A stretch of 63,561 nt of DNA, taken from NCBI GenBank assembly GCA_964510235.1, contig CAZEBF010000002.1, positions 1 to 63,561 of the forward strand, written 5' to 3'. Position numbers and translations under genes: made by a program. The first letter of the stretch is position 1. Each line of letters starts with the position of its first letter. The notes under the pieces are model-generated. The model was not told the origin of the DNA and ran no database searches. It saw only the letters and a list, made by a program, of their open reading frames with translations. Shown here in pieces: positions 1-63,561 of the stretch. The stretch is from an uncultured Candidatus Saccharibacteria bacterium (GTDB taxonomy: Bacteria; Patescibacteriota; Saccharimonadia; Saccharimonadales; CAYUUR01).

Positions 1-2
1 CA

Positions 3-254
3 TACAACGGTTGGAGCAACCGTGAAACGTGGTTAGCCAGTCTTTGGTTAACCAATGACCAAGGCAGCTATGCGCTGCTCATGGAAGCTCTAAGGGCTGG
101 CGACAGTGACTTTACTCGAGCTGATTGGCTTGAGCAGCAGTTACGCGAACAGCTCACCGAAGAAGCTGGTGACGCCAGTATGTGGAGCGATCTGCTAAGC
201 ACTGCGTTTCACCGCATCAACTGGGTCGAGGTTATAGAGAATAACCAAGACTAG
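3..254 (+). CDS. hypothetical protein, C-terminal fragment (5' end outside window)
   Basis: Frame 3 is open from the window edge to TAG at 252-254. Trp-rich YNGWSNRETWLASLWL motif is reminiscent of small phage/plasmid proteins (recall only). Confidence 0.35.
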   Translation, partial: YNGWSNRETWLASLWLTNDQGSYALLMEALRAGDSDFTRADWLEQQLREQLTEEAGDASMWSDLLSTAFHRINWVEVIENNQD

Positions 255-299
255 TTGCTCGCCCTGAGCATGGCGGCAAAAGGCTCATTTTCATAGTGT

Positions 300-953
300 C
301 TACACGTGATTTCGTTTGAACCAGTCGTATTCAAGAGGACTTCGGGGGCTATCAACAATCTTCCAGCCGTCGTCCTCAACTAAGATCGCTTGGTCGTCAG
401 TAAGGAGTACTAGTTCGTATTGCTTGTCGTACTTCTCTTTGATCTCATCGATTGTCTTAGTTCGTGCCTTCATATCATAGTGAGGGATAGGCACGATATC
501 GACAAAACCTAAGCCCTCGGTTGACTTGAGACCTTTGACTTTTTCTGGCTCGTCAATTGATGCAATAGAGCCAATATCAACACCTGCAATCAGCGCACCA
601 GCACTTGCTCCTGCATAGAGACCGCCGTCATTGACATATTCTGTAAGCAAAACGTCAAACCCACTTTGACGGAGTACTTTTAATAAGTGAAAGGTGTTAC
701 CTCCAGCAACATAAACGATATCGCATTTGTCGATTTCGTCTTTCATTTTTTCTTTTGATGACTTCTCGATGTCTAGCTCGGTGATTTTGAAACCCATTTT
801 AGCAAGGACATCTCTGTCTTTGTCTATCCACCAAACATCTTCATCAAGATTACCTGCTGTGGGAATGAACAACATTTTAATATCTGAGGGGCGAGCGTCA
901 ACGAACTGCTTAATGTATTCCAGTCCGCTTGATGCCAAGAGTAATTTCTTCAT
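300..953 (-). CDS. peptidase S51 family (dipeptidase E-like)
   Basis: 217 aa. FIPTAG, VYVAGGNTFHLL and GASAGA motifs are typical of the S51/peptidase E fold. Confidence 0.7.
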   Translation of the reverse strand: MKKLLLASSGLEYIKQFVDARPSDIKMLFIPTAGNLDEDVWWIDKDRDVLAKMGFKITELDIEKSSKEKMKDEIDKCDIVYVAGGNTFHLLKVLRQSGFDVLLTEYVNDGGLYAGASAGALIAGVDIGSIASIDEPEKVKGLKSTEGLGFVDIVPIPHYDMKARTKTIDEIKEKYDKQYELVLLTDDQAILVEDDGWKIVDSPRSPLEYDWFKRNHV

Positions 954-960
954 CTTTTAA

Positions 961-1752
961 TTATAGCCTAGTTAGCTCTTTCGATTCGTCGAACTTTGTC
1001 CATATCTCTTTTTCGCCTTCGACCATGGCTTTATCTGTAGTGGTCAAAAATTCTAGTTCGGCGTATGTGCTGTCCAGCTCCTTCTTAATGAGACTTGTAG
1101 CCCTTCTTCGCAACTGATCCGATTCGCAAACAATCAGCACCGAAGGTACAGGTGTATCTTGAGCTTTTTGCCAGATTTCCTGCTCAAAGTAGTAAATATA
1201 ACGTTTGATGGTCTTTCGGAGAGTCCAGTAAGACATGGTGTCCTCTAAACAGTCGAGAAAGTACGCTCTATCCGATTCAGGATCCGTTATAAGGGCGTCC
1301 GGCCGTTGCCTGGGTAAGCAATCCTTGCTGGTTAGCTCGGTTTTGCTGTAGAACTTAAATCGTCCCTTGTGGGTGTGCTTGAAGTAGTTGTAGACCTTAA
1401 AGACGTGGAGCCGGTGCTGTATTTGAGTGTCCTTGGCTCGTTTATCGTGATAAATGCTTCTTAGGTTAGATTCATCACTATACGGCTGTTCCCGAAGATA
1501 CCTAACAGCCCTTAGTGTTAGGTAGTAGGTTGCCGGTCTTCCCTGGATCTTATAGCTGCTGTCGTAGTTCATGCCTAGATAGTCTTGATCTACTAGTATT
1601 TTTAGACGTGAAGTTATAACACGGATATGTTTGGCTTTTTGGCTTTCAGTTATAAGTGCTGCAGTAGCAAAGCGAAATTTGTATAAGGTATTAAGTAGTA
1701 GTATTTGATGATTGTTTAATGGTCGTCGATATTTAGGCTCAGGTTTAGTCAT
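961..1752 (-). CDS. replication-relaxation family protein
   Basis: 263 aa. N-terminal winged-helix-like pattern (LLLNTLYKFRFATAALI...SRLKILVDQDYL...YYLT) is typical of Replic_Relax proteins of plasmids/ICEs. Confidence 0.55.
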   Translation of the reverse strand: MTKPEPKYRRPLNNHQILLLNTLYKFRFATAALITESQKAKHIRVITSRLKILVDQDYLGMNYDSSYKIQGRPATYYLTLRAVRYLREQPYSDESNLRSIYHDKRAKDTQIQHRLHVFKVYNYFKHTHKGRFKFYSKTELTSKDCLPRQRPDALITDPESDRAYFLDCLEDTMSYWTLRKTIKRYIYYFEQEIWQKAQDTPVPSVLIVCESDQLRRRATSLIKKELDSTYAELEFLTTTDKAMVEGEKEIWTKFDESKELTRL

Positions 1753-1892
1753 GATTGTATGTTCTCTGCTCTATACTATGTATAGAGAATTATAGTACAA
1801 AAGAATAAAACAACAACAGGGGTAGTTAGTATATATAGGTATCTTAGCGAAAAGATATCCACAGTTTCGTTCAACAAATACATATTTTACAC

Positions 1893-1938
1893 TTGTAACT
1901 ATCTGTTGTCGGATAGTATAATTATCCGTAGGCGGATA
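1893..1938 (+). promoter_or_regulatory. sigma70-like promoter with operator-like repeats upstream of the recombinase operon
   Basis: TTGTAA (1893-1898), 18 nt spacer, TATAAT (1917-1922). Inverted repeat CGGATA/TATCCG brackets the -10; a third CGGATA lies at 1933-1938. Confidence 0.4.
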
Positions 1939-1945
1939 GCTAACT

Positions 1946-2116
1946 ATGCATGACGAGGGTATAAATCAAGTAGCAATCGACAGTTCAATAGAGCTTCTTC
2001 AGAGTATTCTAGAGTCCGAACAGCAACAATCTATTCACATTGACGATGTAAAAGAGATTGCTTATGACCTGATCAGCTTTTACGAGCTTTTAGCTGAGGG
2101 TAGCGATGAGCAGTAA
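1946..2116 (+). CDS. small acidic protein (56 aa), possible recombination directionality factor
   Basis: ATG 1946 to TAA 2114-2116. Its stop overlaps the recombinase ATG (ATGAGCAGTAA). Below the ORF-track length cutoff. Confidence 0.35.
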   Translation: MHDEGINQVAIDSSIELLQSILESEQQQSIHIDDVKEIAYDLISFYELLAEGSDEQ

Positions 2117-3602
2117 AGAGAGTAATGCCGTTATCTTGGCGCGGGTGTCTAGTAAGGCGCAAGAGGATGAAGGATACTCGTTAGACTCACAGCTAAAGCT
2201 GCTTATGGGCTACTGTACTCAACGCGAGCTGAATGTAGTTAAAGTCTTTAAGATAGCGGAAACAGCATCTAAAGAACAAAGCCGAAAAGTATTCCATGAA
2301 TTACTTAAGTACCTAAAAACCGGTGAGGTATTTCACTTGACCGTCGAAAAGACTGATCGATTGACCAGAAACTTCCGAGACGCTGTCTCGATTGATGAAT
2401 GGCTCGACCAAGATGCTCGACGAAGGCTGCATGCCGTTAAAGAAAGTTTGTTGCTCCATAAGGAAGCAAAATCTGACGTCAAGTTTATGTGGAATATCCA
2501 TCTATCTGTTGCTAAGAAGTACTCCGATAACCTACGCGAAGAAGCTATGAAGGGCTGGGCAGAGAAACTGGCTCAAGGCTGGTTGCCCGCACCGCCGCCG
2601 CCTGGCTATATGACGGTCACTGTTAATGGCAAGAAGATCCATCAACCGGACGCCAACACTACGCCGCTCATGAAGCGGGCTTTTGAAAAGTACCTTGAAC
2701 CAAATCAATCTATTGAGAGCATTGGCAAAGAAATGGAGCTGATGGGACTGCGAACAAAGAAAGGCCGGCCATTTGCCAAAAGCCACGTCCAGCGGATACT
2801 GACCAACCCATTTTACATCGGTATCAACCGCTTTGATGGCAAGGACTATCCTGGCGCACAAGAACCGATTATCGCAAAAGAGATTTTTGAGAGAGTCCAG
2901 CAAAAAATGCGTCGCAAACTAACGTGCAAGTACCGTACTCACAACCCAGTCTTTAAGAACATTATCGTGTGCAGTACTTGTGAACGTATGGTTACGTGGC
3001 AGCTGCAAAAAGGTCGCTACTACGGTGCATGCCAGCGAAAAACACCTGGTTGTAAGCAAAATAAACTACTACGCCAAGACCACCTAGAAGAGAAGGTACA
3101 GAAGATGCTGAGTAACCTTGTCTCGCCAACCCAGGCGGTGATTGAGTGGCTCGCCGAGGCTATGCGCGCCAAACACCAAAGCGCCATCAACGACAACGAA
3201 CAACTAGTGAACTCTATCCAGACGCAGATAGACCGTGTCATGCGTATGGACAGTAACATGTACGAGGATAAGCTGGCAGGAGATATATCACCAAAGCTAT
3301 ATAGCGAGAAACATGATGAATTTGCTGCTCAGACAGCCGCGCTAGGGGAGCGTTTGAACGAGATCGATCAGACACTAGGCAAGGCGTTAGAACAAAAGCT
3401 GGTATTGCTTCGACTCACTCAAAAAGCTGGCACTATATACGCTAAAAAGACACCGATTCAGAAAAGGATCATCATTTCTAAACTATTCCAAGATTTCCAC
3501 TACAAGGACGGAATTCTATCTGTTAATTACACTAAATTCGCGCGAGCAATCGCTGATAACGTTATAGAAACTCATAAAATCATAGGAGGTAAATATGAGT
3601 AA
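2106..3602 (+). CDS. large serine recombinase
   Basis: 498 aa. N-terminal resolvase catalytic motif (VILARVSSKAQ...YSLDSQ, DRLTRNFRD), recombinase domain, Cys-rich zinc ribbon (CSTCERMV...CQRKTPGC) and coiled-coil tail. Confidence 0.9.
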   Translation: MSSKESNAVILARVSSKAQEDEGYSLDSQLKLLMGYCTQRELNVVKVFKIAETASKEQSRKVFHELLKYLKTGEVFHLTVEKTDRLTRNFRDAVSIDEWLDQDARRRLHAVKESLLLHKEAKSDVKFMWNIHLSVAKKYSDNLREEAMKGWAEKLAQGWLPAPPPPGYMTVTVNGKKIHQPDANTTPLMKRAFEKYLEPNQSIESIGKEMELMGLRTKKGRPFAKSHVQRILTNPFYIGINRFDGKDYPGAQEPIIAKEIFERVQQKMRRKLTCKYRTHNPVFKNIIVCSTCERMVTWQLQKGRYYGACQRKTPGCKQNKLLRQDHLEEKVQKMLSNLVSPTQAVIEWLAEAMRAKHQSAINDNEQLVNSIQTQIDRVMRMDSNMYEDKLAGDISPKLYSEKHDEFAAQTAALGERLNEIDQTLGKALEQKLVLLRLTQKAGTIYAKKTPIQKRIIISKLFQDFHYKDGILSVNYTKFARAIADNVIETHKIIGGKYE

Positions 3603-3669
3603 CCAAACTAATAATAATGAATCAAATAACAGGGGTGAGGAGGAACAGGAAGTGCTTCTGCGTTCTATA

Positions 3670-3744
3670 TGGCTGGGGCGGCAGGATTCGAACCTGCGAA
3701 TGCTGGTACCAAAAACCAGTGCCTTACCACTTGGCCACGCCCCA
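3670..3744 (-). tRNA. tRNA-Gln (anticodon UUG), CCA encoded
   Basis: Reverse complement folds as a cloverleaf: acceptor UGGGGCG/CGCCCCA, anticodon arm CTGGT-TTTTGGT-ACCAG, T arm GCAGG-TTCGAATC-CTGC. U1:A72 and G73 are typical of tRNA-Gln. Confidence 0.9.
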
Positions 3745-4044
3745 TTAATGCATAAGTTGTTATATGCAGTTTAGCGTCTGTGCTGGACGGTTTTTGGTAC
3801 CAGGTACCATGTTGTCTAATTTGTTGCGGATGAACCGCAACGGGCAGTGCCTTACCACTTGGCCACGCCCCATTAATGCATAAGTTGTTAAATGCAGTTT
3901 AGCGTCTGTGCTGGACGGTTTTTGACACCAGGTACCATGTTGTCTAATTTGTTGCGGATGAACCGCAACGGGCAGTGCCTTACCACTTGGCCACGCCCCA
4001 TTAATGCATAAGTTGTTAAATGCAGTTTAGCGTCTGTGCTGGAC
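3717..4044. repeat. Tandem 128-bp repeat (2.6 copies) containing the 5' 28 nt of tRNA-Gln plus its upstream flank
   Basis: Copies start at 3717, 3845 and 3973. Three substitutions between copies 1 and 2; copy 3 (72 nt) is identical to copy 2. Confidence 0.95.
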
Positions 4045-4098
4045 CGGCCACGACCAATTATCAGCAAGAATACGACTAAATAACAGATTGATTCTACA

Positions 4099-4659
4099 CT
4101 AAGAAGCGTGATTTCTCAAGCCACGTATGGCTTCATTTGCCCGCCGTATGTTGTTTGCTACACCGTGGAACACTACAAAACTTTCTGGTGTCCACAGGCG
4201 TGGGGCCGTCTCTGAGGCGTCGCGTCGTGCGCCAAAGCTTGGCATTGTTGCCTGATGGCGTTCTAGCAAAGTTTTTCCCTGATCTGGGCCGTCGACAATT
4301 GAGAGTACGGACAGCACTGAAAAACGCCTACCTCTGAGCGGCAGTTCAACCGCAAGAACATTATATTGATGCGGTTGCTCATAGCGTGTTCGCGTGATGT
4401 TGCTGTGGCCGATTCCGGGGACAAGTCGATCAGCTAGGCGTTGTCGAGCGTAGTGACTCGTAATTGTGTGTACATCTTCATCGAAAGCTAGAGCGGAAAT
4501 GTCAGATTGTTCCATGGCGTCACGATGCGTTAAAGAAGTTAGATCATGCTCGCCGCTTTCGAAGGCATCATGACTGATGAGTCCATATTGTTCCGGGTGC
4601 TTAAAGTCGTTGCCACGGTCGCCACGATGTACGCCTGATGGCTGAAGAGTATCACTCAT
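4099..4659 (-). CDS. hypothetical protein
   Basis: 186-aa ORF with AAGGAAG Shine-Dalgarno 6 nt upstream of the ATG. No recognisable motif. Confidence 0.5.
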   Translation of the reverse strand: MSDTLQPSGVHRGDRGNDFKHPEQYGLISHDAFESGEHDLTSLTHRDAMEQSDISALAFDEDVHTITSHYARQRLADRLVPGIGHSNITRTRYEQPHQYNVLAVELPLRGRRFSVLSVLSIVDGPDQGKTLLERHQATMPSFGARRDASETAPRLWTPESFVVFHGVANNIRRANEAIRGLRNHAS

Positions 4660-4765
4660 TTTACTTCCTTATAGATTTATTAGCTTAAACTCTACTTTGC
4701 GCCTTTCATGTTGTTGTTGTCAAGCAGTTTATTGTTGATTAAACATAAGGAGTATAATAAGGCCA

Positions 4766-5653
4766 ATGCGAGTTATTGAACCACGGCTACATCCACCTAA
4801 GAACAAGCCAAAGCGCCAGAGCCGTTTGTCTGAAAACCAAAGAAAAGCACTATTCATAACGGCTCTTGTATTCATTTCTCTTGGGTTTCTGACTTGGTTA
4901 ACAGATCGGCATCCAGAATTATCTATATGGTCTACGATTACAGGGCAAAGTCACGAAACTGCTGCGCAAACGACGCAAGAGCCAAAGACTATCCAGAACT
5001 TTACTGCAGAACAGTTTAAGTCGTTGTACGGCACTTTCGCCTACCCGAACATCCAAGAGATTACAACCCCACCGGCAATTACTGCTAGCCCAGCTGCAGA
5101 TAGACGCATCCGAGAACTCGCCGAGAAACGTGGTTATACTTTAAGAAGCGTACCAGTTGCGCCAATTAGCAAAGTTGATGAGCCTAATCTTGAAGGCGAT
5201 GATTTACTGCAACCATTGGCGCTAAGCGCCTGGCAAGATCTCAAAGCGGCAGCCGCTAAGGACAAGGTCCCGCTCCGTTTATTGTCTGCGTACCGACCGA
5301 TCAATTACCAACGTGATTTGTTTAGTCAACGTTTAAGTGTGGCTGGTGCGTATGTAGTTGATATAGGTAACGGCTTAGCGGACGACAAAGTGACCCAAGT
5401 GCTGAGCATGACAGCTCCTCCTGGGTATTCCAGACACCACACTGGCTACACTATTGACTTGGCCTGCTACCCGAATGGAGGCTTTATGGAATTCGCCAAG
5501 AGCAGCTGCTATACATGGTTGAGTAAAGACAATTATCGAGTCGCCAAAGAGCACGGCTGGATACCAAGTTATCCTGAAGGTGCCGACAAGCAAGGCCCAG
5601 AGCCAGAACCATGGGAGTATGTATGGGTGGGACGTGATGCGGTGATTCGCTAA
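4766..5653 (+). CDS. D-alanyl-D-alanine carboxypeptidase family protein (peptidase M15B/VanY-like), membrane anchored
   Basis: 295 aa. N-terminal TM segment. SAYRPINYQRDLF, SRHHTGYTIDL and EPWEYVWVG match the VanY zinc-peptidase signature. Confidence 0.8.
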   Translation: MRVIEPRLHPPKNKPKRQSRLSENQRKALFITALVFISLGFLTWLTDRHPELSIWSTITGQSHETAAQTTQEPKTIQNFTAEQFKSLYGTFAYPNIQEITTPPAITASPAADRRIRELAEKRGYTLRSVPVAPISKVDEPNLEGDDLLQPLALSAWQDLKAAAAKDKVPLRLLSAYRPINYQRDLFSQRLSVAGAYVVDIGNGLADDKVTQVLSMTAPPGYSRHHTGYTIDLACYPNGGFMEFAKSSCYTWLSKDNYRVAKEHGWIPSYPEGADKQGPEPEPWEYVWVGRDAVIR

Positions 5654-6382
5654 CTACTTGTAGTCTGGAGCTGGCGGCAGGCCAAAAAACGCTTCCATAC
5701 TTTGGCCTGTACGTTCAATTTCTTGAGCCAAATCAGGACCGACGTAACGTAAGTGCCACGGTTCAAAGCTAAAACCGACTTCTGATTCCATGTTTTTCTT
5801 GTAGCGAATAATGAAACCATAACGGCTGGCATTTTGACTAACCCACTTGCCTTCACGAGTTGTCGCAAAACATTCTTCAAGTTGGCACTTGCCGTTTGCC
5901 TGTCCTACATCAACCGCTAAGCCAGTTTGGTGCTCACTGTGCCCTGGCTTGGCGCTATAGCGATTTGCGGCGGCTTCACCATCTTGACTGACGAAGTTCT
6001 GATAAACGGAACGCTGATAGTCGAACGAGCGGTATCCGCTCACGAGTGTCAGGTCGACTCCATCTTGTTTTGCGCCAGCGAACATTTTTTCTAAAGCTGT
6101 AGCGGCTTCATCACGGACTAACATTTCGCCCCCACCTCGCAATGCAACGTCTGGAGTTCTTAGCATCTTGGGCGAATATGAACTAGGCAATGGCCGCTGT
6201 TTGTTGACGACAACCCATAGGCTGCTTGGCGATGAAGTTGAGTACTTGGTTTTATCAAATGATAACTGTGCTGTGGTATTGGTTTCTGTGGATGGGGTCG
6301 CGACGGGCTGTGTACGCAAGACAAAGACGATGATTAGTAGACTAAGTGCAACAATGATCAAAATTAGTTTTTTTGGCATCAA
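5654..6382 (-). CDS. D-alanyl-D-alanine carboxypeptidase family protein (peptidase M15B/VanY-like)
   Basis: 242 aa. Signal/TM segment. SGYRSFDYQRSVY, GHSEHQTGLAVDV and EPWHLRYVG motifs. Confidence 0.85.
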   Translation of the reverse strand: MMPKKLILIIVALSLLIIVFVLRTQPVATPSTETNTTAQLSFDKTKYSTSSPSSLWVVVNKQRPLPSSYSPKMLRTPDVALRGGGEMLVRDEAATALEKMFAGAKQDGVDLTLVSGYRSFDYQRSVYQNFVSQDGEAAANRYSAKPGHSEHQTGLAVDVGQANGKCQLEECFATTREGKWVSQNASRYGFIIRYKKNMESEVGFSFEPWHLRYVGPDLAQEIERTGQSMEAFFGLPPAPDYK

Positions 6383-6435
6383 TGATCAGTATAACAGCTT
6401 GCGCTCCCCTGTTGTTTGTTTTAGAGTAGACGGTA

Positions 6436-7365
6436 ATGCCAAGAAGCAAACAACAAAAACCCGAGGATTACATTCGGCCACTCTTTATCAATGGGATGCA
6501 AGGTCGTGTCTTGCGTATGCCGCCGCCTAAGGGTAAAAGCCGAGAGCTTCTGTTTGTTTATGGTCACCATTCCAGCCTGGAACGCTGGTGGGGTGTAATG
6601 CAAGATCTCAATCAATACGGTGGTGTTACTATGCCAGATTTGCCAGGATTTGGTGGCATGGATAGCTTCTATAAGATTGGTGAAGAGCCAACACTCGACA
6701 ACATGGCTGACTACCTAGCCTCGTTTATTAAGCTGTTTTACAAGCGCCGCCGCGTGACCATTGCCGGTTTATCCTTCGGTTTTGTAGTTGTCACTCGCAT
6801 GTTGCAGCGCTATCCAGAACTGGCAAAAAAGGTAGATTTGTTGGTTAGTGTGGTTGGCTTTGCGCACCAGGATGATTTTATTTTTACCAAGCCCCGCTAT
6901 TACACGTATCTTACAATGAGTCGAGTTTGTGAAGGGCGCATCGCTTCCAAGATATTTAGAGTAGCTTTGCTAAACAAGTATGTGCTAAAGGCTGTGTATG
7001 CCAAGACACGAAACGCCAAGCAAAAATTTGAAGATCAGTCTGGTGAAATGTTCCATGAAACTATGCGTAACGAGATAAAACTATGGCAAATAAACGATGT
7101 TCGCACGCGTTGCTCAACTGCTCGACAATTTTTGACACTCAACAACTGCCATCAGCAGGTCAATCTACCGGTTGTTCATATTTCAGTAGCCGGCGACCGC
7201 TATTTTGACAACCATCTTGTGGAGCAACATATGCGCATTATTTTTACTGATTTCACTGATATTCCATCAAATATGAAAACACATGCACCGAGTATTATCG
7301 CTGATAAAAAATCGGCCGCTCCTCTGTTCCCACGCGCGTTGCGCAAAATGCTTTCGACGCAGTAA
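6436..7365 (+). CDS. alpha/beta hydrolase
   Basis: 309 aa. HG-type oxyanion region (FVYGHH) and GLSFG nucleophile elbow. Confidence 0.65.
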   Translation: MPRSKQQKPEDYIRPLFINGMQGRVLRMPPPKGKSRELLFVYGHHSSLERWWGVMQDLNQYGGVTMPDLPGFGGMDSFYKIGEEPTLDNMADYLASFIKLFYKRRRVTIAGLSFGFVVVTRMLQRYPELAKKVDLLVSVVGFAHQDDFIFTKPRYYTYLTMSRVCEGRIASKIFRVALLNKYVLKAVYAKTRNAKQKFEDQSGEMFHETMRNEIKLWQINDVRTRCSTARQFLTLNNCHQQVNLPVVHISVAGDRYFDNHLVEQHMRIIFTDFTDIPSNMKTHAPSIIADKKSAAPLFPRALRKMLSTQ

Positions 7366-7385
7366 AGTGGTATACTGACTACAAG

Positions 7386-8528
7386 ATGAAAATTGGATTA
7401 GTCTGTCCATATCATATATTCCGTGGTGGCGGCGTTCAGGAGTGTGTATTCGCGCTGCAGCGTGAATTAGTAGCGCGTGGTCACGAAGCCAAAATTATTA
7501 CGCCCTTACCGCGTGATACGAATGGGCATAGTTCTGACGATGATTCAATTGTTTTTGTTGGTACTTCGGCTAATGTCAAATCACCTTTCCATACCACTGC
7601 CCAAGTATCGGTAGCGCTTGATCAACGATCTATGAGTGAAATGCTGGAACGTGAGCAGTTTGATGTGCTGCATTTTCATGAGCCCTGGGTGCCAATTATG
7701 AGCCGACAGCTTTTGACACAATCTGACACGGTTAACGTCGCAACCTTCCATGCCAAATTACCAGAAACAGTCATGTCTAAGACAATTGAGAAAGTTATTA
7801 CTCCGTACACAAAATCAGTACTAAAGTATCTAGACTCGTTTACAGCTGTCTCCAACGCGGCTGCTCAATATGTTAAGACCATAACTGATGAGCCGATAAC
7901 AATCGTTCCTAATGGTATCGATCTAACACGCTATACCAATGTGCCTGCTAAAAACGTTGGTCGTAACCCACATTTGCTCTACGTTGGACGACTCGAGAAA
8001 AGAAAAGGTGTTAAGTATTTGCTGCTGGCATTTGCTCTATTTTCTGAAAAATTCCCTCGCGCTCAGCTTCATATTGCTGGCGATGGTCCTGACCGTGAAA
8101 AATTAGAACAATTAGTGGCAGAAGAGAAGATTATGAATGTCACGTTCCACGGCTTTGTATCTGATAAGCAAAAGCAAAAACTGTTTAATGCAACTGATCT
8201 GTTCTGTTCACCGGCATTATACGGAGAGAGTTTTGGCATTGTTCTTTTAGAAGCTATGGCCAAAGGAATCGTTACCGTGGCTGGTGATAATCCAGGTTAC
8301 GCTGATGTCATGCAAGGGCGTGGTGCACTTTCGTTAGTAAATCCAGAAGACACATCGCAGTTTGCCAAGCGCCTTGAGTTGTTATTGACTGATGAAGAAA
8401 CGCGCGCCTTGTGGCGAGAATGGGCACTCGACTATGTTCAACAGTTTGATTATCCAAATGTGGTAGACCAATACGTACAGGTATATAAACAGGCACTCAA
8501 ACACAAGCAGTATGTCCGCAAAATCTAA
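7386..8528 (+). CDS. glycosyltransferase family 4
   Basis: 380 aa. GT-B fold motifs: HFHEPW, GRLEKRKG, ESFGIVLLEAMAKG (EX7E). Confidence 0.85.
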   Translation: MKIGLVCPYHIFRGGGVQECVFALQRELVARGHEAKIITPLPRDTNGHSSDDDSIVFVGTSANVKSPFHTTAQVSVALDQRSMSEMLEREQFDVLHFHEPWVPIMSRQLLTQSDTVNVATFHAKLPETVMSKTIEKVITPYTKSVLKYLDSFTAVSNAAAQYVKTITDEPITIVPNGIDLTRYTNVPAKNVGRNPHLLYVGRLEKRKGVKYLLLAFALFSEKFPRAQLHIAGDGPDREKLEQLVAEEKIMNVTFHGFVSDKQKQKLFNATDLFCSPALYGESFGIVLLEAMAKGIVTVAGDNPGYADVMQGRGALSLVNPEDTSQFAKRLELLLTDEETRALWREWALDYVQQFDYPNVVDQYVQVYKQALKHKQYVRKI

Positions 8529-9663
8529 ACTAACTATTGGCTATGTGCTCGACGACAGCATCGATAGCACCGATGGTGTACAACAGTACGTTAAGACAGT
8601 TTCAGACTGGATGATGCGTGAAGGTCATGACTGTCACTTTATTGTTGGCCACAGTGATAGTGAGGCCGATAATGTTCACAGCATGAGTCGTGTGGTGAAG
8701 CTCAAGTTCAACCATAATAGTGTCGCCACGCCAGTGCCAGCGCGTAGCAAACGTATTCATGCTTTGCTAGCAGCTCAAACCTTTGATGTGCTTCATGTCC
8801 AGATGCCGTACAGTCCACTACTTGCCGGCAAAATAATTGCTAACGCGCCACAAAAGACTGCCGTGGTCGGGACGTTCCATATTCTGCCCTACGGTAAACT
8901 GAATCGTCATGCCAATACAATTTTGGCACGCACTCTGAGGTCTTCGCTTGGACGATTTGATGATGTAGTTAGTGTTTCGCCGGCTGCCCAGGCCTTTGCT
9001 AAAAGCGTCTATGGTGTTAACTCAGATGTAGTGCCTAACGCCGTCGATACTGCTAAGTTTGTAACCAAGCGCTCGCTAAAGGCTGAAAAGCGACCCGCTC
9101 GCATTGTTTTCTTAGGCCGACTAGTAGAAAGAAAAGGTGTCCGTGAGTTGTTGGCTGCATTAGTGGCTCTTCAGACGAGTCATCCACAAGTTGCTTCACA
9201 GATAGAATGTATTATTGCTGGTAGTGGCAAGCTAGAGATATCGCTTAAAAATTACGCTAAACGTCATAAGATTGATCATATCGTGCACTTCACCGGCTTT
9301 GTTCCAGAAGAAGATAAGCCACAGTTACTAGCAAGCGCAGATGTAGCTGTCTTCCCTGCGCTTGGTGGTGAAAGCTTTGGTATTGTACTAATCGAAGCAA
9401 TGGCCGCAGGTGCACGCGTCGTAATTGGCGGCGATAACCCAGGCTATCGTAGTGTACTCGGTGAGCGCAAGGAGTTACTAGTAGATGCTCGTAATACGCA
9501 GGCGTTTGCGGCTGCGTTACTTAAGCTACTTACAGACAATAAGCTGCGCGAGGATGTGCATCGCTGGCAACAGCGCACGATTCGTCAGTATGATATAGCG
9601 CAGGTTGGACCAAAACTGTTATCATGTTATCAATCAGCGATTCAAAAACGTAAGAAAGGCTAG
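8512..9663 (+). CDS. glycosyltransferase family 4
   Basis: 383 aa. Paralog of the upstream GT4 (GRLVERKG, ESFGIVLIEAMAAG). Overlaps it by 17 nt. Confidence 0.85.
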   Translation: MSAKSKLTIGYVLDDSIDSTDGVQQYVKTVSDWMMREGHDCHFIVGHSDSEADNVHSMSRVVKLKFNHNSVATPVPARSKRIHALLAAQTFDVLHVQMPYSPLLAGKIIANAPQKTAVVGTFHILPYGKLNRHANTILARTLRSSLGRFDDVVSVSPAAQAFAKSVYGVNSDVVPNAVDTAKFVTKRSLKAEKRPARIVFLGRLVERKGVRELLAALVALQTSHPQVASQIECIIAGSGKLEISLKNYAKRHKIDHIVHFTGFVPEEDKPQLLASADVAVFPALGGESFGIVLIEAMAAGARVVIGGDNPGYRSVLGERKELLVDARNTQAFAAALLKLLTDNKLREDVHRWQQRTIRQYDIAQVGPKLLSCYQSAIQKRKKG

Positions 9664-9667
9664 TCTC

Positions 9668-10795
9668 ATGAAGCTCTTTACCAAAAACAGTGGTGTCACC
9701 ATCAACATTTCGAGTCAGGCAATTGTCCGTGCAGTAGCTATCACTGCACTTTCATTGATTGGCTTGCAATTCATTAGTCAGATTAGTTCACAATTACAGC
9801 TTATCTTTACGGCTGCTTTCCTAGCATTAGCGCTAAATCCTGCTGTAGCGTGGGTTGCGGCGCGTCTAAAGAGCAAGAGCCGTACCAGCGCTACGGGAAT
9901 TTCATTTGTACTGGTTATTTTGGCTCTCGGAACATTTGCTTTCTTTGTGGTGCCACCTATAGTGACGCAATTAATAGATTTTCTCAAAGACATACCTTCA
10001 ACTGTTAGCTCTGTAACTAGTCAGGATTCACCAGTAGGCAACTTTATTAGACGTTATGGTTTAGAAGCAGAAATTGAGGCGATGAGTCAGAACTTGCGTG
10101 ATCAGTTCTCAGAACTGCCGAGCACAGTTGTCAGCACGGCAAGTTGGGTTGGGGGCACCCTAATATCTGCAATTACCGTGCTAGTTCTGTCATTTATGAT
10201 GCTTGTTGAAGGTCCTCGATGGTTCGAACGTATCTGGGCTATTCAGCCAAAGGACAAACGAGAACACCGACGTAAAGTTGCACACAAAATGTACCGAGTT
10301 ATTACGAGTTACGTTAACGGTCAAGTTGTTATCGCTATGATAGCTTCACTGTTTGCTATGGCGGCATTGCTGATTGGTTCAGCAATTACCGGCGCAGAGA
10401 TAAACGTCGTAGCAATGGGCGGTATTGTGTTCTTATTTGGTCTAATCCCATTGATCGGTAACACTTTGGCAGCAGTAATTGTAGTGTTGGTTTCACTATT
10501 CTCCTCCCTAGCTCTAGCAATTGGTATGGGCGTATTCTTCTTGTTTTACCAACAGATCGAAAACGTGACATTGCAGCCATACATTCAGGCTAAAAGTAAT
10601 CAACTGACGCCATTGATTGTATTTGTGGCAGCACTAATTGGTGCTGGCTTTGGCGGTATTCTTGGTGCTTTTGTAGCCATCCCAATAGCTGGCTGTATTC
10701 GTGTCTTAATGGAAGAACACTTTGGTGAGTTCGACCCAGACAAAGAGTCAGATCGACTAGAAGCCGAAGCTCAGAAAAAACTACACAAGAAATAA
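9668..10795 (+). CDS. AI-2E family transporter (PerM-like permease)
   Basis: Polytopic membrane protein with the typical AI-2E C-terminal core. Start moved to MKLFTKN (9668) to avoid overlap with the GT4 gene. Confidence 0.7.
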   Translation: MKLFTKNSGVTINISSQAIVRAVAITALSLIGLQFISQISSQLQLIFTAAFLALALNPAVAWVAARLKSKSRTSATGISFVLVILALGTFAFFVVPPIVTQLIDFLKDIPSTVSSVTSQDSPVGNFIRRYGLEAEIEAMSQNLRDQFSELPSTVVSTASWVGGTLISAITVLVLSFMMLVEGPRWFERIWAIQPKDKREHRRKVAHKMYRVITSYVNGQVVIAMIASLFAMAALLIGSAITGAEINVVAMGGIVFLFGLIPLIGNTLAAVIVVLVSLFSSLALAIGMGVFFLFYQQIENVTLQPYIQAKSNQLTPLIVFVAALIGAGFGGILGAFVAIPIAGCIRVLMEEHFGEFDPDKESDRLEAEAQKKLHKK

Positions 10796-10796
10796 T

Positions 10797-12203
10797 CTAT
10801 CTTATTCTTGACCAAATTTGTCCATGCTCGGTATCGCGCACAGCAATGCCTTGTGCTTTGAGGTTATCGCGTAGTTGATCTGACCTTGCCCAATCTTGTG
10901 CGTCTCTTGCAGCTTGTCGAGCAGACAAAACGTCCCGAACATCACTTGATATGTTAGGTGTAGCGTCCAGCAGATTGAAGCCAAGCGCGCCGTCAACATC
11001 GTTAGCAAAGTTCTCCACGCACGGCTTGCAATAGTGCCCATTACTGATTTGATTCATGAAGTGGTCTATTACAGCAAGTGCTTCTGGAGAGTTTAGATCA
11101 TCAGCAAGCTTGCTGCAGAATTCGTTAGTATGTTTTTCTCCAGATTCACCACTATCAATAGCAGCGTCTTCCTGCCAGCGCAGTTCCACCGCTTCATACC
11201 ATCTGAGTAATCGATTTTGCGCAGCATCGAGTGCTTCCCAGCTAAAGTTCATTTGCTTACGGTAGTGTGATTGCAGGATCAGCAGACGAAACGCCATCGG
11301 GTCGTAGCCTTTTTCCTGGACGTCTCGTAAAGTGTAGAAATTATTGAGCGACTTGCTCATTTTTTTGCCATCAACAAGCAGATGCTCATTATGGACAAAG
11401 TATTTAGCATAACCCGTATCATCAAGCGCGGTACTCTGTGCGATCTCATTCTCATGATGCGGGAAAATCAGATCGATACCGCCAGTGTGGATGTCAAAAG
11501 GTCGACCCAGCAGCTTATTGCTCATAGCTGAACATTCAATGTGCCAGCCAGGGCGTCCAGTCAAGTCTTTGTCGTCCAGCTCAAACTTCCAAGACGGCTC
11601 ACTACCTTTCTGTTTTTTCCAAAGTGCGAAGTCATGAACAGATTCTTTATCATATTCGTCATTATCTATTCGTGATTCACTTGTATTGTTAGTATTGAGC
11701 TTAAGTAACTGACCGTACTGTTTACCAGCTGCTCGATATGCCTTGATAGAAAAGTAGACTCCATCATCAGTTATGTAGGCAATGCCGCCTTTGTGCAGCT
11801 GCGTAATAAGTGATTGCATCTCATCAATGCTTTCTGTGGCACGAACGAATTCTATTGCATCAACTTGATTGCCTATCGCCTCCATGTCACCAATAAAGAT
11901 GTCTTCATATTTTCGAGTCAGATTTTGGAGTGCAATAAGTGGATCCGTGTCTGGAAAAAGTTCTGAACTGCGACGAATTGTTTTGTCATCAACATCAGTA
12001 AAGTTCATTACATGTTCAACGCTCAGGCCTTGTGCTTGTAGCGTTCGACGCAATACATCGGCAACCACAAATGCCCGTAAATTACCAATGTGTATATTAT
12101 CGTAGACCGTTGGGCCACAACTATACATCCGTACCGTGCCTGGCGTGATCGTTGTAAAGGCGACCGTGTCTTGTTGTCTGTTGAGTGTATTATGAAGTTT
12201 CAT
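10797..12203 (-). CDS. cysS: cysteine--tRNA ligase
   Basis: Class I motifs HIGNLR (HIGH) and KMSKSLNN. Start chosen at [10 protein letters not shown], which matches canonical CysRS N-termini. Confidence 0.92.
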
Positions 12204-13215
12204 CTGTCTGTTCCTGTTTCTGTTGGTTGAGGAGTTCGCAGGCAAGCTTGAGACATTCTGATTTTACTTCGTTGAATGGGCGGCCGTCTTCAACCTTGAA
12301 ACCACTGGCATATGGATGGCCGCCGCCACCAAAATGTTGGGCCAGCTTTGCACCGATACCGAAACCATAGTTACAGCGGATTTTGGCAGTTACTTTGTCG
12401 TTTTTGTAGAGCTTGAAGGCTATAGCGATGGCCGCACCTTCAGTCATACGCATATCATCGATCACCAACATTGAGGGATTGTAGTGTGGGCTGTATTGCT
12501 GAATTTCGTCCCACGGAATGGTGACAGAAACGATGCGGTTATCATCATGATATTCCAAACGTTGCAGCAGTTGGCCTTTGTAGCTGAGTAGCTCAGGGCT
12601 TTTGCGCATCATGGCACGGCGGTCATGCTCTAGTCTGGCCAAGACTACGCCGTCTTCAACCAGCTCGGCGATAATATGGATACTTCGCGGCGTAGTTCCT
12701 TCAGAAACCAGTCCTAGGCTATCAGACATGATCGACACAGCAATCATTTCTTTAGCAGTATCATTAAGCGGCCAGCTGAGCTGATCGGCTAGTTCATAAA
12801 TAATCTCGCCTGTTGCCACAGCTGGATGGTCACAGCTAACGGTCGCAAAGCTTATTTGCTGCCCCGACTGGTGGTGGTCAAGCACGATGCACGGCTTGCT
12901 AGCAATGAGAGACTTAGTACCACTTCGTTCAAGTGTATCAAACAGACCATCGGCGCTCATATCAACAATAATACTTACATCAAACTGTCGTGGCACTTCA
13001 TTCTCGACTCTGTCCCAGCCTGGTAGGTAGCGTAGATATGACGGCACATCGACACCACAATACAAAACGGGTTCTTTGCCCATGTCATGTAGGATCTGTT
13101 CTAAGGCCAAGCTGCTGGCTAGGCTGTCGCCATCAGGATTGTCAGCTTGCATAATCACCACCGTAGTGGCTGAACCGAGAATAGTGGCAATCTGGTCAGT
13201 TTCTGGATATTTCAT
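12190..13215 (-). CDS. DHH/DHHA1 family phosphoesterase (NrnA-like)
   Basis: 341 aa. DNPDGDSLAS, DHH and GGGGHPYASG motifs. Confidence 0.75.
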   Translation of the reverse strand: MKYPETDQIATILGSATTVVIMQADNPDGDSLASSLALEQILHDMGKEPVLYCGVDVPSYLRYLPGWDRVENEVPRQFDVSIIVDMSADGLFDTLERSGTKSLIASKPCIVLDHHQSGQQISFATVSCDHPAVATGEIIYELADQLSWPLNDTAKEMIAVSIMSDSLGLVSEGTTPRSIHIIAELVEDGVVLARLEHDRRAMMRKSPELLSYKGQLLQRLEYHDDNRIVSVTIPWDEIQQYSPHYNPSMLVIDDMRMTEGAAIAIAFKLYKNDKVTAKIRCNYGFGIGAKLAQHFGGGGHPYASGFKVEDGRPFNEVKSECLKLACELLNQQKQEQTDETS

Positions 13216-13245
13216 AGTTGACTACAAGTATAGCGATAATTGCAC

Positions 13246-13851
13246 TCAAAGGGTAGTGCGTCCCTCGAGAGCGCGACCCAAAGTGATTTGGTCGGCATAC
13301 TCCAGATCAACGCCGATTGGTATGCCGCGAGCTAACCGACTTATCTTGACCTTACTGTCCTCGAGTTGTTTTTGGATGTACAACGCGGTGGACTCACCTT
13401 CGACACTGGCATTAGTAGCCAGGATGATTTCATCGACTTCATCGTCAGCAATTCTCGCAAGTAACTCAGCAATATGCAGCTGCTCAGGCCCTATGCCATC
13501 AATTGGCGAGATTAGACCGCCTAACACATGGTAGGTTCCCTGGTATAAACTTGTCTTCTCTAACGCCAAGATATCAAATGGGTCAGCCACGACTGCTACA
13601 AGTTTCTTATTTCGGTTCGGACTGGTGTAGAGTTCTGAAAGCTCCTGGCCAGCATCAACTAGTGCAAATGTTTTCTGGCAGTACGCCACGCCAGCCTGTA
13701 GGTCACCTATTGCGCCAACTAACTTGTCGGCTTTTGAATGATCAGCCCTCAGTAAATAATACGCATAGCGCTCCGCTGTACGTGGCCCTACTCCAGGTAA
13801 CTGCCCCAGAGCGTCAATGGCGTCTTGTAACGCTTGAGGCAACACTTTCAT
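13246..13851 (-). CDS. recR: recombination protein RecR
   Basis: 201 aa. HhH (LPGVGPRTAER), Toprim and C-terminal motifs are present. The usual C4 zinc finger is degenerate. Confidence 0.9.
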   Translation of the reverse strand: MKVLPQALQDAIDALGQLPGVGPRTAERYAYYLLRADHSKADKLVGAIGDLQAGVAYCQKTFALVDAGQELSELYTSPNRNKKLVAVVADPFDILALEKTSLYQGTYHVLGGLISPIDGIGPEQLHIAELLARIADDEVDEIILATNASVEGESTALYIQKQLEDSKVKISRLARGIPIGVDLEYADQITLGRALEGRTTL

Positions 13852-13855
13852 GAAA

Positions 13856-14149
13856 CTAGAGGCCCAGGTTACCGAGGCTACCCATCAGCGGTGCCATCTT
13901 CTCTGCAGCTAGCTTTTGACTCTGGCTAATAGCGTCCTTGACAGCTTCCTCAACCCACTTTTCGAGTTGTCCTATGTCGTCTGTGTCAACCATGTCTGGA
14001 TCAATGTGGATCTTCTTGATTTTCTGTTCACCAGTGATCTCAACTTTAACCGCACCATCACCAGTTTCTACTGTGATAATTTCCTTTTGTAACTGTTTTT
14101 GCAGCTTGCGTGCTTGCATGACCATTTTGGCCTGATCGAAACGACTCAT
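13856..14149 (-). CDS. ybaB: YbaB/EbfC family nucleoid-associated protein
   Basis: 97 aa. Typical YbaB pattern and conserved neighbourhood next to recR. Confidence 0.85.
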   Translation of the reverse strand: MSRFDQAKMVMQARKLQKQLQKEIITVETGDGAVKVEITGEQKIKKIHIDPDMVDTDDIGQLEKWVEEAVKDAISQSQKLAAEKMAPLMGSLGNLGL

Positions 14150-14190
14150 AGTATTCTCCCTATCTGTATTACTGCATGTATTATATCAGA

Positions 14191-15378
14191 TTAACGCTGG
14201 CTTTGAGTGGTGTAAACTTCCTGCACATCAGGGTTACGCGGCCAGGCTTCAAAGTACTGGTACATGCTATAGCCAGCACTGAATGCGACTAACATACTGA
14301 CGCAAAGTACCCCAAAACCACGTGCAATTGGGTTGCGTGGGAAAACGGTGAACCACTGCTGAAGCAGTAGAGCTATGCCAGCTGTCGCAGCGACACAAAT
14401 GAGTGGCAAGACAATTACGAGTGAAACTGGACCGCCTAGTGCAGCTAAGAGTGAACCAATAACTAAGATACCGAGCAATGCCCGAATACGATCTAGCGCT
14501 ATAGATCGATACATGACAAAGCTACCGAGTCCAAATAGTAAGGTTATAGCTATATTTACATATGGCAAACGGCCTAACCATATTTCTGGGTTGTATGGTG
14601 CGCGCACAAATACATAGTATGGTGTTAGGAGAAAGTTACTAGCAGCGTCTTTAGCGACAAACGTCTCTGGTGCGCCGAGCCAGGTTAGTAGTAAACTAGG
14701 GTCACGTGCGAAAGCCTGACCAAGAATGCCGATGACAATCAACGTACCAAAAGCTAATGCTGCAGCTAAAGGTTTACGCAGACGTTTGATTTCCTGAACG
14801 ATTCGTTTTCTTTGCCAAATTGCTGCGGCGAGCAGTAGCCAGACAAAACCTGGCACAAATAACAGAAAAATCGTGACACCGCCAATAAGAAACAAAGTAA
14901 TCTGTCGCTGGTTGTTACCAACAACACGCAGTCCCGCCCAGATGAGTGCGATACTAAGCAGATACAAAACTGTTGGTGTGGCCATGCGTGAAGTGTGTAA
15001 AAACCAGCTAGCGGTTACGAACAAGCCACTGCCAAGCAGGGCGACGCGTGACGTATACCAGGTGCGAATAACTCGGTAGAAAAAGAGTACAGCTATGAGT
15101 CCAAATAATGCGCTGATACCGCGACTGACTAGCAAGCTATCCATTCCAATTATGTTGGCAAACAGTTGCAGTACCTTGTGTGGCAAAAAAAGTGGATTAT
15201 CGATTAACTGCACAAATGTACGAGCAGAATCTCGCGCTGCTTCCTCGCTGGGACTAGCATAGGGTGCTAATTTATAAAGCTGAAACAATAGTACACTGGT
15301 GGCAGCAGCCAGTGCAGCACCATAAATTAGGTACTGCTGCCACTTCTGACCGACATACGTTAACACTCGATTTTTCAT
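14191..15378 (-). CDS. integral membrane protein (possible GT-C type glycosyltransferase)
   Basis: 395 aa with about 10 predicted hydrophobic segments. Function not recognisable. Confidence 0.5.
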   Translation of the reverse strand: MKNRVLTYVGQKWQQYLIYGAALAAATSVLLFQLYKLAPYASPSEEAARDSARTFVQLIDNPLFLPHKVLQLFANIIGMDSLLVSRGISALFGLIAVLFFYRVIRTWYTSRVALLGSGLFVTASWFLHTSRMATPTVLYLLSIALIWAGLRVVGNNQRQITLFLIGGVTIFLLFVPGFVWLLLAAAIWQRKRIVQEIKRLRKPLAAALAFGTLIVIGILGQAFARDPSLLLTWLGAPETFVAKDAASNFLLTPYYVFVRAPYNPEIWLGRLPYVNIAITLLFGLGSFVMYRSIALDRIRALLGILVIGSLLAALGGPVSLVIVLPLICVAATAGIALLLQQWFTVFPRNPIARGFGVLCVSMLVAFSAGYSMYQYFEAWPRNPDVQEVYTTQSQR

Positions 15379-15405
15379 TGCTATAAGTATACCATTATCC
15401 TTACG

Positions 15406-16755
15406 CTAATCAGCAAAAGGCTGGCTGTGCCTGGTGTCCAGTGAGCGGAAACGCTGCTTCTCTTTATCAAAGTATAGCTCAACATTACCAGTCGGACCAT
15501 TACGATGCTTTTTGATCATAATGTCGACGATACCCTTGCGTTCCGAATCAGGATTATAGTAATCCTCGCGGTAAATAAATGCTACCACGTCGGCATCCTG
15601 CTCGATAGAACCAGATTCACGAAGGTCAGATAGTTGCGGATGAGGCGGCGAGCGGCTTTCGACAGAACGGCTCAACTGACTGAGTGCGATCAGTGGCACG
15701 TTCAGCTCACGAGCAATACCTTTGAGTCCACGTGAGATTTCTGATATTTCTTGCACACGGTTGCCGTCACCGCCAAAGCGAGCGCCACCACTCATCAGTT
15801 GCAAGTAGTCAACGACAATTAAGCCAAGCGGCCGCTGGTGCGCCTCGCGACGAGCTTTCGTGCGCAAGTCACTAACGGTAATGCCTGGTGTGTCATCTAT
15901 GTAGATCGGTGCTTCACCGAGAGCTCCCATAGCATGGCCGATTTTCTCGAAGTCGCTATCGGTCAAATTACCAGTCCGGAGTGCCCATGCATCAACGCCA
16001 GATTCCATAGCTAACAAACGGTCAACTAGCTGTTCTTTACTCATTTCTAGACTAAAGAATAGAACTGATTGATGTGACTTGAGAGCAACATTGTGCGCTA
16101 AGTTCAAAACCAATGCCGTTTTACCCATCGATGGACGCGCTGCTAGTATAAATAGGTCAGAAGGCTGCAAGCCGGCCAGCATGTTATCGAGGTCTTTAAA
16201 GCCCGTTGGTACGCCACGAATGCGACCTTTGTCTTTGTGCAGTTCATCGAGCCTTTCAAAACTTTCTGATAAGATTGACTCCAAACTCCAGATGTCTTGC
16301 TTGACGTGCTTTTGGCTAACTTCAAAGAAACGCGCCTCGGCTTCTTCGACCAATTCCTGAAGAGTGGTTTTTTCGTTAAAGCCCATTCCTACAATGTCTT
16401 GCGAAGCCGTAATGAGTCGACGGCGCATAGCTTTTTGGGCAACAATTTCTGCATATTGCTCAGCGTGGGCAGCAGTCGGTACAAAGTTAGTAAGTTCTGT
16501 CAGATAGGCAGCGCCACCAACTGTTTCCAAGAAACCGGCGCCTTTAAGTTGATCAGATAATGTGAGGACATCAATTGGGCGTCGCTGTTCATACAAATGA
16601 CTGATGGCTTCATAAATATGACGATGCCGCTCGTCATAAAAGTCAATTGCACCAACAATATCGGCCACTTTAACAACCGCGTCACTGTCTATCAGTATGG
16701 CGCCGAGTAAGCTTGCTTCTGCCTCAATATTTTGCGGTGGAACTTTTGGATCCAT
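15406..16755 (-). CDS. dnaB: replicative DNA helicase
   Basis: 449 aa. PQNIEAEASLLGAIL N-terminus and Walker A ARPSMGKT. Confidence 0.95.
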   Translation of the reverse strand: MDPKVPPQNIEAEASLLGAILIDSDAVVKVADIVGAIDFYDERHRHIYEAISHLYEQRRPIDVLTLSDQLKGAGFLETVGGAAYLTELTNFVPTAAHAEQYAEIVAQKAMRRRLITASQDIVGMGFNEKTTLQELVEEAEARFFEVSQKHVKQDIWSLESILSESFERLDELHKDKGRIRGVPTGFKDLDNMLAGLQPSDLFILAARPSMGKTALVLNLAHNVALKSHQSVLFFSLEMSKEQLVDRLLAMESGVDAWALRTGNLTDSDFEKIGHAMGALGEAPIYIDDTPGITVSDLRTKARREAHQRPLGLIVVDYLQLMSGGARFGGDGNRVQEISEISRGLKGIARELNVPLIALSQLSRSVESRSPPHPQLSDLRESGSIEQDADVVAFIYREDYYNPDSERKGIVDIMIKKHRNGPTGNVELYFDKEKQRFRSLDTRHSQPFAD

Positions 16756-16788
16756 CGTTTTCCCCTATCTCTGTTCTCACCCTTGATG

Positions 16789-18276
16789 CTATTCTAGCAC
16801 TTCAGCTGCGCCGAAAATATTGCTTATGGCATCTACTGCAGGATTTGTTGGTTTTTTTGGTGCTGACTGGATAACTGGAGGCATCTTTGTCGGCTTGCTT
16901 GAACTGTCGATCGTTGCATCAACTCTGGTGATCAGTTCAACCTGTTGCCCGCACTGCTCGCTAATCACGTCATGGATAAGGGTTTTATTCTTTTGATCAC
17001 TAATCTTTTTTTGGTGGAAACCGTAGCGGAAGGTCAAGGTTAATGTGTTGTCTGTCGTTTCTGCCTGAGCAATGCGTAGGATGCCGTAAAGTGTATTATA
17101 TTTCTTCTTGATGATTTCGAGACAGGCTTCCCACGAGAAGTCAGCATCAGAAGCAGATTTGGTAACATCGGGCTTTGGTTCGGTATGAGTTACGGCAACC
17201 GCGGCTTGTTTTTTTACTGCTTCGACGGTCTTACGTTTGGCTGGGATTACAATCGTCGGATTATGCACGGCCGCTTCTTGAGGCTTGGTTGACTCATGAG
17301 GCACCGTGTCCACTTTGCTCTGCGCAAAGTACATATCAAGAAGCACTAGTTCTAGTTTGGCATATGGATCATGCGCAGATTCAACTTCTAACAGGGATTG
17401 TAGAGTAGTGAGTGTATCATGGGGTGTTAGTATAGACTTGTTTTCTAGCAGTTGGTTGCGCAGTGCGGCACTCAGCTGATGTGCTATTGTCTTGGCATTG
17501 TAGCCCTTATCTTGCAGTGACTTAATGATTTCAAAAACTTTAGCAGCGCTGTCGCTCGTGGCTGTCAATAGCTCCTGGATGACTTTTGCGGGTGGCACGC
17601 CAAGTAATGAACGTACGTCATCAGCTGTAACTGCCTCGCTTTGTTGGGTTACTTGATCGAGTAGGCTGATACTATCACGGAAACTGCCCTGTCCATGCTG
17701 GGCAATTAGTTCCAAAGCTTCGTCTGACACGGCGGCTTTCTCGGATTTTGCAATTTTTTTGAGATGTCCAACGACCTTTTTCTGTTCGATCGGCTTAAAA
17801 CTATGGCGCTGGGTACGGCTGATGATCGTTTGTGGCAGTTTATGAGCTTCTGTAGTGGCCAGAATGAAGATAACGTGAGCTGGTGGTTCTTCGAGTGTTT
17901 TTAGCAGCGCATTGAAGGCCTCACGCGTCAGCATGTGTACCTCATCGATGATGTACACCTTGTATTTACCAGCAACCGGTGCAATGTTAACGCGATCTCG
18001 CAAGTCACGCATCTCGTCAATTCGCCGGTTAGAGGCGGCATCTATCTCAATGATATCGACATGTGTCTGGCTTTCGTCGTACGGAAATTGATTGACTTCA
18101 TGGGCTAAAATTCGCGCAATGCTGGTTTTGCCCACCCCGTGAGGCCCCGTAAATAAGTAGGCATGGCTGATGGTTCCATTCTTGAGCGAGTTTTCGAGGG
18201 TACTTGTAATATGCTCTTGTCCGACCACTTCAGACAAGCTCTTAGAACGGTACTTCCTGTAGAGCGCTTTCCCCAT
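16789..18276 (-). CDS. dnaX: DNA polymerase III subunit gamma/tau
   Basis: 495 aa. YRKYRSKSLSEVVGQEH, GPHGVGKT, DEVHMLT and SRTQ motifs. Confidence 0.93.
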   Translation of the reverse strand: MGKALYRKYRSKSLSEVVGQEHITSTLENSLKNGTISHAYLFTGPHGVGKTSIARILAHEVNQFPYDESQTHVDIIEIDAASNRRIDEMRDLRDRVNIAPVAGKYKVYIIDEVHMLTREAFNALLKTLEEPPAHVIFILATTEAHKLPQTIISRTQRHSFKPIEQKKVVGHLKKIAKSEKAAVSDEALELIAQHGQGSFRDSISLLDQVTQQSEAVTADDVRSLLGVPPAKVIQELLTATSDSAAKVFEIIKSLQDKGYNAKTIAHQLSAALRNQLLENKSILTPHDTLTTLQSLLEVESAHDPYAKLELVLLDMYFAQSKVDTVPHESTKPQEAAVHNPTIVIPAKRKTVEAVKKQAAVAVTHTEPKPDVTKSASDADFSWEACLEIIKKKYNTLYGILRIAQAETTDNTLTLTFRYGFHQKKISDQKNKTLIHDVISEQCGQQVELITRVDATIDSSSKPTKMPPVIQSAPKKPTNPAVDAISNIFGAAEVLE

Positions 18277-18327
18277 ATACCAATTGATTATAGCCGCTAG
18301 CAGTACGATTGCAGAGTGTATTAATTA

Positions 18328-18930
18328 CTATGGTCTACGATTAGATGGACGCATCTTTGGTGTTGGCCGAGTATTTTGTTTTGGCTGACGTCTTTGCTCG
18401 CGTTCATGCCATGCGTTCTTAACGTATCGATGTGAAGATTCGGCTGCTGGCTTCAATCCGCCACCAAAAGCAACCCAGCCACCCGTGTTCAGTATTTCTG
18501 AGTCTGTTGCGTTGCCAAGGGCGCTAAGGCCAAGTGCAGTCATAAAGGCAAACATCATGTCTCTTCCTTGTGGGTCAGTATGCGGTTCAGCACCAACGTG
18601 TTCCAGATAGATATTGCTACATGCGTTGATGACATTTACGCCTATAATTGTTGCAATGATTGGTTCTGGTGCAACTTCTTCTACCCAGGCATAGTAGCCA
18701 ACCATGGCGACTGCAATTTTGTCGGCCACAGCATCAAACTTAGCGCCAAATTCGCTGGAATGGTAGCGACGCGCCACTATTCCATCGATGACATCCATTA
18801 CTCTTCCACCACCAAACCACAAAACACCACTCAGCTCATCAATGTTCACGGCACCATAGGCGCTCATAGTGAGGCCCGCTGCGGTCGCAGCATTAGCGAC
18901 AGAAAAAACATCTTCTTTTGATGGTGGCAT
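18328..18930 (-). CDS. CDP-alcohol phosphatidyltransferase family protein
   Basis: DVIDGIVARR...GAKFDAVADK matches DG(x2)AR(x8)G(x3)D(x3)D. Basic C-terminal tail. Confidence 0.75.
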   Translation of the reverse strand: MPPSKEDVFSVANAATAAGLTMSAYGAVNIDELSGVLWFGGGRVMDVIDGIVARRYHSSEFGAKFDAVADKIAVAMVGYYAWVEEVAPEPIIATIIGVNVINACSNIYLEHVGAEPHTDPQGRDMMFAFMTALGLSALGNATDSEILNTGGWVAFGGGLKPAAESSHRYVKNAWHEREQRRQPKQNTRPTPKMRPSNRRP

Positions 18931-18947
18931 AATGCCCGAGTATACCA

Positions 18948-18976
18948 GTAATAAAGCCGCCTACCATGAGCGGCTT
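18948..18976 (-). terminator. intrinsic terminator
   Basis: Hairpin AAGCCGC/GCGGCTT followed on the minus strand by a T-rich run. Lies downstream of ORF 19012-19518. Confidence 0.6.
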
Positions 18977-19011
18977 CTAACTTCTATCTTCTAAATTCTG
19001 TATTCTGTATG

Positions 19012-19518
19012 CTACAGAGCTGCTTCAAGCGCGGCCCACTCGGCGCCGTCTTCTTCTGGAACGTTAACACTCACCTGATCACCAGGCTTAGCCTTGAAGT
19101 ATGTAACACTAGCGAGGAGCACACGGTATTCACGGTCAGCTACTTTTACAAAATAGTGGCCTTCTTTTTGCTCGAGTACGCCAACCAGTTGCTTGCGTGG
19201 AATTGGGCCAATTTGCTTGTACATAAATGCGCCATCATCGGCGATTGTAAGTTTAAGGATGTCCCCTTGAACCAGTTTTGACTTAGAGGCGTAGTTGGCA
19301 GGTACAGGATAAATCTTGCCATCAGAGCCAACCATGTTTTGACCGTCAAAGACACCTTCGATTACCTTACCTAAGTTGTCGTCAACGAGAGAAGTAGTAG
19401 CATTTGGGTCGTCGCCAACAACACTGACAAGCAATTCCTTGGCAGCAGCAAGACTGGTCTCGGCTTCAGCAATGAGTGCTCTAAGCCGTTTGATTTGTTT
19501 CTCTGGTAGGTCTGGCAT
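19012..19518 (-). CDS. hypothetical protein
   Basis: Start set at MPDLPEK. 169 aa. N-terminal coiled-coil-like helix and beta-rich C-terminal part. No motif recognised. Confidence 0.55.
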   Translation of the reverse strand: MPDLPEKQIKRLRALIAEAETSLAAAKELLVSVVGDDPNATTSLVDDNLGKVIEGVFDGQNMVGSDGKIYPVPANYASKSKLVQGDILKLTIADDGAFMYKQIGPIPRKQLVGVLEQKEGHYFVKVADREYRVLLASVTYFKAKPGDQVSVNVPEEDGAEWAALEAAL

Positions 19519-19623
19519 GGTTTTGGTCTCTCTTTTTACCAATAAGTGTCTATTGGATACACTTACCCTCAAGCTAACATGATTACTAGTTCAAGTCAAA
19601 ACTATATCAAGTTTTCTGTGGAT

Positions 19624-19656
19624 AAAAAAGGGCCCTCCGGCATGACCAGTGGGCTC
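19624..19656 (-). terminator. intrinsic terminator after rplL
   Basis: GC-rich hairpin (GAGCCC...GGGCCC) followed by TTTTTT on the minus strand. Confidence 0.65.
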
Positions 19657-19674
19657 TTTTGGTGAGAACAATGC

Positions 19675-20055
19675 TTAGGCGAGTTCGACAGTTGCGCCAG
19701 CTTCTTCCAAAGTTTTCTTAGCGTTTTCTGCGTCTTCTTTCTTAGCCTTTTCAAGAACTGGCTTAGGAGCGCCATCAACAACTGCTTTAGCTTCACCAAG
19801 ACCGAGGCCGGTGATGTCTTTAACAGCTTTGATAACAGCTACCTTTTGAGCGCCCGCATCTTTCAAGATAACGTCGTATTCGCTCTTCTCTTCTGCTGCA
19901 CCAGCGTCAGCGTCGCCACCAGCCGGAGCTGCTACTGCAACTGCTGCAGCTGCAGGTTCGATGCCGTATTCATCCTTGAGGATGGTGGCAAGTTCGTTTA
20001 CTTCTAGAACGCTCAGGTTAACGAGCTGTTCTGCAAATTTCTTTAGATCTGCCAT
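19675..20055 (-). CDS. rplL: 50S ribosomal protein L7/L12
   Basis: 126 aa. Ala-rich hinge and conserved C-terminal domain ([24 protein letters not shown]). Confidence 0.97.
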
Positions 20056-20072
20056 TAGATTGTCCCTTTCGA

Positions 20073-20597
20073 TTAGTTTCCGGCCTTAGCAGCAACTGCG
20101 TCTAGTAGACCATGCAGGTTGCCTTTGAGACCACTCATTACATTGTTAACTGGGCTATTGAGGGTATTGATAATACCAGCAATAAGCTCGTTCTTGCTTG
20201 GCAGCATTGCCAAGGCTTTGACTTCATCAGCAGTCATGAAGATTCCTTCAGCGCTGATTGCACCAACAAACGTTAATGTTGGCTGTTTCTTCGCGAACGT
20301 AGCAATGGTTTTTGCTGGTGCGACTTCATCGTTAGGATTGAAGGCGTACAGCAGCATTCCTTTGAGTTCGCTAACATCAGTGTCTTTGAAGGTGTCGCTA
20401 CTTTGTAATGCTTTGATGACAAGGCGGTTTTTAATCACCTTCATGGTTGTACCGTTTTCGCGGCCATCACGGCGGAGGCTTTGCATTGCCTTCACTGGAG
20501 TGCCTTGGTAAGCGGTGACCACAGTCATCTTAGAATTACTTAGTAGGTCAGCAAGTTCAGAGACAACTTCGTTCTTCTTTGCTTTTGTTAAAGCCAT
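20073..20597 (-). CDS. rplJ: 50S ribosomal protein L10
   Basis: 174 aa, uL10 pattern, immediately upstream of rplL. Confidence 0.95.
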
Positions 20598-20807
20598 ACG
20601 TGGTTACTCCGTTTATTTATATCGACCTGTTTTTAAGGAGCGTTACCGACTAAAAAAGTCCTTGAGCGTAATGCCAAAGACTCTTTACTCGAATACAAAA
20701 TAAGATTTTGTGCCTCGGCGACATTATTAAGGACTTTTGCAAGTTCCCGTCGCTGTCTTTGGTAACTGCGTGCTATTCTATCAAATAACAGGGTGAGGGT
20801 CAACAGA

Positions 20808-21896
20808 TTACTTGGATGCGGCAACTTGTTGGACATATTGCTTTAAGACATCATAGTACTGGTTAAGCGATGACTCACTGATCCACTCATTGTCACTGTG
20901 GGCACCACCACCTATTGGACGCATGATTATTGTTGGGATGTGCTTTCGTGCAAAGAAACGACCATCACTGGCACCAAGTGAGAGACGGCTCTTAATCGAC
21001 TGATCAGTTGTTTTAGCTGCGATATCAGAAAATGCCTTAACAAGTGGGTGCTCCAAATCTGTATGCATAGGTTCTATGAACACTGGCATCTCTATTTCAC
21101 AGTCATACTGAACGGCAATTTTCTGAAGCTGGGCGTGGACTGCTTCATAATCTGACATGCTCATAAAGCGGATATCCAGACTAACATAGGCTGTTTCTGG
21201 AATCTGATTCATAGCTGTATCGGCAGTCATTTGCGTAATTGCAACAGTGACGCCATCTGGCTTGCCGGTATCGAGCTTCTGCATCTCATGCACAGCATTG
21301 ATGACTTTTTGACTGGCGTTATCACCTTCCCATGGTCGTGAGCCATGCGCTGTTATGCCTTTTGCAGTGACTACAGCAAGACAGGCACCCTTGGCGCGCT
21401 CCTCAATTTCCCAGTTATCGCCACCATCAGGGAGTACACAGACATCTGTTTGGTAGTCTTGGTCAAGTACATAGCGTACACCGTCTTGACCGCCAATTTC
21501 TTCATCGCTGGTTAGCATTAGTGCAAAATTGTATGTTTGTGAGTCATTGGTAAGTTCATCGAGTAACTTCAGATAACAAGCGACAGCAAACTTCATGTCG
21601 TACACACCGCGGCCATACAACTTGTCGCCATCAGCCACTAATCTATACAGGTCATCTCGTGCTTTAACGACGTCAATATGAGCCTGTAAGGTTACAGTGG
21701 GTTTCTCAGACATACGGCTACGAACCACAAGACTTGGGAAATCGTTACTAACATATTCGGTAGTGTGATATCCACGTTGGTCTGCAAAATATTTAACAAA
21801 ACTCAACAGTTCAGCGGTGGCATCATACTGACCGCTCTCTGTTTGGAAAGCAACTAGATCGGCAAGTAAGTCACGGAGTGATAGTTGTTTTGGCAT
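20808..21896 (-). CDS. M20 family metallopeptidase (ArgE/DapE-like)
   Basis: HIDVV, GRGVYDMK, SDEEIGG and HGS motifs. Start uncertain: M at 21896 or 21935; the ORF is open to 22031. Confidence 0.8.
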   Translation of the reverse strand: MPKQLSLRDLLADLVAFQTESGQYDATAELLSFVKYFADQRGYHTTEYVSNDFPSLVVRSRMSEKPTVTLQAHIDVVKARDDLYRLVADGDKLYGRGVYDMKFAVACYLKLLDELTNDSQTYNFALMLTSDEEIGGQDGVRYVLDQDYQTDVCVLPDGGDNWEIEERAKGACLAVVTAKGITAHGSRPWEGDNASQKVINAVHEMQKLDTGKPDGVTVAITQMTADTAMNQIPETAYVSLDIRFMSMSDYEAVHAQLQKIAVQYDCEIEMPVFIEPMHTDLEHPLVKAFSDIAAKTTDQSIKSRLSLGASDGRFFARKHIPTIIMRPIGGGAHSDNEWISESSLNQYYDVLKQYVQQVAASK

Positions 21897-21924
21897 GGAA
21901 GGTATTGTATCAATTCTTGGCTTT

Positions 21925-23538
21925 TTAACGGGCATTTCTGAGCAAATAAGCAGCAAACGATCGTAATCGGTCTTGTGTACCGTCGCGTAAGACATCGGCT
22001 TCGCTAGTGTTAGGTCGCTGACTAGCAGCATCGGCGCGCGCGATCATCCACTGTGCGGGCGTGCCCAGGCCAGTATAGTAGTAGCCATGCAAACTAGGTA
22101 GACCTTGCTCATCACGATGCTTCGCCATGGCCTGTTCGGTCGTGTCGTACGGAGACAAGCTTTTGTGTAAGTTACGTAGCGTGTTTTTACTAAGTCTGTC
22201 TGGGTTGCCATCTTGTGCAAGTCGAATAATATCTCTGAATTGATTCCAGACTGTCGTTTTATTGCCCATACCATCTGTAACGACGGCTTCTGCGCCGTCA
22301 TACGCAATGGCTATGCTGTTTTGATGGGCATTTTCGAGCTGGCGTACGGCGTACTCTGTTTTGTCATATGATGGACCAAACAGTCCCGGGAAATCAGTAT
22401 GCAGTTCTGCTAAGCCTTGCTCGCCTAATGCAGCAACTTTCTCGAACCGATCAACTAAAGCACGTACCAGATCGCTGTAGGCAATCAAAGTCGGCAAACG
22501 CATAGCGCTTGTGTCCTTGACGCACAGTTCTAGACGACCAGGGTGATCCAGATTATCTGGCGAAGGCGGGTCGTAACGATTACGAACATCTGCGTGTGAG
22601 CCAATGTGTCGTGATGGACTCGTAATCAAGCCATCTCGCATCTGTTGGTGGGCGTGCAACAATGCCTCTTCTAAATTGTCGTGAACAACGCGCACACCAA
22701 CACCGCCGTTGGCTGATGCTGTGTAACGTGTCAGGTAACGAACTGATTGTGGTTGCCGACCATCATAAGCCAGCAGTTCATCAGCGCCAAGCTGCTCACC
22801 CATTCGAGGTGTCTTTTCACCATAGGCAAACGGAGCGGCCAGCAACCCAACATTGAGATACGGCGCCAGTGGCCGAATCAGTCGGCTGATGGTAGGTAAA
22901 TTGCCAACATGAGCATCGTAATGCTCGTGTATCCCGTTGCCAATGAACTTCATGATGTCATCACCCAGGATATTGACCATGGTTTGTACATAAGGATTTG
23001 GAGTGGCATCCTGACGAGTAGGCACGGCATGCATGAACGCAGAGGCTGGATCAAAGTACGCGCCATGACCACGGAGGGTATATGACATGTCTTCGATTTT
23101 TCTACCAAGTGCTCTGTACGTTCGCTCTGCATCAGTAAATGGGCCTGCGTCAGTTTCATAGGTGGTTCGAAGTAGCTCTGGGTGTTCTTCTTGCTCGATT
23201 GTCAGTGGAGTACCGCCGGGATACAGGTCGAAAGGGTTACCTTCCCTGTCGTACGTGTTTAACTCGGCTTCAGCGCCTTGCAAACGTCCAGACCCAACAG
23301 CGTATGGCTCTGCTAGCACGGAACTTACTAGTGGCACTGTATCGGCACAATAGATCGCAGTATCTTGCCACTGGTCTTCGCCAGGTCGGTACTTAGGGTG
23401 CTTCACACCTATCAGTGTTGCGGTGCCGTTATTGACAACCCATAAACCTGGTGCCGGCCATTCTGCCTCACCGGAGTACGGAACAACCTCACCGTGAGGT
23501 ATGTACTGCTCGCCTAGTTCTACTGCTTTAGCACTCAT
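21925..23538 (-). CDS. carboxylate-amine ligase, glutamate-cysteine ligase family 2 (YbdK-like) with N-terminal extension
   Basis: 537 aa. Ordered motifs GAEAELN, GNGIHEHYDAHVG, AAPFAYGE and SHADVRN...GRLELCVKD parallel the YbdK motifs GIELE, FGQHVHVG, ASSP and HWDIRPS..VEVRVMD. Confidence 0.55.
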   Translation of the reverse strand: MSAKAVELGEQYIPHGEVVPYSGEAEWPAPGLWVVNNGTATLIGVKHPKYRPGEDQWQDTAIYCADTVPLVSSVLAEPYAVGSGRLQGAEAELNTYDREGNPFDLYPGGTPLTIEQEEHPELLRTTYETDAGPFTDAERTYRALGRKIEDMSYTLRGHGAYFDPASAFMHAVPTRQDATPNPYVQTMVNILGDDIMKFIGNGIHEHYDAHVGNLPTISRLIRPLAPYLNVGLLAAPFAYGEKTPRMGEQLGADELLAYDGRQPQSVRYLTRYTASANGGVGVRVVHDNLEEALLHAHQQMRDGLITSPSRHIGSHADVRNRYDPPSPDNLDHPGRLELCVKDTSAMRLPTLIAYSDLVRALVDRFEKVAALGEQGLAELHTDFPGLFGPSYDKTEYAVRQLENAHQNSIAIAYDGAEAVVTDGMGNKTTVWNQFRDIIRLAQDGNPDRLSKNTLRNLHKSLSPYDTTEQAMAKHRDEQGLPSLHGYYYTGLGTPAQWMIARADAASQRPNTSEADVLRDGTQDRLRSFAAYLLRNAR

Positions 23539-23559
23539 AATTTACAGATAACTCCTATC

Positions 23560-23588
23560 AAAAAAACCGAGCCCCTCGGTAGCTCGGT
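23560..23588 (-). terminator. intrinsic terminator / attenuator directly upstream of the ligase SD
   Basis: Minus strand reads ACCGAGC-loop-GCTCGGT then TTTTTTT. It is followed within 25 nt by ATAGGAG and the ATG of ORF 21925-23538. Confidence 0.7.
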
Positions 23589-23614
23589 TGTAAGGTGAAT
23601 TTTTGGTAACAGCC

Positions 23615-23671
23615 TTAGCCAAGCTCCTTTGAGCCCTCAAGAATGAGACCAAAAAACACTTTTACATTCAT
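23615..23671 (-). CDS. candidate micro-ORF (18 aa, MNVKVFFGLILEGSKELG)
   Basis: ATG lies 9 nt after the -10 box TAAAAT. The ORF ends before the terminator hairpin. Confidence 0.2.
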   Translation of the reverse strand: MNVKVFFGLILEGSKELG

Positions 23672-23679
23672 AAGACAGT

Positions 23680-23707
23680 ATTTTAGTACTTTTTCCTCCA
23701 GTGTCAA
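23680..23707 (-). promoter_or_regulatory. sigma70-like promoter
   Basis: Minus strand: TTGACA (23707-23702), 16 nt spacer, TAAAAT (23685-23680). Confidence 0.5.
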
Positions 23708-23712
23708 GCAGT

Positions 23713-23898
23713 TTATGCTATGAGATTGGCCCGCTCAACAGATGGGACACCAGGTATACATGGTGTATCCTGGTCTTCGCCGCTAACGTAATGTATCGCA
23801 ACTGCCGTATTGACACTGACTTCTGCTATTGCCTGCCGTGATCGATTGTTGCTTTCTATTTCTGTACTTCTTTGTGCTATTCGTTCAAATGTGGTCAT
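23713..23898 (-). CDS. hypothetical small protein (61 aa)
   Basis: Strong SD (AGAGGAGGAATC then ATG). No motif recognised. Confidence 0.55.
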   Translation of the reverse strand: MTTFERIAQRSTEIESNNRSRQAIAEVSVNTAVAIHYVSGEDQDTPCIPGVPSVERANLIA

Positions 23899-23915
23899 GA
23901 TTCCTCCTCTTGAAT

Positions 23916-23940
23916 TAAAAAACCGAGCATGAAGCCCGGT
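23916..23940 (-). terminator. intrinsic terminator / attenuator directly upstream of the 61-aa ORF SD
   Basis: Minus strand reads ACCGGGC-TTCAT-GCTCGGT then TTTTTT, followed by AATTCAAGAGGAGGAATCATG. Confidence 0.65.
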
Positions 23941-23963
23941 TATCTGGAGGCTGTGCTAGACGC

Positions 23964-24047
23964 TTAGTGCGTACGGGCTCCAATACTGAAGCACAGCCTG
24001 TTAAGGCCGAGGAGGAGTCGTAGCTTTGCATTCATGTTGAAATTCAT
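23964..24047 (-). CDS. candidate leaderless micro-ORF (27 aa, MNFNMNAKLRLLLGLNRLCFSIGARTH)
   Basis: The A of the ATG is 7 nt after the last base of the -10 box TACAAT. The ORF runs into the long hairpin GGCTGTGCT...AGCACAGCC. Confidence 0.25.
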   Translation of the reverse strand: MNFNMNAKLRLLLGLNRLCFSIGARTH

Positions 24048-24053
24048 GTGTTG

Positions 24054-24103
24054 ATTGTAGCATACGCAAAAACGTTGACAAGCTGCCTCAATGGGCGTAC
24101 AGT
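24054..24103. promoter_or_regulatory. back-to-back divergent sigma70-like promoters sharing overlapping -35 boxes
   Basis: Plus strand: TTGACA (24075-24080), 17 nt spacer, TACAGT (24098-24103). Minus strand: TTGTCA (24081-24076), 16 nt spacer, TACAAT (24059-24054). Confidence 0.6.
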
Positions 24104-24114
24104 CCGTATCCGTA

Positions 24115-24189
24115 ATGACTAGTTACTCCTACATTATTGCCAAGATCACTGCCTGCGCACACCGCGTAGTGCTTGTGATGCCGCAATAA
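24115..24189 (+). CDS. candidate micro-ORF (24 aa, MTSYSYIIAKITACAHRVVLVMPQ)
   Basis: ATG lies 12 nt after the -10 box. The ORF lies inside a long imperfect rod hairpin (AATGACT...AGTCATT, ACTCC...GGAGT, TTATTGC...GCAATAA). Confidence 0.2.
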   Translation: MTSYSYIIAKITACAHRVVLVMPQ

Positions 24190-24238
24190 ACCAGGAGTCC
24201 TTCCAGTCATTCACTAAATAACAAAGCAAGCAAACAAA

Positions 24239-24270
24239 CCGGACTCCAACAGCAGGAGGCCGGTTTTTTT
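24239..24270 (+). terminator. intrinsic terminator / attenuator
   Basis: CCGGACTCC-loop-GGAGGCCGG then TTTTTTT, followed by AAAGGAAATACA and the ATG at 24283. Confidence 0.7.
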
Positions 24271-24282
24271 AAAGGAAATACA

Positions 24283-24396
24283 ATGGAATCACCATACTTC
24301 AATCTCAGCGATTCAGAACAAACTGTCATGACACATGAGATGGCAGTGGTGATTGCATTGTCAGAAGTTAACGCGCCTGTGGTTGCAGGTAGCTGA
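24283..24396 (+). CDS. hypothetical small protein (37 aa, MESPYFNLSDSEQ...)
   Basis: ATG preceded by AAAGGA. Below the ORF-track length cutoff. Confidence 0.3.
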   Translation: MESPYFNLSDSEQTVMTHEMAVVIALSEVNAPVVAGS

Positions 24397-24408
24397 AATC
24401 GGCGTAAA

Positions 24409-24717
24409 ATGAATGACGGAAATCATATGAGTATTGCAGAAACCCAGTCACCAGAACAAGCACCTCGGACCATTGCTGATGGTGTAGAGCTCGCAGGCTT
24501 GTTATACCTAGATCCTGAAGTTGTCGTTAAAGAGATGCAATTAGTTGGAGTCCATGTTTTGTACGATGAAACCACACACGCAACTGGTATTGAAAGGGTC
24601 TTTGCTATTCTTGATCATATAGGGCCGTTGCAAAGTCTGGTATCGGTGTATATGAACGAGGAAGAAGCTGTCTTTCATGACAGAGAACTTAACCCACGGC
24701 CTACCCAAGGTTCTTGA
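24409..24717 (+). CDS. hypothetical acidic protein
   Basis: 102-aa ORF. Its 3' end overlaps the convergent tmk-thyX gene by 17 nt. No motif recognised. Confidence 0.4.
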   Translation: MNDGNHMSIAETQSPEQAPRTIADGVELAGLLYLDPEVVVKEMQLVGVHVLYDETTHATGIERVFAILDHIGPLQSLVSVYMNEEEAVFHDRELNPRPTQGS

Positions 24718-27031
24718 GTTTATACTGCGTGTAGCGTTCAGCTGCCAGTCTAGATAGCTCTTCATCCTCGCCTTTATTCACAAAAATCATAGCATCGGCC
24801 ATTAGTGGATGAACTTGGGCGAGCTTTTCATGCATTTCTTGCACGAGTTTTCTATAACCAGGGTGACCTTGTGGTGAAGTTCGTAGTTCATGCAGATGGA
24901 ATGCTTCACGGGCATTGTAGGTCATCTTGCAGCGCATACGGTGCCCCAACAGCGTGGCATACTGAGCTTCTAGCTCATAGCCTGCAGCCTGCAGTTTACT
25001 GTGTAGTTCGAGTGAGAGATCAAAACAGCGTTCAAAGTCATCACTCAGGCCGGCTTCCTCCACTAATGCCGGTACTTCATAGCCATAGCGTGGTGTCAGT
25101 TGTTGCCAGTTCATGTCATCAACCATGCGATGTCTTTGGATGTCACGGAAAATACCGTAATCACACAACAAATCCCAACTATAGTGTGGTTTTTCGAAAG
25201 CACGTCCTGGTTTGTGACGCCTGTTCAATCTTTCGCCAATGGCAGTCTTGAATGCTTGATGCTTCTTGTTATAGTCCCAGCCTTCTACTTCGGCACGGAT
25301 TTCTTGTAGCGGTAAGCTGCTATGTTCGTAGAGGATATCGGCCACGATGTCGATTTCGTTGCGTGGCCAAAAATCTGTTAAGGTCACGGCATCTGTTGGT
25401 GTGCTATAAGAAGCGGGTAGCTCAGCTTTAGCTAGTTTTTGCACGGCTGAAAAGGTGTTGGCACGGTACGCAATGGCTGCTCCACCTCGGTCTGGCCGGT
25501 CGGCACGTTCCAAAAATGTTGGTATAACTTTACGGGCTTCTCTGAGAATATCTTGGCCGGCCTGCCGAGCCTCAGGCAAATCGTCACTCAATAAATGCAT
25601 AATTAGCGACTCAACGGCCTGACCAGATGCGTAAATACCGACAGTAGATTGGGTTGCCACAGGTAGTACCGCGCGAATTGCGTCGCAAGCTTGTGCACGT
25701 ACTGCGCTACGCCAGGCACCGTCACGTTCGTTTTCTGGTGTGGTTGATGTTTTGCTGATGTGATCAGTCAAACCATGGACCATTTTAGAGTAGAGGTTGA
25801 ATATAGCGTTCATACGTCCGCAGTAGAGGTCTTTGGTGGCTTCGTCAAAGTGACTCGGTACATGGTACTTATAGGAGCCATCGGCTTTCTTTTGATCAAA
25901 ATAGATATAACGAGTTGATTGTTCCAGGTATGCAGCCAACCTGCCCCACTCCAGCTTTTTTGTAAGTAGATTTGAGGCGTTTTCGACTACCAGGTGCATT
26001 CCAACGAGCTGTTGGACCGAATCATCACCATAGGCGGTTATAACACGCTGCAGTAGCTTCTCATCCTTCCCTTGCTTACCTGTAAACTCATCAAGTATCG
26101 TTACACGCATATCATCACCGCGCCTGCTAAGACGGGCCATGGCGGCAGCAATGGTCAGTGGACTCAGGGTGTCTTTAAACGCGTACACGTCACCGTTAGC
26201 ATTGGTAACGGCTTCATCCAGGAATGCCTGTCCCGACACAGTAACCACATAATAGCCGTTATTATCTTTGCTAAGGTAGGGGTTGGTAGCAGTAGTGTGT
26301 ACTGGTGGTGTAGCCGCTGTATTTTTTGGGACAGTACTGAGCAAAGGCTTTATGTTTTTCCAGAGTTTACTATGTACATCTTCAATGCTGAGTAGCTTCT
26401 GGCCCTTAATACAGTCAACTGTTGTGTAGTCTTTAGGGAACAAGCTGCTCATCTCATCAAAAACTTCGACTGATTTGCGCAAGTGGTCAATGTCAGCCTC
26501 GTGAATATCGCGCTGACTTTCGGTATATTGTCGCTTCGGCTTTTTATCAACTAGCTGCTGTGCAATATCGGCCGGAACGCGCAGAATAAAGTTCATATCT
26601 GGTCGTGGCACTCCCAACATTTGATGTTCGAGTGTATCTAACCAGATAAAATAGCCACGCCGTTCTTCTGCGTGCTGCAGTTTAGCGCCCTGGTGCGCCA
26701 TGCTTGATCCTGTAAACCGATTAGCTAAGACTATCTTGCCATCACTTAGTGCTTGTTGAATCTGTACAGAAGCGTGAAAACGGTCTAAGGCATAGAACAG
26801 TGAGCCGGTATAGGCACTTACTTCTGCATTACCGCCGTACTTACCGTTCAGATATTCTCGTACGAAGTAACTTGAAGATTCATCGTACTGCGGGAAGTCG
26901 AAGCTTGCTACTTGATAGCCTTCACGCTGTAAGCGTTCTGCGAGCAAACTACACTGTGTTGCTTTACCAGACCCGTCTGAGCCTTCAATGACAATAAACA
27001 AGCCCTGGTGCGTGCTAGTGTTAGCTGTCAT
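24701..27031 (-). CDS. tmk-thyX: fusion protein: dTMP kinase (N-terminal) + FAD-dependent thymidylate synthase ThyX (tandem ThyX-like domains)
   Basis: 776 aa. Tmk P-loop FIVIEGSDGSGKATQ plus lid region. C-terminal ThyX signature FRDIQRHRMV and ...ELRTSPQGHPGYR. The central domain is ThyX-like (EQSTRY) but lacks RHR. Confidence 0.8.
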   Translation of the reverse strand: MTANTSTHQGLFIVIEGSDGSGKATQCSLLAERLQREGYQVASFDFPQYDESSSYFVREYLNGKYGGNAEVSAYTGSLFYALDRFHASVQIQQALSDGKIVLANRFTGSSMAHQGAKLQHAEERRGYFIWLDTLEHQMLGVPRPDMNFILRVPADIAQQLVDKKPKRQYTESQRDIHEADIDHLRKSVEVFDEMSSLFPKDYTTVDCIKGQKLLSIEDVHSKLWKNIKPLLSTVPKNTAATPPVHTTATNPYLSKDNNGYYVVTVSGQAFLDEAVTNANGDVYAFKDTLSPLTIAAAMARLSRRGDDMRVTILDEFTGKQGKDEKLLQRVITAYGDDSVQQLVGMHLVVENASNLLTKKLEWGRLAAYLEQSTRYIYFDQKKADGSYKYHVPSHFDEATKDLYCGRMNAIFNLYSKMVHGLTDHISKTSTTPENERDGAWRSAVRAQACDAIRAVLPVATQSTVGIYASGQAVESLIMHLLSDDLPEARQAGQDILREARKVIPTFLERADRPDRGGAAIAYRANTFSAVQKLAKAELPASYSTPTDAVTLTDFWPRNEIDIVADILYEHSSLPLQEIRAEVEGWDYNKKHQAFKTAIGERLNRRHKPGRAFEKPHYSWDLLCDYGIFRDIQRHRMVDDMNWQQLTPRYGYEVPALVEEAGLSDDFERCFDLSLELHSKLQAAGYELEAQYATLLGHRMRCKMTYNAREAFHLHELRTSPQGHPGYRKLVQEMHEKLAQVHPLMADAMIFVNKGEDEELSRLAAERYTQYKLKNLG

Positions 27032-27741
27032 CGTGCTTTTAAACCTTGTATCTCATCTGGCAGACGACGATTGTCGTTGAAGGCTCGCGGTAGCATCATT
27101 TCTGGTGTCCAGTCATTGATGAGCTGATCAAGTTCCGTCCCCGACTGGTACTTGCCACTAAAACCGCCGTCACGACCCTGACCGTAATTACCCTCTACCT
27201 CGCCCGTTTCATGAAAGATAATTTGTGCGATACGTTCTCCAACTGGCAAAAGAACAGTTTCATGCTCATTTAAGTTAAAAATTTCTAAAGTCAGGCGGTT
27301 TATATAGCCAGGATCAATCCATCCGGCATCAAAACAGACTGCCACACCATTCCTGCCCCAGCTTGAGCGTGCCTTCACTTCAGCAGCCCCAGGTGGCTTT
27401 ATACCAAAGAACTCATGTGTATGTGCCAGAATTCGTTCACCTGGTTTGAGCGGGATGACTGGGTGATCTGCCGGAATGCCGTCAAGTAGTCTGACGCCAT
27501 TTTTGCTGCACCAATCTCTGTGAGTTATGGCTTGCTGTGCTTCGCCAAAGTACCGCTTTACATCCTTCTCAGAGAAAGGATTATAGATATAGCCACGATG
27601 TGACTGGTTGGTATGGTAGTAATAAAAGCCGAGCGTCACGTCAAGACTGGCATGACTGAGCTGTTGATCATAAAAAGGCGTACACACTATATGTCCGTCA
27701 CTCAGTGCTGCTCTTATTTGCTTGTTACTATAAACTCCCAT
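27028..27741 (-). CDS. dcd: dCTP deaminase family protein
   Basis: Start at MGVYSNKQI, preceded by GGAGGG. SSWGRNG...DAGWIDPGY...TLEIFN matches dCTP deaminase/dUTPase fold motifs. Overlaps tmk-thyX by 4 nt. Confidence 0.8.
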   Translation of the reverse strand: MGVYSNKQIRAALSDGHIVCTPFYDQQLSHASLDVTLGFYYYHTNQSHRGYIYNPFSEKDVKRYFGEAQQAITHRDWCSKNGVRLLDGIPADHPVIPLKPGERILAHTHEFFGIKPPGAAEVKARSSWGRNGVAVCFDAGWIDPGYINRLTLEIFNLNEHETVLLPVGERIAQIIFHETGEVEGNYGQGRDGGFSGKYQSGTELDQLINDWTPEMMLPRAFNDNRRLPDEIQGLKAR

Positions 27742-27829
27742 GACCCTCCGTCCTGCAGATAGTGTACGTTCCGTCAAATACCTGAGCAAGCATAAGCGCA
27801 CAAATTACAACCTATTTAATACAACATAT

Positions 27830-27857
27830 CAAAAAACAGCCCCATGTATGGAGCTGT
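27830..27857 (-). terminator. intrinsic terminator after rplA
   Basis: Minus strand reads ACAGCTCC-loop-GGGGCTGT then TTTTTT. Confidence 0.7.
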
Positions 27858-27878
27858 TTTATGGGTATACTTTTTGTT

Positions 27879-28826
27879 TTATTGGAGTTCGCTGATTGCC
27901 ACGCGGATGCTTGGACCCATGGCAGTAGTCACATAGACTGCTTTGACGTATGAACCCTTGATTGAGCTTGGTTTTGCAGATTTGATGCTTGCTGCAACTG
28001 CTTGAGCGTTCTCAAGTAGTTTAGCGCCGCCAAAGCCCACTTTACCAATGCCCATGTGGACGATACCGGTGCTATCAACACGGAACTCTACACGTCCAGC
28101 CTTAGCCTCTGTGACTGCTTTAGCAACATCGTTGGTAACAGTGCCACTCTTTGGGTTAGGCATGAGGCCCTTAGGACCAAGCACACGAGCGTACTTACCT
28201 AATTTTGCCATCATCTGAGGAGTTGCAATCAGGACATCAAAGTCCAGTGTGCCTTTATCGAGCAGTTTAATGACTGCTTCTTCACCAGCAATGTCTGCGC
28301 CAGCTTTTTTAGCAGCGTCTGCGCCATCAGCGTCAACTAATACGGCAATCTTGACTGTTTTACCAGTTCCAGCCGGCAGAACGACGATATCTCGGATGTT
28401 CTGGTCAGCATGACGCGGGTCAACACCAAGGTTAACGTGGAGTTCGACAGTAGCATCAAACTTAACTGGACTGGTTTTGACTGCTAGTTCAAGTGCATCT
28501 TTAAGGGAGTACTCTTCATCTGTTTTGATAAGTTTTACTAGTTCGCGGTACTTTTTGCCCTTGCGCTCTAATTGGCTTTTGGCTGGGTTTTGCTTCTGCT
28601 TTGGCTTTTCTGCCTTGGCTTCTTCTGATTCGTCAGCTTTGCGAGCCTCTTTGGCCTCTTTTTCTTCAGCTTCTTTGACAGCCTTTGCACTACGCTTGCC
28701 AGCTTTGGCAGTCGCTTTTTCGTCTGCTGGCGCTTCTGTTGTTTCGACTACCGCTTCTTCGACACGAGTCTCAGCGGTCTCTTTTACTTCTTCTTTCTTG
28801 GTTGTCTTCTTCTTGGCTTCTGCCAT
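27879..28826 (-). CDS. rplA: 50S ribosomal protein L1 with about 85-aa charged N-terminal extension
   Basis: Canonical uL1 begins near [12 protein letters not shown]. It is preceded by a Lys/Glu/Ala-rich low-complexity segment. Confidence 0.93.
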
Positions 28827-28879
28827 TGTGTTCTCCTTTGTGGTGCAAACGGCTTTTGAGGCCTCCCACTCGTTATTAA

Positions 28880-29191
28880 TTAACTATCAGCTGGCAACGT
28901 GTCACTAATGCCATATTGTCGACAAAGCTCATCTGCTAGCACATCATCCCCCCGAGCACGAGCATTCCATATCTCACCAACTTTTTCGTCATATCCATCT
29001 ACGTATGTCATTTCTTTTGTACCGTCTGGGTGATGGGTGATGAAGTAACCGTCTGGACCTTCGGGTGTATGTAGGATTTTAACGTCTCGTGTACCCTCAG
29101 GATTTACAACTGTAGCATCCCCGTCAATAATTGTATGAGGATTGAGTGTTTCCAGGTCAACAGTTCCTTGGTATAGCTCGTGTGATGTCAT
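28880..29191 (-). CDS. hypothetical acidic protein inserted between rplK and rplA
   Basis: 103 aa. ATG lies 5 nt after the rplK stop. No motif recognised. Confidence 0.55.
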   Translation of the reverse strand: MTSHELYQGTVDLETLNPHTIIDGDATVVNPEGTRDVKILHTPEGPDGYFITHHPDGTKEMTYVDGYDEKVGEIWNARARGDDVLADELCRQYGISDTLPADS

Positions 29192-29196
29192 GATGT

Positions 29197-29625
29197 TTAC
29201 ACTAGTTCCACGCCCATTGAGCGAGCTGTGCCTGCGACCATCTTTTTGACTGCGTCGATGTCGTCTGTGTTCATGTCCTGGGCTTTAACTTCAGCAATTT
29301 CTGTTAGCTGCTGATCGTTCAGCTTCTGAGGTAGCTTTTCCATGTTTGGCTTTCCAGAACCCTTTTTAACGCCTAGCTTTTCACGGATAAGCTCATCTGT
29401 AGCTGCGTGTACAAAACGAAAGTCCATAGAACGATCGTCGTAGATGGTGATGTGTGCTGTTAGCATACCTTTCAGCTCTTTGGTGGCTTCGTTGAACGGA
29501 TTGATAAAATCCATCATGTTGACACCATATTGACCGAGGGTGCTGCCAACTGGAGGTGCTGCACTGGCTTTGCCAGCCGGAATACGCATCTTGAGGTTTG
29601 CTTTTACTTGTTTGGCTCCTGCCAT
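29197..29625 (-). CDS. rplK: 50S ribosomal protein L11
   Basis: 142 aa, uL11 pattern (PAGKASAAPPVGSTLGQYGVN). Confidence 0.97.
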   Translation of the reverse strand: MAGAKQVKANLKMRIPAGKASAAPPVGSTLGQYGVNMMDFINPFNEATKELKGMLTAHITIYDDRSMDFRFVHAATDELIREKLGVKKGSGKPNMEKLPQKLNDQQLTEIAEVKAQDMNTDDIDAVKKMVAGTARSMGVELV

Positions 29626-29713
29626 TGTTTTCTCCTTGAATTGATTGCTCGTGCGGTGAAGCGTCCGCTAACGTGCGTAACTAGATGAGTATACTACACT
29701 TCACCCCTGTTGT

Positions 29714-30025
29714 CTAGGCCTGTTCTTCCTCGACATAATACCACGTAGGCGCATCAGCTTTTACTGGTTTGTTTGGGCACGCATCAGGTAAAATCACGCG
29801 TGCGTGTTGTCCGAAGTCAGGGTCCGAGAAGCAGTGAGTTACAGCTAAACTACCACTGCAATGAGCGCAACTGCCTTCCCAGCTGACAGTGTTATGGCGT
29901 ATAGCGAAACCTCCTACTTGGACTTCTTGTCCTTCTTCAAGAGATGCGATTTCATGCATATTCCTTAGCATTGAGTGCGTTGTTGAGAGCGCTTCTACTG
30001 CCGGGCACTGGACTGTTTCACTCAT
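29714..30025 (-). CDS. hypothetical Cys-containing protein inserted between nusG and rplK
   Basis: 103 aa. ATG lies 2 nt after the nusG stop. Five Cys, including CAHC. Confidence 0.55.
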   Translation of the reverse strand: MSETVQCPAVEALSTTHSMLRNMHEIASLEEGQEVQVGGFAIRHNTVSWEGSCAHCSGSLAVTHCFSDPDFGQHARVILPDACPNKPVKADAPTWYYVEEEQA

Positions 30026-30027
30026 GG

Positions 30028-30570
30028 CTACACTCGTTTTACTTGGAGGGAGTCGAGTTCGACAGGTGTCTCGCGGCCAAACATGTTGACCAATACTTTG
30101 AGTTTGCCTTTGGCAGCATCGATTTCGTTGATTGAACCGTCAAAGCCTTTGAATGGCCCGTCAATGATGTTGACAACTTCACCAAGGTTAAAGTCGATCT
30201 TGTGTTTTGGCTCTTCACGGCCCATACGTTTAAGGATCTTATCAATTTCTGCGTCAGAAACTGGCGTTGGTTCAACACCACTACCGACAAAGCCAGTCAC
30301 GCTCGGTGTATTACGGACGATGTACCAAGCATCTTCACTCAGTTTCATCTGTACCAATACGTAGCCCTGGAAGATTTTCTTTTCAACAACTTTGCGCTTA
30401 CCGTTTTTAACTTCAATCATCTTTTCTTTTGGTACTAGTACCTGGAAGATCTTGTCGGCCATATCAAGGCTCTCCGCACGCTGTCGAATGCTCTCAGCTA
30501 CCTTTTCTTCATAACCGCTATAGGTGTGGATAGCGTACCACTGCTTTTGTGAATCGTATCGTTTGCTCAT
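30028..30570 (-). CDS. nusG: transcription termination/antitermination protein NusG
   Basis: 180 aa. NGN domain (WYAIHTYSGYEEKV) and KOW motif. Confidence 0.96.
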   Translation of the reverse strand: MSKRYDSQKQWYAIHTYSGYEEKVAESIRQRAESLDMADKIFQVLVPKEKMIEVKNGKRKVVEKKIFQGYVLVQMKLSEDAWYIVRNTPSVTGFVGSGVEPTPVSDAEIDKILKRMGREEPKHKIDFNLGEVVNIIDGPFKGFDGSINEIDAAKGKLKVLVNMFGRETPVELDSLQVKRV

Positions 30571-30962
30571 GAATCTAACAGTACCTTTCTAAAGATTTTA
30601 TCGAGACCATAGTCAGTGAGGGTAATCACCGCACCAAACACGACAGTGAAAATGATAACCGCAGATGTCAGCTTGAGTGACTCGCGGCGGGTTGGCCACG
30701 TTACTTGCCTGACCTCTACCCATGCCTCACGGAAGTACTTTGGAATAAAACGACGTCGCTTGTTTAAGAAACGACCGATCTTGTTATTAGGCATTGGCAA
30801 GTAGTACTCTTTGCGTGCTACGTCGCTTACTTTAGTCGCACCGCCCTTAGCTGAAGTCGTTGCTTGGCGCAGCTTTCGGGGCTTTTTATCCGCCTTAGCA
30901 CTCTGTTCTGCAGCCTTTTCTCGCACTGTCTGCGTTCGCTTGATTGGTTGCTTTGCCACCAT
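30567..30962 (-). CDS. secE: preprotein translocase subunit SecE with long basic N-terminal extension
   Basis: C-terminal REAWVEVRQVTWPTRRE plus one TM helix is canonical SecE. Overlaps nusG by 4 nt. Confidence 0.88.
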   Translation of the reverse strand: MVAKQPIKRTQTVREKAAEQSAKADKKPRKLRQATTSAKGGATKVSDVARKEYYLPMPNNKIGRFLNKRRRFIPKYFREAWVEVRQVTWPTRRESLKLTSAVIIFTVVFGAVITLTDYGLDKIFRKVLLDS

Positions 30963-30987
30963 GTCTCCTTTTCTGGTCTCAGAAATA

Positions 30988-31010
30988 TAAAAAACCTACT
31001 ATTTGTAGGT
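30988..31010 (-). terminator. intrinsic terminator after the histidine kinase gene
   Basis: Minus strand reads ACCTAC-AAATA-GTAGGT then TTTTTT. Confidence 0.55.
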
Positions 31011-31054
31011 CTTGACAAGTCAATAGTACGCCGTTTGTATCTATTGGTCAAGCA

Positions 31055-32158
31055 TTACTCGAGGTTCGGGAAGAAGACTTTAAAGGTCGAGCCTTTGTTG
31101 AGTTCGCTCTCTAAATCAAGCTCTGCGTGAATCAATCGCGCCAGTTTCATGGTGACATATAGACCAAGCCCAGTGCCATTGTTCTTACGTGTCCTAAAGT
31201 CCTCACTTCTAAAGAATTTGTCATACACTTTTTCTTGATCTGTTTTGCTTATTCCGATACCGGAATCACGCACAAAGAACTCGACCCCGTTATCACGTGG
31301 TTTGGCACCAATTGTGACATCGCCCTTTTCAGTATATTTGATGGCGTTGGTTATAAAGTTCTGTAAAACTTCACGAACGTAAAGTTTGGTTGATTTAAGT
31401 AGCTCTAGTTTTGGATCAGCCTGAATCAGTAGCTTTAGACCTTTAACCTCTGCTTCTGGCGTGTAGCTTTTGGATAGCTCTGACAATAACTCAACCACAT
31501 TGATCTGCTCAATTTCCACAGCTAACTTGCCACGATCAGCACGTGACAGCGTCGACAAATCATTAATCAGCCCAGATAAGAAAGTAATTTGGTCATGAGC
31601 CTGGTGCAATGCGTCAACTATAGCCTGATCCTTGCTGGCGGCTTTGGAAACGATAAATTCAGCATTGCTGATATTGCCTTCTGCAATTGCGATTGGTGTG
31701 CGTAACTCATGGCTGATAACGCTAATGAACTCGTCTCGCTCTTCTTCAAGAGACTTTTCACGCGTAATATCACGGAGCAAAACGACATAGCCTTTCATAC
31801 CTTCTTGACCATATCCTAATTTAACGGGGGCGATGCTTAGGTACAGGTTGACGGTACTGTTATCGGCATACTGGATGTGATAATCACGAGTCGACGTAGA
31901 GGTTGTAGTACTTCTCATTAGGTTGCGAACATCGACTGCCTGGTTGTTTTTGTCATAAAGCACCAAGACAGAATTTAGTGTTTTACCCTGCATTTCACTG
32001 TTAAGATCTAGGATGTTGAGGGCAGCACCATTATAAATAAGAATTGTGCCAACTTCATCCGTGGCGATAACACCATCACCCATACTATTTATGAGACTCC
32101 GCAGTCGCTCGTGGTCTAACTCTGCAGTACTAGCTTTTGTTTTGATTTCTTCGGCCAT
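31055..32158 (-). CDS. sensor histidine kinase (PAS + HisKA + HATPase_c), cytoplasmic
   Basis: 367 aa. H-box SHELRTPI; N, G1 and G2 boxes. No TM segment. No response regulator within the window. Confidence 0.85.
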   Translation of the reverse strand: MAEEIKTKASTAELDHERLRSLINSMGDGVIATDEVGTILIYNGAALNILDLNSEMQGKTLNSVLVLYDKNNQAVDVRNLMRSTTTSTSTRDYHIQYADNSTVNLYLSIAPVKLGYGQEGMKGYVVLLRDITREKSLEEERDEFISVISHELRTPIAIAEGNISNAEFIVSKAASKDQAIVDALHQAHDQITFLSGLINDLSTLSRADRGKLAVEIEQINVVELLSELSKSYTPEAEVKGLKLLIQADPKLELLKSTKLYVREVLQNFITNAIKYTEKGDVTIGAKPRDNGVEFFVRDSGIGISKTDQEKVYDKFFRSEDFRTRKNNGTGLGLYVTMKLARLIHAELDLESELNKGSTFKVFFPNLE

Positions 32159-32179
32159 GCAGTCATTATGGCATATTTC

Positions 32180-32893
32180 TTATGCTAGCGCAGTAAAAAC
32201 GCTTGGCTGGTAGAGGCGCATTTGACGCCTAATTGCAGGAACATCGGCAATATAGGTGCCAACCAGATTCCAAAACTCTCGGCTATGGTTCATGTACTGC
32301 GTATGAGCTAGCTCATGAATCAATACGTAATCAACTAAAGCGTCAGGCAGAACCATTAAAAAATAATTGAGCGTCACGTGCTTATTGCTACTACAACTAC
32401 CCCAGCGTGACTTTAGCTGCCGAATACTCACTGATTCATAGTCTAGCCCCGTCAGCTCCGATAGTTGCTTAAGTCGACTGGGCAGACTAGCTTCGGCCTG
32501 CCGCTGCAAGGCTTTTTTACTGCCGCGAACGGCCGCAGCCTGTACAGAATGGTCGTATACAGAACAGCTGACTGGATGATGTACTCGTACTGCAGTGGTG
32601 GTCGTACGAACTCGACAACTTATTGAAACGTTATCTGGAATAAACTGCAGAATATGATCACGACCAATCATTTGACCGGGCTCAAGTACCGCTGAACGTG
32701 TACTAAGTTCAGTTGTTACCCAAGCTCGCTTTTGCTCCAGAAACGCCAGGCCAGCGCTATATGGCACCCAAGGAGGCAGGGTTATCTTAATAACGCCATC
32801 AGGTGTGACTCGTAAGCGCACAGATTTGCTGCCACGACGCTTTGTGACAGTAACAGGGCCGAATTCTTGATGAACATACTCTTTACTAGCCAT
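32180..32893 (-). CDS. YgjP-like metallopeptidase (DUF45/M48 family)
   Basis: 237 aa. HELAHTQYMNHSREFW zinc motif near the C-terminus. Confidence 0.75.
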   Translation of the reverse strand: MASKEYVHQEFGPVTVTKRRGSKSVRLRVTPDGVIKITLPPWVPYSAGLAFLEQKRAWVTTELSTRSAVLEPGQMIGRDHILQFIPDNVSISCRVRTTTTAVRVHHPVSCSVYDHSVQAAAVRGSKKALQRQAEASLPSRLKQLSELTGLDYESVSIRQLKSRWGSCSSNKHVTLNYFLMVLPDALVDYVLIHELAHTQYMNHSREFWNLVGTYIADVPAIRRQMRLYQPSVFTALA

Positions 32894-33549
32894 TAGCGAA
32901 TGACAATGTTGCGGCGAGACATGTCGACTCTTCCGCCATGGTTGGGGATGAGGTTAACTAGCTCTGGTTTGGTCACATTAGACGAATAATTTTCTGCAGT
33001 GACGACACCCATTTCGAACAGTTTTTTCATGACAGCACCCAGCTGAGTGTGGAATGTATGCTTACCGCTTATTACCATGTAATCTTCGTGACGAGGGTTT
33101 TGCATCGTACCAATAAACTTATCAAAACCCTCACGACTGTAAGGTTGGGCATATTTATCATTGTTCTTGCGTCGGTCGCGTTTAGATATCCGAGCAAACG
33201 CACTGTCGTGATCAATTTGCAGCCATATCATGAGTGGCATAGCTTTGGTCTTACGGGCTACGTCACGGATTGTGCGACGTTGTACTAAACGATGCGCGTT
33301 GGTGTCGAATATCACACTGACACCCGCTTGCAGGAATTCTTCTGTCATGTACTCCATCAAATGAGTTACAACTTCGTTTTCTTGCTTATCGTATTTGGCT
33401 GATTCAAATAGTTCGTAGCGAATACGGTCACCTTGGACATGGGCTGCGGAAAGTGCCTTACTGAGTTCTGTCGCAAAATATGTTTTGCCGGCGCCAGGAA
33501 ATCCGTACAACATGATCACTACTGGTTTGGTCAAAACTATTTTACTCAT
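32893..33549 (-). CDS. P-loop ATPase/kinase (AAA_33 / zeta-toxin-like fold)
   Basis: Start set at MSKIVLTK. Walker A is GFPGAGKT. The longer ORF-track N-terminus is antisense read-through of tRNA-Trp. Confidence 0.6.
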   Translation of the reverse strand: MSKIVLTKPVVIMLYGFPGAGKTYFATELSKALSAAHVQGDRIRYELFESAKYDKQENEVVTHLMEYMTEEFLQAGVSVIFDTNAHRLVQRRTIRDVARKTKAMPLMIWLQIDHDSAFARISKRDRRKNNDKYAQPYSREGFDKFIGTMQNPRHEDYMVISGKHTFHTQLGAVMKKLFEMGVVTAENYSSNVTKPELVNLIPNHGGRVDMSRRNIVIR

Positions 33550-33730
33550 CCATATATGTATAACAGAATCCCTGTTATAAATAAAGATGCCAGAGGTGAC
33601 AAATGTTGTAAATTCGCGTATCATATCCCTGTCCCGCAGCTTTGCAGCTGGAGCCCGACAAAATGTCGCATCATTGTGCCGGCGCGACAAAAGGGGTCCC
33701 CATAAAATCAAAGATTTTGAGGGGGTTGAT

Positions 33731-35299
33731 TTAGGGGAGTAGCTCAGTTGGTAGAGCACCGGTCTCCAAAACCGGGTGTCGCAGGTTCAAGTCCTGTCTC
33801 CCCTGCCACATAGAACGTTCAGAAAGTTTCAGCACAGTTGCAAACGGTTCGTTAGGTGTAAAACGAACCGTTTTGCCTTTCATTTGGAGGTTCGATAGCA
33901 AGATACTTATAATCTGCCGCTTTTCTTCGTCCGTTGCTACTTCAAAGATTTTATCGCCGTGTTTGAATAGCTGTAACAGATACGCAGACGTGGTGTAGAA
34001 GTTTTGATCAGCGTCTTCTAGCCGTGTCAATTGACCGTCTATACGGGCTATTTCTTGGTCATAGCGACCTTTGTTTTCGTTATAATCATCGGGAGTAATA
34101 CTACCGCTTGTCATTGCGTCAAACGCAACACGGATACGGTGCTTGTAGTCATCACGTTCTGAACGTAGTTTTTTGAGCATATCGTCTTGGAAGCGGTTTT
34201 CGGCTTGGTGCGATGACTGTATTTCAGTTTCAAGCCGTTCTATTTCATCTGCTGGTATGTTCTTGAAGGCGTTGAATACCTGCATAAACTGTGCCGTCAG
34301 ATCGTCCTGCGTAACGTAGGTGATTTTCTTATGTTTCTTACGGGCGTTGGTGCAATGATAGAAGTGATAGGTGTGCTTGTTACCGTTCTGCTGGTTCTTT
34401 TCACGGTATTCAGTCGTTACGGCACAGCCACAGTCAGCACAGGTTATCAAGCCACGGTAGATGAACGGTATGCCGATGAACCGCCGTTTGCCTAGTCTGT
34501 TGCCGTCTAGCACGTCTTGGACCATATCAAACAGTTCACGACTGACAAGCTGTTGGTAACTATGCACATATTCTTTACCGCCGCCTTTCTTGTCTACAAT
34601 TATACCGATATAAAACTTATCACGCAGTATGTCGTGGACACGGCTTTTTGATAAATTGACCTTCAATTCTTCGGCTACCTTACGGCGTAGGCTTTCGCAA
34701 GAATACGCACCAGTGGCAAACAACGTAAACATACGCTTTACGACTTCGGAATTGAAGTTGTCGGGCAATACAGTCTTGTGCCGTGTATCTAGCGTTACGT
34801 TATTGAAGCCAAATGGAGCAACCCACGGTAGTTCGCCACGTTCTAGTTTTGACAGCTTGGTGTTCATACCGTCTTCTTTGATACGTTCAAGCTGTGATTT
34901 AGCAAACATTACCTTGAAGTCCCATTGGATAATTTCGTTTGATCGGCTTTCCTGCGACAGCACAAGCCTATCGTCAATGAAGTGCAGTTTTACCTTGTAC
35001 TTGGTGCGTAGTTCGTCAATCAACACGCTATCACGGAAGTTGCGAGTTATGCGATCAACACGAAATGAAACAATGTCAGTAATCTTATTCTTCTTGGCGA
35101 ACATAACCATTTCATTGAACTTATTGCGAGCCTTGTATTCGCTGCCCGTTTCACTGATCTTGAAAGTCTTAATGACGTTCAAGCCATTAGTCTTTGCATA
35201 TTCCCTAGCACGGGGTAGTTGTATTTCTTCAAGTGACAACCCTTCCGTTTCTTGCCTCTTTGTAGACACACGGGCAAAAATGATGGTCTTGTTGCTCAT
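33731..35299 (-). CDS. large serine recombinase
   Basis: 522 aa. IIFARVSTKRQ, DRITRNFRD, recombinase domain, zinc ribbon (CADCGCAV...HCTNARKKH) and coiled coil. The last 25 codons are antisense to tRNA-Trp. Confidence 0.9.
   Translation of the reverse strand: MSNKTIIFARVSTKRQETEGLSLEEIQLPRAREYAKTNGLNVIKTFKISETGSEYKARNKFNEMVMFAKKNKITDIVSFRVDRITRNFRDSVLIDELRTKYKVKLHFIDDRLVLSQESRSNEIIQWDFKVMFAKSQLERIKEDGMNTKLSKLERGELPWVAPFGFNNVTLDTRHKTVLPDNFNSEVVKRMFTLFATGAYSCESLRRKVAEELKVNLSKSRVHDILRDKFYIGIIVDKKGGGKEYVHSYQQLVSRELFDMVQDVLDGNRLGKRRFIGIPFIYRGLITCADCGCAVTTEYREKNQQNGNKHTYHFYHCTNARKKHKKITYVTQDDLTAQFMQVFNAFKNIPADEIERLETEIQSSHQAENRFQDDMLKKLRSERDDYKHRIRVAFDAMTSGSITPDDYNENKGRYDQEIARIDGQLTRLEDADQNFYTTSAYLLQLFKHGDKIFEVATDEEKRQIISILLSNLQMKGKTVRFTPNEPFATVLKLSERSMWQGRQDLNLRHPVLETGALPTELLP
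33733..33808 (+). tRNA. tRNA-Trp (anticodon CCA), CCA encoded
   Basis: Cloverleaf: AGGGGAG/CTCCCCT acceptor, anticodon arm CCGGT-CTCCAAA-ACCGG, T arm GCAGG-TTCAAGT-CCTGT. Confidence 0.9.
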
Positions 35300-35484
35300 A
35301 TATCAACCTTGCTGTCTTCTATGAGCTTATAGACATCTTCAACCTTGAATAGGTAGGATTTACCAACTTTGTAGGCGGTGATTTTGCCCGATTTTATCCA
35401 TCTGTAAATAGTTATTTTGCTGACTTGCAACAGTTCACAAACGTCTTCAATTTTGTAAAACTGGCTATCTTTCATACTTATCAT
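35296..35484 (-). CDS. excisionase-family helix-turn-helix DNA-binding protein
   Basis: 62 aa. YKIEDVCELLQVSKITIYRWIKSGKI matches the MerR-like HTH_17 pattern. Overlaps the recombinase start by 4 nt. Confidence 0.8.
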   Translation of the reverse strand: MISMKDSQFYKIEDVCELLQVSKITIYRWIKSGKITAYKVGKSYLFKVEDVYKLIEDSKVDI

Positions 35485-35500
35485 TATATATCATTCCTTA

Positions 35501-36658
35501 TCACTTATCTAAATATCTTTGCAGCTTTACGGGCATAAATTTTTCTAGCTGTTCATCTATCACATCAAAGCTGGCTATCTTGCGTTTGGCGAAGTTTAAG
35601 CTGTTAATTTTCCTGTTCAGGTTATACCATTGCTGGTTTGTGAAGTTACCGATATTACGAACATCACGGCTACCAGTTGTTTCCATCAGCGTCTTGTATG
35701 CTACTGCTTCCATAATCGTTCCAATCTGCGTCCGTGGGTTTTGTATGGATAGCTCGGTGAGTAATGCTGGTGCTGTTTTGTCTGATAGCGATATAGCAGG
35801 ATACGTTTCACGGAGGTTGTCTATTTCGTATTTCAGCATAATCTTGGCGGTGCTTTCCCGAAACAGCTCACGAAGCGTCAGATCGCCAGTTTCAATACCT
35901 GCGTCTTTGAGCGACTTCTTGATTTGCCGTCTGCCGATATATCGTGCTTCAACACGCACCATTTCAAACGGGCTGGCAAGCGGACTTTCATCAAACAACG
36001 ACATCTGGCAGTAGTAGTCTTTTTCAAGCAAGCCACCTTCGGTTACTTTGGACTTGGCGTGTTCTTTCAGCTTATCGTAGATACATAAACCCCATTTACG
36101 ACTGTAAAAGTGCATTGCTTCGCCATTGTTGAGGTATTTTTGACCATCGCTTTTCTTCTGTGCGGTGTAGTTGCACTTTGATATGTCGGTGATAACACCG
36201 TGGGCGGTTGAATAGTCTGTGAGTGTGATGTTCTTTGAGTAGTGTATGGTGCTGACAGTAGCGTCTTTTAGCGTATTCGGACCTTTGACGATTACGCCTA
36301 TATTGTAAAGTTTGCGGTGAAGCTGGACACACAGGTAATCAAGATCGCTTTGGCTAATTTCATTGAAGTTATCATTGTGTATGACCTTTGGTGCAGAAAA
36401 CTCAACGTTGAGCGTGATTGGCACACCGCCACGCCGCACAGCCTTGATAAGCGTCAGACGGGGCATATAGTTGCCATCAGCCTTTTCTTTGGCAGTGGGG
36501 TTACGTTCTACCAAAAATGCCTTCTTCGTGCCGAACTGTATAAACGGCGGTCTGAAAAAGTTAGTTACGTCAGTTGCAAATTGTTTATAGCAACCTTCCA
36601 TAATTTCAAAATCTTTACGCCAATCTAGCGTTATTAAAACCGTATCTACCATTTTCAT
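35501..36658 (-). CDS. replication initiation protein-like (phage/plasmid gene II/X, Rep_trans-like)
   Basis: 385 aa. Sits between SpoVG-like and excisionase genes. VDTVLITLD and MVRVEARY resemble Rep_trans blocks (recall only). Confidence 0.4.
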   Translation of the reverse strand: MKMVDTVLITLDWRKDFEIMEGCYKQFATDVTNFFRPPFIQFGTKKAFLVERNPTAKEKADGNYMPRLTLIKAVRRGGVPITLNVEFSAPKVIHNDNFNEISQSDLDYLCVQLHRKLYNIGVIVKGPNTLKDATVSTIHYSKNITLTDYSTAHGVITDISKCNYTAQKKSDGQKYLNNGEAMHFYSRKWGLCIYDKLKEHAKSKVTEGGLLEKDYYCQMSLFDESPLASPFEMVRVEARYIGRRQIKKSLKDAGIETGDLTLRELFRESTAKIMLKYEIDNLRETYPAISLSDKTAPALLTELSIQNPRTQIGTIMEAVAYKTLMETTGSRDVRNIGNFTNQQWYNLNRKINSLNFAKRKIASFDVIDEQLEKFMPVKLQRYLDK

Positions 36659-36920
36659 TGCTCACTACTTCTTCAAACTTAACTGCTACTGCTTGTTCAA
36701 TCGTCAAACCGACTTGCCGACTAATTGGGTAATACACATCAATATCCCTACCCATTACCTTGCGTGTCGGATACACAAGCCGATAACCGCCACTTGGTCG
36801 GCTAAAAATGCCTACCGAGCCGCAATAGATGGTTTCGTATAGCACGAAGCTGGCAAAGCCAATCAAGCCATTATCCGCTTTGACTGGCACTATCTGAACT
36901 TCGCTGATCATCTTCAACAT
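36615..36920 (-). CDS. SpoVG family protein
   Basis: 101 aa. The pattern V.I.PVKADNGLIGFASFVL....VGIF....GGYRLVYPTRK....DVYYPIS parallels SpoVG. Confidence 0.55.
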   Translation of the reverse strand: MLKMISEVQIVPVKADNGLIGFASFVLYETIYCGSVGIFSRPSGGYRLVYPTRKVMGRDIDVYYPISRQVGLTIEQAVAVKFEEVVSNENGRYGFNNARLA

Positions 36921-37050
36921 TTACTTCGCCTTTCTGTAACTTTTCAATTACCTTTTCCCGCTGGTCTATTTTGATCAGTAATTTAGTCAGCAAAAGCATA
37001 GGGTCGGGCTTTGCGACCTGTGTGTCTTGTTGATTTGGTTGCTTGATCAT
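36871..37050 (-). CDS. hypothetical small protein (59 aa)
   Basis: ATG at 37050. Overlaps the SpoVG-like start. Just below the ORF-track cutoff. Confidence 0.25.
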   Translation of the reverse strand: MIKQPNQQDTQVAKPDPMLLLTKLLIKIDQREKVIEKLQKGEVNVEDDQRSSDSASQSG

Positions 37051-37089
37051 ACACCGATGGTATGAAAAAGCTATTTAGCCTAATTCTGG

Positions 37090-37902
37090 CTATTTTTTGG
37101 ACGGAGCAATGTATTTTGGATTGAGCCGCACCGATTTGGTAGTGAGCTTGAATAAGTCTGATATGTTCGTGGACTTTTCAACACGGGCGTTCATCTTTTG
37201 GATAATGTCGTATACCTTATTCCAGTCAGTAGGTTTTTGCAGATCAGGCAGATAGTCATACAGACTATCCCAAACGGCATGGAAGTCTTTGAGTTGCCAT
37301 AGTTCGTGTGGCTTACTAAACATTAGCTTGCAAATAGCTGGTGAGTATTCGGCATTTTTATTGAAGCGTATGGCTTCGTCAGCAAAGAATATGGTGCGGT
37401 TTTTAGTGTCATATCTGGCTGGTTCTACGACTTGGGTTACGGTTGGCAATGACCGTTCGCTACTTTCTTCGTAGTCAAAGATAATGTGGCGTAGTTCGGC
37501 GACCCGATCCCCAAAATCATCCAGTATGTCATCTAGCTTACGTTCATTTTCTGTTAGTTCGCTGATAGATAAATTGCTCACACCCGATCCCCGTGGATCG
37601 TTGAACTGCATTTTGTAGCGTGTCTTGCCAATCCTGACCAACACATCTTCCACGTTTTTTATCCAGCCGTCTATGTATTGTTTGGCAGACTGTAGAAGCT
37701 CAACAGTTCGTTCGTGTTCTGGTTCGGGAGTGGGGTATCCAAAAGTGGGTATACCGAAAGGACCAGTTTTTGTTATCTGGGGCATGGACATTGCACTGGG
37801 CATTCTGGTAGGCACTATGGCAGAATAAAGTTTGCCAAACTTATCGCTGGCTTTACTGCCATCATCATACAACCTTACTAATTCAGCTACATCTTCTTTC
37901 AT
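37090..37902 (-). CDS. hypothetical protein, possible C-terminal winged-helix
   Basis: Start set at MKEDVAEL. The C-terminal 90 aa loosely resemble an OmpR-type DNA-binding domain. Confidence 0.4.
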   Translation of the reverse strand: MKEDVAELVRLYDDGSKASDKFGKLYSAIVPTRMPSAMSMPQITKTGPFGIPTFGYPTPEPEHERTVELLQSAKQYIDGWIKNVEDVLVRIGKTRYKMQFNDPRGSGVSNLSISELTENERKLDDILDDFGDRVAELRHIIFDYEESSERSLPTVTQVVEPARYDTKNRTIFFADEAIRFNKNAEYSPAICKLMFSKPHELWQLKDFHAVWDSLYDYLPDLQKPTDWNKVYDIIQKMNARVEKSTNISDLFKLTTKSVRLNPKYIAPSKK

Positions 37903-37990
37903 ACATCTTCCCGAAACTACCACGCAACAACTGTGAAGTATCTTATACCATAATAACACCTAGCAAGGTGTCAGATGATTGATTGCTAAA

Positions 37991-38287
37991 CTAGCGTAAC
38001 AGCCCGACAACAATTAAAACGTCAAGCACTATCCAAAGTAACTGGACAAAGATGATGGGTTTTTCCTTGTGTTTCAAGCCATAGAATAACCAGATAACAG
38101 CAATTACAAAATAGGATAGCCAAGATACGACTGATACACCATCACTTTTTTCTATCCATATTGAATAAACTTGCGGCAGCGTCATTATCGGACCGAGTAT
38201 GACAGCAAGATAAACCAGCTTATCTATGGAAGATTGCTTTTTTTTGCGTTTTTTGTGCAAATGTTTATGGTGACTATTTACGCTCAT
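37991..38287 (-). CDS. SemiSWEET / PQ-loop family membrane protein
   Basis: 98 aa, three TM helices. TLPQV motif and LFYG...KPII pattern as in bacterial SemiSWEETs. Confidence 0.6.
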   Translation of the reverse strand: MSVNSHHKHLHKKRKKKQSSIDKLVYLAVILGPIMTLPQVYSIWIEKSDGVSVVSWLSYFVIAVIWLFYGLKHKEKPIIFVQLLWIVLDVLIVVGLLR

Positions 38288-38407
38288 TTTTGTATTTTTT
38301 GCTTATGCTAAAACCATTGTATCAAAAGTGCTGGTATTTTTGCAGCCGAAAAAATCGGGTATATAGACGGCGGAGTACATATAGCGGATACGAAGGGCGA
38401 CTACCCC

Positions 38408-39358
38408 CTATGCTACTTCTTTCGGTTTTCCTTCATAAAAGGGTAGTAAATCTTCCAGATACTCTTTGCTGGTAGCGTAGGCATAGTCTTTAGACCAACG
38501 CACTAGCAATAGATTGCTCTGAATTATCATTTCATCATTTGTTATGGCGTGTCTTTTTTGCTTCTTACCAGATTTTAGGGGGTCTATGAGTTCAATGAGT
38601 ATTTCAGGTGTCAGGGCTAGATAGTGTCGTCTTTGGGCGATATGATTGCTGTTCATTTTTTCAATCATTGTTTTACCAGTATTATTGAATACCTCAACCA
38701 CTGGTGTATCTGTAGTTATAAACTTCTTTGAGCCTTTGGCTAGATAGAACCGCCACTTTTTTATGACAAACCACCTATGAAACTCTTCGCATTTGGCAAT
38801 AAGTTGTAGGTGGTTAACATTATCATCAAAAGTTAGTTCATATTCGCCACTTTCAAACGTCTTTCTTGCGTCTTCGATCTGTTCATCGGTTACTTCATAT
38901 CCTTCTTTTTCCAATGCCTCTTTAGCCCCGTCAGTAAAGTTCGGGTGCGACGCCATTAGCGTAGTCATCTGCTTCATACCATCAGCCATAGTCTTATTTA
39001 CTTGATTACGCATTCGTGGGCTTCTAATCCAAAGAGAAGCCATAAACCACGCCAAAATATCTAGCTGATGGTCTGTTAGTGGTTTGTAATTCCATATTGC
39101 GTCAACTATATCGTCATACTCTTTAGCGAACTTATCTTCAATTTCGCCAAAAAACTGCTCAAATACTTGGCTTGTTTCATCTTCTTTTCCGGTTTCAACG
39201 GCGTAGTAAAAATCAGCGTAACAAACGCCACTGTAAGGTTGTGCTTTTATAACTTTGCCTTTTTGAATATCTAAAGTCTGCAACAAATTATCAATCGCAA
39301 ATCGTTTGAAATAAAACCGTGGTGCGAAGTGTTGCTTCTTTGTTATCTGATTTGCCAT
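38408..39358 (-). CDS. DUF4238-like protein
   Basis: 316 aa. N-terminal QHFAPRFYFKRF resembles the DUF4238 signature (HyvPqfyLknF). A -10 box TAAAAT lies 7 nt before the ATG. Confidence 0.5.
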   Translation of the reverse strand: MANQITKKQHFAPRFYFKRFAIDNLLQTLDIQKGKVIKAQPYSGVCYADFYYAVETGKEDETSQVFEQFFGEIEDKFAKEYDDIVDAIWNYKPLTDHQLDILAWFMASLWIRSPRMRNQVNKTMADGMKQMTTLMASHPNFTDGAKEALEKEGYEVTDEQIEDARKTFESGEYELTFDDNVNHLQLIAKCEEFHRWFVIKKWRFYLAKGSKKFITTDTPVVEVFNNTGKTMIEKMNSNHIAQRRHYLALTPEILIELIDPLKSGKKQKRHAITNDEMIIQSNLLLVRWSKDYAYATSKEYLEDLLPFYEGKPKEVA

Positions 39359-39627
39359 ATTCCTATTTTACAACCGTATGAGCCGCAAGCACAGGTGTAA
39401 AGCCATGATTATCGAGTATCGGTTTAAGTATTTCTGATATTATTTCAAAAGGCAGTTTGGGGTTACATATTGCGTCCTTTAGGGGCTGCCAAAACAAATG
39501 GATCCCTTAGTGGGGTCCTTTTGTTTTGTTTGTGACATAGGCTTGGTTCTGCGACGTGGATTTTGCTTTAGCAAAAGATACAAGTCGCTTGTGCATTCGT
39601 GAAGTGCTGCGCACAGAAGCTTGCTTC

Positions 39628-39669
39628 GAGCACAGTACAAAACGGCCATGGGCTGACTGTCTCCCGTCG
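39628..39669 (+). pseudogene. decayed partial tRNA-Trp copy (candidate displaced att half)
   Basis: GAGCAC..ACAAAACGG...CTGTCTCCC is colinear with tRNA-Trp GAGCACCGGTCTCCAAAACCGG...CCTGTCTCCCC, but with deletions. Confidence 0.35.
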
Positions 39670-39673
39670 TTAG

Positions 39674-39712
39674 ATAAAACCCAAGAACCCGCGGCTCGTA
39701 TAACCGCGGGTT
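39674..39712 (-). terminator. intrinsic terminator after the Rpf gene
   Basis: AACCCGCGG-loop-CCGCGGGTT, followed on the minus strand by CTTGGGTTTTAT. Confidence 0.6.
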
Positions 39713-39770
39713 GGTTGATTCTCTGGCCTAATGTGAGCTCAGCCTTGATGGTAAATATATGTGTATGTAT

Positions 39771-40412
39771 TTATCTCAAGCCAAGTTTTGCACTACATGC
39801 TGGCCAGTGTCCCCAACCGCCGCTTGCACGTAGCATTTCACCACGTCGTATTTGTTCAGACTTACTTGCCTGATGTGGGTAGCCAGAGCCACCTACACCA
39901 CGCCAGCTACTCAGACTAAATTGTAGTCCACCGTAGTAACCGTTACCTGTGTTGATTGACCAGTTGCCGCCTGATTCACAAGCTGCCAGTCTATCCCAGA
40001 CACCACCGCTTGCTGGGTTTGCAACGGCTCGTGCGGGTTGCTGGCGAGCGCTCTGTGTTCTGGCCTGTGCCTGAGGCTGGGCTGTCTGCACTGGTGCAGC
40101 AACTGCCGCGGCTTTTCCAGGGATAGGCCGTTCATTTAGCTTCTCAGATTTAGATGGTATGCGTACCTTTTGACCTGGATGGATTACATCCGGATCACTT
40201 ATTTTTTTGTTTGCGTAGAAGATTCGCAGATACGTCGTGTCATGCTTCTTGGCAATCTTCGACAAGCTATCGCCCTGTTGGACAGTAGCCACTACTTGCT
40301 TAACTTCTTGTTTTGGTTGCGCAGGCTCAGCTTGAGCATGCGCTGTTGCCCCAGTTGTAGACAGCACAATGCCGCCTAAAACCAGGCCTACTATAGATGC
40401 GACTAATCGCAT
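39771..40412 (-). CDS. rpf: secreted LysM domain + resuscitation-promoting factor (Rpf) transglycosylase-like protein
   Basis: Start at MRLVASIV (signal peptide, GGAGG SD). Has a LysM domain (VQQGDSLSKIAKKH...). C-terminal WDRLAACESGGNWSINTGNGYYGGLQFSLSSW...GYPHQASKSEQI...WGHWPAC is the Rpf signature. Confidence 0.9.
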   Translation of the reverse strand: MRLVASIVGLVLGGIVLSTTGATAHAQAEPAQPKQEVKQVVATVQQGDSLSKIAKKHDTTYLRIFYANKKISDPDVIHPGQKVRIPSKSEKLNERPIPGKAAAVAAPVQTAQPQAQARTQSARQQPARAVANPASGGVWDRLAACESGGNWSINTGNGYYGGLQFSLSSWRGVGGSGYPHQASKSEQIRRGEMLRASGGWGHWPACSAKLGLR

Positions 40413-40589
40413 AGTTTGCCTCCTTATACCCGTTCGTAATGTACCCGTTATTGCTATTTTTAAATGCGTAGCGATTGCTACGTGGGTCATTTAGGTAGTT
40501 GCGCTTTTTCACCTCACACGTAAAAAAGACACGATGAGTAGCGTACCAAACGCAAGTTTAAAGTCAAACAATCATTCAGTACAGTTGAC

Positions 40590-40622
40590 AAAAAAGCAAA
40601 CGCACTCCCTGTTGAGAGTGCG
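40590..40622 (-). terminator. intrinsic terminator after rpmG
   Basis: Minus strand reads CGCACTC-loop-GAGTGCG, then TTTGCTTTTTT. Confidence 0.7.
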
Positions 40623-40643
40623 CTTATGCTATGTTGTGATTTT

Positions 40644-40841
40644 TTACTTTGTTACTTGATTTCGACCAAGGTTTTTCTTGGTTTCTGTGTACCAAGTATG
40701 CTTACGAAGCACAGGATTATACTTCTTCAGACGCAATTTGTCTGGTGTGTTCATAGTGTTTTTCTTGGTGTAGTAGTGTCGATGACCAGTTTCTTCGCAT
40801 ACTAGACCAATTACTTTTCGCTTGTCGCCTTTTTTTGCCAT
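40644..40841 (-). CDS. rpmG: 50S ribosomal protein L33
   Basis: 65 aa, bL33 pattern (YYTKKN...[14 protein letters not shown]). Confidence 0.9.
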
Positions 40842-41059
40842 TACTTCTTGACCTCACTTTTTCGTGGTATTACAACTGCTAGTACAATATACGCAATAAT
40901 TCCAGGCATGATGCCGCTGATAAGTGTTACAAATACAAAGCCAACACGGACAAGCGTAGCGTCGACATCAAAATATTCACCAATGCCTGCACAGACACCG
41001 TCAAGTTTGCGGTCGTCATCAGACTTATAGAGCACTTTCTTCGCAGTCGCCATTATCAT
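40841..41059 (-). CDS. PspC domain-containing membrane protein
   Basis: 72 aa. [13 protein letters not shown] motif plus one TM helix. Confidence 0.8.
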
Positions 41060-41113
41060 TCCTTAACTTTTATGACTCAATCTTGTTGATTCTAACAGAT
41101 TATAAATGAGATT

Positions 41114-41332
41114 TCAAGCGTCGAGTGGATGTGTTTGCCTGCCGGCACGAAACAACATATGAGCTAGGACTGCACTCCCGGCTCCCAAACCTACAGCTAG
41201 TTGAAGCGTGGGGTTTGGTAGAGCGTGTATGTCGAACTGCTCTGCTAATCCTGTTGCACCAAAGATTGCCCCACCTGCCATTGCTTCTACTACTATATTG
41301 TTTGAAATATGTGGAGCTTCTGGTGTGTTCAT
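41114..41332 (-). CDS. hypothetical small Gly/Ala-rich protein
   Basis: 72-aa ORF. Glycine-zipper-like hydrophobic stretches. Confidence 0.35.
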   Translation of the reverse strand: MNTPEAPHISNNIVVEAMAGGAIFGATGLAEQFDIHALPNPTLQLAVGLGAGSAVLAHMLFRAGRQTHPLDA

Positions 41333-41348
41333 AATACCTACTATACCA

Positions 41349-41423
41349 TGGAGCCGAAGACGGGGATTGAACCCGTGACCTCACCCTTACCATGGGTGCG
41401 CTCTACCACTGAGCTACTTCGGC
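41349..41423 (-). tRNA. tRNA-Thr (anticodon GGU), CCA encoded
   Basis: Reverse complement: GCCGAAG acceptor, anticodon arm CACCC-ATGGTAA-GGGTG, T arm ACGGG-TTCAATC-CCCGT. Confidence 0.9.
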
Positions 41424-41453
41424 ATTTTCAAGGTGTTATGATAGCAGAATCAG

Positions 41454-41819
41454 CTATTTTCTCAAAGGCCAATTGTCGTTTGGTGGCGCTGCCGTATACA
41501 ACTTGTACGGAGTAGTGTGCGGTGCAGCTTCACGAATTGCCCATGGAATCACTGTAGCTCCAAGCCCGCGCCGAGCACGGCTAAGAAATAGTTGGTCTGC
41601 TGGGTCTGCTTCTACTACAACAGGATCGAATAATTCGTCTACAGGCGTAGCGTGGAAACCTAGATGAGCGTTAGCTGGATCCTCGAGAGCAAATCCTAGT
41701 AGTCGAGACAGAGCTACATCTTTATCTGGCGCGTGCACAAAAAAATCAGCCGTACGGACTTCATTGCTAAGTCCGCAGTCATACCAAATACCATGTTCTC
41801 CACTAATCATTACTACCAT
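41454..41819 (-). CDS. hypothetical acidic protein
   Basis: 121-aa ORF between tRNA genes. No motif recognised. Confidence 0.4.
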   Translation of the reverse strand: MVVMISGEHGIWYDCGLSNEVRTADFFVHAPDKDVALSRLLGFALEDPANAHLGFHATPVDELFDPVVVEADPADQLFLSRARRGLGATVIPWAIREAAPHTTPYKLYTAAPPNDNWPLRK

Positions 41820-42022
41820 TGTAAGTCTTGCGCATGGTTGTTATCTAGTGGGATTACTAATAACACAACATAAGATGCAGTAGATCTTTCAGGGTGTAGG
41901 GTAATGCACATCTGCGCCCGTTCTCGGAGCAAGCTCCTGCGCGCGGGCTGGATGACCGAACCATACGAAGGTGTCCGTTTCACGGACCAGCCTTCGTAGA
42001 ACCAAATCCGGCAGCATAAACC

Positions 42023-42049
42023 AAAGAAAAAGCCCAGACAGGCTGGGCT
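42023..42049 (-). terminator. hairpin terminator after tRNA-Tyr (bidirectional shape)
   Basis: AGCCCAG-loop-CTGGGCT flanked by A-rich and T-rich runs. Confidence 0.55.
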
Positions 42050-42056
42050 CTTTCTT

Positions 42057-42142
42057 TGGTGCAGGGTGTAGGATTCGAACCTACGAAGGCATAAGCCAAC
42101 AGATTTACAGTCTGTCGTGTTTGACCGCTTCACTAACCCTGC
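42057..42142 (-). tRNA. tRNA-Tyr (anticodon GUA), long variable arm, CCA encoded
   Basis: 86 nt. Anticodon arm ACAGA-CTGTAAA-TCTGT, variable arm, T arm GTAGG-TTCGAATC-CTAC. Confidence 0.9.
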
Positions 42143-42233
42143 ATGTGAGAGAGCTTATTGCGGCTCTCTCTATTGTAAAACACTTCTGGAAACTACACTC
42201 ACAAGTAGTCTCGATTGTTTAGGAGGCCTCGCA

Positions 42234-42350
42234 ATGGTCCTAAACAAAGTTGTAGACGATGCACTGTTACAATCGTCGTTCTGTGGAGCCGCCTGTAGCC
42301 CTGCGGGCTGCAGTTGCTCCCTCGGAAACGTTCAATCAGCAAGCTGTTGA
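42234..42350 (+). CDS. candidate Cys-rich small peptide (38 aa)
   Basis: AGGAGG 7 nt upstream of the ATG. MVLNKVVDDALLQSSFCGAACSPAGCSCSLGNVQSASC. Lies antisense in the tRNA spacer. Confidence 0.2.
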   Translation: MVLNKVVDDALLQSSFCGAACSPAGCSCSLGNVQSASC

Positions 42351-42360
42351 AAGTTTCCTC

Positions 42361-42437
42361 TGGAGCCGCCTGTCGGATTCGAACCGACGACCTACGGTTT
42401 ACAAAACCGTCGCTCTAACCAACTGAGCTAAGGCGGC
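42361..42437 (-). tRNA. tRNA-Thr (anticodon UGU), CCA encoded
   Basis: Reverse complement: GCCGCCT acceptor, anticodon arm ACGGT-TTTGTAA-ACCGT, T arm GTCGG-TTCGAAT-CCGAC. Confidence 0.9.
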
Positions 42438-42481
42438 ACTTATTGTCGTAAAAGTACCGCAAAAGTGTACCAAAACAGGGG

Positions 42482-43135
42482 TTAAATTACAACTCTTTTA
42501 GGACGAACAATGCGTTTACGCTTACCAGAAGGCTCGACTAATTTCTTAAGTTTTGCTTCAACTTCATCTGCTTCAGGCTGCATGCCACGACTTTCGTACG
42601 CTTTCATTAGCAGAGTATAGCTCTCGCGGTTCGGCTCAAGCTCAATGGCTTTATTGAGCTCATCAAACATTTGCTTGTGATTGCCAAGCTTCTCAAGCAC
42701 TTTTGCATACGCAACGTGTCTTGCTGCTAAGCCATCGTCTAGCTTCAGCGCTTGTTCAAAGGCAACTGCTGCCTTCTGGTAGTTTTCTGTCTCGTAGTAG
42801 ATCAAACCAAGGTTATGCAAACTTGACTGGGTGGCTTCAATGCTTGATGCAATCTCAAAACAGTCAATCGCGTCTTTGTATTCTTTCTGTTTGGCATACA
42901 GGATTCCTAAACGGTTGTAGGCAGCGGCATTCTTCTCATCGATTTTAAGAATCGTTAGGAGGGCTTTTTCTGCGCGTAAGAAACGGTTTTCGCGCATGCC
43001 TTGATGAGCAATGTCCCACAATCTACCAACTTTGTCAGAAATCTTTCGTGGCAGGGGTGACAATTCTTCGTCACGCCAACTGGTGCTACGAATAGCCAGT
43101 AGTCCAAAGCCAATTACTAATGCAAGTGCAAACAT
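42482..43135 (-). CDS. tetratricopeptide repeat protein, N-terminal membrane anchor
   Basis: 217 aa. Several TPR units (AAYNRLGILYAKQKEYKDAIDCFE...). Confidence 0.75.
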   Translation of the reverse strand: MFALALVIGFGLLAIRSTSWRDEELSPLPRKISDKVGRLWDIAHQGMRENRFLRAEKALLTILKIDEKNAAAYNRLGILYAKQKEYKDAIDCFEIASSIEATQSSLHNLGLIYYETENYQKAAVAFEQALKLDDGLAARHVAYAKVLEKLGNHKQMFDELNKAIELEPNRESYTLLMKAYESRGMQPEADEVEAKLKKLVEPSGKRKRIVRPKRVVI

Positions 43136-43154
43136 CGCTCATAATTATAGCACG

Positions 43155-44015
43155 TTAGATGTGTAGCGACAGCGAAGTCAAGGCTAGCTTGTTGCTCGCA
43201 TTGGCCCCTAGAAGGTTATCTATCTTTGTGGCTTGTTTTCGTACTGCCTGCCATTTTTGCACTGCAGCATCGTTGCCCTTTTGAGCTGCAGACTGCTGCC
43301 CTATTCGCGCAATTCGCTCAATTGCCCACAAGAAATCTTTAACTTCGATATTTGCATTCTGTAGGTTATTCACCATAATCAGGCGCTGATAATGATTTAC
43401 ACTTATGAATTGTTTAGCGTATTCAATCGCGTTAACTAACGGATGGGCAGCCTGTGTATCGAGGGCGTATAAAAGACCAGGCAAGCCGCCACTGAGCTGA
43501 ATATTTCGGTCAAATAATGCAACGTTATTCGGCTGCATACCAGCTCTAATCTGTGCAAATGAGGGTACTTCAATGCGTAGCTGTTGTGATCGAGACAGAA
43601 TGGTCGACAGCATCTGCTGCAAGTCACTGACACACAAAAGCAGTACGGTGTCGGCTGGTGGTTCTTCTAGTGTTTTTAGTAGGGCATTTTGAGCTTCTAT
43701 TGTCATGGTGTCCGCAGAAGAAATATGCACAACACGTTGAATTGTATTGTTTGCTCCTGGAACTTTAAGACGAAGAAAATCGACAACTTGCCTGATTGAT
43801 TCTATCGATATACTTCCCTTGTCTGATGGGTCAATTCGTACATAGTGCATATCTGCATCAAGTTTTGCTATTGAAAGCAGCTGTCGTGCTAGATGTTCTG
43901 CAACGTAATCTTTGCCTACACCCTTGGGTCCGTGAAGGATTAGGCTGTTTGCAGGGTGTGCTAGCTGGCGCTTAATGGCTCGAGCTGTTTGTTCGTGTAG
44001 AATTGGCGACTGCAT
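43155..44015 (-). CDS. holB: DNA polymerase III subunit delta'
   Basis: 286 aa. LILHGPKGVGK Walker A-like motif, ALLKTLEEPP and SRSQ motifs. Confidence 0.8.
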   Translation of the reverse strand: MQSPILHEQTARAIKRQLAHPANSLILHGPKGVGKDYVAEHLARQLLSIAKLDADMHYVRIDPSDKGSISIESIRQVVDFLRLKVPGANNTIQRVVHISSADTMTIEAQNALLKTLEEPPADTVLLLCVSDLQQMLSTILSRSQQLRIEVPSFAQIRAGMQPNNVALFDRNIQLSGGLPGLLYALDTQAAHPLVNAIEYAKQFISVNHYQRLIMVNNLQNANIEVKDFLWAIERIARIGQQSAAQKGNDAAVQKWQAVRKQATKIDNLLGANASNKLALTSLSLHI

Positions 44016-44021
44016 GGTGTT

Positions 44022-44882
44022 TCAGACCTTGGTGTCAAAGGCTTCAGGTAACTTAGATTCAAAGACGCGACGATCACCGCCGGGCAAAGTAATTTCTAGA
44101 CTACCGGCATGCAAGTAGAGTCGATCATCCGGTTCACCACCATAAAAATCATCTCCTACAATTGAGTGCTTGATATGCTGCAAATGTACACGCAATTGAT
44201 GAGTGCGACCTGTTTCTGGTTTCAGTTCAATTAAACTGTACTTCTGGTTAGTTTTTATGACTTTGTAGTGGGTTGTGGCAATTTTACCGTGAATTGTCGG
44301 GTAGAACATTTTTGGATTACGTGGATTACGACCAATCGGCACATCAATCAATGCTTCTTTCGGATCAAGCGTGCCTTTGATGACAGCATAATAGGTTTTC
44401 TTTACCTTACGGTCAGAAAACTGCTTTTGGAACCAAGTGAGTGTTTCCGGAGTTTTTGCACAAAGAATTACTCCAGATGTACCGCGATCAAGTCTATGCA
44501 CGATACCAGCACGATCGTCATCTTGAGCAAAGCCCGAGATTTTAGTACGTATGAAGGTTGCTACTGTAGCCTCTGGGTTGAAAGCACCCTTACTGTGAGT
44601 CAAGAGACCTGCCGGCTTTTCAATAACTATACAGTCATCGTTTTCAAACAAAATAGGCAGTTCAATTTCTGGTATTAGCTTAGCCTGATTAAAATCATAG
44701 TCTAGCAGTATCTCATCGCCTGGTTTGAGTCGATAGCGTCCCGGTACGATGTCACCGTTAACCGAGACTTTGCCTTGTTCACAAAGTTTATCGATGAATG
44801 AACGGCTAACATTAGGGATGGCACCTGCTAGATATGCATCAGTGCGCGGTTTGGTAGCTAATTCTGGTGCAATTAGTTTCAT
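44022..44882 (-). CDS. RluA family pseudouridine synthase (RluD-like, with S4 domain)
   Basis: 286 aa. Catalytic HRLDRGTSGVILCAK and GRTHQLRVH motifs. Confidence 0.9.
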   Translation of the reverse strand: MKLIAPELATKPRTDAYLAGAIPNVSRSFIDKLCEQGKVSVNGDIVPGRYRLKPGDEILLDYDFNQAKLIPEIELPILFENDDCIVIEKPAGLLTHSKGAFNPEATVATFIRTKISGFAQDDDRAGIVHRLDRGTSGVILCAKTPETLTWFQKQFSDRKVKKTYYAVIKGTLDPKEALIDVPIGRNPRNPKMFYPTIHGKIATTHYKVIKTNQKYSLIELKPETGRTHQLRVHLQHIKHSIVGDDFYGGEPDDRLYLHAGSLEITLPGGDRRVFESKLPEAFDTKV

Positions 44883-45907
44883 TAGTGTCGCAAACCAACG
44901 GCTTTTTGTACGCGAAGCAGTGTCTGAGAAGCTACTTGATTCATTGCAGCTTCTGATTCTGATAACTTGTCGTTAATAGTCTGTTGATCTGTTAATGCTA
45001 GTTTGGCTTGGAAATCAGTCAGAAACGATTGTACGACATCTGCCACAGCAGTTTTTAACGGTCCATACTGTGGTTTACCTTGGTACTCTTTAACCACTTC
45101 ATCAAGATCCTGACCGCTCAATGCACTTAAGATCACGAGAAGGTTGCTAACACCAGGGCGTTCTTTCATATCAAACTGGATTTCTCCGTGTGAATCGGTA
45201 GTAGCAGACATAATCTTTTTCTTAGCTGTTTCTGGAGTATCACCAAGGAATATAACACCCTTACCAGTGTCGTCAGATTTACTCATCTTTTTAGTAGGAT
45301 CCGCCAAATCACGAATTCTAAGTCGTTCCTGAGATTCTGCAAATGCAATCTGCTCTTTCTCAGCTTCTGGTGGCATAAGCATATCACCAAACTTGTTATT
45401 CATACGGATAGCAATATCACGCGCTAGTTCAACGTGCTGTGTTTGATCAGCGCCAACTGGTACATACTTGGCGCCGTACAACAAGATATCAGCGGCCATC
45501 AGTACTGGATAGTCAAACAGCCCTGCAGAAACCTGTGTTTTGCCCTCTCCTTTTTCCTTGAACTGTGTCATTCGGCTCAACTCGCCCATGTAGGTGAAGC
45601 AGTTGAGGATGATGGTGAGCTCGCTATGGGCTGGGACGAAGCTTTGACGGTACAGGAACGTATCTTTGTTACTTAGGTCTAGCCCGCTGGCTACAAAAAT
45701 TCGCAAGTTATGCATGGTTTGCTCGTAGAGTTTGCTGTGGTCGATAGGCGTCGTGAAACTATGCAGGTCTGGTACAAACAAATTTATCTGATACTCACCG
45801 GCATACTTCTGCTGCATCTGCACTATAGGTAACAACGCCCCGAGGTAGTTGCCAAGGTGCAGGTCATTATTTGCACGAAGTCCCGTCAAAATTACTGGTT
45901 TACTCAT
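44882..45907 (-). CDS. trpS: tryptophan--tRNA ligase
   Basis: 341 aa. LHLGNYLG (HIGH) and KMSKS motifs. Typical TrpRS length. Confidence 0.93.
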   Translation of the reverse strand: MSKPVILTGLRANNDLHLGNYLGALLPIVQMQQKYAGEYQINLFVPDLHSFTTPIDHSKLYEQTMHNLRIFVASGLDLSNKDTFLYRQSFVPAHSELTIILNCFTYMGELSRMTQFKEKGEGKTQVSAGLFDYPVLMAADILLYGAKYVPVGADQTQHVELARDIAIRMNNKFGDMLMPPEAEKEQIAFAESQERLRIRDLADPTKKMSKSDDTGKGVIFLGDTPETAKKKIMSATTDSHGEIQFDMKERPGVSNLLVILSALSGQDLDEVVKEYQGKPQYGPLKTAVADVVQSFLTDFQAKLALTDQQTINDKLSESEAAMNQVASQTLLRVQKAVGLRH

Positions 45908-45936
45908 AAGTTACTCCTAGTATACAACACTTCTAT

Positions 45937-46929
45937 TTAGACCAAGACCAGTCCATGCAAGGCGTTTCTAGCACCGTGCACTACTAATTCCGGGCGTGTC
46001 ACATGGACACCGCCAAGTACACGAATATCATCTGCCGATGAGACAGCAGCAAAAACGCGGAGAATCATATTGCCATGCATGTCTCCGAGTCGTGCAGAGA
46101 TAGGTGGGATGAACCTCTCGACTATCACTGCGCCATCACGATCAATCGCCTCCTGGGCGTTTCGTAGGGCTCGTGATCGAGTCACGGTACCCTTTTTACC
46201 AAATGTTGCTCTGTCCTCACTGCTGAGAACTATATCGATGTGCTGCGCTTTAGAGCACTGCAAACCCTTAACAACCATGCTATCAGCCTCATCTCCGAGC
46301 TGATCTATTGAGGACACCCGTCTGGCATGACCTGTCCGTTCGCGGTAGCCCTTACTGCCTTCGCTCCTGGCGGTTGATACAGACTGGCTAACTAGGTTAT
46401 CATGCTCATCTGTTACCTGCGACGGTTCTGTGCGCAAAAGCACTGCACGCTGTGTCTGATGCCGCGCTTCCAAAACTGTAACGTCTGTGAACGTGTCGTC
46501 AATCCGCCCAATCCGTTCTGTCGGAGCAATCACTTGCGGTACTTCGCCGATAAGCGTCATAAAGTGCTGCCGTACAAGTTGATTGAGTTGTAGCGCACTG
46601 CCACCAAGGGCTGTTGTTATGCCTATTCCGTTTGGTCGTTCTTCAATTTCGAAAGGCTGTACAGTACCATCAACAATACTGCAGTCAATACGTGCGAGCA
46701 TGGTAGGCAAACCTGTAATCTTTTGTGCAAGAGTTTCTTCTGGTATATCTGTTTCACCATTAAAATGCAGTAAACCAGCCTGAATTGCATCTGACATTTG
46801 CTGCCGATGTTCATCTGATAGTTCAATACATAGCTCAGTTGTGGTGACATCAAGCTCACCAAAACGTAACTGTTCGCCCATTTGAAGTTCAACTGGGGTA
46901 TGTAGTTGTTCTGAATTGATTGTTCTCAT
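45937..46929 (-). CDS. hypothetical protein (weak resemblance to circularly permuted ATP-grasp enzymes)
   Basis: 330 aa. N-terminal DG..QPFEIEERPNG and C-terminal VVKG...VIVERFIPP...ILRVFA blocks. Low certainty. Confidence 0.3.
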   Translation of the reverse strand: MRTINSEQLHTPVELQMGEQLRFGELDVTTTELCIELSDEHRQQMSDAIQAGLLHFNGETDIPEETLAQKITGLPTMLARIDCSIVDGTVQPFEIEERPNGIGITTALGGSALQLNQLVRQHFMTLIGEVPQVIAPTERIGRIDDTFTDVTVLEARHQTQRAVLLRTEPSQVTDEHDNLVSQSVSTARSEGSKGYRERTGHARRVSSIDQLGDEADSMVVKGLQCSKAQHIDIVLSSEDRATFGKKGTVTRSRALRNAQEAIDRDGAVIVERFIPPISARLGDMHGNMILRVFAAVSSADDIRVLGGVHVTRPELVVHGARNALHGLVLV

Positions 46930-46939
46930 ATTGCTTCCT

Positions 46940-47226
46940 TTAAAATTCTTTCTTTATTCTTAAATGTTCTGTCGGGTTATATTGTTCGTTGAGCGCTCTT
47001 GCGACTGCTTGGCGCATTTTGGGTTCTCGGGTCATTGCTAGTGCCATGACAGCGGTGCGATGAAGTTGTTCTAGCTTTCCACGATGTTCTTCTTCGTCTT
47101 CACCTCGATATAACGGGTTGGCCAGTTGTCATACTCCCAAGCCGCCAATTGCGCGATCAGTTTATTACCACGCTTGTTTATTTGATTCTCATGCTCTGCC
47201 GTAAATGGTGACTCTAGCTCAATCAT
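46940..47226 (-). pseudogene. small gene split over two frames (51-aa frame A + frame B to 46940), possible frameshift or pseudogene
   Basis: Frame A: ATG 47226 to TAG 47071. An overlapping -1 frame stays open to TAA 46940, 8 nt before the next gene's ATG. Confidence 0.3.
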
Positions 47227-47249
47227 GATGATTCTCCCTATTTTGACAT

Positions 47250-47276
47250 TAAAAAACCGCCTGTTCGCGAGGCGGT
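47250..47276 (-). terminator. intrinsic terminator / attenuator
   Basis: Minus strand reads ACCGCC-loop-GGCGGT then TTTTTT, followed by ATAGGGAGAATCATC and an ATG. Confidence 0.65.
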
Positions 47277-47299
47277 CTGCTGTTTGTATGTAGTTCTAT

Positions 47300-47377
47300 T
47301 TATTGACAATAGGAAACAAAGCGCCACGCATAAGCGGGTGTAAACCAATATCCAAAAAAGTTTATGCTATGTTTCAT
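47300..47377 (-). CDS. candidate micro-ORF (25 aa, MKHSINFFGYWFTPAYAWRFVSYCQ)
   Basis: Aromatic-rich ORF ending 24 nt upstream of the terminator hairpin. An alternative ATG lies at 47386. Confidence 0.15.
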   Translation of the reverse strand: MKHSINFFGYWFTPAYAWRFVSYCQ

Positions 47378-47411
47378 AACTACCATAAAATACTACGTTA
47401 TAAATAACATG

Positions 47412-47606
47412 TCAAATAATTCGTATAGAAGTGTCTACGGCGCCTGCAGCAGTTTCCATGTCATATATGGCTGCCATTTGCTCATCAAATACTTCAATCT
47501 CTCTCTGTGTAAATACGACCCCAGCAGCTACTGCAATATCACCCTTCACCCTCTTGCCTGGCAGCTCTGCTACTCTAAAAAAGTCGTTTGATGATTCTCG
47601 TGCCAT
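47412..47606 (-). CDS. hypothetical protein (64 aa)
   Basis: ORF without a clear SD. Competing ORFs exist on the opposite strand. Confidence 0.25.
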   Translation of the reverse strand: MARESSNDFFRVAELPGKRVKGDIAVAAGVVFTQREIEVFDEQMAAIYDMETAAGAVDTSIRII

Positions 47607-47629
47607 AATTGCTTAGTATATCAAACAAA

Positions 47630-47660
47630 TAAAAAGTCCGGATTTACTCCGAACTTTTTA
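47630..47660 (-). terminator. intrinsic terminator of the rplM-rpsI operon (bidirectional shape)
   Basis: Minus strand reads AAGTTCGGA-GTAAA-TCCGGACTT then TTTTAT. Confidence 0.7.
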
Positions 47661-47757
47661 TTACAGTTTCCGGATGATAGGCAGCCGGAATAATCTACGA
47701 TTATGCCGCGCGATGGAAAGAGGAATCACCTCTTTCCATAGACAAGCGTAGCGTGGT

Positions 47758-48156
47758 CTAACGCTTTGTAAACTGGCGCTGCTTACGTGCACCCTTAAGA
47801 CCGAACTTCTTGCGTTCTTTCTCTCGTGGGTCGCGACCAAGCAGATCAGCTCGCTTGAGCGTGCTCTTGAGGTCTTCGTTCATGACAGCTAAAGCCTTAG
47901 CGATGCCAAGACGGATAGCGTCAACTTGACCAGCATGTCCACCACCACTGACAACAGCTGAGACATTATACTTGTTCTCTTGTTCAAGGACAGCAAATGG
48001 CTTTTGCAGCTCAGTCAGCAGGTTCTTACTGTCTGCCAAGTATTCAGCGGCAGGCTTACCATTGACGGTAATTTCACCCTTACCAGCAGTCAAACGAACG
48101 CGAGCTGTTGCGCTTTTGCGGCGGCCAAGTGCGTAGAAATAGTTATTCGCAGCCAT
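47758..48156 (-). CDS. rpsI: 30S ribosomal protein S9
   Basis: 132 aa, uS9 pattern, C-terminal ...RKQRQFTKR. Confidence 0.97.
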   Translation of the reverse strand: MAANNYFYALGRRKSATARVRLTAGKGEITVNGKPAAEYLADSKNLLTELQKPFAVLEQENKYNVSAVVSGGGHAGQVDAIRLGIAKALAVMNEDLKSTLKRADLLGRDPREKERKKFGLKGARKQRQFTKR

Positions 48157-48596
48157 TACTTGCCTCCCTTAATCTTGTATTCTTGTGGTTTTTGAGCCTC
48201 GTGTTGATGCTCGGTACCAGGGTAAATCTTTAGTCGAGCCAAACGATCGTCACGTAGTTTGTTGACCGGCAACATACCACGAACAGCCTTCATGATGACT
48301 TCTGTTGAGTCACGATCCATCTGCTCTTGTAGGGTTCGCTGCTTGATACCACCAGGGAAGCCACTGTGTCGGTAATAGACCTTCTTTTGGAGCTTATCAC
48401 CGGTAACCTGAACATTCTCTGTGTTAGTAACAATGACGTAGTCACCACAGTCGATGTGCTTAGTGAACATTGGCTTGCCTTTGCCTGTTAGCAAAGTAGC
48501 GATCTCTGTCGCAACACGGCCAAGTGGTGCCTGTGAAGCGTCCACAACATACCACTGACGGGTAACATCTTGAGGCTTTGCGCTATAAGTACTCAT
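48156..48596 (-). CDS. rplM: 50S ribosomal protein L13
   Basis: 146 aa, uL13 pattern (WYVVDASQAPLGRVAT). Confidence 0.97.
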   Translation of the reverse strand: MSTYSAKPQDVTRQWYVVDASQAPLGRVATEIATLLTGKGKPMFTKHIDCGDYVIVTNTENVQVTGDKLQKKVYYRHSGFPGGIKQRTLQEQMDRDSTEVIMKAVRGMLPVNKLRDDRLARLKIYPGTEHQHEAQKPQEYKIKGGK

Positions 48597-49075
48597 TATT
48601 TCTTCTCCTTGGCTGCTGCCTTGGCGACAGGTTTCTTAACTGCCTTAGCAGGCGCCTTGGCCGCTACAGGCTTTTTGACGGCCGCTTTAGCAGGCTTAGC
48701 AACTGGTGCAGCTGTTAGATCATCGACAAAACTGATGCGAGCCATAGCAGCGTTGTCGCCACGACGGAAGATTGTCTTCTCGATGCGCAGGTGGCCGCTA
48801 TTGCGAGTAGTAAGTTTAGGTGCGATTTCATCTACGAGCTTGTGGGCGCTTTCAATAGTCTGCAAAGACTCGATAATCTGACGTCGGTTGTGCAGATCAC
48901 CTTTCTTAGCCTTAGTGATAAGCTTTTCGACGTATGGAACGGTCTCTTTAGCTTTCACGAGGGTTGTTTCGATAGACTCATACTTGATGAGTGAATCAGC
49001 CAAGCCTTTGATCAGCGCTTCACGTTGATCGCGTTCTCGGTTGAACTTCTTACCTTTATATCCGTGGCGATGCAT
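48596..49075 (-). CDS. rplQ: 50S ribosomal protein L17 with Ala/Lys/Pro-rich C-terminal tail
   Basis: 159 aa. bL17 core plus the tail AKPAKAAVKKPVAAKAPAKAVKKPVAKAAAKEKK. Confidence 0.95.
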   Translation of the reverse strand: MHRHGYKGKKFNRERDQREALIKGLADSLIKYESIETTLVKAKETVPYVEKLITKAKKGDLHNRRQIIESLQTIESAHKLVDEIAPKLTTRNSGHLRIEKTIFRRGDNAAMARISFVDDLTAAPVAKPAKAAVKKPVAAKAPAKAVKKPVAKAAAKEKK

Positions 49076-49076
49076 G

Positions 49077-50021
49077 TTACAGCTCCATCTCCGCCATCTT
49101 TTCTTTTACTTCGTCGAGTGCTTTACTGCCAAAACCTTTAAGGTCGCGGAGTTCTGCATCTGACAATGAGAAGAGATCTTTTAGCGTGTGAATTTCGTTG
49201 TTGATTAGGGCGTTAGTAGTGCGAGCCGACAGGTTAAGGTCTTCGATAGGAGTCATTAGCTCAGCAGATTCATCACCATCAATTGCGTCAGCTAGACTGC
49301 CATCGTGTGCACCAGCGGGAGCGCCGGCTTCTACACGAGTTTGTCCTGCTAGAGCAGTGTACTGGTTGACCAAGATTGCTGAAGCTTCTTCAAATGCTTC
49401 ACTTGGTGTGATTGTACCGTCAGTGTCGATGGTAAGCAGCAACTTATCGAGGTCAGTCATTTGACCAACACGAGTGTTCTCTACCTTATATCGGACGCGC
49501 TGCACAGGACTGAAGACAGCATCAACTGCAATCATATCACTGGCTTTGCGGTTAGCACTTTCATCGATGGTACGGTAACCACGACCAGCTTCGACAACAA
49601 TATCGATAACCAAGTTTGCTTTAGCGCCATCAAGGTGAGCAATGACGTGATCTGGGTTTACAACTTCTACATCAGCATTAGTCTGAATGTCTTTAGCTGT
49701 CACAACACCAGCACCTTTTTTGCTCAAGCGAACAGTTTGTGGCTCTTCGCTGAACAAACGGAAACGGATGCCCTTGAGGTTTAGCATAATGTCCACAACG
49801 TCTTCTTTGACATTAGGCAGTGTAGTGAACTCATGTGAAGCACCTTCAACCTTGAAGGCTGTTACAGCTGCACCAGCAATGCTTGAGAGCAAAACACGTC
49901 GCAATGAGTTGCCGAGTGTCATGCCGTAGCCCGTGTGAAGTGGCTCCACGACAAGTGTTGCTGAGGTTTTGGTGTGATCGTCGACGCTTACGACGCCTGG
50001 GGTATAGATAGTCTTTGACAT
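49077..50021 (-). CDS. rpoA: DNA-directed RNA polymerase subunit alpha
   Basis: 314 aa. NTD and CTD (HhH) patterns. Conserved alpha-operon position. Confidence 0.96.
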   Translation of the reverse strand: MSKTIYTPGVVSVDDHTKTSATLVVEPLHTGYGMTLGNSLRRVLLSSIAGAAVTAFKVEGASHEFTTLPNVKEDVVDIMLNLKGIRFRLFSEEPQTVRLSKKGAGVVTAKDIQTNADVEVVNPDHVIAHLDGAKANLVIDIVVEAGRGYRTIDESANRKASDMIAVDAVFSPVQRVRYKVENTRVGQMTDLDKLLLTIDTDGTITPSEAFEEASAILVNQYTALAGQTRVEAGAPAGAHDGSLADAIDGDESAELMTPIEDLNLSARTTNALINNEIHTLKDLFSLSDAELRDLKGFGSKALDEVKEKMAEMEL

Positions 50022-50034
50022 GCTTGTCGCCTCC

Positions 50035-50652
50035 TTATCGTGAGTAATACTCTACGATTAATTGTTCATTTATCTCTGGTTCTGCCTCTTCACGAGTCGG
50101 CTTACCGGTTACTTTGACACTTACTTTCTTGCGATCAACCTTGAGCCAGCTGGTTGCTTCGGCTGCAGGGCTTACATCGTCAAGTTTTTTAAAGTACTCA
50201 TTAGTTTTGCTGTGATCACGAAGTACGATTTCATCGCCTTCTTTAACACGGATTGATGGGATATCGACACGACGGCCGTTCAACATAAAGTGTCCGTGGG
50301 TAACGAGCTGACGAGCAGCACGACGACTGGTCGCGAAACCAGCACGGTAGACTGCGTTATCAAGACGTCGCTCGAGCAGTTGCAGCAGCATTGCGCCTGA
50401 CTGACCTTGCGTGCGTGAAGCTTCTTTCATCAGGTTAGAGAATTGCTTCTCGAGCAGTCCATACAAACGCTTAACTTTTTGCTTCTCACGAAGTTGCAAA
50501 GAATACTGACTTGGTTTGTTACGGCTCGGTCGACCATTTGGTGACTTACCAGGAAGCGAAGTTCGCTTTACGAGAGCCTTGTGCGCTTTAGGGTGCAGTG
50601 CATAGCCTTCGCGGCGGCTCATTTTTACAATAGATCGGGTATCACGTGCCAT
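50035..50652 (-). CDS. rpsD: 30S ribosomal protein S4
   Basis: 205 aa, uS4 pattern with S4 RNA-binding domain. Confidence 0.96.
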   Translation of the reverse strand: MARDTRSIVKMSRREGYALHPKAHKALVKRTSLPGKSPNGRPSRNKPSQYSLQLREKQKVKRLYGLLEKQFSNLMKEASRTQGQSGAMLLQLLERRLDNAVYRAGFATSRRAARQLVTHGHFMLNGRRVDIPSIRVKEGDEIVLRDHSKTNEYFKKLDDVSPAAEATSWLKVDRKKVSVKVTGKPTREEAEPEINEQLIVEYYSR

Positions 50653-50654
50653 GA

Positions 50655-51074
50655 TTAAATCCTCCGCGCTTTCTTAGGTCGCACACCACCGTGAGGAACA
50701 CCGGTGACGTCAGTAATGCTTTCCACCAGGACATCTTGAGCCTGACAGACACGTACAGCGGCGTCACGGCCAAGACCGATGCCTTTAATGAATACATCTG
50801 CCTTAGTAAGTCCATGTAGCTGTTTGGCAGCCTGGATGGCTTTCTCACCAGCAACTTGCGCGGCATAGGCTGTGCCTTTTTTGCTACCGCGGAAGCCGCA
50901 GCCACCAGCACTAGCAGTTGTTAGTACACCACCCTTGCTGTCAGTAATGGTGATGATGGTGTTATTAAATGTTGCCATAACGTGCACCTGTCCAAAAGGA
51001 ACAGATCGCTTGGCTTTTTTCTTCTTCGCGGCTGTTGTTGCCACTGGGGGTGTTGTAGTAGTTGTTTCTGCCAT
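50655..51074 (-). CDS. rpsK: 30S ribosomal protein S11
   Basis: 139 aa, uS11 pattern. Confidence 0.96.
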   Translation of the reverse strand: MAETTTTTPPVATTAAKKKKAKRSVPFGQVHVMATFNNTIITITDSKGGVLTTASAGGCGFRGSKKGTAYAAQVAGEKAIQAAKQLHGLTKADVFIKGIGLGRDAAVRVCQAQDVLVESITDVTGVPHGGVRPKKARRI

Positions 51075-51083
51075 ATTCTATTC

Positions 51084-51470
51084 CTACGTCTTTGACGCCG
51101 ATTTAGGTTGTGAACCACCGATTGCCTTACCACGTCCACGACGAGTACGCGCGTTTGTGCGAGTACGCTGACCGCGACTTGGTAAGTTTTGCTTGTGACG
51201 AAGGCCACGGTACGCACCAATGTCTTTAAGACGCTTGATGTTACCCGTTACAATTCGCTGCAATTCACCTTCAACAATAAGATCTGCATTGATAGTATCT
51301 TGGATGCGAGAAATCTCTGCATCAGTCAGATCCTTAACACGAACAGTTGGTTCTACCTTAGCTTTGCTCAAAATATCATTTGAGGTCTTCGGACCAACGC
51401 CATACACATAGGTTAATGCGATATGGACTTGCTTTTCTGTAGGTATGGTTACACCTGAAATTCGAGCCAT
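51084..51470 (-). CDS. rpsM: 30S ribosomal protein S13
   Basis: 128 aa, uS13 pattern (MARISGVTIP). Confidence 0.96.
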   Translation of the reverse strand: MARISGVTIPTEKQVHIALTYVYGVGPKTSNDILSKAKVEPTVRVKDLTDAEISRIQDTINADLIVEGELQRIVTGNIKRLKDIGAYRGLRHKQNLPSRGQRTRTNARTRRGRGKAIGGSQPKSASKT

Positions 51471-51473
51471 TAC

Positions 51474-51590
51474 CTATCCCTGCCTTTGCTTATGCTTTGG
51501 CTTTAACTTATTAATAACATAGAGACGGCCTTTACGACGGACAATCTTGTCGTCTGGGCTGATTTTTTTAACACTTGCACGCACTTTCAT
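51474..51590 (-). CDS. rpmJ: 50S ribosomal protein L36
   Basis: Not in the ORF track (38 aa): [38 protein letters not shown]. Sits between infA and rpsM. Non-zinc form. Confidence 0.9.
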
Positions 51591-51699
51591 GCGGATCACC
51601 GGACCTTTCTATGAGTCTTCGGGACACACTGCTTAATATTGATAACGTTCGAGCGATTCTACAGTAAGGCACTACACTAAGTACCCTGTTGCAAAAGCA

Positions 51700-51921
51700 C
51701 TACGACTTGCGATAGGTGATTCTTCCCTTAGTAAGATCATAAGGGGTCAACTCGACCGTAACGCTGTCTCCTGGCACGATTCGGATATAGTGTTTCCGCA
51801 TCTTACCGGCGACGTGAGCTATAATTTGATGACCGTTTTCGAGCTCTACACGAAACTGAGTACCCGGAAGGGTCTCGATAATTGTTCCTGTTAGTTCGAT
51901 TACTTCCTTGTTTCCAGCCAT
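51700..51921 (-). CDS. infA: translation initiation factor IF-1
   Basis: 73 aa, S1-like IF-1 pattern. Confidence 0.96.
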
Positions 51922-51972
51922 AAAATATAACGTCGACTGATTATACCAGATCTGACTGCCCCCTGTAAACAG

Positions 51973-53511
51973 TTATTTTTTCTTTGATGTTTTTGACTTA
52001 GCTTTTGTTGGCGTGTTGTCTGGTTTATTGCTACGGAATCGGTCGCGCATACGCAGCTTTCGAGCACCCGTACCGGCCAGTGCAGGCTCATCAACATCAT
52101 AGAAGAAGTCTGGTTGCTGATATTGATCATAGGTCACCATCAGGGCTCGTGATTCAACTTGTCGGAGTGTTTCAATAGCAACTGCTACAAGAATCAACAC
52201 ACTGGTACCACCAAGTGCAATATTCGAATTGGTAAAAATCTGGCCGATAATTGGCATCAGTGCTAATCCACCAAGGCTTAATGCCCCAAAAAAGGTTAAA
52301 CGACTCACGATCTTTGATAAGTACTTCTCTGTTTGGTTACCCGATCGGATACCTTCTATGAAGCCGCCTTGCTTCTGAAGGTTCTCGGCAATTTCTTTGG
52401 CGTTGAAGGTGATACCTGTGTAGAAATAGGTAAACAAGAAGACTAGCAAGAAATAGGTTACCGGGTAGATGTACGGCTGCCAGCCACCAACTGCAAAGGT
52501 TTGAGCGGTAGGGTTAGAAAACCATAACACGAGATTACTGCCAAGTTCTGCCCAACGCTCAGTATTGGAACGAGCCAGAATTTCTCCGATAAAAGCCGGG
52601 ACACTTAGGAATGCCAGAGCAAAGATAATTGGCACGACACCAGCAGTAATGAGCTTAATTGGCAAAGTGGTTGTGACGCCACCGTATGCACGGTTTCCCT
52701 GTACTCGCTTGGCGTAGTGAATCGTAATGCGACGAGCAGCCTCGTTCAACTTAACTACTAGGTATGTCACAACTAAGGTAACTACCAATACAATAAGACC
52801 AAAGATAAATGCCGATTTGTTCACAGGCAGATTGATCCCGAGCACACGCCAGGTAGCATCCCCTTCTGTAATTGCCGAAACCAGACTGGCCGCTGTGGCA
52901 GGCAGTTGACTAACAATACCGACTGTAATAAGCAGCGAAATACCATTTCCAATGCCACGCTCTGTAATCAGTTCTCCAAGCCACATCAATAGCAAGGCAC
53001 CACCAGTTAGAGCACTCACCATGAGTACCCATTGCATGAGGGTAGCATTGGCAACAATATCAATTCCACCAACACTTTGAGCAGACTGACGCACTAGATA
53101 GATTGCGCCAATAGACTGAACAATGGCCAGTGGTAAAGTGAGAATCCGGGTATACTGATTGATCTTCTTGCGGCCAAACTCACCTTCTTTATTGAGGGCT
53201 TCAAGCTTTGGGATTGCCTTTGTAAGCAGCTGCATAATGATCGAGGCATTGATGTATGGTCCTAGACCAATCAGCATGATCGAGAAGTTTGCTAAAGCGC
53301 CACCAGAAATAACATCCAAGAAACTCACCAACTGAGTGGTTTGGGTTGAGGTATAGAGAGATTCTAGAACTTGTTTGAGCGTCTGTGGATCGGCCAAAGG
53401 GATCGGAATGTGCGCTAGGATTCGGTATATAAGCAGCATGCCGAGCACAGCCAGTACGCGTGTGCGCATGTCTGCATTCTTGAGTGATTTCCCGATTAAT
53501 CGCCAGTTCAT
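51973..53511 (-). CDS. secY: preprotein translocase subunit SecY with basic C-terminal extension
   Basis: 512 aa, 10-TM SecY pattern. About 60 extra C-terminal residues rich in K/R/D. Confidence 0.95.
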   Translation of the reverse strand: MNWRLIGKSLKNADMRTRVLAVLGMLLIYRILAHIPIPLADPQTLKQVLESLYTSTQTTQLVSFLDVISGGALANFSIMLIGLGPYINASIIMQLLTKAIPKLEALNKEGEFGRKKINQYTRILTLPLAIVQSIGAIYLVRQSAQSVGGIDIVANATLMQWVLMVSALTGGALLLMWLGELITERGIGNGISLLITVGIVSQLPATAASLVSAITEGDATWRVLGINLPVNKSAFIFGLIVLVVTLVVTYLVVKLNEAARRITIHYAKRVQGNRAYGGVTTTLPIKLITAGVVPIIFALAFLSVPAFIGEILARSNTERWAELGSNLVLWFSNPTAQTFAVGGWQPYIYPVTYFLLVFLFTYFYTGITFNAKEIAENLQKQGGFIEGIRSGNQTEKYLSKIVSRLTFFGALSLGGLALMPIIGQIFTNSNIALGGTSVLILVAVAIETLRQVESRALMVTYDQYQQPDFFYDVDEPALAGTGARKLRMRDRFRSNKPDNTPTKAKSKTSKKK

Positions 53512-53582
53512 GTCTACCCTCTCTACTGTAACTTACAAATTAGTATAGCGTAGTTTTACGTACGCCATGAAGAAAACTGTTG

Positions 53583-54047
53583 TTATTTCTTGCTTTTAGC
53601 AGGTCGAGCAATACGCTCCGTAGCGGTAAATGTACCACCAGCTTTTTCGATAAGAGCAACGGCACTAGCACTGGCACGGCCTATTTTAACGGTCATCTTG
53701 CGGCTTACTTCGCCCTTAACGACGAGCTTTACACTAACGTGGTCATTACTAACTAATCCGTGCTTCGCAAGTGTTGGAGCGTCTATAGTAGCTTCTTTGA
53801 GATCATTAATCTGACCAGTGTAGACAGTATAAGTCTTGGCTCGGTGCGAGGTAAAACCTCGTAGTTTTGGTATACGCTGCATGAGGGGATTCTGTCCACC
53901 TTCAAAGCCTGGTCGCACACCACCACTTTTGCGAGCATTTTGCCCTTTGGTACCGCGTCCAGCTGTCTTACCACGTCCGGCAGAAATACCGCGACCAACG
54001 CGCTTTTTTGACTTACTAGCAGTCATGTCTAATTCGTTGAACTTCAT
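53583..54047 (-). CDS. rplO: 50S ribosomal protein L15
   Basis: 154 aa, uL15 pattern (GRGISAGRGKTAGRGTKGQ). Confidence 0.96.
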   Translation of the reverse strand: MKFNELDMTASKSKKRVGRGISAGRGKTAGRGTKGQNARKSGGVRPGFEGGQNPLMQRIPKLRGFTSHRAKTYTVYTGQINDLKEATIDAPTLAKHGLVSNDHVSVKLVVKGEVSRKMTVKIGRASASAVALIEKAGGTFTATERIARPAKSKK

Positions 54048-54607
54048 GCTGACTCCTTCTTAGCAGTCTTAGCTTCTGCTTTAGGGCTATCGTATTTACG
54101 CGTTACCCAGTCTTTAGCAGGCACGAGTGATTCAAGTGCTGCCATTGTAGCGTAGGCTACGTTGGTTTTGTTACTTGATCCGAGTGACTTAGAAAGTACG
54201 TTATGCAGTCCAGCAACTTCTAGAATGGTACGGATAACTCCACCTGCAATCAGTCCAGTACCTTCACTGGCTGGCTTGATGAGGATATTAGCACCGCTGA
54301 TTCGTCCGGTAATATCATGTGGGATAGTGCCTTTGTAGACTGGTACGCTGATCATATTCTTCTTAGCAACTTCTGTGGCTTTAGTGATAGCAGCTGTAAC
54401 GTCAGCACCTTTTGAGGTACCAACACCGACACGATGCTTACGGTCGCCTACAACAACAAGTGCGCGAAAACGGAAGCGACGGCCACCCTTAACTACACGT
54501 GCAACGCGGTCGATGTGCAATACTTGTTCGTCAAACTGCTTTTCTTCTGCTGGACCGTCACCGCGGCGTCCACGTTGGCCCTGTCGATTCCCTTGGTCGT
54601 ATGCCAT
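54044..54607 (-). CDS. rpsE: 30S ribosomal protein S5
   Basis: Start set at MAYDQGN. uS5 pattern. Overlaps rplO by 4 nt, so no rpmD lies between them. Confidence 0.95.
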   Translation of the reverse strand: MAYDQGNRQGQRGRRGDGPAEEKQFDEQVLHIDRVARVVKGGRRFRFRALVVVGDRKHRVGVGTSKGADVTAAITKATEVAKKNMISVPVYKGTIPHDITGRISGANILIKPASEGTGLIAGGVIRTILEVAGLHNVLSKSLGSSNKTNVAYATMAALESLVPAKDWVTRKYDSPKAEAKTAKKESA

Positions 54608-54608
54608 G

Positions 54609-54965
54609 TTAGAACTCCAATCCATTCTGACGGGCAGCTTCTGCCAACGCCTTTACGCGACCGTGATACTTACGGCCATTACGATCAAATACAACTTTAG
54701 TAATTTTCTTGGTCTTAGCTTGCTTAGCGATCATCTCACCAACATAAGCGGCGCGTTCAGTCATTGTGCCGGTAGCTTTTTTGTCGCCAACAGTAGTTGC
54801 TGCAACCAATGTTTTGTGCGCACTATCATCAATAACCTGAGCCGAAACATGCAAGTTGCTGATGGTGACACTCAAGCGCGGACGCTCAGGAGTGCCAATA
54901 ACTGTTGCTCGAACGCGATTTTTACGCTGAGCAGCATTCTGAGATTTCTTCTGTAATCTATTCAT
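54609..54965 (-). CDS. rplR: 50S ribosomal protein L18
   Basis: 118 aa, uL18 pattern. Confidence 0.96.
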   Translation of the reverse strand: MNRLQKKSQNAAQRKNRVRATVIGTPERPRLSVTISNLHVSAQVIDDSAHKTLVAATTVGDKKATGTMTERAAYVGEMIAKQAKTKKITKVVFDRNGRKYHGRVKALAEAARQNGLEF

Positions 54966-54973
54966 AGCTATTC

Positions 54974-55513
54974 CTATTTGTCCTTACCTGATTTACCGCT
55001 CTTGCGGATAATACGTTCACCAACATACTTGATACCCTTGCCCTTATAAGGCTCTGGCTTCTTCAAGCTGCGGATTTCTGCAGCCACTTGGCCGACTTGT
55101 TGTTTGCTTATGCCGCCGACTGTAATAATATTCTGCTCGACACTGACTGTTACACCCTGCGGGATGTGATACAGCACTTCATGACTCAAGCCAATGTTCA
55201 GCTTGAGATCTGCACCAGCTACTGCAACACGATAACCAACACCGTTGAGTTCAAGCTTCTTTTCGAAGCCCTGACTCACGCCGGTAATGAGGTTTTGTAG
55301 TAATGCGCGCATTAGACCGTGCTTGGCACGGATCTTTGGTTCGTCATTCTCACGGGTGACAATGACTTGCTCCCCCTCTTGCGTAACATTGATGCCCGGC
55401 ATGGTGAACTGGCTCAGAGAGCCCTTGCTGCCATTAACCGTGATGACATCTTTGTCGACAGTGATTGTCACACCGCTGGGGATTTGGATGGGTAGTTTTC
55501 CTACTCGACTCAT
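54974..55513 (-). CDS. rplF: 50S ribosomal protein L6
   Basis: 179 aa, uL6 pattern (MSRVGKLPIQIP). Confidence 0.96.
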   Translation of the reverse strand: MSRVGKLPIQIPSGVTITVDKDVITVNGSKGSLSQFTMPGINVTQEGEQVIVTRENDEPKIRAKHGLMRALLQNLITGVSQGFEKKLELNGVGYRVAVAGADLKLNIGLSHEVLYHIPQGVTVSVEQNIITVGGISKQQVGQVAAEIRSLKKPEPYKGKGIKYVGERIIRKSGKSGKDK

Positions 55514-55534
55514 GATGTTATTCCTTTAGTTCCT

Positions 55535-55939
55535 TTAATATACCTTACAAATTAATTCACCACCGAGACGCTGTTTCTTAGCATCTTGGCCGGTCATAAT
55601 GCCTTTTGATGTCGACACAATTACGATGCCACGACCGCGCATAACGGTTGGAATCTTGTCGGCACCAGCATACATACGACGCCCTGGCGTGCTTAGACGA
55701 TTAACTTCCGTAATGCGAGCGTTCTCGCCAGCACTATTGATTGTAATCGTCATTGTTTTACCAACACCTTCATTGTCAGCCACAGCGACTTTTTCGATGA
55801 AGTGGTTAGCGCGCAGAATTTCTGCAACAGCTTGCTTGGCTTTAGAATGTGGCATTGATACTTCGTGCTTATTTACATTCATCGCGTTGCGAATACGCGA
55901 AAGCATATCTGCAATTGGGTCTGTACTTGTCATACTCAT
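55535..55939 (-). CDS. rpsH: 30S ribosomal protein S8
   Basis: 134 aa, uS8 pattern (DPIADMLSRIRNA). Confidence 0.96.
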   Translation of the reverse strand: MSMTSTDPIADMLSRIRNAMNVNKHEVSMPHSKAKQAVAEILRANHFIEKVAVADNEGVGKTMTITINSAGENARITEVNRLSTPGRRMYAGADKIPTVMRGRGIVIVSTSKGIMTGQDAKKQRLGGELICKVY

Positions 55940-55943
55940 TTTC

Positions 55944-56213
55944 TTACCAGCTCGCTTTCGTTACGCCAGGGATTTCACCCTTAGAGGCGTGCTCACGGAA
56001 ACTAAGACGACTCAGACCAAACGTACGCATGTAAGCATGTGGACGGCCGGTTTCGATGCAACGGTTCTTCCAACGAGTTGGAGAACTATTTCGAGGTAGC
56101 TTGTGCAGGCCTTCAAAATCGCCCATCTTCTTTAGCTCAGCACGCTTCTCGGCATACTGTTTGATCATCTTCTGTCGCTTTAGATCGCGAGCTATAATTG
56201 ATTTCTTAGCCAT
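55944..56213 (-). CDS. rpsN: 30S ribosomal protein S14 (long, non-zinc type)
   Basis: 89 aa, uS14 pattern ending ...[11 protein letters not shown]. Confidence 0.95.
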
Positions 56214-56806
56214 TAGTTAGCTCCCTTCTCTTTTGACTTCTCGAATGGCATGCCAAACTTTTCTAACAATGCTCGGCTGTGTGCAGCTTCTTTGGCACGG
56301 ATCACAAAGACAACTTGTAGGCCGTGCGTAGTTGTAGTTTCTTCAAATGTTAGCTCAGGAAAAGCTGACTGATCTGTTAGGCCAACGCTATAGTTACCTT
56401 GACGGTCAAATGCCTTGGCGCTAACACCATGAAAGTCACGTAGTCGTGGTAGTACAATGTTAATCAGTCGGTCAGAGAACTCGTACATCTTCTCACCACG
56501 CAACGTTACTTTTAGGCCAATCTTGTTACCTTCACGTAGTTTGAAGGATGCAATGCTCATGCGAGCAGTTGTCTGTATTGGTGCTTGTCCCGTTATTTTG
56601 CGAAGTGTGTTTGTAGCAACTTCCATGAGCTTCTTATCGTCCTTGGCACGACCAAGTCCAACGTTAACCACAATTTTTTCGAGTCGTGGGACATCGTTGA
56701 AGTTCTTGAGCCCAAGCTCTTTCATCAAGGCAGGAGCATAGTCGCTATTGTAGAGTGCTTTAAGTCGAGCGCCAGTTGGAACAGTCGCAGTAGTTTTGGT
56801 CGCCAT
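56213..56806 (-). CDS. rplE: 50S ribosomal protein L5
   Basis: 197 aa, uL5 pattern. Confidence 0.96.
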
Positions 56807-57159
56807 TACTTAATCTCCTTTCCTGATTTCTTAGCAATACGGGTTTTTACGCCCTTGGCATCGATCTTATAACCAATACGGGTTGGCTTCTTGTTGCTTG
56901 GATCAACCAAAGCAACTTTAGATACCCAGATTGGCTTAGTCAGCTCAATAATGCCACCTTGTGGGTAAGCTTTATTTGGCTTCTGGTGCTTCTTAACGAT
57001 ATTAATGCCTTCAACAGTCACCTTGTTTTCGCTTGGGTGAGTTGCAACAACTTTGCCGTTCTTGCCCTTGTACTTTCCAGCTAGGACAACCACGGTATCG
57101 CCTTTCTTCAGTCGAATCTTATACAACTTGCTATCTCCGTTTCTCATTTTGCGGTCCAT
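56806..57159 (-). CDS. rplX: 50S ribosomal protein L24
   Basis: 117 aa, KOW motif ([19 protein letters not shown]). The ATG overlaps the rplN stop. Confidence 0.94.
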
Positions 57160-57527
57160 TAGAGTACCTCCGGCGCGAGTGAGATGATTTTAGCAAAGCC
57201 GAGGTCACGCAGTTCACGTGGGACTGGGCCAAAGATACGAGTAGATTTTGGCAACTTGTCATCACCAATAATCACCGCAGCATTATCATCAAACTTGATA
57301 GTTGAACCATCTTTGCGCTTAATCGGATAGGTCGTGCGCACTACGACAGCACGAACAACAGTTTTCTTTTTGACGTTACCACTTGGGTTGGCCTTCTTAA
57401 CTGTTGCGACAATAGTGTCGCCAACGCGAGCGTAACGTTTACGGGTACCGCCAAGTACACGAATGCAAAGGATTTCCTGTGCACCGCTGTTGTCACAGAC
57501 GGTTAGGCGAGATTCTTGTTGAATCAT
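57159..57527 (-). CDS. rplN: 50S ribosomal protein L14
   Basis: 122 aa, uL14 pattern ([16 protein letters not shown]). Confidence 0.97.
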
Positions 57528-57859
57528 ACGTCTTCTCCCTCTGTAGCCTCGTCAGCTTTTTTAGCTTTCTTAGCTTCGGTATCTTCTTTGAGAATATCCT
57601 TGACGTCATCTTCACGCAGCGCTGGTCGTTCTACGATCTTCGCGAGGGTGAAGCGCTTGCGAGCACTGATAGGACGAACTTCGCTGATGATAACCTTATC
57701 ACCAACTTCTGCCTCGTTGTTCTCATCATGAGCCATGAACTTCTTGTTCTCAGAATATTGTTTCTTATAAATTGGGTGTGTTTTGCGAGTGACGACGGTG
57801 ACAGTAATGGTCTTGTCGGCCTTGCTCGATGACACAACTCCGGTCAGTGTTTTAGCCAT
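57524..57859 (-). CDS. rpsQ: 30S ribosomal protein S17 with acidic/basic C-terminal tail
   Basis: 111 aa. uS17 core plus a tail of about 25 aa. Confidence 0.95.
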
Positions 57860-58059
57860 TACTTCGCCTCCTTCGCGAGTTGTTCACTTAAGACTGTCAG
57901 CATACGTGCCAAGTCTTTGCGCTTGCTACGAATGACACGGACGTTCTGGACTTCACCACTATGCATGCGTCGCTTCATTTCAGCGATCTCTTCACGCAGT
58001 TTGGTGCTTTCCTTCGTTAGGTCAGTTGTATCAAGCTTACGGATTTCTGCAACTTTCAT
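57859..58059 (-). CDS. rpmC: 50S ribosomal protein L29
   Basis: 66 aa, uL29 pattern. Confidence 0.95.
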
Positions 58060-58060
58060 G

Positions 58061-58474
58061 TTATGCCTCCTCCCTAACTAGGAATTTGGTTTTGACAGGC
58101 AACTTGTGTGCAGCAAGCCGCATCGCTTCACGCGCTACTTCTTCTGGTACACCTTGCATTTCAAACATGATCGTTCCTGGTCGGACTTTTGCAGCAAAGT
58201 ACTCTGGGTTACCTTTTCCTGAGCCCATTTTTACGTCCTGCGGTTTCTTGGTCACAGGAGTATGCGGGAAGATGCGGATCCAGATTTTACCACCACGCTT
58301 GATGTGACGAGTCATCGCTTGACGAGCTGCCTCAATTTGACGAGAAGTAATGCGCTCTGAGCTCTGAGCCTGCAGTGCGTACTCACCAAAAGCGATATAG
58401 TTACCGCTTGTGGCGACGCCGCGGATACGGCCCTTTCGTACCTTGCGGTACTTGGTTCGTTTTGGCATTAACAT
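58061..58474 (-). CDS. rplP: 50S ribosomal protein L16
   Basis: Start set at [11 protein letters not shown] (canonical uL16 N-terminus). The longer ORF-track N-terminus overlaps rpsC. Confidence 0.95.
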
Positions 58475-58475
58475 A

Positions 58476-59108
58476 TTAGTTGGCCTCTCCCTTATAGATC
58501 CATACCTTGACACCGATGACACCACTACCTGGGTATTGTGCCCGTGCAGCTGCGTAATCAATGTCAGCACGTAATGTGTGCAACGGTACGCTACCAGCAA
58601 CTTCTTTTTCACGGCGAGACATATCAGCACCGTTCAATCGGCCAGCAACTTCGATACGAATACCTTTGGCACCGGCGCGCATTGTGTTTGCAGATGACTG
58701 CTTGATAGCACGGCGGAATGACATACGTCGTTCGATTTGGTTAGCAATGTTCTCGGCAACCAATTTTGCGTACAGTTCTGGCTTCTTGATTTCTTCGATG
58801 TTAACTCGAACAGGAATGCCATAGATCTTTTCGATAGCGGCTTTGAGTTCTTGAGCACCAGAACCACCACGGCCGATAACTACACCTGCTTTTGCAGTGG
58901 TAATTGTAACCGTTACGAGGTTTGGTGAGCGCTCGATATCAACTTTGTTGATAGCGCCACGAGAACCGACTTTACCGGTTATCAGACGACGTACTTCGAG
59001 GTCTTGGCTGAGGAAGTTTGCATAATCTTTTTTATTCGCAAACCATTTACTACGCCAATCTTTGTTGACCTGAAGTCGCATGCTGATAGGATTTACTTTC
59101 TGTCCCAT
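58476..59108 (-). CDS. rpsC: 30S ribosomal protein S3
   Basis: Start set at [12 protein letters not shown] (canonical uS3 N-terminus). Confidence 0.95.
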
Positions 59109-59109
59109 A

Positions 59110-59493
59110 CTACTTCTCCTCAGCTTTCTTGGCTGGTTTAGTTGCTGACTTCTTAACACGCTTCTCGCCATCGACGATAACAGTAATGTGTGAAGTACGA
59201 CGTTGGAATGGATGAGCACGACCATGAGAAACCGGACGGTAACGCTTGTAACGAACACCAGGAGTAACAGTAATTGCCGAGATAGTTAGGGTGTCTGGCT
59301 TGAGGTCATGGTTGTTGTCGGCGTTAGCCTTAGCTGACTGAATAGCTTTGATAACAGGTTCAGCAGCACGACGAGGTGTATGCTGCAGAATCGTCAGAGC
59401 GTCGCTAACTGTGCGGCCACGAACAAGGCTAGCAACAACGCCAACCTTTCGTGGGCTCATGCGAACGCCTTTAGCGACTGATGAAACTGCCAT
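59110..59493 (-). CDS. rplV: 50S ribosomal protein L22
   Basis: 127 aa, uL22 pattern with a short basic tail. Confidence 0.95.
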   Translation of the reverse strand: MAVSSVAKGVRMSPRKVGVVASLVRGRTVSDALTILQHTPRRAAEPVIKAIQSAKANADNNHDLKPDTLTISAITVTPGVRYKRYRPVSHGRAHPFQRRTSHITVIVDGEKRVKKSATKPAKKAEEK

Positions 59494-59768
59494 TATTTGC
59501 CTCCCTTAGCCAGCTTACCGCCGTGTGAACGGAACTTACGGGTAGGCGCAAATTCACCGAGCTTGTGACCAACCATGTTTTCAGTTACGAATACAGGGAT
59601 GTGTACTTTGCCGTTATGAACTGCAATCGTTTTACCAACAAACTCTGGGCTGATTGTGCAAGCACGTGCCCAAGTCTTAATGATTGTGCGGTCTTCATTG
59701 CCCAAAGCTGCAACTTTCTTTGCAAGCTTTGGATCAACAAATGGACCTTTCTTCAGTGATCGACTCAT
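59493..59768 (-). CDS. rpsS: 30S ribosomal protein S19
   Basis: 91 aa, uS19 pattern ([12 protein letters not shown]). Confidence 0.97.
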
Positions 59769-59777
59769 AATCCTACC

Positions 59778-60614
59778 TTATTTCCTCTTCGCCTGATGAC
59801 GGGTTCTTACAATAAACTTACTGCTGTTCTTACGACTACGTGTCTTGTGACCAAGTGTTGGTTGACCCCAAGGTGTACGTGGATGGCGTCCGATACCGTG
59901 CGCACCACCGTCACCACCACCGTGTGGGTGATCAGCTGCGTTCATGGCAATACCACGAACCTTTGGACGACGACCTTTCAGTCGGTTACGACCAGCTTTA
60001 CCAATCTTGATGTTCTGGTGTTGCACGTTACCAATAACGCCGAGGCTGGCAGTACATTCAACGTGCACCATGCGGACTTCGCCACTTGGTAGCTTAATCT
60101 GTGCATAGTTGCCTTCTTTAGCAGCCAGTTGAACGCTTGTACCAGCAGAACGAGCCAATTGTGCACCACGGCCAGGCTGCAGTTCAACAGCATGCAGAAC
60201 GCTACCAACTGGAATACTTTTGAGTGGAAGGCGGTTACCGTTTTCGATAGCGACTTCTTCGCCAGATTCAATCTTTTGACCAACCGTCATGTTGGCAGCA
60301 GCCAAAATGTAGTGGTATTCGTTATTGCTGTCTTTAATACGAGCGATACGAGCAGAACGGTTTGGATCGTACTCAATGTGCTCAATCGTAGCAGTTGTGC
60401 CAGCAGCCAAGCGGAAATTCACCTTACGATAAAACTTCTTAGCGCCACCACCACGACGACGTGATGTAATGCGACCTTGGTTGTTTCGGCCGCTCTTTTG
60501 CTTCTTTACAACCAGCAGTGAACGAACAGGCTTACGAGTAGTAATCTCGCTCATGTCCTGCGTGGTCATGCCACGCTGGCCAGGAGTGGTTGGGTTCAGT
60601 TGTCGAATAGCCAT
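59778..60614 (-). CDS. rplB: 50S ribosomal protein L2
   Basis: 278 aa, uL2 pattern (...HPHGGGDG...). Confidence 0.97.
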   Translation of the reverse strand: MAIRQLNPTTPGQRGMTTQDMSEITTRKPVRSLLVVKKQKSGRNNQGRITSRRRGGGAKKFYRKVNFRLAAGTTATIEHIEYDPNRSARIARIKDSNNEYHYILAAANMTVGQKIESGEEVAIENGNRLPLKSIPVGSVLHAVELQPGRGAQLARSAGTSVQLAAKEGNYAQIKLPSGEVRMVHVECTASLGVIGNVQHQNIKIGKAGRNRLKGRRPKVRGIAMNAADHPHGGGDGGAHGIGRHPRTPWGQPTLGHKTRSRKNSSKFIVRTRHQAKRK

Positions 60615-61006
60615 TACTTAGACTCCTTGCTTGCTGACTTCTTAGCTTGCTTGTCGGCTACTTTAGCAGCCTGAGCAGCAGTCTTTTCTTGCTGTTCAGC
60701 AGCTTCATCAATTGCGTCAAAGACAGGAATGGTATCGCCTTCAACCAAGCGCACGTAGGCTTTCTTGACGTCAGAGCGCTTGCCGGTTGTTGGGCGTGAG
60801 CGCTTACGATAGGTCTGCTTTACTTTACCCTTGATGATAGCAATGTTAACTTCCATAACTTTAACGCCGTACTGTACAGCAACTGCTTCAGCGACCTGAA
60901 GCTTGTTGGCGCTCTTGTCGACATCAAATACGTAGGTATTCTGAACTTTGCTAAGACCATAGGTTTTCTCGCTCATACGAGGTTTTAGGACGAGAGACTT
61001 ACTCAT
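60614..61006 (-). CDS. rplW: 50S ribosomal protein L23 with charged C-terminal tail
   Basis: 130 aa. uL23 core plus an Ala/Lys/Glu/Gln-rich tail. Confidence 0.94.
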   Translation of the reverse strand: MSKSLVLKPRMSEKTYGLSKVQNTYVFDVDKSANKLQVAEAVAVQYGVKVMEVNIAIIKGKVKQTYRKRSRPTTGKRSDVKKAYVRLVEGDTIPVFDAIDEAAEQQEKTAAQAAKVADKQAKKSASKESK

Positions 61007-61662
61007 TATTTTGTCTCCTCTTTCTTGGTTTCTGCGTTCAACCAGGCAGTTGTAGCTTTGAGGCCAGCTGTGGTGAACAGGATCATATCTGCATTCAAGA
61101 CGTCATAGACGTTTAGGTAAGTGCCTTGTGATACTTTGACATTCTGGATGTTGCTAGTAGCTCGCACGATTTCTGGAGTCTTGTTGTCAGTGACAATCAG
61201 TGTGCGGCGCTCTGCACCAACCTTAGCGAGCAACTTAGCTGCTTCGCTGGTCTTGCCGTCTTTAGGAGCGAAAACTTCGATGACTGATACTTTGTTAGCT
61301 TCGTTTGCCACACTCAGTGCTTGGCGGATTGCCAGACGTTTCGTGTTGGTAGGCATCTTCTTGGTGTAGTTTTCTTCGCCAGTTGGGCCAAAGACTACGC
61401 CACCACCGCGCCATAGTGGCACGCGAGATGAACCAAAACGAGCACGACCAGTACCCTTTTGCTTCCAAGGCTTGCGGCCACCACCACGGACATCGCCACG
61501 GTTTTTGACATTAGCTGAGCCAACGCGACCATTTGATAAGTAAGCTACATAGGCTTGCTTGAGCAACTCGTGGCTTTTTACTTCTACACCAAAGACTGCT
61601 TTGTCGAGTTTAGCGGCAGTTGTAGCTTTGGTGCCTGACTTTGTGTATGTTGCAATACTCAT
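61006..61662 (-). CDS. rplD: 50S ribosomal protein L4
   Basis: 218 aa, uL4 pattern (GGGRKPWKQKGTGRAR). Confidence 0.96.
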   Translation of the reverse strand: MSIATYTKSGTKATTAAKLDKAVFGVEVKSHELLKQAYVAYLSNGRVGSANVKNRGDVRGGGRKPWKQKGTGRARFGSSRVPLWRGGGVVFGPTGEENYTKKMPTNTKRLAIRQALSVANEANKVSVIEVFAPKDGKTSEAAKLLAKVGAERRTLIVTDNKTPEIVRATSNIQNVKVSQGTYLNVYDVLNADMILFTTAGLKATTAWLNAETKKEETK

Positions 61663-61664
61663 GA

Positions 61665-62282
61665 TTATGCTCCCTGTCCTTGTACCAGAACGATACTCTT
61701 ACGTGGACCAGGTACGGCACCGACAACACCAATGATGTTGTGCTCGGTATCAACGAGGGCAATCTTGAGGTTTTTGACAGTCACGCGCTCGTGACCCATT
61801 TGTCCGGCCATCTTTTTACCCTTGAAAATACGTTGTGGGTACATAGAACCAATTGAACCAACCTTACGTGTGTTTCCCTTACCACCGTGCGTAGCGCGCT
61901 GACGGTGGAAGTTGTGTCGCTTGATTGTTCCGGCCCAACCTTTACCTTTGCTAGTACCAGTAACTTGTACTTGGTCACCAACTGAAAAGACCTCTGGTGT
62001 GAGTGTTTCTCCAACCTTGAGGTCTTCTGTGATTTCTGGGACACGTACTTCGCGTACGATCTTTGGCATTGTGTCTGCTTTCTTGAAGTGACCAGCCTGG
62101 GCCTTGCCCATAGACTTGACACTCTCAAAACCGAGCTGCACAGCTGTATAGCCGTCAGTTTCGTCGGTTTTGACTTGCGTAATGACGCAAGGAGTAGCGG
62201 AAAGCAAGGTAACAGCAGTCATAGTACCGTCGTCTGCGATGGTACTGGTCATGCCAACCTTTCGAGTAATGAGAGCTTTCAT
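61665..62282 (-). CDS. rplC: 50S ribosomal protein L3
   Basis: 205 aa, uL3 pattern. Confidence 0.96.
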   Translation of the reverse strand: MKALITRKVGMTSTIADDGTMTAVTLLSATPCVITQVKTDETDGYTAVQLGFESVKSMGKAQAGHFKKADTMPKIVREVRVPEITEDLKVGETLTPEVFSVGDQVQVTGTSKGKGWAGTIKRHNFHRQRATHGGKGNTRKVGSIGSMYPQRIFKGKKMAGQMGHERVTVKNLKIALVDTEHNIIGVVGAVPGPRKSIVLVQGQGA

Positions 62283-62453
62283 ACTTATTTATTCACCTTA
62301 TGGTTACTAGAGACATTGCATGAAAATACTTGGTGGCTGGTGGTTTCTACCTCTGTAGACCTGCCAATTCACCAAGTTCATGGTGTACTCAAACTTTGAT
62401 ATACCATAACAGATTAGCAGATAACACCCACCACTGTCAATATGTTGTCTATT

Positions 62454-62723
62454 CTACACTACGATATGGAGGCCTAACGGGAGCCAGAAACTAATGAAGG
62501 CAGCCATGAGTAGGATGGCGTAGCCAATCTTCTTATCCAGCTGTAGTCGCTCGTGCCGAAGCAGCAGAATGCCACCAAGAAGCCCCACTGGTAATGGAAT
62601 TTGCGCACCGCTATCAGTTACTAGACGCAGCCAGAAAGAACCGAGCACAAGATACACGACCAGCTTAAGAAAATACACGCTGTCGACTTCTTTGGCTGTT
62701 TTTTGCTTTGTTTTTGTGGGCAT
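62454..62723 (-). CDS. hypothetical small membrane protein inserted between rpsJ and rplC
   Basis: 89 aa. Basic N-terminus followed by 3 hydrophobic helices. Confidence 0.5.
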   Translation of the reverse strand: MPTKTKQKTAKEVDSVYFLKLVVYLVLGSFWLRLVTDSGAQIPLPVGLLGGILLLRHERLQLDKKIGYAILLMAAFISFWLPLGLHIVV

Positions 62724-62746
62724 ACAGTCAGTATACCAGACTAAGC

Positions 62747-63214
62747 TTAACCGCCATCGCCACGCTCTATGAGTTCGTCGTAAGATGGTATGTCGTCACT
62801 CTGACGCATTTCTACTGGACAGTGATCCGACGAATAATCAGCGTAGGCGAATACCTCAAAATCATCAACCGTGCATACTTCATCTAATCCGTCAGTAAAT
62901 AATTGGACCAGATGTTCTTCAGAAGCTACAGCTGGTTCGGACCCGGTACAACCTGATGTTATGAGCAGCAGCTCGTTTTGGGCCGCAAGTAAGGTATTCT
63001 CTTCAATAACTGGCATCACTCTACAGCGCAATCCAAGTGGACCAAACCGCACCGATTTGGCTGCTACTTTTGAGGCAAGTTCATGTGCTTTCGCACCCGC
63101 AAAGATGCAATCTCCGCAGGAGTCTGGGATAGAAGCCAGCAGAAAAGAAGCATACTCCCTCTCCTTTGTAGTAATGATTCGCTCGTCGTATCCGAGCCAG
63201 CGTTCAAGTGCCAT
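62747..63214 (-). CDS. hypothetical acidic Cys-containing protein inserted between rpsJ and rplC
   Basis: Start set at MALERW, 4 nt after the rpsJ stop. Contains CGDC plus further Cys. No motif recognised. Confidence 0.5.
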   Translation of the reverse strand: MALERWLGYDERIITTKEREYASFLLASIPDSCGDCIFAGAKAHELASKVAAKSVRFGPLGLRCRVMPVIEENTLLAAQNELLLITSGCTGSEPAVASEEHLVQLFTDGLDEVCTVDDFEVFAYADYSSDHCPVEMRQSDDIPSYDELIERGDGG

Positions 63215-63218
63215 AGTT

Positions 63219-63560
63219 TTACATCTTGATTTCGGCGTCACAGCCGGCAGGAAGCGAAAGATTCATCAGCGAATCAATTGTCTTTGGAGTTGGCTCTAAC
63301 ACATCGATGATACGCTTGTGTACACGCATTTCGAACTGTTCACGACCCTTTTTGTATACGTGTGGGCTTTTGACAACTGTGTAAGTAGTCTTTTTGGTTG
63401 GCAGTGGGATTGGTCCAGCAATGGTTGCACCGGTGCGTAGTGCCGTATCAACAATCTGCTTAGCAGACTGATCAATCACTTTGTGATCATAGGCTTTTAG
63501 ACGGATGCGGATCTTTTGCTTGCCGTCTTTCTTTTCTAGTGGTTTTTTGGCGTCAGCCAT
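63219..63560 (-). CDS. rpsJ: 30S ribosomal protein S10
   Basis: 113 aa, uS10 pattern ([25 protein letters not shown]) with a short Lys-rich N-terminal extension. Confidence 0.96.
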
Positions 63561-63561
63561 A

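Follow-up and report, generated by a model that had tools for sequence, protein, structure and literature searches.

Serine integrases are usually described as disrupting protein genes, with tRNA targets being reserved for the tyrosine integrases. A paper from 2014 states that tRNA genes were not known as targets of serine integrases. Attachment sites that lie inside a coding sequence have been described for enzymes and proteins of other types. The attP site of the integrase (IntP/IntX) of myxophage Mx8 is located within the int coding sequence; the recombinant gene that results from integration has a new 3' end, and its enzyme is still active (PMC6070905). For the "suicidal" tyrosine integrases of the SSV type, which come from archaeal viruses and plasmids, the recombination site likewise falls in the integrase ORF, with a tRNA gene serving as target (PMC7253208; PMC4383910). 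In the integration-dependent immunity of mycobacteriophages, attP lies in a coding sequence and the C-terminus of the encoded protein changes, sometimes through residues contributed by bacterial tRNA-adjacent sequence (PMC8092301). No description of serine integrases acting at the ends of tRNA genes emerged from the literature searched, with many papers in subscription journals being outside our reach.

The window, i.e., the whole stretch of 63,561 nucleotides that we analyzed, stems from an uncultured Candidatus Saccharibacteria bacterium and carries two recombinase genes, each convergent with a tRNA gene (Table 1). Our in silico analysis makes it highly probable that they belong to two plasmid-like elements, and that each element entered the encoded CCA end of a single-copy tRNA gene through the action of its own large serine recombinase (LSR). 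In the 0.89-Mb genome, tRNA-Trp(cca) and tRNA-Gln(ttg) are each represented by a single gene, and CCA is encoded by every one of the tRNA genes (38/38).

Table 1. Features of the two integrated elements and of their tRNA targets, in window coordinates
Feature	Position	Strand	Remarks
Replication-relaxation family protein, element 1	961..1752	-	Pfam E 7.6e-10; co-conserved with LSR1 in G025 (another family)
LSR1	2106..3602	+	498 aa; Pfam domains, alignment, Gln(ttg) clade
59-codon ORF	3595..3774	+	starts 5 nt past GGAGG; overlaps LSR1 stop; antisense through tRNA-Gln
Host tRNA-Gln(ttg)	3670..3744	-	ARAGORN; sole copy
LSR2, integrated form	33731..35299	-	522 aa; residues 1-499 element-encoded, last 23 from host tRNA-Trp antisense
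Host tRNA-Trp(cca)	33733..33808	+	ARAGORN; intact; identical in G001 empty site; B arm of attB
attL core CTGCCA	33803..33808		last 6 nt of tRNA-Trp, including the encoded CCA
Element 2	33809..39491	-	5,683-bp integrated plasmid-like element; every gene on minus strand
Hairpin and U-rich tract	33840..33885	+	32 nt past tRNA-Trp, within LSR2 coding sequence; -21.6 kcal/mol, z -2.75
HTH_17 (Xis-like) protein, 62 aa	35296..35484	-	Pfam E 1.6e-14; PHROG excisionase families; stop overlaps LSR2 start
Rolling-circle-type replication initiator	35501..36658	-	Phage_CRI / G2P N-terminal domain, Pfam E 7e-6, above cut-off
SpoVG-like protein, 101 aa	36615..36920	-	weak Pfam match below cut-off; kept in G002 and L073
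Cargo protein, 289 aa	37090..37959	-	no family match
Membrane protein, 98 aa	37991..38287	-	weak match to PQ-loop/SWEET-like half; missing from G002 element
DUF4238 protein, 316 aa, cargo	38408..39358	-	Pfam E 1.8e-30
Native LSR2 tail segment, 40 aa, detached	39363..39491	-	P arm of attP; circle reconstruction
attR core CTGCCA	39486..39491		comparison with attL and empty attB
Original intrinsic terminator of tRNA-Trp	39500..39527	+	terminator scan; now 5.7 kb from tRNA; B' arm side of attR

LSR1 and LSR2 are both full large serine recombinases. The Resolvase (PF00239; E-values of 5.5e-19 for LSR1 and 3.5e-13 for LSR2) and Recombinase (PF07508) domains were matched by Pfam above cut-off in both proteins. 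For the Zn_ribbon_recom domain (PF13408; cut-off 25.3 bits), LSR2 passes with 31.6 bits and LSR1 scores only 19.2 bits; despite this low score, a zinc ribbon is apparent from C287, C290, and C316, which are invariant in the recombinase alignment. R10 and S12 are nearly invariant among 33 relatives; the catalytic serine is retained, and the recombinase ORF is intact. An AF2 model of LSR2 (mean pLDDT 81) comprises a catalytic domain, a helix (residues 120-153) followed by the recombinase domain (165-264), a zinc ribbon, and a long coiled coil (helices 350-397 and 403-454), while residues 497-522 fall below a pLDDT of 50. Foldseek searches with this model recovered the SPbeta integrase (9dxd, E 2.4e-22), PhiC31 (9rah, 7e-16), Bxb1 (9iu2, 2e-15), and LI (4kis, 3e-13). 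An earlier sequence-only reading of this DNA had reported both ORFs, their orientation toward the tRNA genes, and blocks of residues that they share. All of this holds: ARAGORN calls both tRNA genes, and the two proteins are 27% identical across about 487 residues (E 3e-49), the quoted blocks included. Of its description of the two genes as paralogous, the homology stands and a duplication inside this genome does not, since LSR1 and LSR2 fall in different clades and have their closest relatives elsewhere, LSR1 at 86% in a genome of another family and LSR2 at 92-98% in other genomes. Judged by these relationships, the two elements of the window are unrelated by descent within this genome. A search of IMG/VR with LSR2 gave no matches.

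The limits of element 2, across which the GC content dips to 0.39-0.44, are set by two empty sites. The congener G001 lacks the element at an otherwise collinear locus, and its sequence matches both flanks, the two alignments overlapping by 6 bp. In a metagenome contig, exactly 5,683 bases are left out at this position, with 6 ambiguous letters. CTGCCA is the sole identity common to attL, attR, and the empty attB of G001; because these sites share nothing else, we place the crossover at the CCA end and not in the anticodon arm. The earlier premise of a crossover inside the tRNA is thereby borne out, the core being the last six nucleotides of tRNA-Trp. The att sites are thus simple, as is typical of a serine integrase, with a 6-bp core and no long direct repeats. 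Neither hallmark of an Islander-type island was found: element 2 contains no tyrosine recombinase gene, and the window no displaced fragment of tRNA-Trp (25-mer with 3 mismatches; all 11-mers). We therefore reject a tyrosine-style duplication. From the comparison with the empty site, the whole tRNA-Trp is host DNA that integration would leave base-for-base unchanged.

The flanks of G001 and G002 are 99.87% identical, and only G002 has a 6,308-bp sister element, inserted at the same core. Element 2 was also encountered at 99.9% identity beside a divergent flank in a metagenome run. At the level of sequence comparison, element 2 is thus shown to have been gained or lost recently. A circle junction of this genome's own element 2 was not seen in the assembled metagenome contigs, which drop rare forms; two short-sided joints in run X2 (33806>39772, and 39664>33787 with 29 letters between) are ambiguous. 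The strain is present in samples of wastewater and activated sludge (runs X1-X4). In the empty site of G001, the counterpart of the terminator now found beyond attR comes immediately 3' of the CCA, and the hairpin with its U-rich tract just inside the element might possibly serve tRNA-Trp as a substitute terminator.

The consequence of this insertion for the recombinase gene itself is a change of its 3' end. Residues 498-522 of LSR2 are encoded antisense to tRNA-Trp, as had been claimed for the last 25 codons; the Trp-498 codon is read antisense to the encoded CCA, and the first base of the tRNA is part of the stop codon. When the circle is reconstructed, for both G000 and G002, the detached tail segment continues the reading frame directly after codon 499, and the resulting 539-codon ORF stops 4 nt before the start codon of the next gene (that of the DUF4238 protein in element 2). 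The core hence occupies codons 498-499 of this ORF. Since LSR2 is encoded across its own recombination site, insertion swaps its C-terminal tail. The swap falls just past the last predicted structured helix and therefore leaves the catalytic and DNA-binding parts unchanged. The prediction that the C-terminus differs between the integrated (522 aa) and the reconstructed excised state (539 aa) is corroborated by relatives: the metagenome contigs L071/L072 and L073 lack the tRNA and have a joined attP that encodes a homologous tail, and L071/L072 is a perfect 5,208-bp concatemer in this attP form. Values of dN/dS of 0.43 and 0.14, with many synonymous changes past the first 11 codons, indicate that the native tail is under purifying selection; for the first ~30 nt of the tail, conservation can be explained by constraint on the attP DNA instead of protein function. 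In AF2 models, the tRNA-derived tail has a pLDDT of 36-37, and the native tail about 72 with a helix, the alignment for this second model being four sequences deep.

The attP site of element 2 would accordingly be centered on CTGCCA, within the integrase gene and some 40 codons ahead of the stop codon. An exchange with attB, which would comprise the 3' end of tRNA-Trp and the start of its terminator, would leave the tRNA intact and cut the integrase gene. The free circle would then encode the 539-aa enzyme with its native tail, and the integrated copy the 522-aa form with an unstructured read-through of the tRNA antisense strand. LSR2 presumably catalyzes this integration event, and the Rep protein probably replicates the circle; the same replication-initiator gene is present upstream of the LSR gene in G002, G018, G023, L073, and L083. 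The small HTH_17 protein is a candidate recombination directionality factor. No matches were found for the cargo genes of element 2 in PADLOC, the DUF4238 gene included, or in PHROGs. The native tail may matter only in the free state, with the tRNA-derived tail being a by-product.

Element 1, the left end of which lies beyond the contig, appears to have its junction with tRNA-Gln at the CCA end (~3670-3675), as suggested by a conserved element arm that runs to the CCA antisense of this tRNA and by contig breaks, that of G025 falling 6 nt into the tRNA. Its junction is spanned by a conserved small ORF and not by LSR1 itself. This 59-codon ORF holds the conserved junction Trp codon (3670-3672), and its start, its frame, and in-frame indels are kept in G025, G001, and G006. 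The same logic would thus apply at tRNA-Gln, with the junction codons forming a separate small ORF coupled to the LSR1 stop.

The pairing of recombinase and tRNA genes extends far beyond these two copies, and the dedicated element family proposed from the window is supported. Of 51 recombinase ORFs from 40 relatives, 31 have their stop codon within a convergent tRNA gene and a further 6 lie 10-138 nt from one, so that 37 of 51 overlap or lie near a tRNA gene. Since tRNA genes make up only about 0.4% of such genomes, this adjacency is not due to chance. Relatives of LSR2 were also sought GTDB-wide with the narrower alignment A2, alignment A1 being too diverse, and 19 of the 31 show overlap with, or closeness to, a convergent tRNA gene. 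The targets of the family (tRNA Trp, Asn, Gln, Arg, Asp, Lys, Glu, Leu, Met, Pro, Gly, His, and Thr) cluster on the recombinase tree, with 36 changes compared to 49.9 in shuffles. For L009, L092, and L083, Rfam found no RNA gene at the junctions, and their non-tRNA tails therefore do not derive from a known RNA gene. For the attP-form contig L092, a search over the 6.8 kb upstream of the sister integrated copy in G023 did not recover the P arm.

The tail swap could be more than a by-product. It is possible, if rather doubtful, that it acts as a built-in state switch: the 539-aa enzyme of the circle would be integration-proficient or short-lived, the integrated 522-aa form would be altered in activity, specificity, or stability, and convergent read-through from the tRNA promoter would damp its expression. 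The purifying selection on the native tail and its predicted helix speak for such a switch, as do the retention of the design over many clades and tRNA targets, the displacement of tRNA-Trp's own terminator to attR, and the precedent of the Mx8 tyrosine integrase (PMC6070905). Against this, the length and sequence of the integrated tails depend on the host tRNA, disorder is predicted for these tails, the junction codons of the LSR1 clade are detached as a separate ORF, and the hairpin with its U-tract just past the tRNA may halt read-through. In a more specific form, which we consider unlikely, the gene-spanning attP would be a state sensor: the conserved helical tail would be made from the circle only, and integration would replace it with a disordered tRNA-antisense peptide and place the gene head-on to a strongly transcribed tRNA gene, thereby shutting down or re-tuning the enzyme and stabilizing the integrated state. 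If true, a serine integrase would have its directionality control built into DNA topology, throughout a large CPR-wide family that uses the universally encoded CCA end.

It is very improbable that the recombinases are fixed, domesticated host genes that sit beside tRNA genes and are no longer mobile. LSR1-like genes do lie beside tRNA-Gln in both G000 and G001, and pseudogenes occur among the recombinase relatives (L068, L079, L093). For element 2, such a reading is largely refuted by the difference in presence between G001 and G002 despite their near-identical flanks and by the existence of free attP forms; the metagenomic copy beside a divergent flank, the nearest relative of LSR1 in another family, and the intact LSR ORF with its catalytic serine also contradict it. 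Even less credible is a recognition of the anticodon arm with a crossover in the middle of the tRNA, as the sequence-only reading had supposed, with 128-bp repeats at tRNA-Gln representing stacked att scars. The repeat unit begins at position 28 of tRNA-Gln and holds an inverted copy of the anticodon loop; the core at tRNA-Trp, in contrast, covers the discriminator region and CCA, no displaced tRNA fragment of at least 11 nt exists in the window, and both the element arm at tRNA-Gln and the contig break in G025 point to the CCA end there as well. That tRNA-Trp is cargo of the element, with the true junction elsewhere, might be read from the LSR2 ORF running through the whole tRNA, but is refuted, with hardly any probability left, by the empty site of G001, with which the tRNA and its upstream flank are collinear; this gene is also the only tRNA-Trp gene of the genome.

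Insertion of two plasmid-like elements by their own LSRs at encoded CCA ends therefore remains our preferred reading. The textbook rule on integrase targets fails here: most serine integrases examined in Saccharibacteria and neighboring CPR lineages use the CCA ends of tRNA genes and leave the tRNA intact. The family is a natural panel for work on DNA recognition by serine integrases, its related members having different targets that are highly conserved and 40-50 bp long. It also points to integration vectors for CPR bacteria, for which genetic tools are lacking. Island finders that seek a tyrosine integrase together with a displaced tRNA fragment miss such elements, and gene callers report junction-dependent protein ends for their integrases. 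The tail exchange also provides a clean test case for an integrase that senses its own integration state.

With the large serine integrases of phages and ICEs (SPbeta SprA, PhiC31, Bxb1, A118/LI, and TP901-1), the enzymes described here share the domain order and the predicted fold, i.e., a catalytic domain, a recombinase domain, and a zinc ribbon with an inserted coiled coil. In both, long direct repeats are absent around a short common core, which is 6 bp here, and a small accessory gene adjoins int. In contrast, those integrases target protein-coding genes or intergenic sites, whereas here the target is the CCA end of an intact tRNA gene and attP lies within the integrase coding sequence. 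Islander-type tRNA islands, which rely on tyrosine integrases, similarly target a tRNA gene that stays functional and carry the integrase gene at the tRNA-proximal end. A tRNA fragment is part of such islands, and a displaced copy forms a direct repeat of tens of bases, whereas element 2 shares only 6 bp and duplicates no tRNA fragment. In SSV-type integration, two inactive gene parts are produced, whereas here only the segment past the last helix is exchanged and a full-length ORF stays in place. In mycobacteriophage immunity, the split gene is that of the repressor, the integrase is a tyrosine recombinase, and a degradation-tag logic was shown; in the elements studied here, the integrase gene itself is split and the enzyme is a serine recombinase. 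Mx8 Int, finally, is a tyrosine recombinase with another chemistry and site architecture, whereas the enzyme of element 2 is a serine recombinase that acquires its new tail from the antisense strand of a tRNA gene.

The genome from which the window was taken (G000) comprises 0.89 Mb in 66 contigs, the window being contig C2. A sequence-only reading had proposed two related large serine recombinases in this window, and both open reading frames, LSR1 (498 aa) and LSR2 (522 aa), are indeed present, each converging with a tRNA gene predicted by ARAGORN. Their kinship was borne out by an end-to-end alignment (27% identity, E 3e-49). We found Resolvase and Recombinase domains in both proteins; LSR2 passes the zinc-ribbon model, and LSR1 stays under its cut-off. 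The two tRNA genes, tRNA-Gln(ttg) and tRNA-Trp(cca), are each the sole gene of their kind in the genome, and, as proposed, LSR2 ends in 25 codons that are the antisense of tRNA-Trp. All 38 predicted tRNA genes of G000 encode the 3' CCA.

Recombinases, tRNA genes and accompanying genes of the two mobile elements
Feature	Position	Strand	Source
LSR1, element 1	2106-3602	+	
59-codon ORF; ATG overlaps LSR1 stop, GGAGG 5 nt upstream	3595-3774	+	
tRNA-Gln(ttg)	3670-3744	-	ARAGORN
LSR2, element 2	33731-35299	-	
tRNA-Trp(cca)	33733-33808	+	ARAGORN
62-aa HTH_17 / Xis-like protein; stop overlaps LSR2 start	35296-35484	-	
Rep, rolling-circle-type (Phage_CRI / G2P)	35501-36658	-	
SpoVG-like protein	36615-36920	-	
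Unknown protein	37090-37959	-	
Unknown protein	37991-38287	-	
DUF4238 protein	38408-39358	-	

The boundaries of the element carrying LSR2 (element 2) emerge from comparison with G001, a congener that is element-free at tRNA-Trp. Collinearity between G001 and the window extends to base 33808 and resumes at 39486, with six shared bases aligning at both sides. At base level, an intrinsic terminator directly follows the tRNA-Trp CCA in the empty G001 site; in the window, the 3' end of the integrase gene follows the CCA directly, and the displaced terminator resumes past 39491. CTGCCA is the sole sequence common to both ends of the integrated element (attL and attR) and the empty host site (attB). 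From this collinearity and the restricted sharing of CTGCCA, we delimit the insertion to 33809-39491 (5,683 bp) and place the crossover within the last six bases of tRNA-Trp, i.e., inside the tRNA, as the sequence-only reading had supposed. The comparison with G001 also identifies the whole tRNA-Trp as host DNA, and no displaced fragment of it was found elsewhere in the window. At about 12 of 18 positions, the P arm beside the attR core (39466-39491) matches the tRNA-Trp 3' end; in view of the empty site, the simpler reading of this partial likeness is a half-site that resembles its partner. All genes of element 2 lie on the minus strand, and none matched capsid, conjugation or defence functions.

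When the ends of element 2 are joined in silico, the integrase frame runs over the core into 39491-39363 and encodes a protein of 539 aa, with its stop 4 nt ahead of the DUF4238 start codon. The suspected dependence of the C-terminus on the state of the element is thus found in the comparison of the integrated form (522 aa) with the reconstructed circle (539 aa). A sister element in G002, a genome with flanks near-identical to those of G001, occupies the identical site (6,308 bp; LSR 92% identical), and its rejoined form likewise encodes 539 aa with a homologous tail. We collected 14 metagenome loci with integrases of 73-96% identity. Among them, one 18.8-kb contig (L071/L072) consists of perfect head-to-tail copies (100% identical) of a 5,208-bp unit that carries Rep and an attP-form integrase; this concatemer stems either from the assembly of a circle or from genuine rolling-circle multimers. 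In a second, 6.3-kb contig (L073), the element ends are joined. The integrase encoded by each contig has 533 aa and a homologous tail, no tRNA lies nearby, and the attP of both can be aligned with those reconstructed for G000 and G002. Since such joined attP sites occur in metagenome contigs, the excised form is more than a reconstruction.

The dN/dS of the circle-encoded (native) tail is 0.43 between G000 and G002 and 0.14 between the free forms L071 and L073, versus 0.05 and 0.03, respectively, in the gene body, and the tail has several synonymous changes beyond the ~30 nt that might be constrained as part of attP. Judged by these substitution patterns, the native tail is evolving under constraint. 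In integrated relatives at divergent tRNA-Trp genes, the tails vary in length and sequence. AlphaFold2 modelling fits this picture: the integrated LSR2 is a canonical serine integrase through helix 486-494, with the tail beyond at pLDDT 36-37; in the attP-form protein, a tail helix of moderate confidence (pLDDT ~72) is predicted, although the alignment there is only four sequences deep. Foldseek groups the LSR2 model with the SPbeta, PhiC31, Bxb1 and LI integrases. A third type of tail begins right after the same core in an integrase on a 166-kb contig (L083 2001-3578) that is about 92% identical to LSR2 and near-identical to the integrated copy L069. No tRNA or Rfam RNA lies near this junction; the site may be a secondary one, or the P arm may differ.

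Several comparisons bear on mobility. G001 and G002 are 99.87% identical across 13 kb of flanks and differ by the element at tRNA-Trp. A contig from sequencing run X17 passes directly from 33802 to 39486, so that 5,683 bases are absent, with ambiguity over six letters; because its flank differs from the window at 13 of 178 positions, we attribute it to a related strain whose site is empty and do not take it as proof of excision in this strain. In run X2, 5,159 nt of element 2 show 6 differences and the adjoining right flank about 20 in 130 nt, the left flank being without cover; this sequence pattern suggests that the element also resides in a different host background. Relatives with internal stops (L068, L079, L093) have decayed. 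In G002, 306 bp are also inserted at the tRNA-Tyr CCA end (L014 17445-17750), and G001 (L013 ~12337), whose flanks are again 99.87% identical, lacks this insertion. The insertion is flanked by an 8-bp direct repeat, the antisense of the tRNA 3' end, and has its own hairpin terminator and an ORF of ~75 codons; it may represent a miniature form, or a remnant, of an element belonging to the same integration system.

The pairing of recombinases with tRNA ends is a general pattern. We surveyed every recombinase match in 40 relatives from the same order and related 51 ORF ends to the nearest tRNA. The stop lies within a convergent tRNA gene in 31 of the 51 (overlap 11-131 nt), and such a gene lies 10-138 nt beyond the stop in six and 263-347 nt beyond it in two. 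One of the 31, L007 of the unpublished genome G034, is left out of the tree and underlies no other claim. The fetched loci of the remaining 12 contain no tRNA gene; three of these ORFs lie at contig ends (L011, L028, L064) and three have tRNA-antisense-like tails (L028, L036, L038), with Rfam detecting a partial tRNA at the L038 junction. The targets include tRNAs for Trp, Asn, Gln, Thr, Arg, Asp, Leu, Lys, Glu, Met, Gly, Pro and Ser, and many ORFs have a Trp codon, the antisense of CCA, at the junction. A GTDB-wide scan with the LSR2 clade returned 32 loci, in records of Saccharibacteria, Paceibacterota, Peribacteria/Peregrinibacteria and WWE3. Of the 31 loci analysed, 19 overlap a tRNA, in most cases that for Asn and otherwise those for Trp, Gln(ctg) and His. 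This recurrence upholds the dedicated element family that had been proposed.

In a tree of 75 sequences, LSR2 falls into a Trp clade together with the attP-form contigs, with a Gln(ctg) pair as its sister and then an Asn clade; LSR1 belongs to a separate Gln(ttg) clade. The target labels require 36 changes on this tree versus a mean of 49.9 in shuffles. Two large contigs whose junctions lack a tRNA (L009 ~2955-2986, L092 ~3486-3516) share a 31-nt stretch, 93.5% identical, right after the junction Trp codon; their integrases are merely 30% identical and their DNA is otherwise without similarity, and the stretch is probably a conserved P arm of tRNA-Asn-targeting enzymes. Close integrase relatives labelled as Oscillospiraceae, Pseudomonadales or Gammaproteobacteria MAGs (L084, L098, L100, L101, L110) may be mis-binned CPR contigs or wrongly labelled.

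At element 1, the stop of LSR1 is 67 nt from tRNA-Gln. The 59-codon ORF coupled to this stop spans the putative attachment junction; it contains a Trp codon antisense to the tRNA-Gln CCA and then reads antisense through the tRNA. Its start and frame (with in-frame indels) and ~15 nt preceding the CCA antisense are kept in the related genomes G025, G001 and G006, the G025 contig terminating 6 nt into the tRNA. This ORF could represent an integrase tail that has become detached, or else a product of frameshifting. LSR1 and its replication-relaxation module share 73.6% DNA identity with G025, a member of another family, and LSR1 is 86% identical to the LSR of G025 versus 58% to the LSR1-like gene of the congener G001. 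From these sequence comparisons, the junction of element 1 would lie at the CCA end of tRNA-Gln; the left end of the element is off the contig. At 3717-4044, a 128-bp unit made up of the first 28 nt of tRNA-Gln and its upstream region is repeated in tandem (2.6 copies, 98% matches), which is compatible with a duplicated tRNA leader.

Serine integrases bind as dimers to attP and attB, which synapse; the enzymes cleave the central dinucleotide in the core, rotate and religate. What is established for element 2 is the site with its core, the intactness of the tRNA, the splitting of the integrase gene at its 3' end, and that free forms exist. In its cycle, the HTH_17 protein would act as directionality factor, and Rep would replicate the circle. 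A hairpin with a U-tract at 33840-33885 may stand in for the displaced tRNA-Trp terminator. The native tail would presumably act in the free state, the tRNA-derived tail being a by-product.

The elements of the window are a real, well-delimited pair and belong to a large family that appears to be undescribed in the literature. Serine integrases are described as inserting within ORFs with cores of 5-8 bp, and tyrosine integrases as the users of tRNA genes (mycobacterial prophages, IMEs; PMC8092301, PMC10654092, PMC5704250). A large LSR survey nowhere mentions tRNA (PMC10083194), and our literature search, of limited coverage, yielded no publication describing serine integrases that act on tRNA ends. 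The exchange of the integrase tail has a counterpart in Mx8, where int acquires a new 3' end upon integration and is not inactivated (PMC6070905).
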